A stretch of 61,760 bases of DNA from an uncultured Eubacteriales bacterium (GTDB lineage Bacteria; Bacillota; Clostridia; Lachnospirales; Lachnospiraceae): positions 1-61,760 of the forward strand of contig ONNE01000064.1 in the NCBI GenBank assembly GCA_900319095.1, written 5' to 3'. The notes under the pieces were generated by a model, which made no database searches, was not told the DNA's origin, and worked only from the letters and a program-made list of their open reading frames with translations. Positions 1 through 61,760 of the stretch are shown one piece after another. The stretch's first letter is position 1; each line of letters opens with the position of its first letter. The translations under genes were made by a program, and so were the position numbers.

Positions 1-744
1 ACGCACCGTCTCAACAGTATAATCCTCAATTTCCTTGACATCGTTTTTAAGTACCACGCTGATGCTTGTCTTATTCCTTTTTAATTCAAAATTGTCGATC
101 TCCTCAATGAATCTTGACAGAGAACTGTAGCCGTAGTTTCGAACGTCAAAATCGGAATATTTTTTTAACAGTGTACTGCCAATCTCACCGAGTCCTGTAT
201 CTTTTCCATTATTCTCATTGGTGGTTATGATCTCAACAATCGCATCTGCAATTTTCTTCTTTTTGACGACGTTCTTTTTCTCTGTCTTTCTCTCTTCCTT
301 GTCTGAATCCGACTCCATCAAAAGCTCCAGATCGGTAAAGACCGAACAGGCCGCCTTAAAAGATTTTGGGGTTTTACTCTCCCCCATCCCGATGACTTCC
401 ATGCCCGACTCCCTCAAACGGCTCGCCAGACGCGTAAAATCCCCATCGGATGAGACGAGACAAAATCCCTCAACATTGCCGGTGTATAAAATGTCCATGG
501 CATCAATGATAAGCGCTGAATCGGTGGCATTCTTTCCAATCGTATTTTGGAACTGTTGAATCGGAATGATCGATCGCTCTGCCAGTTCACTGCGCCAGCG
601 ATGCATGAGGTTGCTCGTAAAATCTCCGTAAATTCGTCGATATGTCGCAACTCCGTGTTTGGTCATTTCATCTAAAATCGAATCTATATATTTGGCTGAA
701 ATATTATCCGAATCAATCAAAAGAGCAAATCTCTTATCACTCAA
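1..744 (-). CDS. NYN (LabA/DUF88) domain protein with C-terminal OST-HTH/LOTUS domain, 3' end runs off the window
   Basis: Not in the ORF track. Read manually from TTG at 744 after an AGGAGG SD: MSDKRFALLIDSDNIS...RRIYGDF...GKNATDSALIIDAMD...LVSSDGDFTRLASRLRESG (NYN acidic motifs), then LGEIGSTLLKKYSDFDVRNYGYSSLSRF (LOTUS). The frame is open to position 1. Confidence 0.9.
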   Translation of the reverse strand, partial: MSDKRFALLIDSDNISAKYIDSILDEMTKHGVATYRRIYGDFTSNLMHRWRSELAERSIIPIQQFQNTIGKNATDSALIIDAMDILYTGNVEGFCLVSSDGDFTRLASRLRESGMEVIGMGESKTPKSFKAACSVFTDLELLMESDSDKEERKTEKKNVVKKKKIADAIVEIITTNENNGKDTGLGEIGSTLLKKYSDFDVRNYGYSSLSRFIEEIDNFELKRNKTSISVVLKNDVKEIEDYTVETVR

Positions 745-817
745 AAAAACCCCTCCTTTTTGTATACCTTGTATCCTATGGTATCAAAAAGAAGGGGTTT
801 GCGTCAACATTCTTTAT

Positions 818-1390
818 TCAGATTTTTTTGACCAGTGTCCGGAGTGTCGGCCCCACCGATACGGAAATCAACATCTTGACAAGATCTCCGACAATAAAGG
901 GAAAGACGCAGACCGACAGCGCTGCGACAACTCCCATCCGGGTCGACATACAGAACCATGCCGTCCCAAAAACATAGAGCACAGCCGTTCCCACGATCAT
1001 TCCAATAAAATGAATCACCCGGTTCTGTATCTTGTCTGCCACAAACAGGTCCACAAAGAGCCCGCATACAACCGCCAGAAAAATATATCCGATCAGATAT
1101 CCTCCGGTAGGTCCCGCCAATTTGCCGACTCCCCCCTCAAATCCCGAGAAAACCGGAAGTCCTACCAGACCAATCAGCAGATAGACCGCGCACATAACCG
1201 CTGAGCGCTTCCATCCCAGTACATAGACACTGATGTAGATGACAAAACTTGCCAGCGAAATCGGAACCGGCCCGATGGGAAGTGAAATGGGTGCCAGAAT
1301 GCACAAAATTGCGGCAAACAAAGCCGTCAAAACCATACTCTTTGTTGTAAATATTTCTGTTTTGGATTGTGTAATTGTTTCATTTGACAT
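818..1390 (-). CDS. bioY: Biotin transporter BioY (ECF S component)
   Basis: Hydrophobic protein with PIGPVPISL, GLVGLPVFSG and GPTGGYLIG BioY motifs. ATG at 1390 follows GGAGG. A BirA box lies upstream. Confidence 0.95.
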   Translation of the reverse strand: MSNETITQSKTEIFTTKSMVLTALFAAILCILAPISLPIGPVPISLASFVIYISVYVLGWKRSAVMCAVYLLIGLVGLPVFSGFEGGVGKLAGPTGGYLIGYIFLAVVCGLFVDLFVADKIQNRVIHFIGMIVGTAVLYVFGTAWFCMSTRMGVVAALSVCVFPFIVGDLVKMLISVSVGPTLRTLVKKI

Positions 1391-1416
1391 ATCTATTCCT
1401 CCTTTATCCAAAGAAA

Positions 1417-1468
1417 AGTATAGACCTGTCTTTTTTATTTGTCAACCAATTATTTGTTTTGGTTTACA
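1417..1468 (-). promoter_or_regulatory. sigma-A promoter of bioY overlapped by a BirA operator
   Basis: Minus strand TTGACA(1445-1440)-17 bp-TATACT(1422-1417). The palindrome TGTCAAC-N15-GTTTACA (1440-1468) matches the BirA box. Confidence 0.85.
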
Positions 1469-2606
1469 TTTTCTTTTCCAGCACGAAATCTACGATTACT
1501 TCAGTACCGATATCGGGCTCACTTTTTACATGAACCGTGCCCCCCAGCGTCTGTGCAATATGCTTTACAACACTGAGCCCGACTCCGGCTCTCGTATAAA
1601 TTCCGGTATCCGACTGCTTCTTCTGGGCAAATGGCAAAAAGAGGTTATTTCTCTCCTCCTCGCACATCCCCACTCCGGAATCCCGAACGCTCACGATAAA
1701 CCTGTCATATATATCACTGATGCTCTCCGTGGAAACATCAATGCGCACATCTCCGTTTGCACGGTTGTACCGGATCGCATTGTCAATGATATTGCATATC
1801 ATCTGACGAATCAGTCGTTCGTCCCCAATGTATCGGCCGTTCGGCTTCCCGGCCCACATATAGGAGATGTTTTTCTGATGAACACAGTAGTGAAAGAAGT
1901 CCTCACAGGAATTCAACAACTCCCTCATGTCAAACTCTGTTTGACGGATCAATGTCCCTTTTTGCTTGAGCCGGAAAATATCAACCACATCACTCATCAT
2001 GGATAACATACGACTGGCTGTCTTGTTTGCATATCGCATATATCTCAGTGATTCATCGGTCTTGCCTTCAGTCATCATATGACAAACGGTATTTTGTAAA
2101 TTAGTAAATGAACTTAAATAAGATTTCAAATCCTCACAAAGAGATTCGAGAAAACGGACGTTCACTCGTTTGTCCGCAATCAGATTATTTTCACTGTCAC
2201 CGTACAGTTTTTTTATGTAGACAATTGCGCGGTCACACTTTTGCTTGGGACGACAGGCAATAAACTCTGCCTGAATCCATCTACTTGGCACTCCTGTGTA
2301 CTCTCGCATCGGATATATAACAGATTTTCGAAAATGTCCACCCGACACATTTTTCTTGAGAATTTCAACATCAAATTTCTCCTGAAAACCTTTGTGGTAG
2401 TCCGGATGGATGAATTTCTTCATTGTATGCCTCTGCCAATCCTCATAACATATTTCTCTCTCTGTCTCATCTTTCCCTACATATCGACAGTTTCCGGTCT
2501 GTAGATTCAACATCACAATCTTATCTATAGAGTTAGCAAAAACATGCATGGCTTCCCTAATCATAATATCCTTTTCGATGGTCTGTTTTTTCGTTCTCCG
2601 GTACAC
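1464..2606 (-). CDS. Orphan cytoplasmic histidine-kinase-like protein (PAS-like + degenerate HisKA + HATPase_c)
   Basis: N (NIIDNAIRY), G1 (DSGVG), F (LFLPF) and G2 (GVGLS) boxes are intact. The H-box region reads FLESLCEDLKS with no His. No TM segment. GTG start after GGAGGAGG. Confidence 0.8.
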   Translation of the reverse strand: MYRRTKKQTIEKDIMIREAMHVFANSIDKIVMLNLQTGNCRYVGKDETEREICYEDWQRHTMKKFIHPDYHKGFQEKFDVEILKKNVSGGHFRKSVIYPMREYTGVPSRWIQAEFIACRPKQKCDRAIVYIKKLYGDSENNLIADKRVNVRFLESLCEDLKSYLSSFTNLQNTVCHMMTEGKTDESLRYMRYANKTASRMLSMMSDVVDIFRLKQKGTLIRQTEFDMRELLNSCEDFFHYCVHQKNISYMWAGKPNGRYIGDERLIRQMICNIIDNAIRYNRANGDVRIDVSTESISDIYDRFIVSVRDSGVGMCEEERNNLFLPFAQKKQSDTGIYTRAGVGLSVVKHIAQTLGGTVHVKSEPDIGTEVIVDFVLEKKM

Positions 2607-2718
2607 GTTCGGAGCCCTCCTCCACTATATGTAGTTTCTGACCAATCTCTCGCATACAATTGCCGAATAAAATTGTAACACAGTTTCCATTAGAAGCCAA
2701 GACTATTTTTCACCTTTT

Positions 2719-3240
2719 TTATAACCCGGCAAGAACGATAGAAGCCACCGCCCCGACCACAGTGGCAAAGAGAGCCCCCGCCAGCGTGTAACGGCTCTTT
2801 GTGACCTTTGCTGTCATAAAATAAACGCTCATGGTATAAAAAATGGTCTCCGAGCAGCTCATAAGGACCGAGGCGAGCGTCCCCAGATACGAATCCGGTC
2901 CATAAGTTTTATACACATCCAAAAGCAGACCGGTCGCTGCAGAGGACGAAAACATTTTTACAATGAAAAGCGCAAATAATTCTTTGGGAAAATGGATCCA
3001 GTTTACCACCGGTGCCAAAAGGTCTGCCATCCCCTCCATCGCTCCGGACTCTCTCAATATTCCCACTCCGACCATCAGACCGATTAGCGTTGGCAGAATC
3101 TTGTATACCGTCATAAAACCATCTTTTGCTCCCTCAATAAATGTATCGAACAGATCCACTTTTTTAAAAAAACCATATACAATCAGGTACAAAATGACAA
3201 GTGGTATCATCGCATCTGACAAATAATAAAGAATTCTCAT
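2719..3240 (-). CDS. spmB: Spore maturation protein B
   Basis: FIEGAKDG, PTLIGLMVGV, DSYLG and SETIFYTMSVYF motifs. Coupled to spmA by an ATGA overlap. Confidence 0.92.
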   Translation of the reverse strand: MRILYYLSDAMIPLVILYLIVYGFFKKVDLFDTFIEGAKDGFMTVYKILPTLIGLMVGVGILRESGAMEGMADLLAPVVNWIHFPKELFALFIVKMFSSSAATGLLLDVYKTYGPDSYLGTLASVLMSCSETIFYTMSVYFMTAKVTKSRYTLAGALFATVVGAVASIVLAGL

Positions 3241-3845
3241 ACAGGACTCTCCTTCTTTTTCTTTCTATGCTTGGCAATGGTTCTTGCCATCACTGCAAAG
3301 AGGATTCCCGCTGCCGTCGACAATGCGGTGGCCACCAGTCCCATTCCTATGATAGAAGTGGGGGAAGCCGATCCGTACTGACTGCGGTATGCAATGATAT
3401 TTACCGGAATCAATTGAAGCGAGGAGATATTCAGTATCAAAAATGTGCACATATCGGTACTGGCGATATGACTCCCATGATTTAGTTTTTTGAGTTCTTC
3501 CATCGCCCGGAGTCCTGCCGGTGTCGCCGCCCAGCCAAGTCCCAGAACATTGCTGATGATATTGGCTGCCATGTATTCATTGGCTTTGTGATCTTTTGGC
3601 ACATCCGGAAACAAAAAAGCAAGAACCGGTCGAAGCGCTCTTGTCAGCGCGTCAATGATTCCTGCTTTTTTCGCTATATTCATCAGACCTGTCCACATCG
3701 ACATAATACCCAACATCGTGATGCACAGTGTCACCGCCTCTTTCGAAGAGTCCAGTGCTGCCGTTCCCACATCTCCCACATGACCGGTAAATACGGCATA
3801 CAAAATTCCGGCTAAGATCATAAAACCCCAAAGTTTATTGAGCAT
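3237..3845 (-). CDS. spmA: Spore maturation protein A
   Basis: MLNKLW start, NVLGLGWAATPAGLRAM and LNISSLQLIP motifs. Confidence 0.93.
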   Translation of the reverse strand: MLNKLWGFMILAGILYAVFTGHVGDVGTAALDSSKEAVTLCITMLGIMSMWTGLMNIAKKAGIIDALTRALRPVLAFLFPDVPKDHKANEYMAANIISNVLGLGWAATPAGLRAMEELKKLNHGSHIASTDMCTFLILNISSLQLIPVNIIAYRSQYGSASPTSIIGMGLVATALSTAAGILFAVMARTIAKHRKKKKESPV

Positions 3846-3865
3846 ACGAAAATCCTTTTTCTTTT

Positions 3866-3894
3866 ATCCTATGACTTCAAAAACCATAATATGC
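3866..3894 (-). promoter_or_regulatory. sigma-E (mother cell) promoter of spmAB
   Basis: GCATATT-N14-CATAGGAT on the minus strand matches the sigma-E consensus. spmAB are known sigma-E targets. Confidence 0.75.
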
Positions 3895-3899
3895 CTTTG

Positions 3900-4469
3900 T
3901 CAGGATTTTTCTGTCAGCTCCCGGATCTTCTTGCGATATTCATCCATTTCCTCCTTCGTCCCATAATACTTCCCATTGAGCCGGTCAAAGTACATGGTCA
4001 TTTCCCTCGTCTGTATCGTGCCATCCGGCATCTGATAGCTTATGATGGTTGTGAGTTCCATATAATCTCCCACAATTTTTTTTGATATCTCCTCCATGCC
4101 CTGATATTCCATTTCATCCGTGCGGATGTTATTCTCAAAATTTTTTTGAAAATTGTCCCGGGCCACAACCGGATGACATCGATTGTATGGGAAATGCCGG
4201 ATACACACTCCCAAAAATACATAGCATCCGATCAGAATCACTCCCCGGACGCACCATGAAACAATCGGTTTTTCCTGCCAAAAAAGTTTCCTCGCTGCGA
4301 TGATCCAGAGCGGACAGACAACGGCTGCAATCACGATGAATGGCCACGACACCTCTCTGGCGATCGCCAATGCCACAGCATAGAGCATAACAATCACACT
4401 AAAAAAATTCACGATCAGATCCACCAGCTTAGACCAGCGAAGATTTTTATTCTGTTTTTTCACATTCAT
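3900..4469 (-). CDS. Hypothetical membrane protein (about 3 N-terminal TM helices, soluble C-terminal domain)
   Basis: ORF 3900-4514. Likely ATG at 4469 after GAGAGGAAG. Three hydrophobic segments. Confidence 0.7.
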   Translation of the reverse strand: MNVKKQNKNLRWSKLVDLIVNFFSVIVMLYAVALAIAREVSWPFIVIAAVVCPLWIIAARKLFWQEKPIVSWCVRGVILIGCYVFLGVCIRHFPYNRCHPVVARDNFQKNFENNIRTDEMEYQGMEEISKKIVGDYMELTTIISYQMPDGTIQTREMTMYFDRLNGKYYGTKEEMDEYRKKIRELTEKS

Positions 4470-4502
4470 TCTTCCTCTCACTGCATGATACCCCCATTGT
4501 AC

Positions 4503-4560
4503 CAAAAAAAACAATGGACGACAAGAAAGGATTCTCCCCTGATTCCTTTCTCATCGTCCA
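4503..4560 (-). terminator. Intrinsic terminator after the LRR gene
   Basis: Inverted repeat TGGACGA..AGAAAGGA / TCCTTTCT..TCGTCCA followed by a T-run on the minus strand. Confidence 0.7.
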
Positions 4561-4600
4561 TGTTTTCCCATTTATCTCTATTTCTACTCCCGCATCCGCG

Positions 4601-6169
4601 CTATCGGATCGTTCCCACCTGGAAGGAGTAATCGGTTTTATCATCCGACTCTACTCTGGTAAACACACTGATCTCCTTCTCGCTTTTCATGACCAGACAA
4701 AAATCTACGTTATCCTCATACAAATGATTGAAGTTGCTGACTGTGTAAATCTGCTGGAATTTCTTCTCTTTTGATGTGATCTTTAATTTAAACAGTCCCA
4801 GTCCGCTGACCGCGTACACCGTTCCTTTCTTAATATAGACAGACGAGTGATTTTTCGCATCTGCTGTCTCTTGCGAGGCTGGTACATAAACACTGGTCGA
4901 TGTAGAAATCTGACTGACTTCCAGAATGTGACCGCTCGGGAGTTCCTTTTTCTCTCCGTCCGTGATTTTTCCCACATAAATATATCCGGAATAACCATAT
5001 TCATCTTTAAGGACAAACAGATCCCCTTCGGCTGCCACTACCTGCTCGTAGCCGGAGTAAGTTGCCTGTTTTTTCGTAATCATCTCTTCCTGGTCAAATT
5101 CAATCAAACTGCTAAAATATGTGCCATTGAGAGCAAGCTGGACGGAATTGCCGGATTGATTGAGGTAAATGACATCAAATTTGGATGTGTCCGTGAGAGT
5201 GATCTGGTCGTTGAGCAGCATTTCTTTCTGCAGATTTCCCTGCGGGTTGACCTTATATATATATACTTTTGACTGGTTCGCCAACTCACCGTTGACATCT
5301 GCCACAAAATAAAAGTTTCCGCTCGCATCCTCCCACTGTGTCGTGATGGTCTGTGCTGCTTTTGCCTTTCCCTGGGCGTTAGCATCCAGCAAAACCGTAG
5401 TATCTGTCATCCTGGTTCCATCCCATATGTGCTTGACACAATTCGATCGATCCTGTGCCCACTCATATACACAGTAGTTTCCGCTCGCATCCAGTGTGCT
5501 TCTGGTCAATTCATTTTCTGTCATTTTCACACTTGAAACGGTGTATGGGCGGTAGTAATCCTCTCCGATGACTTCCGTCTTTTTGTTCCGGTCAATCTTG
5601 AGATTTTTTACCATGTGACCGGTCACGTCCAACGTCACAAGTTTTTTGCACTTATTTAGTTTCAGAGATGTCAGTTTATTGTATTTTAAATATACATATT
5701 TTAATTTTGTATTTTTATTCAGATCCAGTGACTTTAGCTGACCGCACTCCATCTCAAAATAGACAAGCCGGGGATTCTTTTTTACATTAATAGATTTGAC
5801 CGAAGTTTCGTTGGCGACAAAACTCTTCAGATATACCAGCTTTTCAATTCCCTTAAAGCTTTTGATCTGTGAAATGCCTTTTTTCTGATACTTTGAATAT
5901 TTTGATTTTTTTGTCATCACGGTATTTTTACAGGAACCGGTCCCAAACTTTTTTGCATTCTTGATCTCTTTGACGGACAATTTATTGTCCTTGTTTTTGT
6001 CATAGTTTGCCTTTACCAGTTCCCGGAAAACTTCATCCGGAAAATTCTTCTTGTTAATTTTTACCTCTTTGACTTTTGCAGCTGCCAGAGAGGGTACTGT
6101 TGCGGTCCCGAGCACAGCCGGAACCATCAGCATAGCCGCTGTCATGGCAATACATAAATATCTTTTCAT
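4601..6169 (-). CDS. Secreted/surface leucine-rich-repeat protein
   Basis: Signal peptide MKRYLCIAMTAAMLMV...AAA. The NFPDEVFR..YDKNKDNKLSxxE cap and LKSLDLNKNTKLKYVYLKYNKLTSLKL repeats are typical of firmicute LRR surface proteins. ATG at 6169 after AGGAGG. Confidence 0.8.
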   Translation of the reverse strand: MKRYLCIAMTAAMLMVPAVLGTATVPSLAAAKVKEVKINKKNFPDEVFRELVKANYDKNKDNKLSVKEIKNAKKFGTGSCKNTVMTKKSKYSKYQKKGISQIKSFKGIEKLVYLKSFVANETSVKSINVKKNPRLVYFEMECGQLKSLDLNKNTKLKYVYLKYNKLTSLKLNKCKKLVTLDVTGHMVKNLKIDRNKKTEVIGEDYYRPYTVSSVKMTENELTRSTLDASGNYCVYEWAQDRSNCVKHIWDGTRMTDTTVLLDANAQGKAKAAQTITTQWEDASGNFYFVADVNGELANQSKVYIYKVNPQGNLQKEMLLNDQITLTDTSKFDVIYLNQSGNSVQLALNGTYFSSLIEFDQEEMITKKQATYSGYEQVVAAEGDLFVLKDEYGYSGYIYVGKITDGEKKELPSGHILEVSQISTSTSVYVPASQETADAKNHSSVYIKKGTVYAVSGLGLFKLKITSKEKKFQQIYTVSNFNHLYEDNVDFCLVMKSEKEISVFTRVESDDKTDYSFQVGTIR

Positions 6170-6243
6170 AGTGAAAACCTCCTTCATTTTACGTTCGATT
6201 TGTTGGTGAGACATCACGTCTCTTCCGGGCCCCTTATACTAAC

Positions 6244-6272
6244 AAAACGAGCGAGGGAACAAAAATGTTTCA
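6244..6272 (-). promoter_or_regulatory. Candidate ECF sigma promoter (SigM/W/V-like)
   Basis: TGAAAC-N17-CGTTTT with a T-run after the -35 element, immediately downstream of a terminator. Confidence 0.6.
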
Positions 6273-6278
6273 AAAAAT

Positions 6279-6336
6279 AAAAAAAAAATTTAGGCTGCCA
6301 CATTTTTTGAAAATCATCAAGACAATGCGGCAGCCT
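6279..6336 (-). terminator. Intrinsic terminator
   Basis: AGGCTGCCGCATT...AATGTGGCAGCCT stem followed by a long T-run on the minus strand. Confidence 0.8.
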
Positions 6337-6353
6337 GATTCCTAATCCGACCC

Positions 6354-6593
6354 CTATTTTGTTCTATTAGGTTTTCGTTTCTTTCTCTTTGGATTGGATG
6401 GCTCGATCTGATCAATATGTAAGGCAACGATGCGGCCATTGGAATCGGCCTCATAATCCAGCATATAGGATCCTTCCTGCATCACCTTCCAGAGCTCCTC
6501 CGGGCTGCGGTCACTGTAAGATACACCGTCAACATCCAGAGCGATGCCATGTTTTTTAGCATGCTGCCACTCATCCATAATCCACTTTTTCAT
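6354..6593 (-). CDS. Small hypothetical protein (79 aa, basic tail)
   Basis: ORF with an AGGAG SD and a downstream terminator. The sequence (YMLDYEADSNGRIVALHIDQI) looks like a real protein. Confidence 0.7.
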   Translation of the reverse strand: MKKWIMDEWQHAKKHGIALDVDGVSYSDRSPEELWKVMQEGSYMLDYEADSNGRIVALHIDQIEPSNPKRKKRKPNRTK

Positions 6594-6887
6594 CCTTTGC
6601 TCCTATCTATTTCTGAAAAGACAAAACGCCACACAAAGAAGGTACTTCCGCGATGTAAATTTTGTGCTGCGTATTCTGACAAAACTGACTGTCGTTTATT
6701 TGATAGCCATATAGAATTTTTCAGAAATGGTTTTATCTTCTGTCCGACACCTCCCCTCACCACATATCAGTTTCGCCCTGTTTCTATTATATAATAGGCG
6801 TAAATGCAGATTCAAGTGTCGTCTGAACGTGCCAGAATGCGGTTCAGACGGTAAAAGTTTACATTTCAATTTTTTCGCAAGAATTAG

Positions 6888-6916
6888 TTGACTTTAATGT
6901 CAAGATAACTTATACT
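6888..6916 (+). promoter_or_regulatory. sigma-A promoter of mecA
   Basis: TTGACT-17 bp-TATACT. The -35 element lies within the palindrome TTGAC-N6-GTCAA. Confidence 0.7.
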
Positions 6917-6953
6917 TTTCATTACATATAGAATATAGAAAGGGAGTGTGCTT

Positions 6954-7760
6954 GTGAAGATTGAACGCATTAGTGAAAATCAGATTCGCTGTACTCTTAG
7001 CAAACATGATCTGATGGAGCGTCATCTGAAAATCAGCGAATTAGCCTATGGTTCCGAGAAGGCAAAAGACTTATTTCGTGACATGATGGAACAAGCCAAC
7101 ATCGATTTGGGATTTGAGGCCGATGATATTCCTCTGATGATAGAAGCGATTCCAACTTCCCGGGACTCCGTAGTCCTTGTGATTACCAAAGTTGAAAATC
7201 CGGAAGAATTCGATGAGAAATTTTCCCGCTTTGGTCTGCAGACCGAAGATGGTTTTTATGAGGATGAGGACGAGGAGCTGGCCGGTGACGAAGAAAACAT
7301 TCTGGATTCGCCTGAGATCGCCAATTGCTTTGAACAATTGCATGAATTGATTGAAGAGGCAGAGAATACCAATCGTGATTCCGGAGAATTTATCCCGCTG
7401 AGTGAATCCCTGCAGGGAAAGAAACCGAAGCGGAAAGAGGGAAAGAAGAAAAAATCAGAAAATATTGGTGAAAAGATCCGGGTATTTTCCTTCCTCTCTC
7501 TGAATCCGATTATTGAAGTCGCACATATGGTTAGCCCTTCTTATACGGGCAAAAATTCAGTTTGGAAAGATGAGTCGGCAAGCCGTTACTATCTTCTTTT
7601 GAACCGTGGCACAACGAAGTCCGCTTTTTTGTCCACCTGTTCACTGGTGTCTGAGTTTGGCAGGGAAGAATCTGTCACATATGCCACACAGGACTATTAT
7701 AATGAGCATTTTCAACTCATTATAAAGGATAAGGCTCTTTTGCAACTGGCAAAATTATGA
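6954..7760 (+). CDS. mecA: ClpC adaptor protein MecA
   Basis: MKIERISENQIRCTL..DL..R, ELAYGSEKAKDLFRDMM and PLMIEAIP motifs; C-terminal SEFG...YYNEHFQLII..AL..L. GTG start after GGGAG. Confidence 0.9.
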   Translation: MKIERISENQIRCTLSKHDLMERHLKISELAYGSEKAKDLFRDMMEQANIDLGFEADDIPLMIEAIPTSRDSVVLVITKVENPEEFDEKFSRFGLQTEDGFYEDEDEELAGDEENILDSPEIANCFEQLHELIEEAENTNRDSGEFIPLSESLQGKKPKRKEGKKKKSENIGEKIRVFSFLSLNPIIEVAHMVSPSYTGKNSVWKDESASRYYLLLNRGTTKSAFLSTCSLVSEFGREESVTYATQDYYNEHFQLIIKDKALLQLAKL

Positions 7761-7764
7761 TTTA

Positions 7765-7986
7765 CTATTTACTTTCGTTTGCCTTTTTACTTAAATATTC
7801 ATTGACTTTTGAAACGAGGTCGTTGCAATCCAACTGGTGCTTTGCAGCGGCCTCTTCCAATGTCTCATTCTCCACCGGATTCGTGCTGACAAAAGGCATC
7901 CCCAGTGCCATCAGGATTGGTGCAATGGAAGGATCTTCTTTTAACAACCCGGACACTTTCATATCGCTCTTTACTTCTTTTATCAT
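7765..7986 (-). CDS. DUF1858-like small protein (cysteine motif absent)
   Basis: DMKVSGLLKEDPSIAPILMALGM...ETLEEAAAKHQLD pattern. ATG at 7986 after GAGGA. Confidence 0.75.
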   Translation of the reverse strand: MIKEVKSDMKVSGLLKEDPSIAPILMALGMPFVSTNPVENETLEEAAAKHQLDCNDLVSKVNEYLSKKANESK

Positions 7987-8008
7987 AATTTCCTCTTTTC
8001 TATGCCGA

Positions 8009-8776
8009 TTACACACGAAAATGGACATCCAGATCCAGCTCAACCGGGCAGTGATCGGATCCCATAACTTCTGTGTGAATTTTGGCATCTTTCATTTTTT
8101 CTTTAAGACTTTCCGACACTAAAAAATAGTCAATCCGCCATCCGGCATTCTTTGCCCTCGCCTGAAAGCGGTAGGACCACCAACTGTAGACTCCCTCCAC
8201 GTCCGGATAGAAGTGTCGAAAACTATCTATAAAACCGCTCTGCAGAAGTTCCGTCATTTTTCCTCTTTCTTCATCGGTAAATCCTGCATTTTTGTGATTC
8301 GTCTTAGGGTTCTTTAGATCAATTTCATTGTGTGCCACATTCATATCTCCCGTGACCACAACCCCCTTTTTACTTGCCAGTCCCACCAGATACCCGCGAA
8401 AGGCATCTTCCCATTCCATCCGATAGGACAGACGTCTCAGTTCGTTTTGAGAATTTGGCGTATAGACTGTCACAAAATAAAAATCCGGATACTCTAAGGT
8501 GATCACGCGGCCCTCCTGATCATGCTCTTCAATCCCCAGACCATAGCTGACTGTCAGCGGCTCTTCTCTGGTAAAAACTGCCGTTCCCGAATATCCCTTT
8601 TTCTTTGCATAATTCCAATATTGATGATAGCCGGGAAGCTCCAGGTCTATCTGACCCTCCTGCAGCTTTGTCTCCTGTACACACAAGATGTCTGCCTGTA
8701 TCTCATCAAAAAAATCCATAAAATTTTTCCCGACACATGCACGCAATCCGTTCACATTCCACGAAATCATTTTCAT
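8009..8776 (-). CDS. xth: Exodeoxyribonuclease III / AP endonuclease
   Basis: [32 protein letters not shown] and SDHCPV motifs. Confidence 0.97.
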
Positions 8777-8789
8777 ATGAGTACCTCAC

Positions 8790-8830
8790 CTTTTTTTCAA
8801 AAAGCCCCAGTACATCACGCACCGGGGCTC
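8790..8830 (-). terminator. Intrinsic terminator after pckA
   Basis: AGCCCCGGT...ACTGGGGCT followed by TTTT on the minus strand. Confidence 0.75.
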
Positions 8831-8851
8831 TGAATTGTATTCTCTGTCAAA

Positions 8852-10465
8852 TTATAACTGAGGACCTGCTGAAACAAGTGCTTTACCAGCTTCATTTCCC
8901 TCATATTTAGCAAAGTTCTTGATGAATCGTCCTGCGAGATCTTTTGCTTTCTCTTCCCACTCAGAAGCATCTGCATATGTATCACGAGGATCCAGAATAC
9001 CGGTATCAACACCCGGAAGCTCTGTCGGAACTTCAAAATCAAAGATCGGAATTTTCTTCGTCGGAGCATTCTTGATATCACCATTCAAAATCGCATCAAT
9101 GATACCACGCGTATCCTTGATCGTAATTCTCTTTCCGGTTCCGTTCCATCCTGTATTCACAAGATAAGCCTTGGCACCGCTCTTCTCCATCTTCTTTACA
9201 AGCTCTTCTGCGTATTTGGTCGGATGAAGTTCCAAAAATGCCTGACCAAAACATGCGGAGAACGTAGGAGTCGGCTCTGTGATACCTCTCTCTGTACCGG
9301 CAAGCTTTGCGGTAAATCCGGACAGGAAGTAGTATTTCGTCTGCTCCGGTGTCAAAATCGAAACCGGTGGAAGTACTCCAAAGGCATCTGCGGACAGGAA
9401 AATCACATTCTGTGCGTCCGGACCTGCCGAAATCGGATTTACTTTCTGTACAATGTTCTCAATGTGGTCAATTGGATAAGATACTCGAGTATTCTCTGTC
9501 ACAGACTTGTCAGCAAAATCAATGGTTCCCTTCTCATCCAGTGTGACATTCTCAAGAAGAGCATTTCTGCGAATGGCATTGTAAATATCCGGCTCAGACT
9601 CTTTGTCAAGGTTGATTACCTTGGCATAGCATCCACCCTCAAAGTTGAACACACCATTATCATCCCATCCGTGCTCATCATCACCGATCAGCAGACGCTT
9701 CGGATCGGTTGAAAGAGTCGTCTTACCGGTACCGGAAAGACCAAAGAAAATAGCTGTATTCTTACCTTCCATATCCGTGTTAGCGGAGCAGTGCATCGAA
9801 GCAATGCCCTTCAGTGGCAGATAGTAGTTCATCATGGAGAACATACCCTTCTTCATCTCACCGCCATACCATGTATTAATGATTACCTGCTCGCGGCTTG
9901 TGATGTTAAATACAACTGCTGTCTCTGAATTCAGTCCGAGCTCTTTGTAATTCTCAACCTTTGCCTTGGAAGCATTGTAAACAACAAAATCCGGCTCAAA
10001 ATCTTTCAGTTCATCCTCGGTCGGCTGAATGAACATATTCTTCACAAAGTGTGCCTGCCATGCAACCTCTACGATAAAACGAACCGCCATTCTGGTATCC
10101 TTATTGGCACCGCAGAACGCATCTACGACATAGAGCTTCTTATTTGACAGTTCCTTCAGCGCGATGTCTTTGACTGCCTTCCATGTCTCCTCCGTTGCCG
10201 GATGGTTATCATTCTTATATTCATCGGTTGTCCACCATACGGTGTCTTTTGAATTCTCATCCACAACGATGAATTTATCCTTAGGGGAACGTCCGGTGTA
10301 TACGCCCGTCATAACATTCACTGCTCCGAGCTCACTCTCCTGTCCCTTCTCATATCCCTCTAAATCCGCCTTTGTCTCTTCATCATATAACAGTTCAAAG
10401 GAAGGATTATAAACGATCTCTGTTGTTCCGGTAATACCATACTGACTCAAATTAATCTCTGCCAT
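8852..10465 (-). CDS. pckA: Phosphoenolpyruvate carboxykinase (ATP)
   Basis: [34 protein letters not shown] and NFEGGCYAK motifs. Likely ATG at 10465. Confidence 0.97.
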
Positions 10466-10507
10466 CTTACAAAAACCTCTTTTCTTTCTAATTTTTAGTG
10501 ATCCTAC

Positions 10508-10567
10508 GTGATTTTCAACAAAAATCACTACGCTTCCCATTATACATGATTCAAAATACAAAATCAA
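10508..10567 (-). promoter_or_regulatory. sigma-A promoter of pckA with a downstream inverted repeat
   Basis: TTGATT(10567-10562)-17-TATAAT(10544-10539). Perfect inverted repeat GTGATTTT-N5-AAAATCAC at 10508-10528. Confidence 0.65.
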
Positions 10568-10710
10568 CCAAAAACGTTACTTTAGATATAGAATATAGCC
10601 CAAAAATGTTATTGATAAAAATTATTATTTTCTCTTGAAATTTGCTTGTTTTTGTATTATTATATTGAGTAAGTTAACAATAATTTTTATCAAATAAGGA
10701 GGATACAACT

Positions 10711-10881
10711 ATGGCTTATAAAATTTCTGATTCTTGTATTAGTTGTGGATCTTGTGCATCTGAGTGTCCGGTAGGTGCTATTTCTGAGGGAGATGCTCAT
10801 TACGAGATTGATGCTTCTGCATGCCTGGATTGTGGTTCTTGTGCTGCTGCATGCCCAACCGGAGCCATTGATGCAGAATAA
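10711..10881 (+). CDS. fdx: 2[4Fe-4S] clostridial-type ferredoxin (56 aa)
   Basis: Missing from the ORF track. MAYKISDSCISCGSCASECPVGAISEGDAHYEIDASACLDCGSCAAACPTGAIDAE has two CxxCxxCxxxCP motifs. AGGAGG SD and upstream TTGAAA-17-TATTAT. Confidence 0.97.
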   Translation: MAYKISDSCISCGSCASECPVGAISEGDAHYEIDASACLDCGSCAAACPTGAIDAE

Positions 10882-10896
10882 TTTCTATGTGTGTGT

Positions 10897-10942
10897 ATAA
10901 AAAATAACAGCCCGATCGATTCGATCCGGCTGTTATTTTTAT
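10897..10942. terminator. Bidirectional intrinsic terminator between fdx and pgi
   Basis: AAAAATAACAGCC...GGCTGTTATTTTT between convergent genes. Confidence 0.85.
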
Positions 10943-10951
10943 GTACTTATC

Positions 10952-12301
10952 TTACAATCTGGCAGCTAATTCTTTGCTGAGTTCTTCATAACCAGGTTTG
11001 CCAAGAAGAGCGAACATATTCTTCTTATAGCTCTCAACACCCGGCTGATTGAATGGATTCACTCCGAGAATGTATCCGCTGATGCCACAGGCATATTCAA
11101 AGAAATAGAACAACTCACCCAGATAAAACTCATTCTGCTCCGGAACACGGATAATCAGGTTTGGAACATTGCCATCCGTATGTGCCAGCTGTGTTCCCTT
11201 CATGGCATTTTTATTGATAAAATCCATCGTCTTGCCGGCAAGATAATTCAGTCCATCCAGATCCTTCTCTTCTTCCTTTACAGTAATGTCCAGTGCCGGT
11301 TGCTCAAGCTCCATAACCGTCTCATACATAATGCGGGAGCCGTCCTGAATAAACTGTCCCATGGAGTGAAGATCGGTTGTGAGATCCACCGATGCCGGGA
11401 AAATGCCCTTCTGATCTTTTCCCTCGCTCTCTCCGTAGAGCTGTTTCCACCACTCTGCTACATAGTGGAAAATCGGCTCATAGTTTGCCAGAACCTCAAC
11501 ATCCTTGCCCTTCTGATGAAGAATGTTTCTCACGGTAGCATAGAGAATCGAATCATTTTTCTCAATCGGAGTCTCCAGACACAGCTTACGCATACTCTGG
11601 GCACCCTCCATCAGCTTTGTGATATCCGCACCGCTGACTGCAATTGGCAAAAGACCTACGGCAGTCAAAACCGAAAAACGTCCTCCGACATCATCCGGAA
11701 CCACAAAGGTCTCATAACCCTCTTCGGTCGCCAATCCTTTGAGCGCTCCCCTCGCCTTGTCCGTTGTCGCATAAATTCTCTTTGACGCCTCTTCTTTTCC
11801 ATATTTCTTTTCAAGCATCTCTTTAAAAATTCGGAATGCAATTGCCGGCTCTGTCGTAGTTCCTGACTTACTGATGACATTTACCGAAAAATCGCGGTCG
11901 CCAATCGTCTCGATCAGCTGTGAGAGATAGGTTCCGCTGATACTGTTCCCCGCATAGTAAATCTCAGGCGTCTTGCGAATGGATTTGTCCACACTGTTGT
12001 AAAAGCAATGGCGCAAAAATTCAATCGCTGCACGTGCACCGAGATAGGACCCACCAATACCAATCACAACCAAAACATCTGAATCCGACTGAATTTTCTG
12101 TGCTGCCTTTTGAATTCTGTCAAATTCTTCTTTGTCATAATCTACCGGCAGATCAATCCATCCAAGAAAATCATTCCCCGCACCACTTTTTTTCTCAAGC
12201 GTATCTCTCGCAGCATTCACTGCTGCCTTCATTGACTCAATCTCATCATCGCGGATAAACCCGGATGCCAAAGAGTAGTCAAACGTTACATGTTTTCCCA
12301 T
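10952..12301 (-). CDS. pgi: Glucose-6-phosphate isomerase
   Basis: [34 protein letters not shown] and NPFNQPGVE motifs. ATG at 12301 after GGAGGA. Confidence 0.97.
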
Positions 12302-12371
12302 TTCATCCTCCATTCCGGAGCACCGGTGTCAGTTTCGCACCACCGTTCTCCTTGTAAAATCTTATACATAA

Positions 12372-12400
12372 ATTATACTTTTCCTAAATGGCTCTGTCAA
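12372..12400 (-). promoter_or_regulatory. Consensus sigma-A promoter of pgi
   Basis: TTGACA-17-TATAAT on the minus strand. Confidence 0.85.
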
Positions 12401-12403
12401 CCT

Positions 12404-13102
12404 TTAACCCATATATTCTCGGATAACATCGCGGATAATATCTTCTTCTTCCTTGGTAAATTCAATGGAAACCGGAGAACGATGACTGGTTTCTCTGGGA
12501 GAAAAATTCACAACTTTGTTTTCCCGCGCCGGATCATCATGAAAATACTCCTGTCTGTAATCACTGAGCATCTCTTCATGGAAGGTTTCATTCTCCAGTC
12601 TCGGCTTGTAAAGATTCTCCAGAAAATCAATGATGTCGATCCGCAAAAGCTCCCGGCGGTCAGCGATGTGATAGCAACAGTCAAAGAATAAGATCACACC
12701 ATTGCCCACAACTCCGCACAAAAGATTCATATAGGTCACTCTGACACTGAATCCCCAGAGCATCGAGCAGATGGTTCCACTCAGACTGAGCATCATGGAA
12801 CTGAGCATCAGCGTCTTACAAAATGCTTCCCATGAAGCGATCTTAATTCCCATTACCGTGTAGTGACGTATGTATTTTTCTACAAAGACCGGTACATCCG
12901 GCACACCAATTTTTAATTTGTAGCATGCCTCAAATTTGGTTCTCAAATTTTTCATCAGCCGATGTTCTGAGCATCCCATATCCGTTGCTGCTCTGAGTAA
13001 TCTTGTATAAGTGTGGCTTACCATTCCGTTCACCAGTACGGCAATCACACACAGGGTCGCTGTTACCATGACAAAACCATATTCAAGTAAAAAATCAATC
13101 AT
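12404..13102 (-). CDS. Hypothetical membrane protein (3 TM)
   Basis: ATG at 13102 after AGGAG. One N-terminal and two central hydrophobic helices; charged C-terminus. Confidence 0.75.
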   Translation of the reverse strand: MIDFLLEYGFVMVTATLCVIAVLVNGMVSHTYTRLLRAATDMGCSEHRLMKNLRTKFEACYKLKIGVPDVPVFVEKYIRHYTVMGIKIASWEAFCKTLMLSSMMLSLSGTICSMLWGFSVRVTYMNLLCGVVGNGVILFFDCCYHIADRRELLRIDIIDFLENLYKPRLENETFHEEMLSDYRQEYFHDDPARENKVVNFSPRETSHRSPVSIEFTKEEEDIIRDVIREYMG

Positions 13103-13226
13103 TTTATCATCTCCTTTTCTTTTGTAGTTACAAGTATAACAACGAAGGGACAAACCGTATAGATGGTTTGTCCCTCTTTTCCAAAAATCGTTCTTCCTTT
13201 TTCGACAGCTCCCATGCTCTTTCGAC

Positions 13227-14300
13227 TTATTCCGACACCAAAGCTGCCTGGTCGATCAGATCCGACACTTTGATCACGGCATTTTGCTGATTGCTGGCCT
13301 TCATGGCATCCTGATACTGATACTTATTTTCATCGACATAGCGAACGGCCTCAAGCAGGCGCTCACTGGTCAGTTCCTCTTCCTGAATCACGTAACTGAA
13401 TCCCTGATTTTCAAATGACCTGGCATTCAGAATCTGGTCTCCACGACTCGCCTCCAGCGACAGTGGAATCAAAATATTCGGTTTATGAAGTGCCAGAAGT
13501 TCACAGATCGCATTTGCCCCGGCACGGGAAATGACAAAATCCGCTGCATCCAAAAGATCACACAATTCTTTCTGAATGTACTCATACTGCACATATCCCG
13601 GTGTACCAGCCAAAGACTCGTCAATCTTTCCTTTTCCGCACAGATGAATCACCTGATAATTTTCGAGAAGTTTCGGAAGAATTTCCCGAACCGCCTCATT
13701 CACTCTCACAGAGCCGAGGCTTCCACCAATTACAAGAATTACCGGCTTTTGTGCACTAAAATTACAAAAATCAAGACCTTTTAAGCGATTTCCTGAAAAC
13801 AGCTCCCCACGGATCGGTGTCCCCGTAAGATGTGCCTTGTCCTGTGGCAAATGTTCCAGCGTCTCCGGAAAATTTGCACAAATGATGGATGCCGATGACA
13901 GACACAGGCGGTTGGCCAGTCCCGGTGAAATATCCGACTCATGTAACACGCAGGGAACATGCCTGTGTTTTGCCGCTTTGACAACCGGAACCGTCACAAA
14001 TCCACCCTTTGAAAACACAACTGCCGGTCTCACCTGTTTGATGATTTTATCTGCCTCAGAAAAACCTTTCATGATCCGAAATGGATCCGTGAAATTTTTG
14101 ACATCAAAGTATCGTCTCAATTTTCCCGACGAAATACCGTAATATGGAATATCAAAATTTTTAATTAAATCCTTTTCAATCCCCTCTTTTGAGCCAATAT
14201 AATGAATCTCATATCCACGCTTTTGTAATTCGGGAATCAATGCAATATTGGGCGTGACATGTCCCGCAGTGCCACCGCCTGTCAAAATGATACGTTTCAA
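13227..14300 (-). CDS. murG: Undecaprenyl-PP-MurNAc-pentapeptide GlcNAc transferase MurG
   Basis: TGGGTAGHV, KGGFV, HESD, GGSLG, SRAGA and DQILNA motifs. TTG start at 14300 after GGAGGA. Confidence 0.95.
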   Translation of the reverse strand: MKRIILTGGGTAGHVTPNIALIPELQKRGYEIHYIGSKEGIEKDLIKNFDIPYYGISSGKLRRYFDVKNFTDPFRIMKGFSEADKIIKQVRPAVVFSKGGFVTVPVVKAAKHRHVPCVLHESDISPGLANRLCLSSASIICANFPETLEHLPQDKAHLTGTPIRGELFSGNRLKGLDFCNFSAQKPVILVIGGSLGSVRVNEAVREILPKLLENYQVIHLCGKGKIDESLAGTPGYVQYEYIQKELCDLLDAADFVISRAGANAICELLALHKPNILIPLSLEASRGDQILNARSFENQGFSYVIQEEELTSERLLEAVRYVDENKYQYQDAMKASNQQNAVIKVSDLIDQAALVSE

Positions 14301-14313
14301 TTCTTGTTCCTCC

Positions 14314-14727
14314 CTACATATTGGCCTTAATCTCCTCTGCAATCACCGTCAGATCCTCTGGCATCTCGCCCTGTTTCCATCCAATATCCACCGTGTCATT
14401 TTTAAAGCGCGGAATGACATGAACATGAAGATGAAATACCGTCTGTCCTGCTGCCTCACCGTTGTTTTGCAATATATTCACACCATCGCAGTCATAAGTC
14501 TTTTTCAGTGCTGTGGCAATTTTCTTGGCAACCACCATTATTTTGGAGACATCCTCATCCGTGATCTCAAAAATATTTGCTGCATGATTCTTCGGAAGGA
14601 TAATCACATGTCCCCTCGCTGCCGGATTAACATCCAGAATTGCCCGGAACGAGTCATCCTCGTACACTGCCGTGGAAGGAATATCCCCCGATAAAATCTT
14701 ACAAAAAATACAATTGTCATCTCTCAT
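14314..14727 (-). CDS. HIT family nucleotide hydrolase
   Basis: CIFCKI N-terminus and GQTVFHLHVHVIPR histidine triad. Confidence 0.95.
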   Translation of the reverse strand: MRDDNCIFCKILSGDIPSTAVYEDDSFRAILDVNPAARGHVIILPKNHAANIFEITDEDVSKIMVVAKKIATALKKTYDCDGVNILQNNGEAAGQTVFHLHVHVIPRFKNDTVDIGWKQGEMPEDLTVIAEEIKANM

Positions 14728-14775
14728 GTTATTTCCTCTCTTTCTGCCTGTGGCATATTCTTTTTTGTGATCTTT

Positions 14776-15759
14776 CTAAAACCGAAAGAGCGTATCCACT
14801 TCTCTCAGCAGATTAAAATCGCCTTGTGCCGACAAATCTCCCGACATAAAGGCTCCCTGAAACGTCTTGGAACCATTTAAAATTTCCTCCAGAATATCGG
14901 ATCGAACTTTCATCTTGACATCGGCATGATTCGATGTCCCCTGATAACAGTTCAACTGCTCTCCCTGAATATCCAGGACCAGATTCTCTTCGCGGTCTGT
15001 AATCTCCACATACAGGGATGCCTGCATGTTCTTATCCGGAGAAAAATGCCGGGTAAAACGATTGATATAATCGTCACCGGAACCACCCTCACCGAGCATT
15101 CCTTTAAACAGGCTCGCAAGCTCTTCAATGTCTTCTTTTTGTTTTTTTACATAATTGTCATTCGATACATAGGCAGACAGCTGCTCACTCTCCTGAGGCG
15201 TGAGCGATAGCGTGCTCCCCCGGAGAACGGACTTTTTGATCTGCATATTGCTGTTCGGAAACGCAACGGACTTGCGGGAAATCGTGCGGTAAAAATTCTC
15301 TGTCTTTTTTTCAATCATGAGATTGTAATCGGCATTTGTCTCAAACTCCACATGGTCATCGACATAGGCACACAGCCCCTCACTCGGAGCACCGCCTAAC
15401 ATCTCCCACGCGCGAATCAGGGAATACTCGGCCTCTCTCTCTCCGTAGGTGGTCGCCATAACCACCGGAAACATATAAATATGAGAAATCAGCTCTTTGT
15501 CACCGTACAGCCAGCACGAGTCCAGAAATTGCTGCATATAACCGCCAAAGCCAAACCACTCGACCGATACCGCCAAAATGACACCATCCACTTCTTTCAA
15601 TGTCTTTGGCAGAACCGCAATGCTGTTTTTTTCCTCATAAAGATTGTGGCGCTCTACCGTGACGCGAAGTTCTTCCAATACCTTCGTCATCTTCTCGATC
15701 ACAAATAAAGTCGGATCATCGATCAGACCTCTTCCACCATAATAAATATTAACTCTCAT
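14776..15759 (-). CDS. Flavodoxin-like N-terminal domain fused to an SCP2 sterol/lipid-binding domain
   Basis: DGVILAVSVEW..GGYMQQFLD resembles the NADPH-dependent FMN reductase fold. C-terminal ADVKMKV..D.LEEILNG..FQGAFMSGDL.AQGD is the SCP2 signature. Confidence 0.75.
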   Translation of the reverse strand: MRVNIYYGGRGLIDDPTLFVIEKMTKVLEELRVTVERHNLYEEKNSIAVLPKTLKEVDGVILAVSVEWFGFGGYMQQFLDSCWLYGDKELISHIYMFPVVMATTYGEREAEYSLIRAWEMLGGAPSEGLCAYVDDHVEFETNADYNLMIEKKTENFYRTISRKSVAFPNSNMQIKKSVLRGSTLSLTPQESEQLSAYVSNDNYVKKQKEDIEELASLFKGMLGEGGSGDDYINRFTRHFSPDKNMQASLYVEITDREENLVLDIQGEQLNCYQGTSNHADVKMKVRSDILEEILNGSKTFQGAFMSGDLSAQGDFNLLREVDTLFRF

Positions 15760-16372
15760 ACGTAACCTCCATCCGTCTTCCCTTTATGAAAATCAAACAC
15801 AAAATAATCCCCGCAACAAAACCACCGACATGGGCAGCATTGTCAATCGTCGGATCCAATGCTCCGCTGTAAAGACTGACTGCAAGATAGATAAGATATC
15901 GTGGAATCTGCCTCGCACCCGTATGCCTCCTTCCTGCGATCAGTAACACCAGCAGCGCACCCATCAATCCGTACACCGCACCGGATGCCCCACAGGAGAC
16001 TGCATTTTCTCCGGTAATATATACATTATAGGCAATCGAGGCAATTCCTGCAAGAATTCCGGAAAAAAGATAAATTCCCAAATATGCCACGCGCCCGATA
16101 ATCTGTTCAAGAGAAAATCCCAATATTAACAGCGAAACCATATTGTTAAACAAATGTTCAAATCCAAAGTGCAGGAAAAAATGAGTTACCAAACGATAAT
16201 ACTGGTGTTCCTCTAAGATCAACGGCTCATAGCTGGCACCCATCTGCAGCATAAAATCGGTATCATAGCTGGAGCCCCGGCTCTCGATATACAGAAACAC
16301 CAACACATTAATTCCAATCAGTATCATAGTGATCAGAGGTATCTTTGTCTCGATTTGATTTGCGTTCTCCAT
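15749..16372 (-). CDS. Rhomboid family intramembrane serine protease
   Basis: YYRLVTHFFLH, HLFNNM, GASG (catalytic Ser) and AHVGG (catalytic His). Confidence 0.93.
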   Translation of the reverse strand: MENANQIETKIPLITMILIGINVLVFLYIESRGSSYDTDFMLQMGASYEPLILEEHQYYRLVTHFFLHFGFEHLFNNMVSLLILGFSLEQIIGRVAYLGIYLFSGILAGIASIAYNVYITGENAVSCGASGAVYGLMGALLVLLIAGRRHTGARQIPRYLIYLAVSLYSGALDPTIDNAAHVGGFVAGIILCLIFIKGRRMEVTYES

Positions 16373-16492
16373 ATTCATCCCCTCTTACCCGGCTAAGTAC
16401 GTTTTATCATAAAATCCGTAATAGACGGTCATAGCTGTTTGTGTTATGATTGTAACATAAACAAATATTTCGGTCAATGGACTTAAAAAGGA

Positions 16493-17809
16493 ATGAAAAC
16501 AGCTATGAATGTAACCGCCAGGACAAACGAAAAAAGTGAACAGTTCAATCCCTCTTATCCGGATTCTGCACGTGCCCTTCATGGAATCTCACTGGAAAAA
16601 GAGAATTTTCAAAAAGGTCCTGCCGATACAATCTTAGTGGATCTTGGCACCACAACGATCGCACTGATTCTGATGGAACAGACAAGCGGTGCGCTAAGGC
16701 AGTCCTATGTGTTTTCCAATCCCCATCGAAAATATGGGGCAGATGTTATATCCCGTATTCAGGCCTCTATGATTCATGACCGGAAAGATCTAAAGAGGGA
16801 ACTCATTGATGGAATCACACAAGCCTGCCTGCGTCTGTGCGAAAAAAACAAATCCGATCCCTCCCGGATTACCCGGTGTCTCATCGCTGGCAACACCGCT
16901 ATGATCCATCTTTTAATGGGATATGACTGTCGTCCCCTGTCATCCAGTCCGTTTCAGATTCAGGAAGCTTCTCCACAGCCGTTTTACTACAAGAATTGTC
17001 TGGTACAAATTGTCCCGTGGATCTCCGCCTTCCTTGGCGGTGATATCACAGCCGGTCTGTATGCCTGTTCTCTGGAACGTAGTCCGCAAACAAATCTCTT
17101 TATCGATCTCGGTACCAATGGTGAGATGGTTTTGTCTCACGGTGGAAAATTCTATGCTGCTGCCACCGCTGCCGGTCCGACTTTTGAGGGACAGGGTCTC
17201 TCACATGGATGTCCTGCCATTGATGGGGCGATTTCGCACATCAAATACCATCGCCTGCAACCATCTCTGACTACTATCCGCAACAAGATTCCAGTCGGAA
17301 TCTGTGGATCCGGTGCCATCTCGGCCACCGCCCGTCTTCTGGAACAGGGATATATGAATCCACAGGGAATCCTATCCTCTTCGTTTCCGGATCAGGGGAT
17401 TTTCCTGGCAAACCGGGTAGATGGCACTCCCATTTATTTTACAGCACAAGACTTGCGCAATGTACAAATGTCCGTCGCTGCCATTTCGGCCGGCATTCAG
17501 ACTCTCTTACACACGGCACGCATCCCGGCAAAAAAAGTTGACACGGTATATCTGGGCGGAGGATTCGGCTTTTTTCTTGATCTGGAAGACTGTCAGACCC
17601 TCAGGATGTTTACCGATATTTCATCCGATCGCATTCAAGTTTGTGGAAACACTTGTCTGCGTGGATTGTATAACATCTCTCAAAGTGAATCCTTTGAGCT
17701 CTCCCCACCTGTAATCCGAACGATCAATCTCGCTGAGAGCGAATACTTTAAAGCATGCTTTTTGTCACATATGTCATATGATAAACCGGATTCTTCCTCT
17801 AACACGTAA
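16493..17809 (+). CDS. ASKHA ATPase, RACo/DUF4445-like, lacking the N-terminal ferredoxin domain
   Basis: DLGTTT, YGADVISRI, AGNTAM, GGDITAG, DLGTNGE, AAGPTFEG, GICGSG and GGGFG motifs. Confidence 0.8.
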   Translation: MKTAMNVTARTNEKSEQFNPSYPDSARALHGISLEKENFQKGPADTILVDLGTTTIALILMEQTSGALRQSYVFSNPHRKYGADVISRIQASMIHDRKDLKRELIDGITQACLRLCEKNKSDPSRITRCLIAGNTAMIHLLMGYDCRPLSSSPFQIQEASPQPFYYKNCLVQIVPWISAFLGGDITAGLYACSLERSPQTNLFIDLGTNGEMVLSHGGKFYAAATAAGPTFEGQGLSHGCPAIDGAISHIKYHRLQPSLTTIRNKIPVGICGSGAISATARLLEQGYMNPQGILSSSFPDQGIFLANRVDGTPIYFTAQDLRNVQMSVAAISAGIQTLLHTARIPAKKVDTVYLGGGFGFFLDLEDCQTLRMFTDISSDRIQVCGNTCLRGLYNISQSESFELSPPVIRTINLAESEYFKACFLSHMSYDKPDSSSNT

Positions 17810-18914
17810 TTTCTGTCACATAGGATCTCTCACCGATGTGGAGAATATCGCCATCTTCCAAAGAGACGATCTCCCAGGGAACAACTCTTGTATGATTGTG
17901 ACAGATCATCTCTTCACACTCTTGGTTCAGAATATAAATCTGACCATCATCCTGCGTGATTCGGATTTTTCCCATTTCATAAGGAAAATAGGGGATCTTG
18001 ATCAACGGAGTTCCTCCCTTTTGGGGAATCAGACACATTTTATGTATGGAATCTGATTGAGCGCTCACAACGATATCCGTCACATTTTTGTTTTCCGGCA
18101 GTGTCTTTCGTATTCCATATGCACTCACCCCCACGACAAAACATGTCACTCCGATCAACTTGGAAAAATCCGGATTTTTTGATACCGGCTTTGTAAATAC
18201 TCCTATGTGCCATAAAATCCCTTCTATAGCAAGCGCTAAAAGACCAATTAAGATCGGCAGCCAATATTCTTTTAAAAATACATTTTTTTGAATTGGGACT
18301 GCCACGGTCCTGTTTTGTCTGTCCTCCTTCTCTTTTGTGCCGGGGACTTGTGACTCACTGTCTTTTTCCTGTTCATAGGAAAAACTCTTTGCCATATACT
18401 GCTCCATTCGTTCCAGTGTACAACCCTCTTCTTTTGTCAGTCTATGCATTCCATACACAAAAAATACAAGCTCTGTATTATTTTGATTGATTTTATCCAT
18501 CATGTACTCCAGCAAATACCCCATCTGTTTTACCGGATTTTTTCTGTCTTCCGCCTGATAGATTCCTGACAGCTCACCCGTAACCGGATCCACAAACAGT
18601 GTTTCTTCACGAATCACGAAATTGCGTCCATCCAGCAGATATTCCTCCAGCGTTTTCATCCGATCGATTAAGTCCATGAAAATTTTTTTGCATTCCTTTT
18701 GACCAAATGTCTCTTTTTTCAAATACTGTTCCAGGGAAATTTTTCCGGACAAATCATACAGATATTCCCTCGAGCCATTGATACACCGGACTTCCACCGG
18801 TAAAAATCCGGGAATCTCCTGATAAGAAAAAATTTTATCACTGTACGAATCGGATTTTGTCTCCGATACCCGAAGATAATTTACCGTTCCATCCTGTATT
18901 CTTTCTATTCGCAA
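17799..18914 (-). CDS. Tad-associated DUF6382-like protein with 2 TM helices and an FHA-like C-terminal remnant
   Basis: IPGFLP..ING..YLYDLSGKISL and EEYLLD motifs, two TM helices, and SLEDGDILHIG (FHA C-terminal strand). Last gene of the tad operon. Confidence 0.65.
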   Translation of the reverse strand: MRIERIQDGTVNYLRVSETKSDSYSDKIFSYQEIPGFLPVEVRCINGSREYLYDLSGKISLEQYLKKETFGQKECKKIFMDLIDRMKTLEEYLLDGRNFVIREETLFVDPVTGELSGIYQAEDRKNPVKQMGYLLEYMMDKINQNNTELVFFVYGMHRLTKEEGCTLERMEQYMAKSFSYEQEKDSESQVPGTKEKEDRQNRTVAVPIQKNVFLKEYWLPILIGLLALAIEGILWHIGVFTKPVSKNPDFSKLIGVTCFVVGVSAYGIRKTLPENKNVTDIVVSAQSDSIHKMCLIPQKGGTPLIKIPYFPYEMGKIRITQDDGQIYILNQECEEMICHNHTRVVPWEIVSLEDGDILHIGERSYVTEITC

Positions 18915-18923
18915 ACTCTCACC

Positions 18924-19343
18924 TCACTCTCTGATCAACTGCGAATCCCACATCACCTTAGCCGGGTTAATATTCTCCCGTTTTGTCTGATACTGGCAGG
19001 ATTCATTTCCCCCTGTCAGTATTTTTCTCAAAAATCTTAGGGAAATGGGCAACTGATAAGATATTTTTACCCGTGTTTCCCACGTTGTTTTTTTCATATG
19101 AATATCCTTTATGCGCATGATATAAAGGTTGCTTTGTATTGACTCTTTTTCCTCGCTGATCCAGTTTTTCGCTGCTGATTTTTCCTCTGATGAAATCCAC
19201 TTCATTGCCCACTCATTCGCCATGCTCTCTAACACAACACAGTCATGAACATACATACCGGTATAAAAACAAGACAACATGACCCAAACGGAAATGGTCA
19301 TGACAAACACAGCCTCCACCGTATAAGATCCCGATAACTTCAT
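18924..19343 (-). CDS. TadE-like minor pilin
   Basis: Class III signal LSG|SYTVEA with Glu+5, followed by a hydrophobic helix. Confidence 0.75.
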   Translation of the reverse strand: MKLSGSYTVEAVFVMTISVWVMLSCFYTGMYVHDCVVLESMANEWAMKWISSEEKSAAKNWISEEKESIQSNLYIMRIKDIHMKKTTWETRVKISYQLPISLRFLRKILTGGNESCQYQTKRENINPAKVMWDSQLIRE

Positions 19344-19759
19344 AAAAACATCACCATCCCAAATGCCAGAGCAGTAAAAGGGACAAACGGAATGGAGTAC
19401 CTCTTTCCCACGTGGCGCACAGTGATAAGAAACAAACTGACAAGAGAAGATAACATAAGACTGATAAACAAAAGCTCTAAATTCTCAAAAAAACCAAGAT
19501 ATGCTCCCGTAAGACAATACACAAGCGCATCACCCCCACCGATGGCACCACGACTCACCCTTCCGATGACTCCCAGCGCGATGCCAATGGCCATTCCCAG
19601 GACCCAATGAACCCAGGATATATGCAAAATCAGGTTTCCCGCACAAACAAAGATAATTCCCAGAATTCCAGGCAAAAGAGGAATTTTCTTTGCCCGGATA
19701 TCGCACACAGCCATGACAACTAAATAAACACCTGTTACCGCCAACATACTCTGTCTCAT
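19340..19759 (-). CDS. A24 prepilin peptidase (second copy)
   Basis: CDIRAKKIP and GGGD aspartate motifs, IPFVPF C-terminus. ATG at 19759 after GGAGGAG. Confidence 0.85.
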   Translation of the reverse strand: MRQSMLAVTGVYLVVMAVCDIRAKKIPLLPGILGIIFVCAGNLILHISWVHWVLGMAIGIALGVIGRVSRGAIGGGDALVYCLTGAYLGFFENLELLFISLMLSSLVSLFLITVRHVGKRYSIPFVPFTALAFGMVMFL

Positions 19760-19776
19760 TTTAACTCTCCTCCCGT

Positions 19777-20592
19777 CTATTTTGCACACTTACTGCACGG
19801 TGTCCTCTCGCCCACTTCTGACAAAGATATTTTCTCAATACTTCTCTTGATCTTACTACAGGAGGCACTCGCATGATACCGGTCTCCATAATTGGTAATA
19901 AAGACCGGGGTATTCTCGTCTAAGCTCTGACCACGAAGACAGTGCTCGCATGGTTTATAGATACCTCCATTTTCATTTCGAAGCGAATGAATATCCCGAA
20001 ACAAAAATTGAGAAATGCTTAATTTTAAATAATGGCATGTTGAACTTTTATGGTATACTCTCCCCGTCGGTGTGATATAAACCATGGGATTTCCGGTTTT
20101 TCCCTCCATCTCCCGGCTCTCTACCCCCGTGAAGGCTCTTGTGTGAACCCGCTGTCGAAATTGACAGGACGAAAATGGCAGAAAGTGAAACGGTGTTTTT
20201 ATCCGGTAACAAATAATCAGATCAATTTCATCGTTTTCCCTTAAAATCTTTGATTCCAACATATGAAACGATGTCAGGCGTGTATCCAGATAACGGCTCA
20301 TCCTGGTCTGGCACGCAGCCGTATTTACAAGCATTTGATTTTTACCTGCTGCATATTCTACGGATACCTCGCTCGCCACTCTCGTCAGCGCCCACTGAAC
20401 CCGGTCCTGACACTCCATCATTTTCCCCAGATATAGAATGGATAACATCGCAAAGATAAAAACCGGCAGCACCAGGGATGCCTCCACCGTGAGTGATGCC
20501 CGACCCGTTCTCAAGGCGGAAAAGGGTATCCTATAGGTTTGATATAACATTTTTACCAGTGTCACAAAAGTTTTCTTTTTTGGTTTTTTCAT
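19777..20592 (-). CDS. TadE-like minor pilin with two C-terminal His/Cys zinc-finger-like modules
   Basis: GRA|SLTVEASLVLPVF pilin signal. Modules VYITPTGRVYH..C...PCEHC and VFITNYGDRYH..C...PCSKC. Confidence 0.8.
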   Translation of the reverse strand: MKKPKKKTFVTLVKMLYQTYRIPFSALRTGRASLTVEASLVLPVFIFAMLSILYLGKMMECQDRVQWALTRVASEVSVEYAAGKNQMLVNTAACQTRMSRYLDTRLTSFHMLESKILRENDEIDLIICYRIKTPFHFLPFSSCQFRQRVHTRAFTGVESREMEGKTGNPMVYITPTGRVYHKSSTCHYLKLSISQFLFRDIHSLRNENGGIYKPCEHCLRGQSLDENTPVFITNYGDRYHASASCSKIKRSIEKISLSEVGERTPCSKCAK

Positions 20593-20649
20593 AGATCGGC
20601 TCCTCCTTCTTTCTATTGTATTTATAGAATACCCTTTCCCGCCTTGAAA

Positions 20650-22656
20650 TCAGGCATAGTGTCTGAGTATCTCCGTATGATAGGGATACTCACGAATCTT
20701 TCTTTGTAACATTTGTTGTATGGATGGAAAGTGAAAAAATTTAGATGGAAAAACATAATCTGCTGACACGCAAATGGAGTAAACGCACATTCCAAGATCA
20801 AAACTTTCATACCCATTTTTTTTCATATCCCACTGAATGAGATCCATGATTCGATATCTCTTAGTTTCCTTTTTGGTGAGTGCGAGAAACACCATTACAT
20901 ATTCCCGATAACCAAAAGATGTCTTTGTCTCCTTTGGATATCTCCCGGCTCTTTTTGTGATCGCCGCGGATGTAATCTGAAATATTTCTGTATATTTTGT
21001 CAGAATCTCACCGGGTTTTTTAGTCAACGGAACATGCCTGTGATTGAGAAGTCCTGCCACATCGACAAGTCCCTCGACCACGGACCACGTGATCAGAATC
21101 ATCGTCTGTGTCAACCGAATGAGGGCATCCATTCCCGTAAATCCAACCAGTGCGGCTGCGGTCATATATGCCTCCGTTTTTTTTGCCTCATCCTGATAAA
21201 TGGCCGCAAAATTTACTGCGGACCGGATCAACAAAATCCGGTTGAGCACTGCCTCTAAATTCTCGCGGTCTGTTTTTTTCCCCGCAAGAACATACTCCCA
21301 TTGATAGGTAAGAGACGGCTTCCACTCACGGATCACCTCCCCGTAGCCGGGGAGCTGGTCCATAATATAAGAATTCAGGCAAAAATCTCCCATCGCACAC
21401 CCTGATACATCTTTTATCGCACCGGATAATTCAACCGTTTCTTCTTTTACCAGAGATTTTGATTTCTCTGTGTACCCACCTTTCTCCTGATCCTGCGCAT
21501 TGTTTTGTTGGGCAAAGGAATCCTCATTTTTTACCTCCCCTTTTGCCAGCTTGGATACATCTTCACAGACAAGATTCAAAATTCCATCTTTCCATGATGC
21601 TTTTAAAGATTCCTGCGGATCTTGTGCGGATTCCTGTTCTCCCACACCGGTATAATCAAAGACCGGCTGTGAAGTGGTGTAATCCTTCCATAGTCCCGAT
21701 AAAGTCTCTTTCTTTTCTTTTGTCAGTTTTTGTCCGAGTATTTCCGCTGTCTTTTTTAGAATTCTCTCATTTGTCTTTAAGGCAGATGACATATTCTCAA
21801 GCGATGTGATCTTTGATGACCGGTTCGAAAACTCAGCCTCGTCATATCCTATTTTTTGATAATCCGATCTCAACTGATCCACCTTTTTGATCGCTGTTTC
21901 TGTGAGTTTTAAAACATTTTGAATTCTTTTTTTAAAGGTATTTTTGTTGATATGTTTGAACTCACGCGGAGTGTCATCCAGCTTCTTTTTCATTTTCTTC
22001 CAGACATTTGCGTTGGTGATTCCAAAATTCTGGCTTTTCTTCTCTCCCGTGACAAACATTTTTACAAACTCGTTGGCGCAAGTAATTTTTCCCCCTGATA
22101 TATGAATTCCATCAATCAGTCCAATCAGCTCAACCCATCGGCTGTCAAGTTTTGCCTCTTTTCTTTGTTCTTCTACACTTGCCTCAATCTGTTCTGCGGT
22201 TGTATTGGTCGAAACAGCCTCTTCGGATTGATCCGTAAATTTCTTAAGCTGCTTTTGGGTAAGACGTCTCAGCATAAAACTCTCGATTTCTTTTTGAAGG
22301 GGTTCAGCCTTATGATCTCCCACAAAAACTTTGTCTTTTATCTCAACACCTCTTAACTCCCCCTGAAAAAAATCCATAGAACGACCACTTGCCGCCTCCA
22401 ACGTATCACCCGAATACTTTGCGATAACGGTTTCGAAAGGAATTCCTTTGCTCTCGATAAAAAACAGCCCATAATTGTCATAGAGCGGTCGATGATACTC
22501 GGTCATCAGCGTATCCGCCGCCATCCTCGTTGTACGGGCGGCATGATCGGCACATGCTGTAAATCTGGCAGTCTCTAACAGCGTTCCCAACAGTGCCACA
22601 ATGAGAATCCCCGTAAGGGATAAAAACACGGTTATACTGCCTTTTTGCCTACCCAA
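20650..22656 (-). CDS. Large TadG-like pilus protein (DUF5702-like)
   Basis: QKG|SITVFLSL pilin-like N-terminus, EYHRPLYDNYGLF, YQWEYVLAGK.TD.ENL and RIMDLIQ motifs. Lies within the tad operon. Confidence 0.75.
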   Translation of the reverse strand: MGRQKGSITVFLSLTGILIVALLGTLLETARFTACADHAARTTRMAADTLMTEYHRPLYDNYGLFFIESKGIPFETVIAKYSGDTLEAASGRSMDFFQGELRGVEIKDKVFVGDHKAEPLQKEIESFMLRRLTQKQLKKFTDQSEEAVSTNTTAEQIEASVEEQRKEAKLDSRWVELIGLIDGIHISGGKITCANEFVKMFVTGEKKSQNFGITNANVWKKMKKKLDDTPREFKHINKNTFKKRIQNVLKLTETAIKKVDQLRSDYQKIGYDEAEFSNRSSKITSLENMSSALKTNERILKKTAEILGQKLTKEKKETLSGLWKDYTTSQPVFDYTGVGEQESAQDPQESLKASWKDGILNLVCEDVSKLAKGEVKNEDSFAQQNNAQDQEKGGYTEKSKSLVKEETVELSGAIKDVSGCAMGDFCLNSYIMDQLPGYGEVIREWKPSLTYQWEYVLAGKKTDRENLEAVLNRILLIRSAVNFAAIYQDEAKKTEAYMTAAALVGFTGMDALIRLTQTMILITWSVVEGLVDVAGLLNHRHVPLTKKPGEILTKYTEIFQITSAAITKRAGRYPKETKTSFGYREYVMVFLALTKKETKRYRIMDLIQWDMKKNGYESFDLGMCVYSICVSADYVFPSKFFHFPSIQQMLQRKIREYPYHTEILRHYA

Positions 22657-22822
22657 TAATTGACGTCGAATCCTTATTAAACTGTGTAAATGCCTTATTC
22701 ACAATGCTGGTAATCTTTGTTTTAAATACCAGAACCAAAGCCACCAGAATAACAAGAATCAATATAATCTCAACAACACCTACTGCCTCTTCTTCTTGAA
22801 AAAATAATTTTAAATTTCCCAT
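22649..22822 (-). CDS. flp: Flp1-like major pilin (type IVc)
   Basis: Short protein FFQEEEA|VGVVEIILILVILVALVLVFK with Glu+5, located after tadC. Confidence 0.88.
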   Translation of the reverse strand: MGNLKLFFQEEEAVGVVEIILILVILVALVLVFKTKITSIVNKAFTQFNKDSTSIIG

Positions 22823-22859
22823 CATAACCTCTTTTCTGTGTCTCTCTGACACGATTTTT

Positions 22860-24188
22860 TTACATTGTCATAAAAGCCGGAATCATAATAATTCCCATCA
22901 CAATCGCCAACATCATCACCATGGGGAGCAATAATTTTGTTCCCGCTATCTCTCCCAGTCTCAGCGCTCTCTCCTTTTGTTTCTCTAATGCCTCATATGA
23001 CTCCTCATTTAGGATATCAATCATTCCCTCTGCCCCCTTTTTTAAATTCTGTGAGAGAATCGAAGAAAATTTTAAATACGGTGAGAGACAACATCGTTTA
23101 CCAAAATTCTCAATTGCAGAAATCTCTGACTGTCCATCTCGCATTTCCTGTGCCAGAATACACATTTCCTCATAGGCATATCGCATCTCTTCTCCCTCTC
23201 TTTTTTCTCTCTCATATTCGCCGACAATCCGGTCGATCGCTCCCCGGAAAGTCAGACCGGCCCCAAGCAGAAGCATCACTTTGTTGAGAATCTCAGGATG
23301 ATCGGACATCATCTGGTCATCTCTTTTTTTCAGCGCTTTTTTCTGCTGTTCTCTCCAGATCAGTGGCATTGCAGCGACTAAAAACAAGCTCAGTACTGCC
23401 GGAAGAAAATCTTTCTTTTTTTCTGCGCTCTGATAGGAAAGCTTTGTCTCCCCCACTTTTCCCGGGAGCTCCACCGTATCTTCGGTGCGATTTTTATTTA
23501 GTGCCTCTTTTACCGCCTGTTTGACCTGAAATATCTCCTTTTGTCTGCGGGACATTGCGGATGGGTCGAGATGAACGGGATAGTGATAGGATTGCTTCCA
23601 GTTTCTCCATGTCACACGTGCCACCAAATCCACATCGATGCCCTCTTGGGGAATCTTATCCATTCTGAGACTTCCATCTTCACGCAAATATGTTTCCTCA
23701 TAGCTCCATGTGATGGTTGCCTGTGTATCCGGTATCTCCTGAACAAAATTAAGTGAGTTTACAATGCACTTTGGCGATTCATTTTTCCCGAGATAGTGAC
23801 TGCCAATGTAGTCATCCACCTTTTTTTGCAGCTCTTCTTTTTCTTCTCTGGTAAATTGTCGTTGCTTTACTTTCATTGACATTTTCTTCTGCCATGTCTG
23901 TGTTCCGTCATCTCCACTCACCAAAAGTTCGACTGCCGTGTCCTCTGATTGGCGGACGAGATATTGATTTTCTTTTAAAACCGGATTATTTTCTGTGCGG
24001 CTGGCACAGTAGATCAAAAGGATGATGGTCAGTGCCAGAAGAACTGCGATCTGCTGAATTCTTTTTTTCCACGTATTAAATAGGATTTTTTCCCCTTCCT
24101 CTCTCGGATGGAGCCTTTTGATTGCCGATGATGTCTCCTGATCCTTTTGAATCCGGCATAAAATCCAATGTTTGAGCGTTTGTCTCAT
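22860..24188 (-). CDS. tadC: TadC-like platform protein (T2SS F domain) with an extracellular insert
   Basis: LLLGAGLT, QNLKKG and GEIAGTKLLLPMVMML motifs. Confidence 0.82.
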   Translation of the reverse strand: MRQTLKHWILCRIQKDQETSSAIKRLHPREEGEKILFNTWKKRIQQIAVLLALTIILLIYCASRTENNPVLKENQYLVRQSEDTAVELLVSGDDGTQTWQKKMSMKVKQRQFTREEKEELQKKVDDYIGSHYLGKNESPKCIVNSLNFVQEIPDTQATITWSYEETYLREDGSLRMDKIPQEGIDVDLVARVTWRNWKQSYHYPVHLDPSAMSRRQKEIFQVKQAVKEALNKNRTEDTVELPGKVGETKLSYQSAEKKKDFLPAVLSLFLVAAMPLIWREQQKKALKKRDDQMMSDHPEILNKVMLLLGAGLTFRGAIDRIVGEYEREKREGEEMRYAYEEMCILAQEMRDGQSEISAIENFGKRCCLSPYLKFSSILSQNLKKGAEGMIDILNEESYEALEKQKERALRLGEIAGTKLLLPMVMMLAIVMGIIMIPAFMTM

Positions 24189-24212
24189 GTCAAAATCCCC
24201 CTCCCTGACCCT

Positions 24213-24959
24213 CTATATTTGGATATTCATGATGCTTTGGCTCCACACAACCGATGCCCCATAAAAAATCAGACAAATCGTCATGAATCCCCGGCCTGCA
24301 ATTCCATGGTAGAGCGGATCGAGAAACCCGGGCGAACACAATCTCAGATACAATATGATTGAAAACGGAACCAGCATCATGCAGTTCGCCTCCATTTTTT
24401 TACCTGCAATCTTTGTCTGTATCTCGCGCTTTACTTCTACCTTTTCGCTGATATTTTCTGCTGTTCTCTTCATTACCTGAACCAGGTTCCCTCCACTCTT
24501 TCTGGCGGTTGCATAGATCTGTCCAAATGTTACGATGTCCTTGACTCCGCTCCTTCTACCCAGATCGAGCAGCAACTCATCCAGCGATTCTTTGAGTGAG
24601 AGTTTATGTAGCATTCGTTCAAGTTCCCTCAACATCGGAGTGTCCTTCCCATACATTAATTTTAAATCGCGATAGGCCTCCCTGACTGCATTTTCCATCG
24701 AGTATCCGGCCACCAGCGCTGCCACAAAACTGTCCATGGCATCTTTGAATTCCAACATGAGATTCCACTGACTTTTTTTGGCCAGTTCTCTTTTCTGGTA
24801 GCAGATAAAGAGAGTTCCCGCCAAAAAGGATCCCGGAACACACACGGCCCACAGATCTCCATAGAACAAAAACAGAATAAAAAATCCGGCAGACGCTCCC
24901 AATAGTCCATAGCGGACAAATTCCATCCTTGTCATGTGATAGCTCTGATAATCATTCAA
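24213..24959 (-). CDS. tadB: TadB-like platform protein (T2SS F domain)
   Basis: LVAGYSMENA, ARKSGGNL and KKMEA motifs. TTG at 24959 overlaps the ATPase stop codon. Confidence 0.85.
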   Translation of the reverse strand: MNDYQSYHMTRMEFVRYGLLGASAGFFILFLFYGDLWAVCVPGSFLAGTLFICYQKRELAKKSQWNLMLEFKDAMDSFVAALVAGYSMENAVREAYRDLKLMYGKDTPMLRELERMLHKLSLKESLDELLLDLGRRSGVKDIVTFGQIYATARKSGGNLVQVMKRTAENISEKVEVKREIQTKIAGKKMEANCMMLVPFSIILYLRLCSPGFLDPLYHGIAGRGFMTICLIFYGASVVWSQSIMNIQI

Positions 24960-26191
24960 AGAACCACCCCCGCTCTCTGACATTTTTCGATTGCTCTTAG
25001 TTTTGTACCGGTCGCCCGAAGCGTACCCACTACCTTTCCATCGCTTTCACTCTCCTCTTCAAATACATATAGGGGATACAACTGGATTTTACCATTTTTG
25101 ACTTCCCCGACTTCTGATACCTGCAATACTTTTCGTGACTTATCGCGAAGTCTTCCCAGATGAACTACCAGATCTAATCCCGATGAAATCTGCTGGCGAA
25201 TTGCCTCAAGCGGAATGTCCATCCCCATCAGAACCAGAGTTTCCAGTCGATTTAACATATCTTCCGGGCTGTTGGCATGTCCGGTCGATAAACTCCCGTC
25301 ATGTCCTGTGTTCATGGCGCTGAGTAGATCGATGGCGGCAGAATCCCGGATCTCCCCGACAATAATCCGGTCCGGTCTCATTCTGAGAGCACTTTTGACA
25401 AGATCGCGAATGGTGACCTCATTTTTTCCCTCAACATTGGCATTGCGCGCCTCTAATCTCACAAGATTCTCAACATTTTGAATCTGTAGCTCCGCAGAGT
25501 CCTCAATGGTAATTACCCGTTCCCTTCTGGGGATAAAGTTTGAGAGTACATTTAAAAATGTCGTCTTGCCCGCTCCGGTGCCACCCGATATGAAAATGTT
25601 ATACTTAGCCACCACCAGCTTTTTTAAAAAATCCTCAACTTCCTCTGTTACCGCCCCCATCTGAATCAGATGTTTCATCGTCATCGCCTCTTTGGGAAAT
25701 TTGCGGATTGTAATAATCGGTCCCTCAATGGCAATGGGCGGAACAACAATATTCACACGGGAGCCATCCGGCAGCCTGGCATCCAGAATGGGATGCGATT
25801 CATTGACAATCCGGTTTCCCTCAGAGGCAATCTGCTGCGCAATATCTTCCAGCCGGGAAGAGTGTTCAAACGTCAATCCCGTCTCACTCATCCACCCCTT
25901 TTTTTCTATGAAAATATGATCCGGTCCATTCACCATAATTTCCGTGACCTCGTCATCATCCAAAAGATCCTGCAACACATCCATCTTTCGGATGGAATTA
26001 AAAATTGTGTGTCTAAGTCTCTTCTTTTCCTCCAGTCGAATGTACTCCCCCTGACCTGCCCGCTCGATTTTCTCTTCAATGTGGGTCAAAAGCTCTTCAT
26101 CACAAATATCGCGGCCTGCCGGAATCTCTTTTAACACCTCCTCTCTTATACTGCTCTTGAATTCACTCGTCTCCTTCCCATATACAGACAT
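24956..26191 (-). CDS. cpaF: CpaF/TadA pilus assembly ATPase
   Basis: VTEIMVNG, DARLPDGSRV, GGTGAGKTT, TIEDSAEL, LRMRPDRIIVGE and MNTGHDGSLSTGHAN motifs. Confidence 0.96.
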   Translation of the reverse strand: MSVYGKETSEFKSSIREEVLKEIPAGRDICDEELLTHIEEKIERAGQGEYIRLEEKKRLRHTIFNSIRKMDVLQDLLDDDEVTEIMVNGPDHIFIEKKGWMSETGLTFEHSSRLEDIAQQIASEGNRIVNESHPILDARLPDGSRVNIVVPPIAIEGPIITIRKFPKEAMTMKHLIQMGAVTEEVEDFLKKLVVAKYNIFISGGTGAGKTTFLNVLSNFIPRRERVITIEDSAELQIQNVENLVRLEARNANVEGKNEVTIRDLVKSALRMRPDRIIVGEIRDSAAIDLLSAMNTGHDGSLSTGHANSPEDMLNRLETLVLMGMDIPLEAIRQQISSGLDLVVHLGRLRDKSRKVLQVSEVGEVKNGKIQLYPLYVFEEESESDGKVVGTLRATGTKLRAIEKCQRAGVVL

Positions 26192-27200
26192 TTTCCTGTC
26201 CCCCTCTCATCCACTGTTTGATCCTTTCCATCTTCTGTTTATTGTTTGAAATTTCACGCAACTCCTCCTTTTCGAACTCACTCTCCCAATCACGCAGTTC
26301 ATCGTCTGTCTCAATGGTCACCGTCTTCGCCCACAGGTCTTCTCTCTTCTCAATCGCGCAGTATTTTTTATACACCTCCCCTCTGACTTGTCCCATCACA
26401 CCCTTTTGCTGTAATAGAAATACACAATCGGATTCGGATAAAAAATCCATGGTATTCTCGCACACCATTCCAATCTCTACGACAATGCTGTCATACTGAC
26501 AATCCTCTTTCAGTCTCCGGAGAAATTTTGACCAGTCCTCTTTGCTGCAATCCAAATAATCCTTAAAATGCTGAACCGGTGGCAGCATCCATGCATTTCC
26601 GAATTCCATTCTCAACTGGTTCTCTCTCTGCCTAAAATCCGGGCGGTCTAACTCAAAAAACAATTCTCCCATCCCCGGTCGGCTCATATCCGGATCCGGC
26701 CGCAGGGTTCCCTCATAGAACACCGGAAACGCTCCCATAAAAAGATACAGACACTGTCCACTCTGCCCCAAATACTGCGTCATCGTCGCTGCCAGTACGG
26801 TCGCACCATCTCCATCCGCTGCAAGAACGCTGTATACTCCATGCTCCGGCTCTTCTTCTTTTTCACCGGGAATCTGTGTTTGTTCCTGCTGCAGATCTAA
26901 CTGCCACAACAATTCCTGATAGATTGCCTCAGCTTTCTGGTATTGAAAAATCATTCCATTTTTTCGATCCTGCTGATTTGCCAGTTGCAATACTCTTCTT
27001 TTCTCTTTTTCGCATATTCCTGTCTGATCGGTTAAGATTACCAACGTTTCTTTTTCTGTTCCAACACGGTACTCCATGTTTCTTCTCTCTGTCACAAGCT
27101 CCGGATGAATTCTTGGGTTTTTTTTGCTGATCAAAAATCGAAGCAGTCTCTTTCCGTAATCCGGATTTTTTACATAGAGAAGCAGTATAATATCTTCCAA
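26163..27200 (-). CDS. CpaE/TadZ-like protein (receiver-like N-terminus + degenerate ParA/MinD domain)
   Basis: Located just before cpaF. The P-loop-like segment VYSVLAADGDGATVLA lacks Lys, and there is a YDSIVVE strand. TTG start after GAGGTG. Confidence 0.6.
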   Translation of the reverse strand: MEDIILLLYVKNPDYGKRLLRFLISKKNPRIHPELVTERRNMEYRVGTEKETLVILTDQTGICEKEKRRVLQLANQQDRKNGMIFQYQKAEAIYQELLWQLDLQQEQTQIPGEKEEEPEHGVYSVLAADGDGATVLAATMTQYLGQSGQCLYLFMGAFPVFYEGTLRPDPDMSRPGMGELFFELDRPDFRQRENQLRMEFGNAWMLPPVQHFKDYLDCSKEDWSKFLRRLKEDCQYDSIVVEIGMVCENTMDFLSESDCVFLLQQKGVMGQVRGEVYKKYCAIEKREDLWAKTVTIETDDELRDWESEFEKEELREISNNKQKMERIKQWMRGGQENVCIWEGDE

Positions 27201-27209
27201 TCACTCACC

Positions 27210-27725
27210 TCAATGCCAGGGCACACATAAAAGGGTCGCCAGCGATATTGCCACGGCAAACGGAATTACCCCGCCATCACCTTCGCGTGCCAAATCATAA
27301 TAAATTCTGAATCTTTTTTCCTGCAAACAACAGGATACATAGTTGAATAAGTGCCGAAACCGGCAGATGAAATTTTTCCGTAAAATCATTTTGACGATCG
27401 CCATGGCTGCACCTAAGAACAAGGACAAGACCATGATTGCAAAAAGCAGACGTAATCCGACAAAACTTCCGATCACGGAAAACATTTTGACATCCGATGC
27501 TCCTAACATCCGGCATCGGTATAGTCCATAGCATATAAAAAAAGGAACTACTAATCCCAAAACCCAAAGCCCTATGCCAAAAAAACCCTGAATTTGTAAC
27601 CGCCAGAACAGGCTGTTGATAACAGACAGCACCAAAAATAAATTCGGTACCTTGTAGTGTGACAGATCAGATAAGGATGCTGCAAGGAGAAAGAAGAAGA
27701 AAATCTCCTTGTAAAAGATAAGCAT
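27210..27725 (-). CDS. A24 prepilin peptidase (CpaA/TadV-like), first gene of the tad operon
   Basis: SDLSHYKVPN and LGASDVK aspartate motifs, IPFAVAI C-terminus. AGGAGG SD; exact start codon uncertain. Confidence 0.87.
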   Translation of the reverse strand: MLIFYKEIFFFFLLAASLSDLSHYKVPNLFLVLSVINSLFWRLQIQGFFGIGLWVLGLVVPFFICYGLYRCRMLGASDVKMFSVIGSFVGLRLLFAIMVLSLFLGAAMAIVKMILRKNFICRFRHLFNYVSCCLQEKRFRIYYDLAREGDGGVIPFAVAISLATLLCVPWH

Positions 27726-27750
27726 ACCTCCTATTCGTGATGTGAGAACA

Positions 27751-27779
27751 AGATTATCACACAAGGAATCACTTGTCAA
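27751..27779 (-). promoter_or_regulatory. sigma-A promoter of the tad operon
   Basis: TTGACA-17-TAATCT with an extended TG. Confidence 0.65.
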
Positions 27780-27796
27780 GAATATTTTATAAAATT

Positions 27797-27826
27797 GAAT
27801 AAAAATTTTTCTATGTGACAATACTA
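27797..27826 (+). promoter_or_regulatory. Forespore sigma-F/G-type promoter of yaaL
   Basis: GAATA-N18-AATACTA, matching GHATA-N17/18-MAWAMTA. Confidence 0.55.
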
Positions 27827-27831
27827 ATATT

Positions 27832-27851
27832 AAAAAAAGCACCTGAGTGCT
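27832..27851 (-). terminator. Weak intrinsic terminator candidate for the minus-strand flagellin operon
   Basis: AGCAC-TCAG-GTGCT followed by TTTTTT on the minus strand. The stem is only 5 bp. Confidence 0.35.
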
Positions 27852-27878
27852 AAAAAGAAAAAAAGGAAGTGAACTGTC

Positions 27879-28088
27879 ATGAGATCAAAAAGAAAAACTC
27901 CTATGCAAATGGCAAGAGAGCAACTAAAAAATGAGATAGAGGCAGTCCAACAATCGCTGGAAACTGCCAATTCTCACTTTGAAAACGCATCGGATCCGGA
28001 TCTTATCGACAGCTATATCTATGAGATGAATGCCATCTCCTTCCGCTATCGATATCTTCTCCGTCAGATCCGCGCATACGAATCCTAA
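27879..28088 (+). CDS. yaaL: YaaL/DUF2508 family protein
   Basis: ANSHFENASDPDLIDSYIYEMNA...RY.YLL motif. Confidence 0.88.
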   Translation: MRSKRKTPMQMAREQLKNEIEAVQQSLETANSHFENASDPDLIDSYIYEMNAISFRYRYLLRQIRAYES

Positions 28089-28571
28089 CTACGCGAGAGA
28101 TCCTCTGTTATTTATGTTATCACCCATCGCGGTCGTCTCATTCAGGCTTCCCCGTCCATAAGTAAGACCGGCATAGATCTGCTCGGTATTTTCCATGATC
28201 GGGCGGGAGGTATCCTGTTTTGCCAATTCTTTAAACGATGGCAACAGTCCCTCTAAAACACCGGTGGAATGATCAAACAGAGAGGAATCTCTCAGCGCCA
28301 TTCCCTGACATAATTCCCTGCGCGCATAGATGTACAGCTGACGCAGATAGTGGGAAATCTCATATTTCATATCCAGACTGCGCATCAATTCCTCAAGAAA
28401 ATCCTCTGCCCTTGTGATCTCCCGACGCGCAGTCTCAAGATCTCCCTGGTCCAGAGCTTCTTTTCCCTCCTGGATGCTTGTAAGCGCTGCCTCATACACG
28501 ATAACGACTAACTCAGTATTGTTTGCCTGAGCAACACGGGTTGCATAACCCTGACGCAATTCTTTGTCCAT
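28089..28571 (-). CDS. fliS: FliS-like flagellin chaperone (atypical, extended C-terminus)
   Basis: ELVVIVYEAA, LEELMRSLDMKYEISHYLRQLYIY motifs. Directly downstream of the flagellin gene. Confidence 0.82.
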   Translation of the reverse strand: MDKELRQGYATRVAQANNTELVVIVYEAALTSIQEGKEALDQGDLETARREITRAEDFLEELMRSLDMKYEISHYLRQLYIYARRELCQGMALRDSSLFDHSTGVLEGLLPSFKELAKQDTSRPIMENTEQIYAGLTYGRGSLNETTAMGDNINNRGSLA

Positions 28572-28593
28572 ATCGTTTTACCCCTATTCATGA

Positions 28594-30018
28594 TTAACCC
28601 TGTAATAACTGTAAAATCGTCTGTGGCTGGTTGTTTGCATGTGCAAGCATGGAGGTACCCGCCTGAACCAAAACGCTATACTGCGTGTAGCGTGTCATTT
28701 CTTCTGACATATCTACATCCTCAATGCGCGAGCATGCCTCTGTCAGGTTCTCGGATGATACATCCAAACTGGAAACAGAAGAATCCAAACGATTCTGATA
28801 AGCACCCAATTTGGCGCGAACTGCGGAAATCTGCTCAATGGCATCGTCAAATGAAGTGATGGCGCTCGATGCTCCCTCATGGGTACAGATGTTGCAATTC
28901 TCTATGTGAAGTGCTTTCGCAGATACGGACGGAACGGAAATATTAACCGTCTGTCCCTCGTTCGCACCAATCTGCACTTTGATGTAACCGGCATCCAGCA
29001 TCGTTACGGAAGCATCGGAAGGTGCCTCGGCACTGCTCACATCAAAAATCATTTTAAATCCACCGCGGTCGGTCACTTCTACCCGGTCTCCATCACAGAA
29101 TACAGTAGCTGTCTTTGCAAATCCTGAATCATCCGTGTCAAGTGTCACTTCTGCATCCTGACCCGGTGTGGATGTTGCTCCGTCAATTCCCAGTTTTGTT
29201 GCCAGCTCGCCATTATCTGTCGTAACAGTAATCGACTGGCTTGATCCGTAAAGTACGCTTGTGAACTTGAGACTTGTGGCTGAATCCAGTTCTGCCTCCT
29301 CACCGGATCCGTCTACCGGTGCTACATCTATGTTCATCATCTCACAATAGTCACGGATTCTCGCATAGACATCCTCATAGGTCTCACCCTCTTTTACTTC
29401 AATGACCTCGCCATTGATCTGAATCTTCCCGGCTGCCTCTTCCGATACGGTTTCGGATGAGGAAATATTGAGAGCACCGGTCTCCAGCGTCGCCTGAGTG
29501 GCCGCCTGATCTACCGAAAAGGTGTATGTTGCGAGTCCCACATCATCACTGGCAGAGATCAGTTTTACTCCCACATTACTGGAGGTGGACTGGCGACAGC
29601 AGGAACCGTCCAATACACTCATGGTATTGTACTCGGTCTGCTTTGATAAGCGGTCAATCTCATCTCTGAGTGAATCGATCTCCTCCTGAATGGCCTGTTT
29701 GTCCTGAAGTGTATTGACATCATTGGCTGCCTGTACAGACAATTCACGACATCTCTGAAGAATATTCTCAATCTCCGTGAGCGCCCCCTCTGCGGTCTGA
29801 ATAAAGGAAATTCCATCCGAGCCGTTTCGGGATGCTCTCATCAGTCCGCGGATCTGTGAGTGCATCTTCTGAGAGATTGCCATTCCCGCTGCATCATCTG
29901 CCGCTTTGTTGATCCGATATCCTGACGACATCTTGGTGGTGCTGTCTGTCAATCTCTTCTGCACAGTATTTAACTTCAGATTTGCCCTCATCGCTGTAAT
30001 ATTGGCATTAATTTTCAT
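28594..30018 (-). CDS. Flagellin (474 aa)
   Basis: SSGYRINKAADDAAG, QTAEGAL, LQRCRELSVQAAN, QIGANEGQ, RAKLGAYQNRL and SRIEDVDM motifs. Confidence 0.97.
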   Translation of the reverse strand: MKINANITAMRANLKLNTVQKRLTDSTTKMSSGYRINKAADDAAGMAISQKMHSQIRGLMRASRNGSDGISFIQTAEGALTEIENILQRCRELSVQAANDVNTLQDKQAIQEEIDSLRDEIDRLSKQTEYNTMSVLDGSCCRQSTSSNVGVKLISASDDVGLATYTFSVDQAATQATLETGALNISSSETVSEEAAGKIQINGEVIEVKEGETYEDVYARIRDYCEMMNIDVAPVDGSGEEAELDSATSLKFTSVLYGSSQSITVTTDNGELATKLGIDGATSTPGQDAEVTLDTDDSGFAKTATVFCDGDRVEVTDRGGFKMIFDVSSAEAPSDASVTMLDAGYIKVQIGANEGQTVNISVPSVSAKALHIENCNICTHEGASSAITSFDDAIEQISAVRAKLGAYQNRLDSSVSSLDVSSENLTEACSRIEDVDMSEEMTRYTQYSVLVQAGTSMLAHANNQPQTILQLLQG

Positions 30019-32954
30019 TCTTCATCATCCTTTCCGACATTTACAATAAAACATTTTGCTATCAGGTAAAGATCCTGATTTTTGGTTCCCTTTGGTGTCT
30101 CATTTATTTCATGAAGAAAACTTCGGTTTCCCTGAACCAGATGATCACTCTCCATAGTAAATCCGTTTTCTTCCAAATCCTTTTCAAATCCATTCAGGAT
30201 TCTCTGACATTCACCCATCGAATCCGTTCTCTGTGCTGTCACAAATCCTCTGACATTCTTGTCACTTACTTTAAAAGTTGCCCGGATTTTACCCAGTCTT
30301 TCAGAATCGACGGATATCTCTACCGTCCCTTTGTTCTGCCCGCCACCCCGGATCGTGACGTTACAACTGGTAATTCCCTGCTCCGTTAGAATTGGTACTT
30401 CATATGTCTGATGACTCCGCAGCGTCTTGTAAAATGAGATGCCTCCTGCCATGCGCGCCAGAGAGACAACGTCACCATATGATATATCGTCATCTTCTCT
30501 CTGATTCTCAATCTCCGTTTTGTGAGTCTCATCAATTTTTTCGTAAAATTCTTCCAATTGATCCAGATCGTCCAAAATTTCTTGGAGCTTTTCGCTCTCT
30601 TCTCTCTTCCACAAAGAGAGATATTCCTGCAATCTGCCACTGGCAAAACTCTGTACCATCATCCGGTTTGCTACTGTGTCCGGCAGATCCATGGCGGATA
30701 AGAAAGATACGAACTCACGATCCAAATCATCTGTCGCAGTGGCCATCGTCTCGGAGATCTCCTGTGCCAGTTCAGAAAAATAATCTTCCATGCCATCCTG
30801 CTCTTCTGCCGCATTTCTCATCCGGTCAAGCAGGCTCTCCATCGAAAAGTCCCAGACATCCTCACCCAGCTCTCTCAATACTGAGGGAAGCAGTTCTCTC
30901 TGCAACTGATTTGCAACCGAACTCTGATAGGCCGTCTGAATCTGTGCGTCAATGGATTCTCCCTTTGTCACGATCTTTTCCAGACCACCAAAGGAGTCAT
31001 CAATTTCGACATCTAATCCCTCTGCTCTTCTTGTTCTCGTGGCAGACAACAGAGAGGATAATGACAACTCTCTTCCCTCTTTGATAACCTGTCCAATCAC
31101 GGCACCATCGCTCTTTTCAATCTTATCCAAAAGCCGATAGACACCGATCATACTGCTTCGCTCCTGTTCACTGAGATTGTTCTGCCGATCCATCTTCCAC
31201 AGGAATTTGCGCAGCGACACATCTTGTGTCGGCAGCTCACTCTGAATCGTATGTACCGCTTCACTCAACTCATCCAAGGTCATAGAGAGCGGATTGATAT
31301 CCCGGTGAATCAACTCGGCAACTACCGGTGGGCGCATATTCTTCATCAAAGTCGTAACCTTATCATCGTACGCTTTCATATTCTCGATGTTTTCAGCAGA
31401 GACTTCCATCTGATTGTATCCCAGTATCCGCACGGCTCTCTGATTCATGGCTGTCTTTTCAAGTCCCAGCTCATCTAGTATCTCATCGATATTTCCAAAT
31501 GCTTTTTTGATGGAATCCCCCAGATCTGTACGCACCTCTGTGCCCACCGCTTCGTAAGTCCTTTCCATCTTGTCGTACTGTGCTTTTAATACGGATGCCG
31601 AATCCGACAGTTCCGTAAGTGTCTGTGTCGATGCTGACTCAATCGTGTTCGCCAATAACTCTACCGGTGCCGACAATACATTGTGAGCGGCCGATGTTGT
31701 ATCAGAGAAAACGGTTATATTCTGTTCGGTGACCGGTACTCCGGCCTCCTCCAGCCACATCTGTTTTGCCTGCTGCTCCTGTTCTCTCAATTCCATAACA
31801 ATCTGTTCCAGATTCGAGAGATTCAGATCAATTCCCCTGGCTGCCATCGACCGCGCGGCCGATGCCGTCATCATCAGACGAATTTCTTCCATCTGACGCT
31901 TGGCAGTGATAAAATCAACTTCCGATGGATAGATACTGCGAATCTTCTGATCATCTGCTGCCAGAAGTTCATCTACCGTATCCTGCGCCTCTCTCATTGA
32001 CATCGTTGTCAAATCTGCTTTTTTCGGCTCGATTCCCTCTGCAATGTGATCGACTATCCGCTCCACCAGTGTATCCATCCCGGCATCCCGGATCTGTTCT
32101 AACTGCTCATAAGTACGGATATTGTCCGCTGTCACGGGAAGTTCGTTGTCATACAGCCACCGGGCGGTCTGCATGACCGGATCTGTCACTTCCATGCCAT
32201 CTGCGTGAAGAATCTTTTCTACCTGTTTTTCCACCGAGGCAAAAGAACTCTCTCCTTCCGGTAAAAAGCCCGGCTGTGACACAGCCCCGCCATAAACACC
32301 GGCGCGGATATTCTCCGGTGTGATTTTCAGTTGATTTCCAATAAAATACTTCATCGTATCTTGAGAAATCTGATCGCGCATCTGTGCGAGTTCAACCGAA
32401 TGCGTCAGATGTTCAACCATATCCGATGTCACCGGCAGGTCGCTCTGCTCAAGCTGACGCTTCAAGGCATCGGAAAGTTCCACACCAATCGCATTTTGTA
32501 TCACATTCTGCTCCAGTGCTTCCCTCTCCTGCCGCTCTCTCGCCACTTGATCTTCGACTGCCTCTCTTCTCTGGGCACGCTGCTCCTTGACGCGCTTTAC
32601 GGCTCTCTCAAGTTGAGATGAAGTATACTCTTCCAACGGAGTTCCTTCCTCAGACAGCTCTCTGGCATCTTCTCCCGTCATACAACGATGGATGAATTCG
32701 GCCGGAGACATATTTCCTGTGTCAGGAATCTCCATGATCTCTGTATTCAATTGTCTGGCTTCTGCCTCTGTGTATACAGTACCGCTCCCCAAATCCTGCT
32801 GTACGGCACAATCCATTGTGTCAATCCGGTTCAGACCGGAAACTTTGCCATCCTTGGCATTCTGTACCGATGCATCCGGCTTCATGGCCTGAGCATCTTT
32901 CAAGGCAAGGGAAATCTGTGTTTTTGTCTGAATTACCATAGATTTCACTCTCAC
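30015..32954 (-). CDS. Giant acidic helical protein, DUF6240-like, with a FliK-like C-terminal domain
   Basis: Motifs YEAVGTEVRTDLGDSIKKAF and ERSSMIGVYRLL..IEKSDGAVIG. C-terminal VEISVDSERLGKIRATFKVSDKNV resembles the FliK-C domain. Sigma-28 promoter upstream; ATGA overlap with flagellin. Confidence 0.7.
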   Translation of the reverse strand: MRVKSMVIQTKTQISLALKDAQAMKPDASVQNAKDGKVSGLNRIDTMDCAVQQDLGSGTVYTEAEARQLNTEIMEIPDTGNMSPAEFIHRCMTGEDARELSEEGTPLEEYTSSQLERAVKRVKEQRAQRREAVEDQVARERQEREALEQNVIQNAIGVELSDALKRQLEQSDLPVTSDMVEHLTHSVELAQMRDQISQDTMKYFIGNQLKITPENIRAGVYGGAVSQPGFLPEGESSFASVEKQVEKILHADGMEVTDPVMQTARWLYDNELPVTADNIRTYEQLEQIRDAGMDTLVERIVDHIAEGIEPKKADLTTMSMREAQDTVDELLAADDQKIRSIYPSEVDFITAKRQMEEIRLMMTASAARSMAARGIDLNLSNLEQIVMELREQEQQAKQMWLEEAGVPVTEQNITVFSDTTSAAHNVLSAPVELLANTIESASTQTLTELSDSASVLKAQYDKMERTYEAVGTEVRTDLGDSIKKAFGNIDEILDELGLEKTAMNQRAVRILGYNQMEVSAENIENMKAYDDKVTTLMKNMRPPVVAELIHRDINPLSMTLDELSEAVHTIQSELPTQDVSLRKFLWKMDRQNNLSEQERSSMIGVYRLLDKIEKSDGAVIGQVIKEGRELSLSSLLSATRTRRAEGLDVEIDDSFGGLEKIVTKGESIDAQIQTAYQSSVANQLQRELLPSVLRELGEDVWDFSMESLLDRMRNAAEEQDGMEDYFSELAQEISETMATATDDLDREFVSFLSAMDLPDTVANRMMVQSFASGRLQEYLSLWKREESEKLQEILDDLDQLEEFYEKIDETHKTEIENQREDDDISYGDVVSLARMAGGISFYKTLRSHQTYEVPILTEQGITSCNVTIRGGGQNKGTVEISVDSERLGKIRATFKVSDKNVRGFVTAQRTDSMGECQRILNGFEKDLEENGFTMESDHLVQGNRSFLHEINETPKGTKNQDLYLIAKCFIVNVGKDDEE

Positions 32955-32973
32955 TTTCCATTCTGTATATTCT

Positions 32974-33001
32974 ATTTCGACTGAAAAGTGAAAAACCTTT
33001 A
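32974..33001 (-). promoter_or_regulatory. sigma-D/sigma-28 flagellar promoter
   Basis: TAAA-N16-GTCGAAAT (consensus TAAA-N16-GCCGATAT). Confidence 0.72.
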
Positions 33002-33006
33002 GATAA

Positions 33007-34092
33007 TCATCCCATATTGCTATATTGGTCTAATAGAGAGTGATCCAATTTGATGCGGTTATCCATCGTCTTCATGACATCGGAGATCCATACCTCCGAC
33101 TTGACAGATGACAGGGACAAGTCACAAAAACTGTTATCACTGAATTTAAGAACAAGCGGCTCAAAAATGTTTTCTTCATTTCCTCGAATCACAAGTCCCT
33201 TCTGTCCATCTGACAGCTCTACGCAGACACCCGGATATAAGATATTGATCGCCTTAATCAGGGAATTTACAATATAAGGGTCATAGCGCTCCGGATTGTC
33301 AAGCATCTCCCGGATTGCCTTTATCTCAGAAGTCGGCTCCTCATAGGACTTCATTGCTGTCATGCGGTCATAACTGTCGGCAATATACAAAATATTGGCA
33401 TTCGGATTTTTCTTAAGTCCCTCCGAAATCTCTCCGTCCTCATTGATATAGAGCTCATGCATCTGATCGATGAGTCGCAACAGCTCCGGATCAACCGAGG
33501 CATCATGTTCCAAAATCTCATGTGTCTTCTTTTTTATCGACTCTCTCTGCTCTTTTGTCAGCTCCTGAATCTCAAGCAGCTGATCAAATCCAAGCGCTCC
33601 GATATCATGTAAAACGGCTGCCTTAACCAATGTATTGATACGCGCTCCGGACAAATTCATCTGACCGGCAATGATCGCAGCCAGAATGGCTACGTTGAGC
33701 GCATGTTTATAGACAAAGTCTTCCGAACTTCTCAGACTCTGCACAAAGTTAATCTTTCTTCCCAGGCTTCCATAATTTTTAATCACAAGACTGCAAAGCC
33801 AGTCCAGTCCCTTATCTTTTTTTCCGGAAGCGATCAGATTCAGATCTTCCCGGATGCTGAATACCGACATCGTCTGGAACCGCTCAAAGTTGATATCATC
33901 CTCGGTCATCGGTGGCAGTGGTTCTGCCGGCTCCAAAATATAGAGTCCCATCAGATTAAAGTTTCGAATTCCGTAGATTGCCTGTATCGTCAATTTTGTG
34001 TCCCGGTCATACAACATGACCCCATTCTTATTATAGATGGGCTTTCCCAGACGCATTCCCGGTTTGAGATCATCTACTTTTACAAAAATCAC
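33007..34092 (-). CDS. HD-GYP-like protein with a degenerate GYP loop
   Basis: LKPGMRLGKPIY N-terminus, HALNVAIL, LHDIG, IADSYDRMT and YPGVCVELSDG motifs. The HHExxDGxGYP motif is absent. Confidence 0.82.
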   Translation of the reverse strand: MIFVKVDDLKPGMRLGKPIYNKNGVMLYDRDTKLTIQAIYGIRNFNLMGLYILEPAEPLPPMTEDDINFERFQTMSVFSIREDLNLIASGKKDKGLDWLCSLVIKNYGSLGRKINFVQSLRSSEDFVYKHALNVAILAAIIAGQMNLSGARINTLVKAAVLHDIGALGFDQLLEIQELTKEQRESIKKKTHEILEHDASVDPELLRLIDQMHELYINEDGEISEGLKKNPNANILYIADSYDRMTAMKSYEEPTSEIKAIREMLDNPERYDPYIVNSLIKAINILYPGVCVELSDGQKGLVIRGNEENIFEPLVLKFSDNSFCDLSLSSVKSEVWISDVMKTMDNRIKLDHSLLDQYSNMG

Positions 34093-34244
34093 AGTTCTTT
34101 CCCCCTTGTCTTATTTCCGTCACATTTTTTTTATACCCTTGCCTTATACGAATATTTCGATTAAAATAACTACAATCCCTTAATATTATAATACCAATAA
34201 AAAACTTAAGACGCAATAGAAAAATATCAACGGAGGTCGTAATT

Positions 34245-36455
34245 ATGATAAAACAATTTTCTATCTGGCTTATGACAGCCTGTCTTGTCAGCTCTCTTAT
34301 GGCTCCTGCCTCATATGTGAGTGCCGGCACGATAAAATCCGATTTTACATTGAATACACAGAATTCCGGTTCAATAAGCGGAAACTACGAGGACGGTCAG
34401 GTTCTCGTCACAATTGCTGCCCCAAAAGACACACCTCTTACCAGAGAGGGGGATGTATCCTTCGACTCTCATCTGACTGTAGATGAGTCCTGGAACTTCG
34501 GTGATGCCGATGTGTTGGCAGACACCCCGGTTGAAGAGGAATTTATGGAGGACAAAACTCTGTATGTCGTGAAAGTCTCTTCCGAAGATTACTCCACAGA
34601 AAAGATGCTCACAAAATTGGAGGATCAGGCTTATGTCATATCAGCAGAGCCGGACTATTATATGGAAAAGATGTCCGTCAGCAATGATCCATATGCGGAC
34701 TACCAGTGGTACCTGGGCAGTTCCGATAAATTCTCCTCTTCCACGGCAGAGGGAATCCACTATGCCGATTATGCCCAGACAGAAAATCACGCACCCATTG
34801 CCGCAGTTGTTGACACCGGTGTGGACTACACACATCCGGATTTGGCGGGACATATGTGGAAAAATCCCTATTCAGGCCTGTCCGGAACCTATGGCTATGA
34901 CTATGGGAGTAACGACAGCGATCCGATGGATGAAGACGAGGACGGACACGGCACACACTGTGCGGGTGTCATCGGAGCAGCCAACAATAACAATACCGGT
35001 ATCACAGGAGTTGCCACAAATGTTCAGATCATGGCGCTGAAAGTTTTCGACTCCAACGGAAGATGTACCACCTCCAATGTAGCAGGCGCTTTTAATTACA
35101 TTTATACAGCACAGTCTCTCGGTGCCAATATCGCCACGATTAACTGTTCGTGGGGCGGAAGCTCTACGACTACTTCCATGCGCACTCTGATTGAGAAGAT
35201 TGGGGAAAAGGGTGCTCTGTTCGTCTTTGCCTCCGGAAATGATGATGTCAATCACGATCAGTCACAGACCAACATCTGTCCTTATGATCTGAATTCATCC
35301 TATGCCGTTGTCGTCGGTGCCTCAACACCGGATGACACCAAAGCTTCCTACTCAGACTATGGTGCCGGCTCTGTGGATCTATTTGCACCGGGGCATCAGA
35401 TTTTATCTACGATCAATAAAGACACCTTTTATCCTGGTATTTACACGGATGAACAAAGAGCTTCTCTCACCAGCTTTTATACGGATTTTTCTGATCAGAA
35501 TACGCTATTTGTCACAGCCGATCAGATTGAAAAAGACGATTCTCTTTCGGTCCACTATAAGGGCATTGAACACTCAAATGCTGACTTCTTTAACCGGAGC
35601 AGCGGTTCCGATGAGATTTCATTTTCCTCAGCATATACCAACTCAAATCTGTTGATTTATGTCGATGTAACCTCTCTGAATCTTGATAAGACCGCAGAAT
35701 ACTATGTGGGATTGGATATCGGTATGGTGAGCAGCGGAGAGTTAAGATGGGCACACAGTACGTTTCTTCGCTCGAATTCCATCGGGTCTTTCACCGTCTA
35801 CAATGACCACACCTATCTAATGGTGATGGGATTGGAGGGAAATCTTAGCAAGATTTCTTCTGTCTTTATTGACAATGTCGGAATCTCCAAAGCAAATCCT
35901 GACACCTCACAATTTGGCAGATACAACATTTATGATGGCACTTCAATGGCGGCACCATCTGTCACCGGTGCGGTTGCCGTTCTCGCCAATACGTACCCTT
36001 CCGATTCAGCCATTCAGCGCCGCGAACGACTTCTCACCTGTATCCGCCAGACATCCGGTGTGACCGGTTATTGTAAGACTGGTGGTATTCTGGATCTTAG
36101 CAAGATTCCGACCGCGACTTATACAACCGAGACTCAGACTAAAACAACAACGACCTCATCGACCAAGAAAACAACGAAGGTCAAAGTAAAAAAAATAAAA
36201 TTAAACAAAAAGAAAGCGACCCTTCGATATAAGAAAAAACTCAAATTAAAAGCAACCGTCACTCCCAAAAAGGCAACAAACAAAAAAGTAAAGTGGTACG
36301 TCTCCAACAAAAAATATGCAAAAGTCACCCAAAAAGGAGTCGTCACTGCGAAGAAAAAGGGAATTGGCCACACTGTAAAGGTCTATGCCAAAGCAAAAGA
36401 CGGTTCAAAGAAAAAAGCCTATTGTAAGGTCACGATAAAAAAAGCGAAAAAATAA
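34245..36455 (+). CDS. Secreted S8 subtilisin-like serine protease with a Lys-rich C-terminal Ig-like (Big_2) domain
   Basis: Signal peptide; triad VVDTG, GHGTHCAG, GTSMAAP; oxyanion ASGN; C-terminal LKATVTP..ATNKKVKW..SN...V...G.VTA. Confidence 0.92.
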   Translation: MIKQFSIWLMTACLVSSLMAPASYVSAGTIKSDFTLNTQNSGSISGNYEDGQVLVTIAAPKDTPLTREGDVSFDSHLTVDESWNFGDADVLADTPVEEEFMEDKTLYVVKVSSEDYSTEKMLTKLEDQAYVISAEPDYYMEKMSVSNDPYADYQWYLGSSDKFSSSTAEGIHYADYAQTENHAPIAAVVDTGVDYTHPDLAGHMWKNPYSGLSGTYGYDYGSNDSDPMDEDEDGHGTHCAGVIGAANNNNTGITGVATNVQIMALKVFDSNGRCTTSNVAGAFNYIYTAQSLGANIATINCSWGGSSTTTSMRTLIEKIGEKGALFVFASGNDDVNHDQSQTNICPYDLNSSYAVVVGASTPDDTKASYSDYGAGSVDLFAPGHQILSTINKDTFYPGIYTDEQRASLTSFYTDFSDQNTLFVTADQIEKDDSLSVHYKGIEHSNADFFNRSSGSDEISFSSAYTNSNLLIYVDVTSLNLDKTAEYYVGLDIGMVSSGELRWAHSTFLRSNSIGSFTVYNDHTYLMVMGLEGNLSKISSVFIDNVGISKANPDTSQFGRYNIYDGTSMAAPSVTGAVAVLANTYPSDSAIQRRERLLTCIRQTSGVTGYCKTGGILDLSKIPTATYTTETQTKTTTTSSTKKTTKVKVKKIKLNKKKATLRYKKKLKLKATVTPKKATNKKVKWYVSNKKYAKVTQKGVVTAKKKGIGHTVKVYAKAKDGSKKKAYCKVTIKKAKK

Positions 36456-36487
36456 ATCTTGTTTTTCAATCACTCCTTTTTATCTTT

Positions 36488-36516
36488 TGCAACTTTTTTA
36501 ATTTTTCAATCGTTTT
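36488..36516 (+). promoter_or_regulatory. Candidate ECF sigma promoter (SigM/W/V-like)
   Basis: TGCAAC-N17-CGTTTT with a T-run after the -35 element. Same layout as 6244-6272. Confidence 0.6.
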
Positions 36517-36565
36517 ATCTATAGATTGATTCGAGCTTGCAAAACGATTGAAAGGAGTGTTTTTA

Positions 36566-38134
36566 ATGAAAAAAACCATGTTAATAATTATGTCCCTTTT
36601 TCTTGTCACGGTATGTCTTTTAGATTTGGCTCTTTGCGGCAACCGATCGAGCGGAACAACAAAGACCGCATCAACCGCAGCGACTGCCACGACATCATCC
36701 CCGGAATCTGCTTCAAAAGAATCGGATTCTGTTCTTCCCGACATCAAACAGGCGAACTTACTGACTTGTGACACCATTTCAGTTCAAAAACCGGACAGAT
36801 TGAATCTGGCGGATGCACAGTTCCCTCATTACCGGGACAGCGATCATTTTATTTATAAAGCTTCTGACAGTCAGAGCACACCGTGTATTTTTCAATTTCA
36901 CAAAGAAACCGGTTCTCTAGATACGTTCTATTCATCCAACAAGAATAAACCAAAGTATTTATACAGCGTAAAAGATGCTTTTATCTACTATTCTCCGGAT
37001 CAACACACTCTTTTTCGCTCTCCCATTAATCATTACAACAGTTCGTACGAGTCGATTGACTTTCATAGGGAAGAATCTCTTTTAAGTCTATCCAGTCAGG
37101 ATTCATTGACAGATATCTATGTCTATTCGCACTCTCTTGTTTTTCTTACCAAAAAACAGCCGGGACAATTGTTCTGCCTTGATCTGACGTCGAAAGAAAT
37201 CACTTCATTTCAGTGCAATGTGTTCTCACCTTCCCTCTCACGAGACAGCGATGAGGAATACTGCGATGATGACTGCGACTACGATTGCGATTGTGACTAC
37301 GATTGCGATTGTGACTACGATTGCGATTGCGATTGCGAAGATTGGGATGAAGACAGTGATGATGACTGCGATAAGACTGAGGATTGGCAGTTTTTGTGCG
37401 GAGTCGGTCCCTATCTCATGCTTTCAAAGGGAAAATACTGGATTCCTCTCTGCTTTGATATCCAACTCGGAAAGCTGACCACTTTTGAGTCAGAAGACGC
37501 CTACGATACGGATTGGGTTTTTGTGAACTCGTATACGATGGCAGATCAGTATTTTTTCTATGCGACAACTCTTTCTTATGACTGTGATGACGAATGTGAA
37601 GATGAGGAGTATGACTACTCCGGGCAAACAATTAATCTTTACAACATGAAAACCAATAAGAAATCGTCCCTGATTTCCGGACAAAAAATACAGAACGCTG
37701 TCAAACAGGCCTTTGGGGATCAGGCAGACAATGTGACTTCCTGTGAGACTTCCCATATGTTGATCTGCCAGAATACCCTCTATCTGGAAATCACTCTTAC
37801 GTTTGAAAAAAATTGGGAGACTACCGGGCGAAGTGCCATTTTTTCCTTGAACTTATCGGATTTGCACGGCAGTCTTAAATACGAGAAAGCACTCGATGAA
37901 TTTATCCAGAAAAACAGCTCCTTTTACACCACATGGGATGAAGACGATATCGACTCCATCAACTTAAGCGGACTCTTTGGTATTCAGGATGACAGCATCC
38001 TGATCGGATGCCAGAATAAAAAAGGGAATGTCGATACCTTCTATCTTTACAACCCAAAGACCGGAGAGAACAAAAAAGTTGAAGAGCGCATCCGAAACTG
38101 GATTGAGACAAATTCAAAGATCCATCCGGATTGA
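36566..38134 (+). CDS. Exported hypothetical protein with a Cys/Asp repeat insert
   Basis: ATG at 36566 after AAGGAG. Signal/lipoprotein-like N-terminus, Ser/Thr linker, aromatic beta-rich body. Confidence 0.75.
   Translation: MKKTMLIIMSLFLVTVCLLDLALCGNRSSGTTKTASTAATATTSSPESASKESDSVLPDIKQANLLTCDTISVQKPDRLNLADAQFPHYRDSDHFIYKASDSQSTPCIFQFHKETGSLDTFYSSNKNKPKYLYSVKDAFIYYSPDQHTLFRSPINHYNSSYESIDFHREESLLSLSSQDSLTDIYVYSHSLVFLTKKQPGQLFCLDLTSKEITSFQCNVFSPSLSRDSDEEYCDDDCDYDCDCDYDCDCDYDCDCDCEDWDEDSDDDCDKTEDWQFLCGVGPYLMLSKGKYWIPLCFDIQLGKLTTFESEDAYDTDWVFVNSYTMADQYFFYATTLSYDCDDECEDEEYDYSGQTINLYNMKTNKKSSLISGQKIQNAVKQAFGDQADNVTSCETSHMLICQNTLYLEITLTFEKNWETTGRSAIFSLNLSDLHGSLKYEKALDEFIQKNSSFYTTWDEDDIDSINLSGLFGIQDDSILIGCQNKKGNVDTFYLYNPKTGENKKVEERIRNWIETNSKIHPD
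37277..37336 (+). repeat. In-frame 18-bp tandem repeat GACTACGATTGCGATTGT x3 with internal GATTGY hexamers, encoding DYDCDC
   Basis: Copies start at 37277, 37295 and 37313, followed by an extra GATTGC. Confidence 0.92.
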
Positions 38135-39322
38135 TTAACCCTTTAAAATCTCATCAAAAATCTGTACCGCAACCTCTTCCTTTTTCATGATAGGAAGCTC
38201 TTTTTCCCAATCTTTTGTAATCAGTGTTACGACATTGGTGTCGGTTCCAAAGCCGGCACCATTGACTCGCAGACTATTCGCTACAATCATGTCGGCATTC
38301 TTTTTTTTCAACTTCTCTTTGGAATTCTCCAATACGTTTTCCGTCTCCATGGAAAATCCGCACAAAAACTGATTTTCTCTCTTATTCTCTCCCAGCCATT
38401 TTAGGATATCCCGGGTTCTGGTGAGCTCAATGCTCATCTGAGAATCCTGTTTTTTTACTTTCTGATCGCTTGTATATTTCGGTGTGTAGTCTGCCACTGC
38501 TGCCGATTTAATAATGATATCCTGCGTAGGAGCAGCTTCCTTAACTGCCTCGAACATATCGGCGGCACTCTGGACAGGAACCAAGCGGACCCCCAGTGGC
38601 ACCGGCAGATTTGTCACTCCGCTCACCAGTGTGACATCCGCTCCTCTCCTCGCGGCAACGGTTGCCAGAGCATAGCCCATTTTCCCGGAAGAATGATTGG
38701 TGATAAATCGGACCGGATCAATCGATTCCCTCGTAGGTCCTGCCGTAATCAATACTTTTTTTCCGGTCATGTCATGTTCAAATTGTATTTCTTTTAAAAT
38801 ATATGCCAACAGCGTTTCCTCCGATGGCATCTTGCCCTTTCCGACCGATTTACACGCAAGCAGTCCGGAATCCGGCTCAATCACTTCCACTCCAAAAGTT
38901 TCCAGTTTATCCAGATTTGCTCTCACAATAGGATTCTCATACATATTGGTGTTCATGGCAGGTGCCACGATTTTTTTACATTTACAGGCGAGCACGGTCG
39001 TAGTCAGCATATCATCCGCAATTCCGTTTGCCATCTTTCCGATGAAGTTGGCCGATGCCGGTGCTACCAGAACAAGATCCGCCCTCTCACCCAGAGCGAC
39101 GTGTTCAATATTGTAATTAAAATTCCGGTCAAAGGTATCGACAAGACACTTGTGCCCGGTCAATGTCTCAAAGGTAATCGGATGGATAAAATTGGTCGCA
39201 TTCTGTGTCATCAGGACATGCACATCTGCGTGAAGTTTGGTGAGCATACTGGTCAGATTCGCTATTTTATAGGCTGCAATACTTCCCGTCACTCCTAATA
39301 CAATTGTTTTTCCCTGTAACAT
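38135..39322 (-). CDS. coaBC: Bifunctional phosphopantothenoylcysteine decarboxylase / phosphopantothenate-cysteine ligase
   Basis: GVTGSIAAYK, PAMNTNM, TAGPTRESIDPVRFITNHSSGKMG and AAVADY motifs. Confidence 0.97.
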   Translation of the reverse strand: MLQGKTIVLGVTGSIAAYKIANLTSMLTKLHADVHVLMTQNATNFIHPITFETLTGHKCLVDTFDRNFNYNIEHVALGERADLVLVAPASANFIGKMANGIADDMLTTTVLACKCKKIVAPAMNTNMYENPIVRANLDKLETFGVEVIEPDSGLLACKSVGKGKMPSEETLLAYILKEIQFEHDMTGKKVLITAGPTRESIDPVRFITNHSSGKMGYALATVAARRGADVTLVSGVTNLPVPLGVRLVPVQSAADMFEAVKEAAPTQDIIIKSAAVADYTPKYTSDQKVKKQDSQMSIELTRTRDILKWLGENKRENQFLCGFSMETENVLENSKEKLKKKNADMIVANSLRVNGAGFGTDTNVVTLITKDWEKELPIMKKEEVAVQIFDEILKG

Positions 39323-39367
39323 AACCGCCTCCTGATACTTTCCTAAATGATAACCGATCCGTTTGTC

Positions 39368-39751
39368 TTAGGAGAGCTGTCCGTGTTTTTCGTAATTCGA
39401 CACTCTCTCTATGCGATTATTCTCGTCCACGAATACAACCTTCGGTCTGTGTCCGGATGCCTCTTCCGGTGTCATGTCCGCATAACTCATGATAATGATG
39501 TGATCCTTAACCTGTACCATCCGGGCTGCCGCTCCATTCAGACAGATCATGCCACTGCCACGCTCTCCGGCAATCGTATATGTCTCGAACCGGCTGCCAT
39601 TCTCAACATCCACAATCTGTACCTTCTCATACTCCAAAATTCCCGCTGCGTCCATCAGCTCCGGATCCACGGTAATGCTTCCCACATAATCCAGTTCTGC
39701 CTGAACTACGGTTGCGCGATGAATTTTTCCCTTTAACATCTGAATTGTCAT
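39368..39751 (-). CDS. panD: Aspartate 1-decarboxylase
   Basis: KIHRATV, YVG|SITVD self-cleavage site, RFETY and LNGAAAR motifs. Confidence 0.97.
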
Positions 39752-39758
39752 AATTACC

Positions 39759-40616
39759 TCATTTCTGCGCTGATTTTTCGCATATAAAGTTATCAATCAG
39801 TCTTGTCTTTCCAATATAAACAGCGGTGGCAACCAGAACATTTCCCTCGATCTGTTCGATGGATTCAATCGTGTCAAAATTGACCACTTCCACATAATCA
39901 ATCTTTGCCATTGGTTCCGCTTCGATTACCTGTGTGATCGCCTCAATCACTTTTTTTGCGCTCTTCTCACCCGCGCGCACCAGCTCTTCTCCCTTTAAAA
40001 GACCCCGGTGCAATACAAGTGCTGCCTGTCTCTCCTCCGCAGATAAATACGTATTGCGGGAACTCTTTGCCAACCCATCTTCTTCTCTCACAATCGGACA
40101 TCCCACAATTTCGACATGAAAGTTTAAGTCTCTCACCATCCTGCGAATCACAGCCAATTGCTGGGCATCCTTCTGTCCAAAATAGGCTCGGTCCGGTTCC
40201 ACAATGTTGAACAATTTTCCAACAACGGTACAGACTCCCCGAAAATGAGTCGGGCGCGTCTTTCCGCAAAGCCCTTTTGTCAAGCCATCCATATCAATAT
40301 ACGTACAGAAATCTCCCTCATACATATCTGATGGTTCCGGATGAAAAATCAAGGAAGCTCCCGCCTTGTCGCAAAGAGCCGCATCCCGCTCCAAGTCTCT
40401 TGGATAGGTAGCTAAATCTTCCTTTGGACCAAACTGGATCGGATTGACAAACACGCTGACAACTACCCGGTCATTCTGCTCAACGGCCCGGTCGATCAAA
40501 CTCTTGTGTCCCTCATGCAGATATCCCATGGTAGGTACCAGTCCCACACTCAGTCCCTGCTGTCTCCATTTTTTTACTTCTTCTCTAACCTGTTCTACTG
40601 TTGATACGATCTGCAT
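39759..40616 (-). CDS. panC: Pantoate-beta-alanine ligase
   Basis: [27 protein letters not shown] and GLAKSSRN motifs. Confidence 0.97.
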
Positions 40617-40629
40617 AATTCCTCCCAAA

Positions 40630-41457
40630 TTAATATAATTTCTCGATGATATCATCGTCTATCTGATACTCATGCTCTTTTGACGGAAAGGCACCGCTTC
40701 CCACTTCTTTGATATAATTCTGAAAAGCCTCTTTCATCACTTCACCGACATTGGCATAGCGCTTTACAAATTTAGGTGTAAAATCCGAAAACATTCCCAG
40801 CAGATCCTGATATACTAAGACCTGTCCATCACATCCGTTTCCGGCTCCAATTCCAATCGTCGGAATTCTCAATTTTTTCGTGATCAGATCCGCCAGTTTT
40901 TTGGGAACTCCCTCAATCACAACAGCAAAGGCTCCCGCCTCTTCTACTGCCTGTGCATCCAAAATGATTTTTTTTGCGGCCTCCTCGGATTTTCCCTGTA
41001 CCCGGAATCCACCAAAGGCATGGATGGACTGAGGTGTCAGACCGATGTGCGCACAAACCGGAATACCGGCATCCACAATTGCCCGGATCTGTTCTTTTAC
41101 CTCCGTACCGCCCTCAAGTTTGACCGCATCAGCATATGCCTCTTTCATCAACCGTCCCGCATTGACTACTGCATCATATACCGATGTCTGATACGACATA
41201 AATGGCATATCAACAATTACCATTGCATTTTTGACTCCCCTTGACACAGCGGCACCGTGGTGTATCATGTCCTCCATCGTCACACGGATCGTATCCTCAT
41301 AACCCAACATTACATTGCCCAGCGAATCCCCCACCAGAATACTGTTTACGCCTGCCTCGTCTTCGAGCTTTGCAGTCGAATAGTCATAGGCAGTCAGCAT
41401 TGTGAGTTTTTCACCCTTTTCTTTTGCCTGTTGAAACGTTATTACTGTGTTCTTCAT
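40630..41457 (-). CDS. panB: 3-methyl-2-oxobutanoate hydroxymethyltransferase
   Basis: LTAYD, LVGDSLG, DMPF, VKLEGG, HIGLTPQ and IGIGAG motifs. Confidence 0.97.
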
Positions 41458-41518
41458 TTCCATCCTCCATCTGAATCCATTCTTTTGAATTCGAATTTGT
41501 TTTGTCACAAGTGATCAT

Positions 41519-42367
41519 TCATTCATCACTCATTAAAATATTTGAGATGGCAGTATAATCTCGGTCTGGATTTTTCTGACTGGCAATCCCGATCAGCATT
41601 TTTCCCAAATTCACATAGACCGCTCTCTCCGATTCTGACAGCACTTCAAGGTGTTTTCGAACCGTATCCGCATCGGCCCTCTCAATCGGACCTGTCAAGG
41701 CCTCTTCCACAGACGTCTCCAACAATTTCTCAACATTTCCTCTCACCAACGGCCCGATCAGTCTCCTCGCGGACAACTCATCAAAACCACATTCGCCAAG
41801 CATTTGGATTCCCATCTGATACAGCCCGATCATCATATTGCTGACCATGGATGCTGCCGCATGGTATTTCCTCTTGTTCTCAGATTTAATCACACAGACG
41901 GTATTTCCCATGCTCTCAAAGAGAGGACGCATCGTATCAAGAGCTTCCCGGTCTCCCTCCATGGTAAAGATTGCCTGTTTTAAATTTTTATAAGATGTGA
42001 ATTTGTCGCTGAACGCATACATAGGATGAATGGAACAGGCACTTTCACCGGTCTGTCCACAGTCAGAAAAAACAACGGATGATAATGAGCCACTGAAATG
42101 GCATATTATTTTATTTTGAATCAATTGATTACGTATCTGTTCCCAGACACCGCTGATGCAATCATCCGGTGTGGTAATAAACAGAATATCGCTTACCGAT
42201 ACTAAATCATGCAAAACATAGTAGGGTCGTGAACCTGTGAAAGTCGCAGCAGAATCTACGCTCTCTTTTTTTAAACTATAATACCCCTCAACCGATATGC
42301 CGTGTTCCACAAGATATTTTCCCATCGAGCATCCGACCTTACCGGCTCCTATGATTCCAATCTTCAT
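41519..42367 (-). CDS. panG: Rossmann-like/DUF2520 protein, probable PanG-type ketopantoate reductase
   Basis: GIIGAGKVG, HFSGS, SIHP, YHAAA and ALTGPIERAD motifs. First gene of a pan operon that has no panE. Confidence 0.8.
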   Translation of the reverse strand: MKIGIIGAGKVGCSMGKYLVEHGISVEGYYSLKKESVDSAATFTGSRPYYVLHDLVSVSDILFITTPDDCISGVWEQIRNQLIQNKIICHFSGSLSSVVFSDCGQTGESACSIHPMYAFSDKFTSYKNLKQAIFTMEGDREALDTMRPLFESMGNTVCVIKSENKRKYHAAASMVSNMMIGLYQMGIQMLGECGFDELSARRLIGPLVRGNVEKLLETSVEEALTGPIERADADTVRKHLEVLSESERAVYVNLGKMLIGIASQKNPDRDYTAISNILMSDE

Positions 42368-42374
42368 GTCATCA

Positions 42375-42467
42375 CCTCCGTCGTCAGTGATAACACATTA
42401 TCATCTGATGCAGTTTCCTACGAATACCGCTCGTGTGTAGGATAGCACAAACAGATGAATTTTGCAA
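42375..42467 (-). promoter_or_regulatory. pan operon promoter and hairpin leader (pan RNA motif-like)
   Basis: TTGCAA-17-TATCCT with an extended TG. The leader hairpin UCAG-A-UGAUAA/UUAUCA-CUGA (42408-42384) has a bulged A and abuts the SD. Confidence 0.5.
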
Positions 42468-42800
42468 GGATTTGTTAAAACACCCTATTTCGATTCCAAA
42501 AAACACCGGATATCCTCTACCTTTGACTCGTAGTTTTCCTCCGGCAATTCGGATATGGTTTGTGTCTGAAAATGGTGTGTGAAAAGCGGTTTCCCACCTT
42601 GAGCCTGCTGTAATATGGTTCAATTATCCCGGACATATAAATGGGAAGCCAGCTCTTGATGGCAGACAGCATTTCCGGTATATTTCGATCAATGTTGTGA
42701 ATTAACTTCATATCATGATCGGAATAGAGTCAGATTTCAGGAGCCATGGTCTGTATTGCCTGACCCAGAAAACGAATGACAGCCTCCTTACACCAATTAC

Positions 42801-42841
42801 AAAGAAAAAGATACCGCCCGATGTCCGATTGGCACCGGGCG
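42801..42841 (-). terminator. Intrinsic terminator after the AIM24 gene
   Basis: CGCCCGGTG...CATCGGGCG followed by TCTTTTTCTTT. Confidence 0.75.
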
Positions 42842-42855
42842 ATTCTTTGGTTGTA

Positions 42856-43557
42856 TTAACTCGATGTTGGTAAGAATGGTTTTACCGCATCTGCCAGAAC
42901 ATTTGCCGGCATTGTCTGTAACCATATTCGTCCCGGTCCGGTCACTTTTGTGTTGAAGAATCCCTCTCCACCCAACAGTGCATTGCCGATACCACTGACC
43001 GTCTCAATATCCATGGAACAGGTTGCCTCCATGGCCGCAAGATAACCGGTATCAATCAACATTGTCTCGCCCGGTCCCAGATCATAATTGTAAACCGAAC
43101 CATTGATTTCCAAAAACACCATACCCTGTCCGGAGAATTTCTGCATGATGAATCCCTCTCCGCCAAAAAGACCGGCTCCCAGTTTTTTCTGGAAGAAGAC
43201 ATCCATCGACACTCCCGGAGTGTTGGCAAGATACGCCGATTTCTGTGCAATGATTGGTTGCTGCGATGTCTCAAAACAGATGATATCGCCCGGAAATGAA
43301 GATGCAAAGGCAATCTCTCCGGCTCCATTGCTGGCTGTGTACGTATTGCGGAAAACCGACTCTCCCGTAAACGCGCTCTTTGCCATCTTTCCTAATGCTC
43401 CCATAACTCCTTTTCCACCGCCACTGGCAAGTCCGGTCTGCATCGTGATACTCGATGTCATCCAGGACATCGCTCCCTTTTGACACTCGATCGCTTCGCC
43501 CTGCTCCAATTTGCACAGCAGCACCGGTAACGGTTTGTTTACAACTTCGTAGTTCAT
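42856..43557 (-). CDS. AIM24 (TIGR00266-like) family protein
   Basis: GAMSWM, TGESVF, FGGEGFIMQK, IDTGYLAA, GGEGFF and GPGRIWLQTMP motifs. Confidence 0.9.
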   Translation of the reverse strand: MNYEVVNKPLPVLLCKLEQGEAIECQKGAMSWMTSSITMQTGLASGGGKGVMGALGKMAKSAFTGESVFRNTYTASNGAGEIAFASSFPGDIICFETSQQPIIAQKSAYLANTPGVSMDVFFQKKLGAGLFGGEGFIMQKFSGQGMVFLEINGSVYNYDLGPGETMLIDTGYLAAMEATCSMDIETVSGIGNALLGGEGFFNTKVTGPGRIWLQTMPANVLADAVKPFLPTSS

Positions 43558-43629
43558 ACTCATTCCTCCTATATGTTTTTTGTGCCGGATTTTCATCAAA
43601 TGAATCCGGTCACGAATGAACAAAATTCA

Positions 43630-44238
43630 TTACTGCCTGTTGTAGTAGGCAATTCCATCCTCTGGTCGAAAGTATGTCCGAATATATCCGTCCGTAGACA
43701 CAATAACAAAATCTCCGGTCTCCTTTACAAAATATACATCGTCCCCATCTTCTTTTTCTGTCTTATGGAGAGCGTTCGGATTTTTCACCACGTCATTCGC
43801 TGCCTTTAAGTATTCCTCTGCCGAGGCAAAACCCATTTCTTTTCCGTGTTTTTTATAATGCTCATTCAAGAGTTTAAAACTCCGGAAAACCAGAGTTTCC
43901 CCCGCATCCTGAGACTGTTCGACAGCCGCTGTCGTATCCGGATTCCCTGTCTTTTTTTGATGTCCATCAGAATCCCGGAACATATTTCCAAAGAAGACCG
44001 CAAAGACAATGATCAAAATGGCAACCAATCCTGTCATCGGATTTCCGTTGCCAATACCAACCCTCGGAAAAATACTTCTCTTTTTCTTTTGCACAACAGC
44101 ATCGTTGTTTTTAATCCGATTTGCCTTTCGACAGGCGCGGCATCGTTTGGGAATTTCAAGTTTTTTGCTCTCAAACAGGGCAATTTCCTGCGCTGACATC
44201 TCAAATTCCCTGCCACACTGGATGCATATTCTCTTCAT
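43630..44238 (-). CDS. Zinc-ribbon + TM + toxin-like RNase domain protein
   Basis: CIQCGREF...PKRCRACR, one TM helix, and C-terminal EHYKKHGKEMG..EEYL..A...IRTYFRP. Confidence 0.7.
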   Translation of the reverse strand: MKRICIQCGREFEMSAQEIALFESKKLEIPKRCRACRKANRIKNNDAVVQKKKRSIFPRVGIGNGNPMTGLVAILIIVFAVFFGNMFRDSDGHQKKTGNPDTTAAVEQSQDAGETLVFRSFKLLNEHYKKHGKEMGFASAEEYLKAANDVVKNPNALHKTEKEDGDDVYFVKETGDFVIVSTDGYIRTYFRPEDGIAYYNRQ

Positions 44239-44257
44239 CGCTTACCTCATTTCCATA

Positions 44258-45025
44258 TCAAAAGACCCATTCAAATACAATGCCATATAATTCTCTCACA
44301 TAATACGTCGGCAACAACCACCATGTGGTCCTTGCCGGAACACTTCCATGTCGGATCTGCAGTGCATCGGCAACTTTTCCCGCCCGGTACTGGTGAAATT
44401 CATTCGTGACAATCATGATTTCTTCGCTGAAACCTTTTTCCCGGATGATTTCCAGAGAATAACTTAGGTTTTCCCTCGTAGATGTAGACCGGTCTTCAAG
44501 AATGATCCGGTCCGGATCAATTCCCGACTGAACGAGATACCGACTCATGCACTCTGCCTCTGAAATCGATTCATCGGTACCCTGTCCCCCGCTCACGATA
44601 CATGGACACTCCGGATGATCCTGTAAATAATCTCTTGCCGCCACCAGTCTCTCCTCCAGCATCATAGAGGGCTTGTCTCCATTAACTTTGCAACCGAGAA
44701 CCAACACGGTAGCACCGCTAAGGGACTGAGACGACGATCCGCGAACCATCTGGATGGTGGCGGTCACAGCAAGTACAAATATTGCCAAAATCACCGAAAA
44801 AAAGATCACAAGAATCCCCTTCCCCGGTTTTTTGCTCCACAGAAAATGGAGTCCCTCCACTATTTTAATGCGGAACACCACAACGAGAAAAAGCAACCCG
44901 CAGCCAATCATAACTGTCAGGTTGCCTATATTTAATACGCGATGTGTAACAAAGGGAATCAATCCCCACAAGAACATGAGGATACAAAACGCACAAACAA
45001 TCCATCCTGTCAATTTTGCTTTCAT
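44258..45025 (-). CDS. YdcF/ElyC/SanA (DUF218) family membrane protein
   Basis: VLVLG, SGGQG.DE.ISEA, EDRSTSTRENL and VTNEFHQYRA motifs; 3 N-terminal TM helices. Confidence 0.92.
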   Translation of the reverse strand: MKAKLTGWIVCAFCILMFLWGLIPFVTHRVLNIGNLTVMIGCGLLFLVVVFRIKIVEGLHFLWSKKPGKGILVIFFSVILAIFVLAVTATIQMVRGSSSQSLSGATVLVLGCKVNGDKPSMMLEERLVAARDYLQDHPECPCIVSGGQGTDESISEAECMSRYLVQSGIDPDRIILEDRSTSTRENLSYSLEIIREKGFSEEIMIVTNEFHQYRAGKVADALQIRHGSVPARTTWWLLPTYYVRELYGIVFEWVF

Positions 45026-45074
45026 GTTTTATATTCCCGCCTAACAGTTCTAAAAATATCTATCGGATTTAATT

Positions 45075-45992
45075 CTAATTGCTTAACTCGACCAGTTCCT
45101 CCAAAAGTTTTGGAACCATCTCATCCATGGTCTCGTCCGAAAACTGGCAGGTGCCCACGGCTTTGTGTCCGCCACCGCCATATTTGAGCATCAGGCTTCC
45201 GACATTCACATTCGATGTGCGGTTCAAAACACTGTAACCGGTCGCCACAGAGCATCCTTTTCCACCGCGTCCGGATACGATCCATGCCGAGATGTTCTGT
45301 TCCGGATACATACTATAGATCATGAAACGGTTTCCCGAATAAATCGGATCGACACCTCTGAGATCGGAAATAATAACATTTCCCTCAACACGGGTGTGCT
45401 CACGTACCATCTTCTGGAATTTCTCACTCTGCTCATTGTATACTTCAATGCGCTCTACAACATCCGGATTGGACAAAATCTGTTCCGTCGTCTGTGTGCG
45501 GCAGGCATCAATCAGCTCTTCCATCAACTGATAGTTGGAAATACGGAAGTTGCGCCAACGACCAAGACCGGTACGCGGATCCATGATAAATCCCACCATG
45601 ATCCACCCCTCCGGATGCAAAATCTCATCCATGGTCAGGTTTGCCGAATCCACTTTGTCAACAGCTTCCATCAAATCATCAAATTGCGGAAAACGTTCTT
45701 TTCCACCATAATATTCGTAAATAATGCGTGCACAGGATGGCGTGATCCGACTCTCTCCTTTATATTTTCCCTCAAGTGCCTGTCTCTCCTGCTCACTGCT
45801 GTGATGATCGAACCACAGACCACAGCCCTCTACAAATGGTACATTGGCAAGACAATCATCTTCTGTCACTTCAACCAGACCATCCTGCAAATCTTTTGGA
45901 TGGGCAAATTTCCAACTGTCAATAATACCGGCTTCCTTCAACAGGGCAGCACATGCTAAACCATCAAAATCTGATCTCGTAATTAATCTCAT
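45075..45992 (-). CDS. DHH family phosphoesterase (exopolyphosphatase/nanoRNase-related)
   Basis: TRSDFDGL, FDHH and GGGGH motifs. ATG at 45992 after GGAGGAG. Confidence 0.88.
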   Translation of the reverse strand: MRLITRSDFDGLACAALLKEAGIIDSWKFAHPKDLQDGLVEVTEDDCLANVPFVEGCGLWFDHHSSEQERQALEGKYKGESRITPSCARIIYEYYGGKERFPQFDDLMEAVDKVDSANLTMDEILHPEGWIMVGFIMDPRTGLGRWRNFRISNYQLMEELIDACRTQTTEQILSNPDVVERIEVYNEQSEKFQKMVREHTRVEGNVIISDLRGVDPIYSGNRFMIYSMYPEQNISAWIVSGRGGKGCSVATGYSVLNRTSNVNVGSLMLKYGGGGHKAVGTCQFSDETMDEMVPKLLEELVELSN

Positions 45993-46087
45993 GTTCTCCT
46001 CCATTTCCTATAACCCAGGCTTCACATAACCACATACATATATCCTGCCTTTCCATTATACGATATGTTGAGAAAAATTTCTACCCC

Positions 46088-47860
46088 CTAATTCAATTCA
46101 TAATAGAGACCTTTTTTCGCCATCAGTTCTTCATGTGTGCCAGATTCCGCAATTCCCTTATCCTGAATATACAAAATCCGGTCTGCATTTCGAATTGTCG
46201 ACAGCCGGTGGGCAACAATAAATGCCGTTTTGTTCTCAAGAATGACATCCAGTGCCTGTTTGATCAGATTCTCCGTCTCTGTGTCAATCGAACTGGTTGC
46301 CTCATCCAGAATTACCACCGATGGATTTTTCAAAATGATCCGGGCAAAGGACAGCAATTGTTTTTCACCTGCCGACAGCCCTGCCCCACGCTCCTCCAAC
46401 ATATGATGATATCCGTCGCGCAATTGGGAAATAAAGGAATCTGCAAAAATCGTCTTTGCTGCCTGAATGCACTCTTCATCGGTTGCATCCAGACGGCCAT
46501 AACGGATATTCTCAAGAACTGTTCCCCTAAAAATAAATGGGTCCTGCATCAATACACCGACTTCTTTGCGCAGTGAGTGAAGAGAGATATCCCTCACATC
46601 CAGATCATCAATCAGCACTCGTCCCCCGGCCACATCATAAAATCTCGTGAGCATATTGATGATGGTTGTCTTTCCGGCACCGGTTGGCCCGACCAGAGCT
46701 ATGGTCTCACCCGGTCTTACATGAAGGTCAAAATCTTCCAGAATGTTGACTCCCTCATCGTATGCAAACGTGACATGACAGAAATCGACTTTCCCCTCCA
46801 CCTGATTGATTTCCACGGATTCATCCGTGTCGTGGATATCGACCGGACAATTGATCGTATCGAATACCTGCTCAAGATTGGAGCTGACCTGTGCCAATTG
46901 CTGAATAATAAAAGCAATCTGCGTCAGAGGACCGCTAAACTGTGTCATGTAGTTTGTAAAAGCCACGACAATTCCGGCATTTAATAAATGATCTCCCTGT
47001 AAGATGAGATACAGACTCAGTCCATACAGACACAGAAAACCGAAATTCCAAAAGATTTCTACAATTGGTGTATTAAATTCGTTGCGGTAGACAATCTTCA
47101 TCCACTGATTCAGACTCAGATTGTGAACATAGGAATAGGTCTCTTCGCTGCTCTCTACGTGATTGTAGTTTTTTACAATCTTCTCTCCCATGATGGACTC
47201 AATCATAAAAGCCGTCCGGTTGGAGATTTTCGCGCGGTGACCTCCAAACAGTTTTCGAACCGCATATCGCAGCAAAAACACACAGGCCATCATCGGGATG
47301 ACCGCAGCGAAGACAACACCGGTCAGCAATGGACTCAGCCCCAGCATAAAAAATGTGACAATCACAATCTTGGCAATATAGGAAAGGAGCAAGATCACAT
47401 AATTTGTAAAAAAGTTTGCCAGATCATTGATATAGTCTGTCACTCGCACCACAATCTTTCCATCCGGCTTTGAGTCAAAATAGTCAAAGGATAATTCCTG
47501 AAGCTTGTAGAAGATATCCTGCCGTATTTTGGCAATTATATTGTGCCCCATTGTTCCCATCAGTCTCTGATGAATCAGGGTCACAACAATCTCAATCGCA
47601 GCCAGGCCCGCCATCGCAAAAAGAATCCACGTCAAAGTGGCATACTGCTCTGACACAACAACCTCATCAATAATCTTTTTGAGGAGAAGCGGTGTGACCA
47701 TGGCAACGCCTGAAGACACAATCATCAAAACACAAACAAACAAAAAAATCATTTTATAAGGAAGAATATAACGAAGGATCTTGGCCAACTGACGCATATC
47801 AATCTTGCGTTCAATCACTTCGTCCTGAAAATACGTATTTCGCTTTGCCACTTTTGTCAC
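46088..47860 (-). CDS. ABC exporter, TMD-NBD half (canonical Walker B)
   Basis: GPTGAGKTT, LSAGEKQ, LDEATS and AHRLST motifs. Confidence 0.95.
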   Translation of the reverse strand: MTKVAKRNTYFQDEVIERKIDMRQLAKILRYILPYKMIFLFVCVLMIVSSGVAMVTPLLLKKIIDEVVVSEQYATLTWILFAMAGLAAIEIVVTLIHQRLMGTMGHNIIAKIRQDIFYKLQELSFDYFDSKPDGKIVVRVTDYINDLANFFTNYVILLLSYIAKIVIVTFFMLGLSPLLTGVVFAAVIPMMACVFLLRYAVRKLFGGHRAKISNRTAFMIESIMGEKIVKNYNHVESSEETYSYVHNLSLNQWMKIVYRNEFNTPIVEIFWNFGFLCLYGLSLYLILQGDHLLNAGIVVAFTNYMTQFSGPLTQIAFIIQQLAQVSSNLEQVFDTINCPVDIHDTDESVEINQVEGKVDFCHVTFAYDEGVNILEDFDLHVRPGETIALVGPTGAGKTTIINMLTRFYDVAGGRVLIDDLDVRDISLHSLRKEVGVLMQDPFIFRGTVLENIRYGRLDATDEECIQAAKTIFADSFISQLRDGYHHMLEERGAGLSAGEKQLLSFARIILKNPSVVILDEATSSIDTETENLIKQALDVILENKTAFIVAHRLSTIRNADRILYIQDKGIAESGTHEELMAKKGLYYELN

Positions 47861-49674
47861 ACCTCCCTCTCAGACAAACTGTCAAAATCAACAACCGACT
47901 TTCTCTGTGCCTGTTGAATCCGATATACACTGGCAAAATGTCCATCCAGCTCCATCAACTCATCAAATGTTCCCCTCTCTACAATCTCGCCATCCAGCAG
48001 ATACAAAATCTCATCGCAATCGACCACGGATGACAAGCGGTGGGCAGAGATCAACAATGTTTTGTCGTGATAATATTTTTTTATATCGGACAGCAGCCTC
48101 TTTTCCGTCTCCACATCCAGAGCGGACGTAGAATCATCCAAAACCAGTACCGGAGCATCCTTTAAAAGTGCCCTCGCAATCGATACACGCTGCTTTTGTC
48201 CACCCGAAATTCCCAGTCCTCTCTCTCCCACAATTGTCTCATAACCGTCCGCAAGCTTTTGGATAAAAGAATCTGCCTGTGCGTGCTTTGCCGCCCGCAC
48301 GACTGACTCCTCATCAATTTCCGGTTTTGCATAAGAAATGTTTGAGTCAATGGTATTCGAGAATAAAAATACGTCCTGAAAAACATAGGCAAATTGATCC
48401 CGCAGTGAATTTAACCGGTATCTTCGTATATTTTTTCCGTTAACAAGAATCTCACCCTCTGTCATGTCATGAATCCGGATAAGAGACTCCAGCAGTGTAC
48501 TTTTTCCACTTCCTGTTCCTCCCACGATCCCAACTTTCTTGCCATAGGGGATATCGAGCGTAATATCTTTGAGCACATTCTTTGTGTTCAATTTCATCGA
48601 TGCATGCTGAAATTGGATATGAGGTTCCCGTTCCCGGATTTCTTCTTCCCCATCCGGAATACGGCTCTCTTCTTCCATAAAGTGCATCATCTTATATCCG
48701 GACACGACCTGCTGCTGCATTTGGAACATCATATTGTTGATCATCGTAATATAATTCATGATTTTTAACACATATTCCGTACAGGCAACCAGATATCCCA
48801 GGCGCATCTGTCCATTCATGACCAGAACTGCACTCACTCCAATGCTGCCAATGTAGGCAACCTGTTTGATACTGCTAAACACTGCCTCAAAATTTGAGGA
48901 CAGTTTCACCTGTCTGATATAAGAATTTTTTAGCGCGTCATTCGAGGAATCAAACTTTTCTTTTTCTCTTTCTTCATTGGTAAACGAGCGAACCAGCCGA
49001 ACCGCCTCAATGTTTTCCTGAACGCTCAGATTCATATCCGAATTGCACGCCCGGATATCACGATAATTGAAACGGGCCCTTTTTTTGAACTGACGAAGCG
49101 CGATGGCAAACACCGGTGACAGAACCACCGGGATAATCAGCAAATATGCATTGATCATCGCCAGAATAACAACCGCTGTAATCAGAACAAAGACACTGTC
49201 AATGATGCTCGGAATGATGCGGCAAAACATTTCTTTGTACATAATGGTATCGGAATTGATCGTAGTCAGAAGCTCTCCGGTATTGTACTCAGAGATCGTG
49301 GCACTATCCAGTGTCATAAGCTTGTGAAACGTATCCATGCGAAGATCCGTCTCAAGACCAAGACCCAGTTTCTGATTCCATACATTTTTGATATAGATCA
49401 ACAGCAGCTTAACGATTAAGAGTCCCAAAAACACAGCTGCCAGATGCCAAAACAACGTCATGGAATGTATTGCGCCATATTGTCCACTCAGTAAAAAGGA
49501 AAACACATTATCACTCTTTGGCTCATTTGACTGAATGATATAATCCACAAACATAGAAGTAAGTAGTGGCAGCATTAAATCCGCAGTTAATGCCAAAAAA
49601 CTCATAATCTGTGTTATTATTGCCCGCCCAAAATACTTTTTCCAGTAGCGGAATCCAAATTTTAATACATCCAT
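47857..49674 (-). CDS. ABC exporter, TMD-NBD half (degenerate Walker B)
   Basis: GGTGSGKS, ISGGQKQR and LDDSTS motifs. Heterodimer partner of the adjacent gene. Confidence 0.95.
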   Translation of the reverse strand: MDVLKFGFRYWKKYFGRAIITQIMSFLALTADLMLPLLTSMFVDYIIQSNEPKSDNVFSFLLSGQYGAIHSMTLFWHLAAVFLGLLIVKLLLIYIKNVWNQKLGLGLETDLRMDTFHKLMTLDSATISEYNTGELLTTINSDTIMYKEMFCRIIPSIIDSVFVLITAVVILAMINAYLLIIPVVLSPVFAIALRQFKKRARFNYRDIRACNSDMNLSVQENIEAVRLVRSFTNEEREKEKFDSSNDALKNSYIRQVKLSSNFEAVFSSIKQVAYIGSIGVSAVLVMNGQMRLGYLVACTEYVLKIMNYITMINNMMFQMQQQVVSGYKMMHFMEEESRIPDGEEEIREREPHIQFQHASMKLNTKNVLKDITLDIPYGKKVGIVGGTGSGKSTLLESLIRIHDMTEGEILVNGKNIRRYRLNSLRDQFAYVFQDVFLFSNTIDSNISYAKPEIDEESVVRAAKHAQADSFIQKLADGYETIVGERGLGISGGQKQRVSIARALLKDAPVLVLDDSTSALDVETEKRLLSDIKKYYHDKTLLISAHRLSSVVDCDEILYLLDGEIVERGTFDELMELDGHFASVYRIQQAQRKSVVDFDSLSEREV

Positions 49675-49688
49675 AGAAATTTAATCTC

Positions 49689-52124
49689 CTATTCTTTTAC
49701 GGCCAATGTTGCCGGTGGTTTGGATAAAATACCATAGACCGGCATAATGCTGATCAGCGCGTGAACCACATAGAGACAAACCAGTAAAATCAGTGCTGAC
49801 CACCACGGAAAATTCATGGCGATTTCAAGCGAAGGAATTGAACCAATGAACTGAATGACTCCACAGGTGAGAGCTACAGCCGGGAGCGAAGTATAACTCG
49901 TAACTAAGATCATCTCCAGCATAAATGCCTTCAGTATACTGCCGCGCGAGATACCGATCAGCCGGTAGACCGTCAGCTCCTCGCTTCTTGATGTCGCATT
50001 GGACTTGATCGTAAAGTAGACCATGACAAGCGAGATAATGGCGATTGCAATCGGAATCAGTTTCTTGGCATCCATATCGCTTGAATATTTCTGCTGATAT
50101 TCTTTGATCTGATCTTTTGCCGGAATGGACAGATTCAACTTGAACGCTTTTCCATAGTCACTTCCATTCTCCTCGAGATAATCATATGTCTCCTGCGGAT
50201 TGTCACAGTAGATATAGGTAACTTTATTTTCATAGATCATCACATTGCGAATATCAATACAGCCCTGATCTGAGAGTACGTAGTCATATCCCAGCCCATC
50301 CGGAATGGTTCCCGCTACCTGATAGGTCATGACCGTATCCGTTCCGATGTCAACCTTGCTCTTATCTTCCAGATTTTCATACAGTGTCTTGCGCACCAGA
50401 ACCTCATCCTCTTTCAGAGAGGTATCCGCAAATTCATCCTCAACATCTGCCTGAAGCTCAGCCACACTTGCAATCTTGTATCCCTTCGCACTGATTCCCA
50501 AGAGTACATTCTGACTGCAATAGATACTCGGTTCTTTTGTATCACAGATTCCCACAATCGTCAGCTGTGTGTCAACAGCGGAAATCGCAATCTTCATGCC
50601 GAGATAAGACTCCTCCTCTTTGTGCAGAGAGGCAACCGAAGTTCTCGTCGCCGCCAGTTTTGCCAGAATGCGCTTATCCACCACAACCTCCGTCTGTTTT
50701 TTCGGCATCTGTCCGTAGACCAGATCACTCTCTGACAGATGCTCCGGTGAGACAAATGAAAAATCCTCAATCTTTTGCGTTAGATTGATCAACTGTTTAT
50801 ATCCGTCTCCTGTCAGATAAATGCTGGCGGTCGGCATAAAGAAGGGAACTCCCCGCTTACCATCGCCAAAAAACTCCTCCAAAAGATCCATTCTCTTCAT
50901 GCGGTCATTCGTTGAAAATCTCGCTCCGGCATTCGAAAAAATCATTTCTACATAGTGGTCATCCGTTGCCACGATTGTCGATTCATTCACCGTAAATGTA
51001 TTGATAAATTGTGCCATTGTCACGGACAAAAGGACGGCTGTCACCAACAAGATGGTTATGATAAATGCCTGTTTCTTTCCCATCATCTGTATATTTTCCA
51101 CCGCCATGCGCATGATCTCTTTCCTTCCCAGATGCGCAGATCCCTTGCTCTTTAGCTTTGGCAGATCATAAGAAAAATTGTCCACCTCTTCCATGTCCAG
51201 AGTCGGCCGCTCTTCGTCCAACATTTGAACGCCATTCTCCACACCCTCAATCAAAATATCACAGTCCATGTGATTTTGAATGTAGAGCTTGCCGTCTCTC
51301 CACGCAAAACTCAGCTCAATCTTTCTAGGAATATCTTCTCTTCGGTTGTACATCCGGAATTCCGCCCATTCATCCGAAAGATCCGTTCTCTCAAGTTCCT
51401 TCAGATAGATGTTTGAATCGTCACTTCTCTCATAGGAATCCAGCGGATCATTCGGCTCATCGCGGACGATTTTCCCATCGCACACCTCAATGATTCGATC
51501 GGCAAAAAATTTGGCGATTCTCTTTTCGTGTGTGACAAGAAGAACCAGACACTCTTTTGAGATATTTTTCAAAATACTCATCGTTCGGAGTGTATTTTCC
51601 TCATCCAGATTTCCTGTCGGCTCATCCGCGAAAATAACATCCGGTGACTTGACCAGTGCGCGGGCAATGGATACTCTCTGCTGCTGACCGCCCGAGAGCT
51701 TCGAGACATGTTTCTTTTTATATTTTTCAATCCCCAGCATCTTCAACACATAGTCAACACGCTCTTCTTTTTCCTCTTCGCTCAGATCATACCGGTTGAG
51801 AGCTAACTTGATATTATAAGATACCGGATAATCTTTCAGGAGATAGTAATTTTGAAAAATATAGTCAAAGTGGTCATTTCGAATCGGCTCCATCACTTTG
51901 GGATCATACTTTTTTATCTCTGTATCATTGATCCGGATGGAACCGTCCGCAAAGGTATCAAGACCTCCGATCGTATTTAGGAGTGTCGTCTTTCCGGAAC
52001 CACTTTCTCCCAAAATACACACTAATCCTGTCCGGTCAAGCTCAAGGCTCACATCGTTCAATACATGCTGCTCATTTTTCTTCCCCTTGTTGTAATATTT
52101 ATGTAAATTCTTTACCTCAATCAT
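49689..52124 (-). CDS. MacB-like ABC transporter (NBD fused to FtsX-type permease)
   Basis: GESGSGKT, LSGGQQQR and DEPTGNLD motifs; 1 TM, a large extracellular domain, then 3 TM. Confidence 0.9.
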   Translation of the reverse strand: MIEVKNLHKYYNKGKKNEQHVLNDVSLELDRTGLVCILGESGSGKTTLLNTIGGLDTFADGSIRINDTEIKKYDPKVMEPIRNDHFDYIFQNYYLLKDYPVSYNIKLALNRYDLSEEEKEERVDYVLKMLGIEKYKKKHVSKLSGGQQQRVSIARALVKSPDVIFADEPTGNLDEENTLRTMSILKNISKECLVLLVTHEKRIAKFFADRIIEVCDGKIVRDEPNDPLDSYERSDDSNIYLKELERTDLSDEWAEFRMYNRREDIPRKIELSFAWRDGKLYIQNHMDCDILIEGVENGVQMLDEERPTLDMEEVDNFSYDLPKLKSKGSAHLGRKEIMRMAVENIQMMGKKQAFIITILLVTAVLLSVTMAQFINTFTVNESTIVATDDHYVEMIFSNAGARFSTNDRMKRMDLLEEFFGDGKRGVPFFMPTASIYLTGDGYKQLINLTQKIEDFSFVSPEHLSESDLVYGQMPKKQTEVVVDKRILAKLAATRTSVASLHKEEESYLGMKIAISAVDTQLTIVGICDTKEPSIYCSQNVLLGISAKGYKIASVAELQADVEDEFADTSLKEDEVLVRKTLYENLEDKSKVDIGTDTVMTYQVAGTIPDGLGYDYVLSDQGCIDIRNVMIYENKVTYIYCDNPQETYDYLEENGSDYGKAFKLNLSIPAKDQIKEYQQKYSSDMDAKKLIPIAIAIISLVMVYFTIKSNATSRSEELTVYRLIGISRGSILKAFMLEMILVTSYTSLPAVALTCGVIQFIGSIPSLEIAMNFPWWSALILLVCLYVVHALISIMPVYGILSKPPATLAVKE

Positions 52125-54424
52125 GCGTTCAACCTCCCTTTCAATAAGCGATTAAAGAACAATACGGTCAAAAAGATCAGTAATCCGTTGTATGCAAAAT
52201 AGGAAAGATATGCCGCAAAATTAAAGTACCACATCATCTCACAGATAACCGGCACACCGGCCAGCCTCAGCACCCACATTGCCGCCATCGTCAAAACCAC
52301 AGCAAAAATCGTATAACTTCCCATTTCAAAATAACTAATTTTCCGTATGATATTCATCTTCATACCGATGAATTTGAGAACAAAATAGTCTTTAATCCGT
52401 ATTTTCATAAGAGAGCGCAAAATCAACACTTCCGCGAGCAAAAGAATAAACAGTCCAAAAGCCGATATTCCGATAATCGTCAGTCTCTGGGAAACCTTTT
52501 CCTGATTGTAGTCAATGACACTGATTCGATAACTGCTGATTCCCTCATAGCCCATCCGCTTTAATTTTCTGAGGACAACATCCGTCTTGGCATAATTGGC
52601 AATATAGACCGATGCCTGTGTGCTCTGTTTTTGATAATACTGCTCAAAAAAATCTTTGCTGACTTCAATAAAATCACTCGTGCTCGCATGACCCTGTGCC
52701 TGCGGGAAGACAAAAAGCACATCCTCTGTCTTTTCTCCGATGAGATCCCCTTTATCGTTGCGCGGCTGCGTTGTATAGGGAACCTCCCCTGCCTCCGGTC
52801 CTTCTTCCAATGCCGCGGACACACGTGCCTCCACACCGTTCAGATCTTCACTGATAATAGGAATCATCTTTCTCTTAATTCGATAATCACCATAAGACTT
52901 ATCATATTTATACATCAGCCGGAATTCATCCGAGTCCAGTGCCGATGCAAGAGAGCGGCACAGCGCTGTCGAGAAATATACCTGCGTGGAAGTTTCCTTT
53001 AAGATTCCCACGATTTTGACATTCATACTATAATATTGATTCGCATCCCAGATATTTTTCGCCATAAAATAGCAGAGCTTTTCTGTGTCCAGCACCGAAG
53101 TGTCGTTGGAGTATAGAACAATTTCATTCTGGGATACCGGAAGTCTTCCGGCCACAAGATCTTTCTCCGAAATGGCTTCCGCTGATTTCATATACCGGTT
53201 CTCATTCAAAAACGTGAGCGTCTTGGTTGCCGTGCTGCTGTCACCGTCACTGCTTTTACTCTCACTATCCTCTTTAAAACGACGCCGGCGCGATGGATCA
53301 CTGTATACATATTTATAGTCCTGACCCTCTTCCAGATAAAAATTGATATCATCTGCCACGTCCCACAGATCGACCGATTCTACGTATCGGATTTTTTTCA
53401 GCGCATCTTTATCTTCCTGTGTCAGTTCCGCTCCATCCGAGCGCTTGACAACAAGCCGTCTCATATCCTCTCTCTGAAAGGCACTCTGTGAGTAGTTCCT
53501 CGTATAGTAGTCATCTCTGTGTTGAAACAGCTCTCCCACAAAAAGAAACGATGCCACTGCGATTACCAGCAAAAAGGAAGTGAACATAACCGCTCTTCCC
53601 TTTTGTGTTTTCCGGTTTCTCATAGCAAATAACCGGGCGAGCCGGTTCTCCCACTTTCTGTCTCTTTGTATTTGGCCGTCACTTCTTTTTTCCACAACAT
53701 CAACCGGTGCCTGCTCCCGATCATTTTCTGCATTTTCATTCACCCCGACATCGGAAATGATCTGACCGTCATGCACTCGAATTTTTCTTGTGACATATGC
53801 CTCCGCCTGATCGTAGTTGTGTGTGACCATAATGACCAGATGATCCACCGCCAGCTCGCTCAACAGACGTATGATCTGCTGCCCCGTCTCGCTGTCCAGA
53901 TTTCCCGTGGGCTCATCCGCAACAATAATTCCTGTATCCTTGGCAAGCGCTCTGGCAATCGAGAGCCTCTGTTTTTGTCCGCTCGAGAGCTCCGATGCCC
54001 GATGTGTCTCATAGCCATCCAGACCGACCTGCGTCAGATATTTCATCGCTGTCTCCTGCGCTTTCGTCTCTTCCACTCCCATCACAAGCAGCGCACTCAT
54101 GACATTGTCCAGAGCCGTATAGTGACCGATGAGACTATAGTCCTGAAAAACATATCCGATCTTCGTGCGTCGGTATTCCTCCCAATCCTCGTCATCATAC
54201 TGAAAAGTTGGGGAACCGTCTACAAACATTTCCCCCTCATCAAAGGTGTCCATTCCTCCGATAATATTGAGCAAAGTCGACTTTCCGCTTCCACTCTCTC
54301 CTGTAATCGCCACAAATTCACTGTCGTAAAATATCAGATTGACTTTTCGAAGCGCCTGTGTGACCGCTGTCTCGGAGTAATAGCTCTTACTAATCCCCTG
54401 AAGTTCAATCCTTGCCTTCTTCAC
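52121..54424 (-). CDS. MacB-like ABC transporter (NBD fused to FtsX-type permease)
   Basis: GESGSGKS, LSSGQKQR and DEPTGNLD motifs; same topology as the adjacent gene. Confidence 0.9.
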   Translation of the reverse strand: MKKARIELQGISKSYYSETAVTQALRKVNLIFYDSEFVAITGESGSGKSTLLNIIGGMDTFDEGEMFVDGSPTFQYDDEDWEEYRRTKIGYVFQDYSLIGHYTALDNVMSALLVMGVEETKAQETAMKYLTQVGLDGYETHRASELSSGQKQRLSIARALAKDTGIIVADEPTGNLDSETGQQIIRLLSELAVDHLVIMVTHNYDQAEAYVTRKIRVHDGQIISDVGVNENAENDREQAPVDVVEKRSDGQIQRDRKWENRLARLFAMRNRKTQKGRAVMFTSFLLVIAVASFLFVGELFQHRDDYYTRNYSQSAFQREDMRRLVVKRSDGAELTQEDKDALKKIRYVESVDLWDVADDINFYLEEGQDYKYVYSDPSRRRRFKEDSESKSSDGDSSTATKTLTFLNENRYMKSAEAISEKDLVAGRLPVSQNEIVLYSNDTSVLDTEKLCYFMAKNIWDANQYYSMNVKIVGILKETSTQVYFSTALCRSLASALDSDEFRLMYKYDKSYGDYRIKRKMIPIISEDLNGVEARVSAALEEGPEAGEVPYTTQPRNDKGDLIGEKTEDVLFVFPQAQGHASTSDFIEVSKDFFEQYYQKQSTQASVYIANYAKTDVVLRKLKRMGYEGISSYRISVIDYNQEKVSQRLTIIGISAFGLFILLLAEVLILRSLMKIRIKDYFVLKFIGMKMNIIRKISYFEMGSYTIFAVVLTMAAMWVLRLAGVPVICEMMWYFNFAAYLSYFAYNGLLIFLTVLFFNRLLKGRLNA

Positions 54425-55245
54425 CTTACCATATCTCCTTTCTCTGTCTGCTGTCCGCTCTCTGCGAATCCCTTTCGATATCCGCTCGGAGAACAGCAGC
54501 GCAATTTTTTAAATTGTCTTGAAAAATGCTCAACGTTGTCATATCCACACTGTGCTGCAATTTCTGCCACAGACAAATTTGTACTGTTTAACATATTTGC
54601 CGCATGGGAAATTCTTCCCCAGATAATATCCTGCTGTATGGTTCTGTGAAAGAAATCTTTGTACAGATGCTGAACATAGGAAATACTAACCCCCAATTTA
54701 TCCGCCATCTCCTCTGCACCTTCGGGCTGATATTCATAGTTCAAAATCTTCTTTCGTATATCCACCAGCTGCTTGTGGTAAAGCATCATTTTGTTTCCGT
54801 TTTTCTGTGCAAATGAATATAGATCGCTAAACTTATAAAAAAGAGTATGTGCCATCTGATCTACAATTTCTTTGTGATGAGGTCCTACGTCAAACACCTC
54901 ATCTAACAGCCTGGATGTCATGTCTGTAATACTTTTATTGTTGGGAAGAACCATCGGTGTATTAAAAGGAATCTTCAGCCTCTTAAAAAAAGAATCTTCG
55001 CCCTCTATGTCAAAATGGATCCAATCATTTACAAAATGACCATCTTTTTTTCTGTAGATCTGAGGGTCTCCCTTTTTGTACAACAGATACGTCCCCGCCA
55101 GAACCGTCTGGTATTCTCCATCCAGCTGTACCTCCGTTGATCTTCTAAAATGCAGGAACAGATAATCCCCTGACCCGTTTGGCCGGTTGACATCAATGCC
55201 AAGCGCATTTACAAAATTGTATCCCAGCATATGAACCTGTATCAA
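54421..55245 (-). CDS. AraC family transcriptional regulator
   Basis: Cupin-like N-terminus (RPNGSGDYLFL, DWIHF) and C-terminal SVAEIAAQCGYDNVEHFSRQFKK...SPSGYR. Probable TTG start at 55245. Confidence 0.93.
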   Translation of the reverse strand: MIQVHMLGYNFVNALGIDVNRPNGSGDYLFLHFRRSTEVQLDGEYQTVLAGTYLLYKKGDPQIYRKKDGHFVNDWIHFDIEGEDSFFKRLKIPFNTPMVLPNNKSITDMTSRLLDEVFDVGPHHKEIVDQMAHTLFYKFSDLYSFAQKNGNKMMLYHKQLVDIRKKILNYEYQPEGAEEMADKLGVSISYVQHLYKDFFHRTIQQDIIWGRISHAANMLNSTNLSVAEIAAQCGYDNVEHFSRQFKKLRCCSPSGYRKGFAESGQQTEKGDMVR

Positions 55246-55359
55246 TCCTCCTCCTCCTTTCCGTACAGAATAAATCAAGTTTAAATAACAGTTTTCATCA
55301 TTTATGGAACCCCCTTCATTTACTTGTTTTTCATGTTTTCTTGATATTCTTATGATTTT

Positions 55360-55387
55360 ATTATAACAAGAAAAATCAAATTTGCAA
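55360..55387 (-). promoter_or_regulatory. sigma-A promoter of the araC-ABC operon
   Basis: TTGCAA-16-TATAAT with an extended TG. Confidence 0.6.
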
Positions 55388-55424
55388 TATATAATTTACG
55401 TAATTTATCAAATTTCACTCTAAA

Positions 55425-55479
55425 TAAGAACAAAAAAGTTTTTCTTACCTGAACCGATAAGAAAAACTTTTTATTCTTA
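55425..55479. terminator. Long AT-rich inverted repeat, probable terminator
   Basis: AAAAAGTTTTTCTTA-N10-TAAGAAAAACTTTTT. Confidence 0.6.
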
Positions 55480-55600
55480 TATCTCTTATGTCTTTATTTT
55501 TTCAACATCAGAGGCATTAAAGTACCCAGAGAAAATCTCTTGAATCTTTAAAATATTCTTTGCCCGGAATCCAATTTTATGTAATTGGATTTTTCACAAC

Positions 55601-57130
55601 TTAGTTTCGGTCGATTGTGAAATCTGTGATGGTTCCGGCACCGGAAGATTGATCGGATGTGGAATACTTCTCGACTGTAACCGTTATACTGCTATCTCCC
55701 TTCACTTTAACTGTTCCATCGGTTGTTTTTATCGTAACGGTTTTTCCGGATGAATCCTTCACCGTTGCCCCATCAGAGACATTTAATTCTTTCAAACTGC
55801 AATCTTTTGTTACCGTCCAGCTAGTACCGGATGAGAGGTTCATCGTCACTCCCCCATCTCCTGTATAAGTTGTATCGTTGACAATCGTTCCGGTATAATT
55901 TGTGTTTGTTGTAAAATACAATGTAATATTACTGATTCCATCACAGGAAATATCTCCCTTGAGCTGTTCGTTGATCGCTGTAAACGTTACATTACCTCCG
56001 TTGGATCCCTTTTCTCCCCAGTTATTGCTTCCATCGTTTCCTGCTGCCGTCAAAAGGGCATTGTTATCGCTGTCAAAGTCCAGATTTGTATTGTAGAGAA
56101 CAATATTGGCATCCGTATTTGTGACATAAAACATAGAACCACCGGAGATTTTTGATTTCAGTGTGCTGTCCTGACACTCAAAGTCAGCCGATCCCTCACT
56201 GCTGTCCCCTGATGTGCTCTGATACAAAATCACTCCATTGGCAACATCCTCACTTGCCTTATTTGCACTTCCAGTGAGTGTACATGCCTTTATGCGGACC
56301 GTATTCAGGCCCTCCATACCCACAATCTGTGCACCGGTTGACTCACCGGTTGTATTGGTCACTTCAATCGTGCCGGTTGAGTAAATTAATGGGGAACCCT
56401 GACCGGATGTGCTGAGCTTACTGCTGTCCACCGAGACCGAACCGCCTCCCCGGTCAGTTGCCAGCGCTGCACAGTGTTCACCGGTTGTTGTAATATCCAT
56501 ATTAGCGGCAACAACCGTTCCTCCATATGTTGCATCCAAACCTCTTGAAGAGTTTCCGGTTGTATGAATTGTCACATTGGAAGCTTTGATTTTGGAATCA
56601 CTGCCCGTCGCGAAAATCGCATTGGATCCCTCAGAGTCTGATGTGATTGATGTGTTTGAAATATTAACACTACTCTTCTCCGTTGCCGCCACACTTGCAT
56701 TTAAAGCATAAAAATTGCTCTGGTCTGCACTGCTTGTATCTCCGGATTTTGTAATTTTAGCATTGGTAATGGTATAACTTCCGCCATTGGTTGCCAAAAC
56801 TACATTTTCATCAGACTGAGAGGAAGCCAGGGTTTCTGACTCCTGGCTTCCATCGTAGGTCTCTTCTGAATCGTCTGCTGTGTTCGCACTGCTGAGTGTC
56901 GGTGCGGAATCACTTTCCGGACCACCCTGTCCATCACCATCCGGTTTATCTGGTGGTGCACCTTTTTCTGAACCTCCGATGGCTCCTCCCGATACGCTCG
57001 GGCCTCCCATTCCACCTCCATGATTGCCTTTTCCTTTTCCTGAATTCATGAAAGTTCCAATCCCAAAACCAATGGCAATTCCCACTACTAAAAGAACCAC
57101 GCCAATGATTATCTTTACACTGTTTTTCAT
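55601..57130 (-). CDS. Membrane-anchored Ser/Thr/Gly-rich beta-helix-like surface protein
   Basis: N-terminal TM helix, Gly/Pro linker, and repeated I-x-T-x-G-x-x-S/A turns (ITSDSEGSNAIFATG, IHTTGNSSRGLDATYGG, ITTTGEHCAALATDRGGG). Confidence 0.7.
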   Translation of the reverse strand: MKNSVKIIIGVVLLVVGIAIGFGIGTFMNSGKGKGNHGGGMGGPSVSGGAIGGSEKGAPPDKPDGDGQGGPESDSAPTLSSANTADDSEETYDGSQESETLASSQSDENVVLATNGGSYTITNAKITKSGDTSSADQSNFYALNASVAATEKSSVNISNTSITSDSEGSNAIFATGSDSKIKASNVTIHTTGNSSRGLDATYGGTVVAANMDITTTGEHCAALATDRGGGSVSVDSSKLSTSGQGSPLIYSTGTIEVTNTTGESTGAQIVGMEGLNTVRIKACTLTGSANKASEDVANGVILYQSTSGDSSEGSADFECQDSTLKSKISGGSMFYVTNTDANIVLYNTNLDFDSDNNALLTAAGNDGSNNWGEKGSNGGNVTFTAINEQLKGDISCDGISNITLYFTTNTNYTGTIVNDTTYTGDGGVTMNLSSGTSWTVTKDCSLKELNVSDGATVKDSSGKTVTIKTTDGTVKVKGDSSITVTVEKYSTSDQSSGAGTITDFTIDRN

Positions 57131-57228
57131 AACAATCCCTCCTATCTTTTTTGGTTTGTTTTATGTTATGATCCTATCATACATGAACTTTTTGAACAAA
57201 AAAAGTACAATATGTAAGAATTGTGTTT

Positions 57229-58416
57229 TTATGATAAATTATATTGATGACTGTCCTGCATAAATTTCTCTTCATTATATAAAATAACCAGGTCAGTGAT
57301 TTCGTTTTCTTCTTCCTGCATCTGCTCAAGATAAGTAAATACACTCTCATTTGCATACCGAAGATCTGTCATCCAGATCGACTCATAGTTCTGTGTCAGA
57401 TAAGGCAGCAATGCGTTGCTGTAAGAATCCTTTATCATAAATAGTTTTTTCCCATTTTTCGTAGGCGTATGGATTTTTGCCAATCCATAATTTCCTCCCA
57501 TAAAATAAGAATATTTATCTTCTGTCTTGAGTTTTTCCTCAACATACAGCCCTTGTTTTTTCTCCTGTTGGGGAAGATCCACCTTTGTCTTTTCTGCCGA
57601 GGGAATACCTTTCACTTCAATTTCATCTGCTTTACCAAATAAATGAATCTTATTGTACGTTGTGCCAAGAAAATCCGTGCAGACAATCTTCGTTTCTTCT
57701 GGCAGAACAATGGTCTCATCCGGTGTCAATGACTGCATGAGCGCCCGGTATCCATACATAGCGCCCTCCGTAGTCCAGTGATGATCCGTCCGAAAATAGA
57801 TATATTCATCTGTATGCTTTGCTAACTCCTCTTCTAAATCCAGTACAATCTCGCTGCTGTTTTTCACCGCCTTACGGACATGATCCTTCATCTCTTTTTG
57901 CTTTTTGCTTCCCACTGCAAAAGGGGGAAGATCATCAGAAAAGACCGTCTGTTTTGACGGAATAAAAACCATGCGCACATGATCTTTTCCCAATCCCTTG
58001 CTCGCCTGATTTAAAAAATCCTTTAAATACTGAATATTTTCCTGTATCTGAACATCATCAAAATCCGAATCCGAATATTTTTCTATCAACCGATTGTTTT
58101 TTGCCAGATAAACCTTGTGTATTTCCCTTTTGCCACAGATATATTGGTACATTGCCTGGACTCCGACGGATTGATCCCTGGCGGGAAACTGGTCATTTAA
58201 ATAGGTCTCAAATTCTCTCTCCCACTCAGATGACATCAATTTTTTGCCACTCACTGGCGGAAATTGTGCAAGATTTCGATTCTCCCTCTCTGAATAGCTT
58301 CGATCCGGACATAGGAAATGCAACACTCCCAGTGCCAGCAGTATACCACCAATCAGCAAAACGTTTAGGATTTGAACTATTTTCGTAAAATGCCCTGGCT
58401 TCTTTGTGCGTTCCAT
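57229..58416 (-). CDS. DHHW family protein (AlgJ/AlgX-like SGNH acyltransferase partner)
   Basis: SERENRNL, DQFPARD, YFRTDHHWT and IKDSYSN motifs. Confidence 0.88.
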   Translation of the reverse strand: MERTKKPGHFTKIVQILNVLLIGGILLALGVLHFLCPDRSYSERENRNLAQFPPVSGKKLMSSEWEREFETYLNDQFPARDQSVGVQAMYQYICGKREIHKVYLAKNNRLIEKYSDSDFDDVQIQENIQYLKDFLNQASKGLGKDHVRMVFIPSKQTVFSDDLPPFAVGSKKQKEMKDHVRKAVKNSSEIVLDLEEELAKHTDEYIYFRTDHHWTTEGAMYGYRALMQSLTPDETIVLPEETKIVCTDFLGTTYNKIHLFGKADEIEVKGIPSAEKTKVDLPQQEKKQGLYVEEKLKTEDKYSYFMGGNYGLAKIHTPTKNGKKLFMIKDSYSNALLPYLTQNYESIWMTDLRYANESVFTYLEQMQEEENEITDLVILYNEEKFMQDSHQYNLS

Positions 58417-58435
58417 TTCTTCCTCCTGTCCTTTT

Positions 58436-59851
58436 CTAAAATCGAAAATATAAAAACGGATTGTAAGTATCGGAAACAATGCATGCGATACAAAGCAACA
58501 GCAGTGCCGCTGTTCCAAACAACTGTGCAATTTTCACTGCGTAAGGAAATCGTTTCATGCTTTTTTGCATCAACCGATGCATCAGGGATGTCATAGAGAC
58601 CGCCCCCAAAACCCACACGCCTGAGTAACTGATGGCTCTGTACACTGCCTCATTGTGAATGAGTCCAACACCATTTACTCTCCCCAGAAAAGGAAATAAA
58701 GCAGCAAAAAAATCCAACGGTTTCTTCATATCGACAATCGAAAAGATTCCCCAACCGATCACAACCACAAACATCGTATACAGCCATGAAAAAATTTTGG
58801 GTATCTTCACTAAAACCTTTCCGAGAAAAACTTTCTCCAAAATTAAAAAGAATGCATAATAAATACCCCATAGGACAAAATTCATGGAGGCTCCATGCCA
58901 CAGGCCGGTAAGCATCCAAACAGCCAAAAGATTGACCATCTGCCTTGCCACTCCCCGTCGGTTGCCTCCCATCGGGATATATACATATTCACGAAACCAG
59001 CTTCCCAGACTGATATGCCATCGTCTCCAGAACTCAGTAATGGATTTAGATTCATATGGATATTGAAAGTTTTCGGAAAAATGAAAGCCAAACATCCTTC
59101 CCAATCCAATTGCCATATCCGAGTAACCTGAAAAATCAAAATAGATCTGTAGTGAAAATGCCACAAGTCCGATCCACGCATCCGCTGTTGACAAACTGGA
59201 TCCATCTAACAAACGAATTTCATCCCAGAGAGAACCAAATGAATTTGCGAGCAGAACTTTTTTTCCCAACCCCACAACAAATCGGTTCAATCCTTCCGAG
59301 AGATCTTCCCATGTCTCCTCTCTATCATCTAATTCTTTTTGTACCGTCTCATACCTCACGATGGGTCCTGCAATCAATTGAGGAAACATCGCAATATATG
59401 TAGCGAACGAAAGGATGTGATGATTTGCCCCGGTCTTTCCCCGGTAAACATCAATCAGATACGACATCGCCTGAAATGTATAAAAACTTATTCCTATCGG
59501 AAGAGCCAGTGCCATAAAAGAAATCGTTTGGCCTGTCAAGACCTCTATGCCATTCAAAATCATCCGCTCATATTTAAATACTGCCAGAGTACCGAGATTT
59601 AATAAAATGGCACTGACCAATACCGCCTTTTTTCTCTTTGGAGATTGTGTGCGTTCCAGCAGAAGACCCGCCATAAAATGAATCAGAATCGATCCGATCA
59701 TCAGAAAAAGATACCTCGGTTCTCCCCATGCATAGAACAGAAGACTGAATAAAAGAAGAACCGCATTGCGCATCCATTTGGGAACAAGATAGTAGAGAAT
59801 CCCCACACAGGGAAGAAATACTGTCAAAAAAATAATACTGCTAAAAACCAT
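58436..59851 (-). CDS. MBOAT family O-acyltransferase (AlgI/PatA-like)
   Basis: LPIGISFYTFQ, FPQLIAGPIVR, YFDFSGYSDMAIG, FWRRWHISL and GLWHG motifs. Confidence 0.95.
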   Translation of the reverse strand: MVFSSIIFLTVFLPCVGILYYLVPKWMRNAVLLLFSLLFYAWGEPRYLFLMIGSILIHFMAGLLLERTQSPKRKKAVLVSAILLNLGTLAVFKYERMILNGIEVLTGQTISFMALALPIGISFYTFQAMSYLIDVYRGKTGANHHILSFATYIAMFPQLIAGPIVRYETVQKELDDREETWEDLSEGLNRFVVGLGKKVLLANSFGSLWDEIRLLDGSSLSTADAWIGLVAFSLQIYFDFSGYSDMAIGLGRMFGFHFSENFQYPYESKSITEFWRRWHISLGSWFREYVYIPMGGNRRGVARQMVNLLAVWMLTGLWHGASMNFVLWGIYYAFFLILEKVFLGKVLVKIPKIFSWLYTMFVVVIGWGIFSIVDMKKPLDFFAALFPFLGRVNGVGLIHNEAVYRAISYSGVWVLGAVSMTSLMHRLMQKSMKRFPYAVKIAQLFGTAALLLLCIACIVSDTYNPFLYFRF

Positions 59852-59865
59852 ACTGTTATTTCCGC

Positions 59866-60393
59866 CTAAACTAATTTTTTAAATGTACTCACTGCTTTTT
59901 TATTACCGGACGTATCCAGGACAAACAGATAGACATATTTTCCTTTACTTCCCACCGCAGCATGGTTTAACAATTTTTTTCCTTTATCTGAAAAATAATT
60001 TTCATTGCTCTTTTTCTCATTTGAGACAAAAGTTTTCAAATTCTTAACAATCGTTGCCACCTCTTTTTTATTCTTCGCCTCGCAGACAAAACAAATCCTT
60101 TCTTCACTTGAATCGGCATGACGAAAAGCAGTATATTTTGAAAAATATTTTGTCGAGACACCAAGTACACTGCTATATCCACCAAATACATTTTTTATCT
60201 TCGTATTGATTTTGTCCTTGCTGCCCAGTCCATAGTTTTTTCCATATGCTTTTTTTACCTCGGATACAATTTTTTGATCCGTTGTTTTCTTTGCCGCACG
60301 GCTTGGAAAAGTTTGTACCATCGATGCAAAGATCACTGTCAGAATACACAGGCAGGCCACCAAAAATATCCGAATACAAATTTCCTTTTTCAT
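59866..60393 (-). CDS. Exported DUF4358-like protein
   Basis: Signal peptide and a C-terminal NY...LNHAAVGSKGKYVYLFV pattern. Typical neighbour of MBOAT-DHHW genes. Confidence 0.6.
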   Translation of the reverse strand: MKKEICIRIFLVACLCILTVIFASMVQTFPSRAAKKTTDQKIVSEVKKAYGKNYGLGSKDKINTKIKNVFGGYSSVLGVSTKYFSKYTAFRHADSSEERICFVCEAKNKKEVATIVKNLKTFVSNEKKSNENYFSDKGKKLLNHAAVGSKGKYVYLFVLDTSGNKKAVSTFKKLV

Positions 60394-60425
60394 CCTCTTT
60401 ACGTTCTCCTTTTTTCCTTTTTCTG

Positions 60426-61268
60426 TTATCTCTGTAACCAGCGAAACAATGCTGCTCCAATAATCAATAAATAGCCCAGTATACTGTAAATATCCGGAAT
60501 CTGCCCCAAAAAGACAAAGCCAAGCATGGCAGCAAAAAGTATTTGCGAATAGTCAAACACCGAAATTTCTTTTGCCGGCGCATAAGTATAGGCAGCCGTA
60601 ATATTAATCTGTCCCCCCATTGCGGCAATCCCGGCAAGAATTAAAAACATCCACTGCCACCACTCCATCGGATGATAGGCAAATAGTATGTAGGGAAACG
60701 TCATCAAAGTAGAAAAAGAAGAAAAGAAAAAAACAATCAGTGGTCCTCTCTCTCCCCGATTTCCCAGTAGCCTCACAAAAGTATAGGCAATTCCTGCCCC
60801 CAGGCCACCCAGTGCCCCCACTAGTGCATAAACAAATTCAACCCGAAAGGATGGCTTCATCACACAGATCGCCCCAAAAAAAGCAACCAGAACGGCAAAC
60901 CACTCTTTCGCATTCGCTTTTTCTTTTAAAATCATCCACGAAAAAACAATGGCAAAAAACGGAGATAATTTGTTCAACATATTGGCATCCGAAATATTCA
61001 TTTTATCAATGGCATAAAAATTGCAAACAAGTCCGACACATCCACAAAAGGATCTCAATAACAAAAATGGAATGCTTCCTTTTTGAATTTTGAATTTTTC
61101 TTCTGTTCTCATCAAAATGGCTGCCGCCACAAACAATGCTACGATATTCCGGAAGAATGCTTTTTGAATCGATGGAACATCACCGGACAGCCGGACAAAA
61201 AAACTCATCATAGCAAAACAAAATGCCGCGAGTAATATATGAATGACTCCCTTTTTTTTCGCTGTCAT
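60426..61268 (-). CDS. DMT/EamA family transporter
   Basis: About 10 TM helices with FFRN, LNKLSPFF and AYTYAPAKEISVFDY motifs. Confidence 0.92.
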   Translation of the reverse strand: MTAKKKGVIHILLAAFCFAMMSFFVRLSGDVPSIQKAFFRNIVALFVAAAILMRTEEKFKIQKGSIPFLLLRSFCGCVGLVCNFYAIDKMNISDANMLNKLSPFFAIVFSWMILKEKANAKEWFAVLVAFFGAICVMKPSFRVEFVYALVGALGGLGAGIAYTFVRLLGNRGERGPLIVFFFSSFSTLMTFPYILFAYHPMEWWQWMFLILAGIAAMGGQINITAAYTYAPAKEISVFDYSQILFAAMLGFVFLGQIPDIYSILGYLLIIGAALFRWLQR

Positions 61269-61615
61269 TTCAGTCGTTCAGTCCATTCTGCCTCTTTAAA
61301 TCCAACTAGAACAAAATTGTCCCCAATCATCAAAGGTCTTTTAACCAGCATGCCATCCGATGCCAAAAGGTCATACTGTTCCTGTTCGCTCATGGCAGGA
61401 AGTTTGTCTTTAATCTGCTTTTCTCTGTAAATCATTCCACTTGTGTTAAAAAATCTTTTTAGTGGCAGTCCGCTTTTTTCGTGCCACTGCTGAATCTCTG
61501 CAGCACTTGGATTTTGCTCAACAATGTTTCGATCCTGGTATTTCACACCGTTTTCATCCAGCCACTTTTTTGCCTTTTTACATGTACTGCACTTTGGATA
61601 TTCCAAAAAAATCAT
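61265..61615 (-). CDS. ArsC/Spx family thioredoxin-fold protein
   Basis: YPKCSTCKKA, FFNTSG..YRE and DGMLVKRP motifs. Confidence 0.93.
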   Translation of the reverse strand: MIFLEYPKCSTCKKAKKWLDENGVKYQDRNIVEQNPSAAEIQQWHEKSGLPLKRFFNTSGMIYREKQIKDKLPAMSEQEQYDLLASDGMLVKRPLMIGDNFVLVGFKEAEWTERLK

Positions 61616-61637
61616 AATTACACCTCTTAGCTAAGTT

Positions 61638-61666
61638 AAAAAAGAAGTACCTTTCTAAGTACTTCT
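61638..61666 (-). terminator. Intrinsic terminator after tRNA-Lys
   Basis: AGAAGTAC-N8-GTACTTCT followed by TTTTT. Confidence 0.7.
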
Positions 61667-61680
61667 CTTCAAGAAACAAG

Positions 61681-61753
61681 TGAGGCATCGGGGACTCGAA
61701 CCCCGGACAACTTGATTAAAAGTCAAGTGCTCTACCACCTGAGCTAATGCCCC
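61681..61753 (-). tRNA. tRNA-Lys (anticodon TTT), CCA not encoded
   Basis: GGGGCAT/ATGCCTC acceptor stem, TAGCTCAG..GGTAGAGC D arm, CTTGA-CTTTTAA-TCAAG anticodon arm and GGTTCGAGTCC T arm. Confidence 0.97.
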
Positions 61754-61760
61754 TTATTTA

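Follow-up and report, generated by a model that had tools for sequence, protein, structure and literature searches.

Minor hook-proximal flagellins such as Helicobacter FlaB and Shewanella putrefaciens FlaA are low-abundance, separately regulated proteins made beside a major flagellin. To our knowledge, neither has a dedicated FliS paralogue or a FliK-type partner, and our literature search for a chaperone or FliK-type partner of minor flagellins found nothing. FliK itself is exported and switches the specificity of FlhB, and it is recognised by an LxPxxLG motif with its proline, a DxxA-type C-terminal tail and a long disordered N-terminal ruler region. A late-class paralogue with a FliK domain, FliK2, is paired with FlhX in Pseudomonas putida (PP_4328-PP_4329), and this pair is FliA-dependent and is treated as uncharacterised in the passages that concern it (10.1101/2021.08.29.457346).

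In gut Clostridia, RhFlaB of Roseburia hominis is the prototype "silent" flagellin, which binds TLR5 with little signalling; Clasen et al. give it a mass of about 54 kDa and the residues Q88, R89, Q96 and H478, and cite in vivo expression (10.1101/2022.04.12.488020). According to the main text of Duck et al. (10.1101/2025.07.18.665615), FlaB-like flagellins form a separate clade and are carried by 95% of the G1 genomes of these bacteria. In their proteomics these proteins either escaped detection or reached 1-6% of the level of the least abundant other flagellin, and in Roseburia and mouse isolates there was a trace or none in sheared preparations and mouse mucus. The authors noted that FlaB levels resemble those of intracellular proteins, concluded that they are inconsistent with packaging into filaments, and called it unclear why genes for such barely detectable proteins persist. 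Bell et al., on the other side, reported anti-RhFlaB antibody bands in sheared-filament fractions and assigned the whole filament to RhFlaB (10.1101/2024.12.09.627598).

Here we describe a locus in which a flagellin gene related to RhFlaB lies between a gene of Pfam family DUF6240 and a second fliS gene (fliS2). It was found in an uncultured bacterium of the Lachnospiraceae (assembly GCA_900319095.1, contig ONNE01000064.1), and "the window" below means the whole stretch of 61,760 nucleotides that was analysed. Literature searches by family, flagellin, fliS/fliK, silent flagellin and fliK2/flhX found nothing on the trio, and DUF6240 was named in no paper found by full-text search, with subscription papers and preprint supplements mostly outside its scope. 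The words fliS, fliK and DUF are absent from the main text of the Duck preprint, and the passages on RhFlaB and FlaB-like proteins in Neville 2013 (PMC3720852) and Clasen 2022 make no mention of DUF6240 or a second FliS. All the parts come from known families, and the clade of the flagellin has been published; no description seems to exist of the co-inherited unit or of its connection to RhFlaB.

Organisation of the locus and its promoter

The three genes lie on the minus strand. The DUF6240 gene is a 979-aa open reading frame with a GTG start (32954-30015), identified by Pfam, and its TGA overlaps the ATG of the flagellin gene (30018-28594, 474 aa, a flagellin by Pfam and placed in the FlaB clade by the tree below) as ATGA. 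The third gene (28571-28089) encodes a 160-aa FliS paralogue, FliS2, which contains ENTEQIYAGLTYGRGSLNE and is the second FliS of the genome. A gene for an HD-GYP-type protein (33007..34092, minus strand) lies directly upstream of the DUF6240 gene. Downstream, a DUF2508 gene (27876..28088, plus strand) is convergent with fliS2, and a terminator-like hairpin with a T run (27838..27851, minus strand), the predicted transcript end, separates fliS2 and the DUF2508 gene from a Tad-type cluster with an A24 peptidase, a TadA-type ATPase and T2SSF. The preliminary description, which was made from the letters alone, had reported the stop-start overlap, an atypical FliS with a C-terminal extension and the lack of other flagellar structural genes in the window, and all three observations held: profile scans of 46 additional open reading frames and 5 others found no further flagellar family.

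The sigma-28-type promoter motif that had also been claimed, TAAA-N16-GTCGAAAT, is present at 33001-32974 (minus strand), and it is predicted from its pattern together with its conservation. Only 19 nt separate it from the GTG of the DUF6240 gene. Since this leader is very short, the true protein start may be at residue 3 or 6, and the Atlas record of the protein begins at residue 6. The search pattern was drawn up to allow the window's own -10 variant; it matched twice in the 61.8-kb window against 0.94 expected, 24 of 100 shuffles reached two, and by itself it is within chance. Conservation upstream of DUF6240 genes in other genomes ruled out a chance match. The strict pattern was found upstream of 25/87 DUF6240 genes versus 4/299 other genes, and at 9 of 10 positions the motif was found for 68/87 versus 33/289, as well as for 36/94 module flagellins and 5/93 fliS2 genes. 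The window's -10 variant, CGAAAT, is the usual one among DUF6240 genes (40 of the 68 motif-bearing ones). Directly before the window flagellin there was no promoter-like site (score 7/10), and the three genes are likely read by sigma-28. Three RNA runs matched 5-9% of words, and their contigs were scattered across the module, the tad genes and the flanking genes alike, which makes them uninformative about expression.

The trio is extra to the canonical flagellar set. In this genome (92.8% complete), canonical fliS follows fliD on contig C64 and canonical fliK precedes flgD-flgE on contig C137, which means that the position before flgD is taken and the DUF6240 gene, unlike fliK, stands outside the rod/hook operon. 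A 585-aa FliK2-like gene is on contig C52, flhB and flhX are both present (flhX after rnhB on contig C219), and there are at least two further flagellins, broken at contig ends. These labels were assigned by inspecting the translated sequences, unless a family search supports them. The possibility that the 979-aa protein is the sole FliK, FliS2 the sole FliS or the window flagellin the sole flagellin, which the preliminary description had left to a genome-wide check, was thus rejected, and the flagellin has no promoter of its own that would suggest a major one.

Synteny and distribution of the module

Gene order was compared in 20 same-genus loci (of the 30 best-scoring), in 40 loci from 38 of the 63 other module-bearing genomes of the family, in 26 loci from one Roseburia-like genus and in 20 loci from 19 genomes of other families. 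The trio was adjacent in all 20 same-genus loci, in 36/38 family genomes (split in the other 2) and in 14/20 other-family loci, and one genome carried two copies. The order flagellin-DUF6240-fliS2 was found in 3 other-family loci. Six of the 20 other-family loci were without one or two neighbours (3 were cut by contig ends and 3 lacked the neighbour), and FliS2 was encoded elsewhere in 5/5 checked genomes with incomplete loci, weakly in one. In the Roseburia-like genus, flagellin and fliS2 were adjacent in 26/26 loci and DUF6240 was upstream beyond mecA in 21/26. Here 4-9 kb lie between the DUF6240 gene and the flagellin, in contrast to the window, where the two overlap and the flagellin lacks its own promoter; for the Roseburia clade-(a) flagellin, Neville 2013 predicts its own sigma-28 promoter (PMC3720852). 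The stop-start overlap was found in 18/20 same-genus loci but in only 5/36 family loci, so the overlap is mainly a feature of the genus, and universal translational coupling was rejected.

Two neighbours differ in how far they travel with the trio. The HD-GYP gene was upstream in 12/20 genus loci versus 1/40 family loci. Tad genes followed within 2.5 kb after fliS2 in 15/20 genus, 19/37 family and 20/20 Roseburia-like loci, and in 1/13 other-family loci. The close spacing in most Lachnospiraceae loci could mean that the module serves the neighbouring Tad pilus and not the flagellum. We consider this most improbable, given that the linkage is almost lost in other families, that the convergent DUF2508 gene and the hairpin intervene in the window, and that the module is confined to genomes with FliF (below). 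Terminator-like sites after fliS2 were found in 9/56 tad-linked loci versus 1/56 controls. Inherited synteny seems to account for the Tad link; the preliminary description was right that the module stands beside a Tad pilus in the window, but this position is rarely kept outside the family and a hairpin separates the two.

In an order-level draw, DUF6240 scored above the cut-off in 53/61 genomes including the source genome, and it was present in 19/24 genomes from other families of the Lachnospirales. In the remaining five of these 24, FliF was missing from four, and one had only an ordinary FliS. In a family draw of 151 Lachnospiraceae genomes that were at least 90% complete, DUF6240 was found in 64 and FliF in 78; full-length, tail-bearing FliS2 occupied the identical 64 genomes, and the module was present in 64/78 genomes with FliF versus 0/73 without. 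The counts may rest on few events, because kin are not independent. In a phylum draw with at most eight genomes per family, module protein was found in at least 2/251 genomes, both from this family. All 14 flagellated genomes lacking the module had flgF-flgG within about 21 kb of fliF, and in 15/15 module genomes checked flgF-flgG was on a separate contig or distant from fliF. This placement, although anchored on fliF rather than flhA, matches the G1/G2 split given in the main text of Duck et al. (10.1101/2025.07.18.665615), and the module goes with the G1 type.

The flagellin, its clade and the link to RhFlaB

A maximum-likelihood tree of 109 rows separated 59 module flagellins from 50 others with a split of 99/99. 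The tree is unrooted, was built from the N- and C-terminal domains, and its bootstrap was not fully settled; it omits 2 partial loci, 15 redundant ones from the same genus, 8 near-copies, FlgL and N-truncated flagellin-like proteins. The expectation that this flagellin would form its own clade was borne out, and the clade includes a published protein: R. intestinalis EEV02820.1 falls inside the module side, with 43% identity to the window flagellin over 496 aligned positions, middle domains included. The Roseburia-like genome G758 encodes EEV02820.1 exactly, and its 486-aa, 51.90-kDa form is Neville's clade-(a) entry (PMC3720852). Thus the window flagellin shares its side of the tree with the RhFlaB/FlaB-like proteins (clade a of Neville 2013, clade 1 of Duck 2025; Clasen 2022), and it also shares with them the fliS2-DUF2508-tad neighbourhood and a non-basic residue at the position that corresponds to RhFlaB 478.

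A second Roseburia-like genome, G756, encodes a flagellin of 506 aa and 54.48 kDa whose first ten residues are those published for RHOM_15820. FliS2 is 31 nt downstream of its gene, and DUF6240 and mecA are upstream, DUF6240 at 6.5 kb. A scan for the RHOM_15820 N-terminus gave one relative only. RhFlaB is RHOM_15820 by mass, because it is about 54 kDa, and Neville 2013 puts the remaining two flagellins of R. hominis at about 30 kDa (PMC3720852). In the G756 protein, identified by size and N-terminus and not by accession, the histidine is at 479, one off the published H478. The non-basic residue here is the filter that Clasen et al. give for FlaB-like flagellins (10.1101/2022.04.12.488020), and it is Q446 in the window flagellin and H in the R. 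intestinalis protein; 11/59 module rows have K. The window flagellin has intact N- and C-terminal flagellin domains (Pfam) and the TLR5-epitope residues Q88, R89 and Q96.

How much FlaB is made, and where it goes, is addressed by three sources. The 22-chain filament of PDB 9HPZ matches, at 100% identity, a 270-aa flagellin encoded by G756, the genome with the RHOM_15820-like gene, and it may be the filament of the Bell preprint, on the basis of its 22 chains only. The low copy number that the preliminary description proposed fits the proteomics of FlaB-like flagellins in the main text of Duck et al., and these abundance data fit a FlaB that is not assembled as well as a minor one (10.1101/2025.07.18.665615). 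The assignment of the whole filament to RhFlaB, as given by Bell et al. (10.1101/2024.12.09.627598), would contradict a minor FlaB if it is right. Module flagellins as a group keep both terminal polymerisation regions at full length and conserved, their middle domains are large and variable (overall lengths 280-700 aa), and they differ at positions that are nearly fixed in other flagellins (11, 14, 50, 53, 429 and 433).

Secreted flagellin homologues are known from Campylobacter (FlaC) and Vibrio (FlaE/F), and FlaB might likewise be exported through the flagellum with FliS2 and the DUF6240 protein and then be released or bound in the matrix, for adhesion or host signalling. The changed positions, the Tad neighbourhood within the family and the genus, the near absence of FlaB from sheared preparations and mucus, and TLR5 binding with little signalling all agree with such a fate. 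The conserved polymerisation regions do not, nor does the antibody signal in filament fractions, and the module persists in other families where Tad is rarely next to it. We regard release as unlikely.

The DUF6240 protein, FliS2 and a proposed export mechanism

The best-conserved part of the 979-aa protein is the DUF6240 core (residues 355-636; 31047..31892, minus strand; Pfam, 339 bits). An AlphaFold2 model built with 124 sequences (mean pLDDT 75.3, pTM 0.56) predicts a disordered stretch at residues 1-82 (pLDDT below 50), a helical repeat body at 84-847 and a beta/alpha domain at 850-977 (30024..30407, minus strand). Residues 236-648 modelled alone gave a mean pLDDT of 84.8 and a pTM of 0.45. 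The C-terminal domain is probably of the FliK/PscP switch-domain type (PF02120; YscP/PscP T3S4 domain), and the matches are weak by every method but concordant: Flg_hook at residues 872-936 with 22.7 bits, below the 29.8 cut-off (Pfam), PscP 5CUK with probability 0.99, TM 0.54 by target, E 0.69 and rmsd 2.5 over 68 columns, and FliK 2RRL with E 0.024. For the helical body, Foldseek with the whole model and with residues 236-648 found no fold match with E below 0.001, and the best VIA-align Z of 7.7 was for generic two-helix hairpins against residues 343-405. The lack of a match does not make the fold of the body a new one. An Atlas search with the 979-aa protein returned DUF6240 clusters only, profile searches detected no regulatory or catalytic domain in it, and no relationship between the FliS2 and DUF6240 profiles was found.

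The preliminary description had seen this protein as a giant FliK-like partner of late class, possibly setting filament length. The late class agrees with the sigma-28-type motif, but it has a precedent in P. putida fliK2. Within the source genome, the DUF6240 profile matched the 585-aa FliK2-like protein, which is similar in its repeats and C-terminus, with 56.5 bits (E 5.8e-16), and the canonical FliK C-terminus with 22 bits. The LxPxxLG proline is S or T in 130/149 DUF6240 rows, and P is outside the five commonest residues there, while the G is kept in 142; a DxxA-type end was found in 6/149 and 1/79 rows. The genome's own FliK has LHPASLG and ends VDYTA. Because the proline and the DxxA end are absent and the profile matches the FliK2-like protein, the DUF6240 protein seems nearer to a FliK2-type paralogue, and FliK would be the wrong label for it. 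It differs from FliK2 in its about twofold length, its DUF6240 core and its partners, which are a flagellin and a FliS and not flhX.

Export of the DUF6240 protein itself as a late molecular ruler, which would set filament length or trigger a third substrate switch, could draw on its FliK-type C-terminal domain, its disordered first 82 residues in the model and its range of lengths (about 930 to more than 1700 aa, with additional repeats in the longest). Flagellar filaments, however, are far longer than a chain of 1000 residues, and the confidently predicted helices of the body, the proline content of 2.4% and the two lost hallmarks do not suit an extended ruler. We therefore think a ruler very unlikely, and the length-setting role first proposed for the giant protein is not sustained.

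FliS chaperones bind the C-terminus of flagellin. FliS2 matches Pfam FliS with 80 bits (cut-off 26.7) and TIGR00208 with 51.2, slightly below 53.75. Its core aligns with B. subtilis FliS (5MAW/6GOW) over profile positions 12-121 (E 4.8e-18). Where this second copy differs is a conserved 35-residue C-terminal tail (residues 126-160; 28092..28196, minus strand) with an invariant Y138 in the alignment, which has no counterpart in canonical FliS or in solved FliS structures. The tail motif is present in 72/79 FliS2 rows and an RG[FY]xA-type end in 73/79.

With Hag-FliW-CsrA and FlgM-FliS as models, the three proteins might also form a cytoplasmic checkpoint, in which FliS2 is set free once the hook is complete and FlaB has been exported, and the FliS2 tail then acts on the DUF6240 protein, tuning flagellar output or a motile-to-sessile switch. 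The strong conservation of the tail, the large folded scaffold predicted for DUF6240, the intracellular-like FlaB levels and the upstream HD-GYP gene of the genus would fit. The large variable middle domains that FlaB keeps would be superfluous in a sensor acting only inside the cell, the HD-GYP linkage is local, and the scaffold showed no regulatory or catalytic domain; a checkpoint is quite unlikely in our judgement.

The best reading is not a second hook ruler. We give an even chance to the reading that the trio is an addition to the Lachnospirales flagellum, conserved as a module and serving as an accessory dedicated to the export of a minor flagellin. We favour an export accessory because DUF6240 and FliS2 co-occur in identical genomes, all with FliF, because the linkage of the trio survives rearrangement, and because the module flagellins form a separate clade and keep both terminal domains. 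FlaB is read as a minor filament component because FlaB-like proteins are found at trace levels, the bulk filament of 9HPZ is the 270-aa flagellin, and antibody bands occur in sheared-filament fractions; the DUF6240 protein is read as a FliK2-type adaptor because its profile matches the FliK2-like protein and the FliK C-terminus. Delivery of flagellin by FliS to FlhA and the contact of FliK with FlhB are known, and by analogy with them FliS2 likely chaperones the FlaB-type flagellin and would be specific for it, and the DUF6240 protein is likely a cytoplasmic adaptor at the export gate. Its helical core would bind the FliS2-FlaB pair, with the FliS2 tail or FlaB docking there, and its C-terminal domain would contact FlhB or FlhX and so place the complex at the gate. 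FlaB export would be early and brief. Only a few FlaB subunits would enter the filament, whose bulk would be other flagellins, and the simplest arrangement would be a short segment next to the hook. Such a segment would reconcile the trace spectral counts and the antibody bands from filament fractions with a filament whose bulk is a different flagellin.

An extension of this export accessory is rather unlikely, and we offer it as speculation: a third, substrate-specific export step, in which a giant FliK-derived gatekeeper and a private chaperone start the filament with "silent" FlaB on a two-FlgK junction. If true, this would be a filament base undescribed in any model organism. For Pfam DUF6240 the trio offers a hint of function, and its presence marks the G1 flagellar type by gene content. 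Linking FlaB with a chaperone that is inherited alongside it, and with a FliK-related protein of 1000 residues, would provide a candidate mechanism for the persistence of a barely detectable flagellin. Because many families of the order carry the module, it also suggests a function in flagellar assembly that predates any immune role.

Promoters and variants of the trio

Among loci L044-L204, the -10 element was CGAAAT in 40 of the 68 promoters upstream of genes for DUF6240 proteins, and the flagellin-proximal promoters had CGATAT or CGATAA in 29 of 36. CGAAAT at the DUF6240 promoters is a conserved deviation, and it may weaken the promoter. In genome G044 the trio was found twice on one contig (L056 and L057), and one of the two copies had lost most of the C-terminal FliS2 tail. 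Extra internal repeats were seen in DUF6240 proteins of 1730-2216 aa (locus L114 of genome G204, and protein entries P0397, P0429 and P0465). In the window, mecA is 20 kb away (6948-7760, + strand), but in Roseburia-like loci it was directly upstream of the flagellin gene in 26 of 26 cases.

Other genes of the window and its genome

A 528-aa protein with a CDDDCDYDCD-type Cys/Asp repeat tract is encoded at 36548-38134 of the window, and it had no Pfam match. Elsewhere in the genome, several tandem genes come directly after a flagellin C-terminus (contig C139:83-11843). They encode proteins of 850-880 aa that begin with an FFEDEVRDGF-like sequence and carry a LicD-like PWDDD motif, and the tandem genes are possibly a flagellin-modification island. 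Genomes with the module mostly had six rod/hook-domain genes, versus five in the others. Two flgK-like genes lie in tandem (contig C64:1308-4986), an arrangement also noted by Neville (PMC3720852). A FliK2-like gene (585 aa, contig C52:5321-7078) and flhX (94 aa, 3' of rnhB, contig C219:2969-3253) are unlinked, whereas fliK2-flhX form an operon in P. putida, as stated in the preprint 10.1101/2021.08.29.457346.

Flagellin-like proteins and the filament structure

In G756, a Roseburia-like genome, a 258-aa flagellin-like protein without the first N-terminal helix is encoded at L221:1492-2268, preceded by an HD-type gene. Neville's table (PMC3720852) gives three flagellins for R. hominis, and none of them matches 258 aa. 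Weak Flagellin_N matches of similar kind occurred in G173, G187, G190, G139 and G041, and no such N-truncated protein was seen in the window's genome.

The 270-aa flagellin at L218:1495-2304 was identical to PDB 9HPZ, a 22-chain filament. An R. hominis filament 22-mer was modelled as RhFlaB with outer-domain density absent, according to the Bell preprint (10.1101/2024.12.09.627598). If both 9HPZ and this 22-mer derive from a single data set, the filament in its native state is not FlaB.
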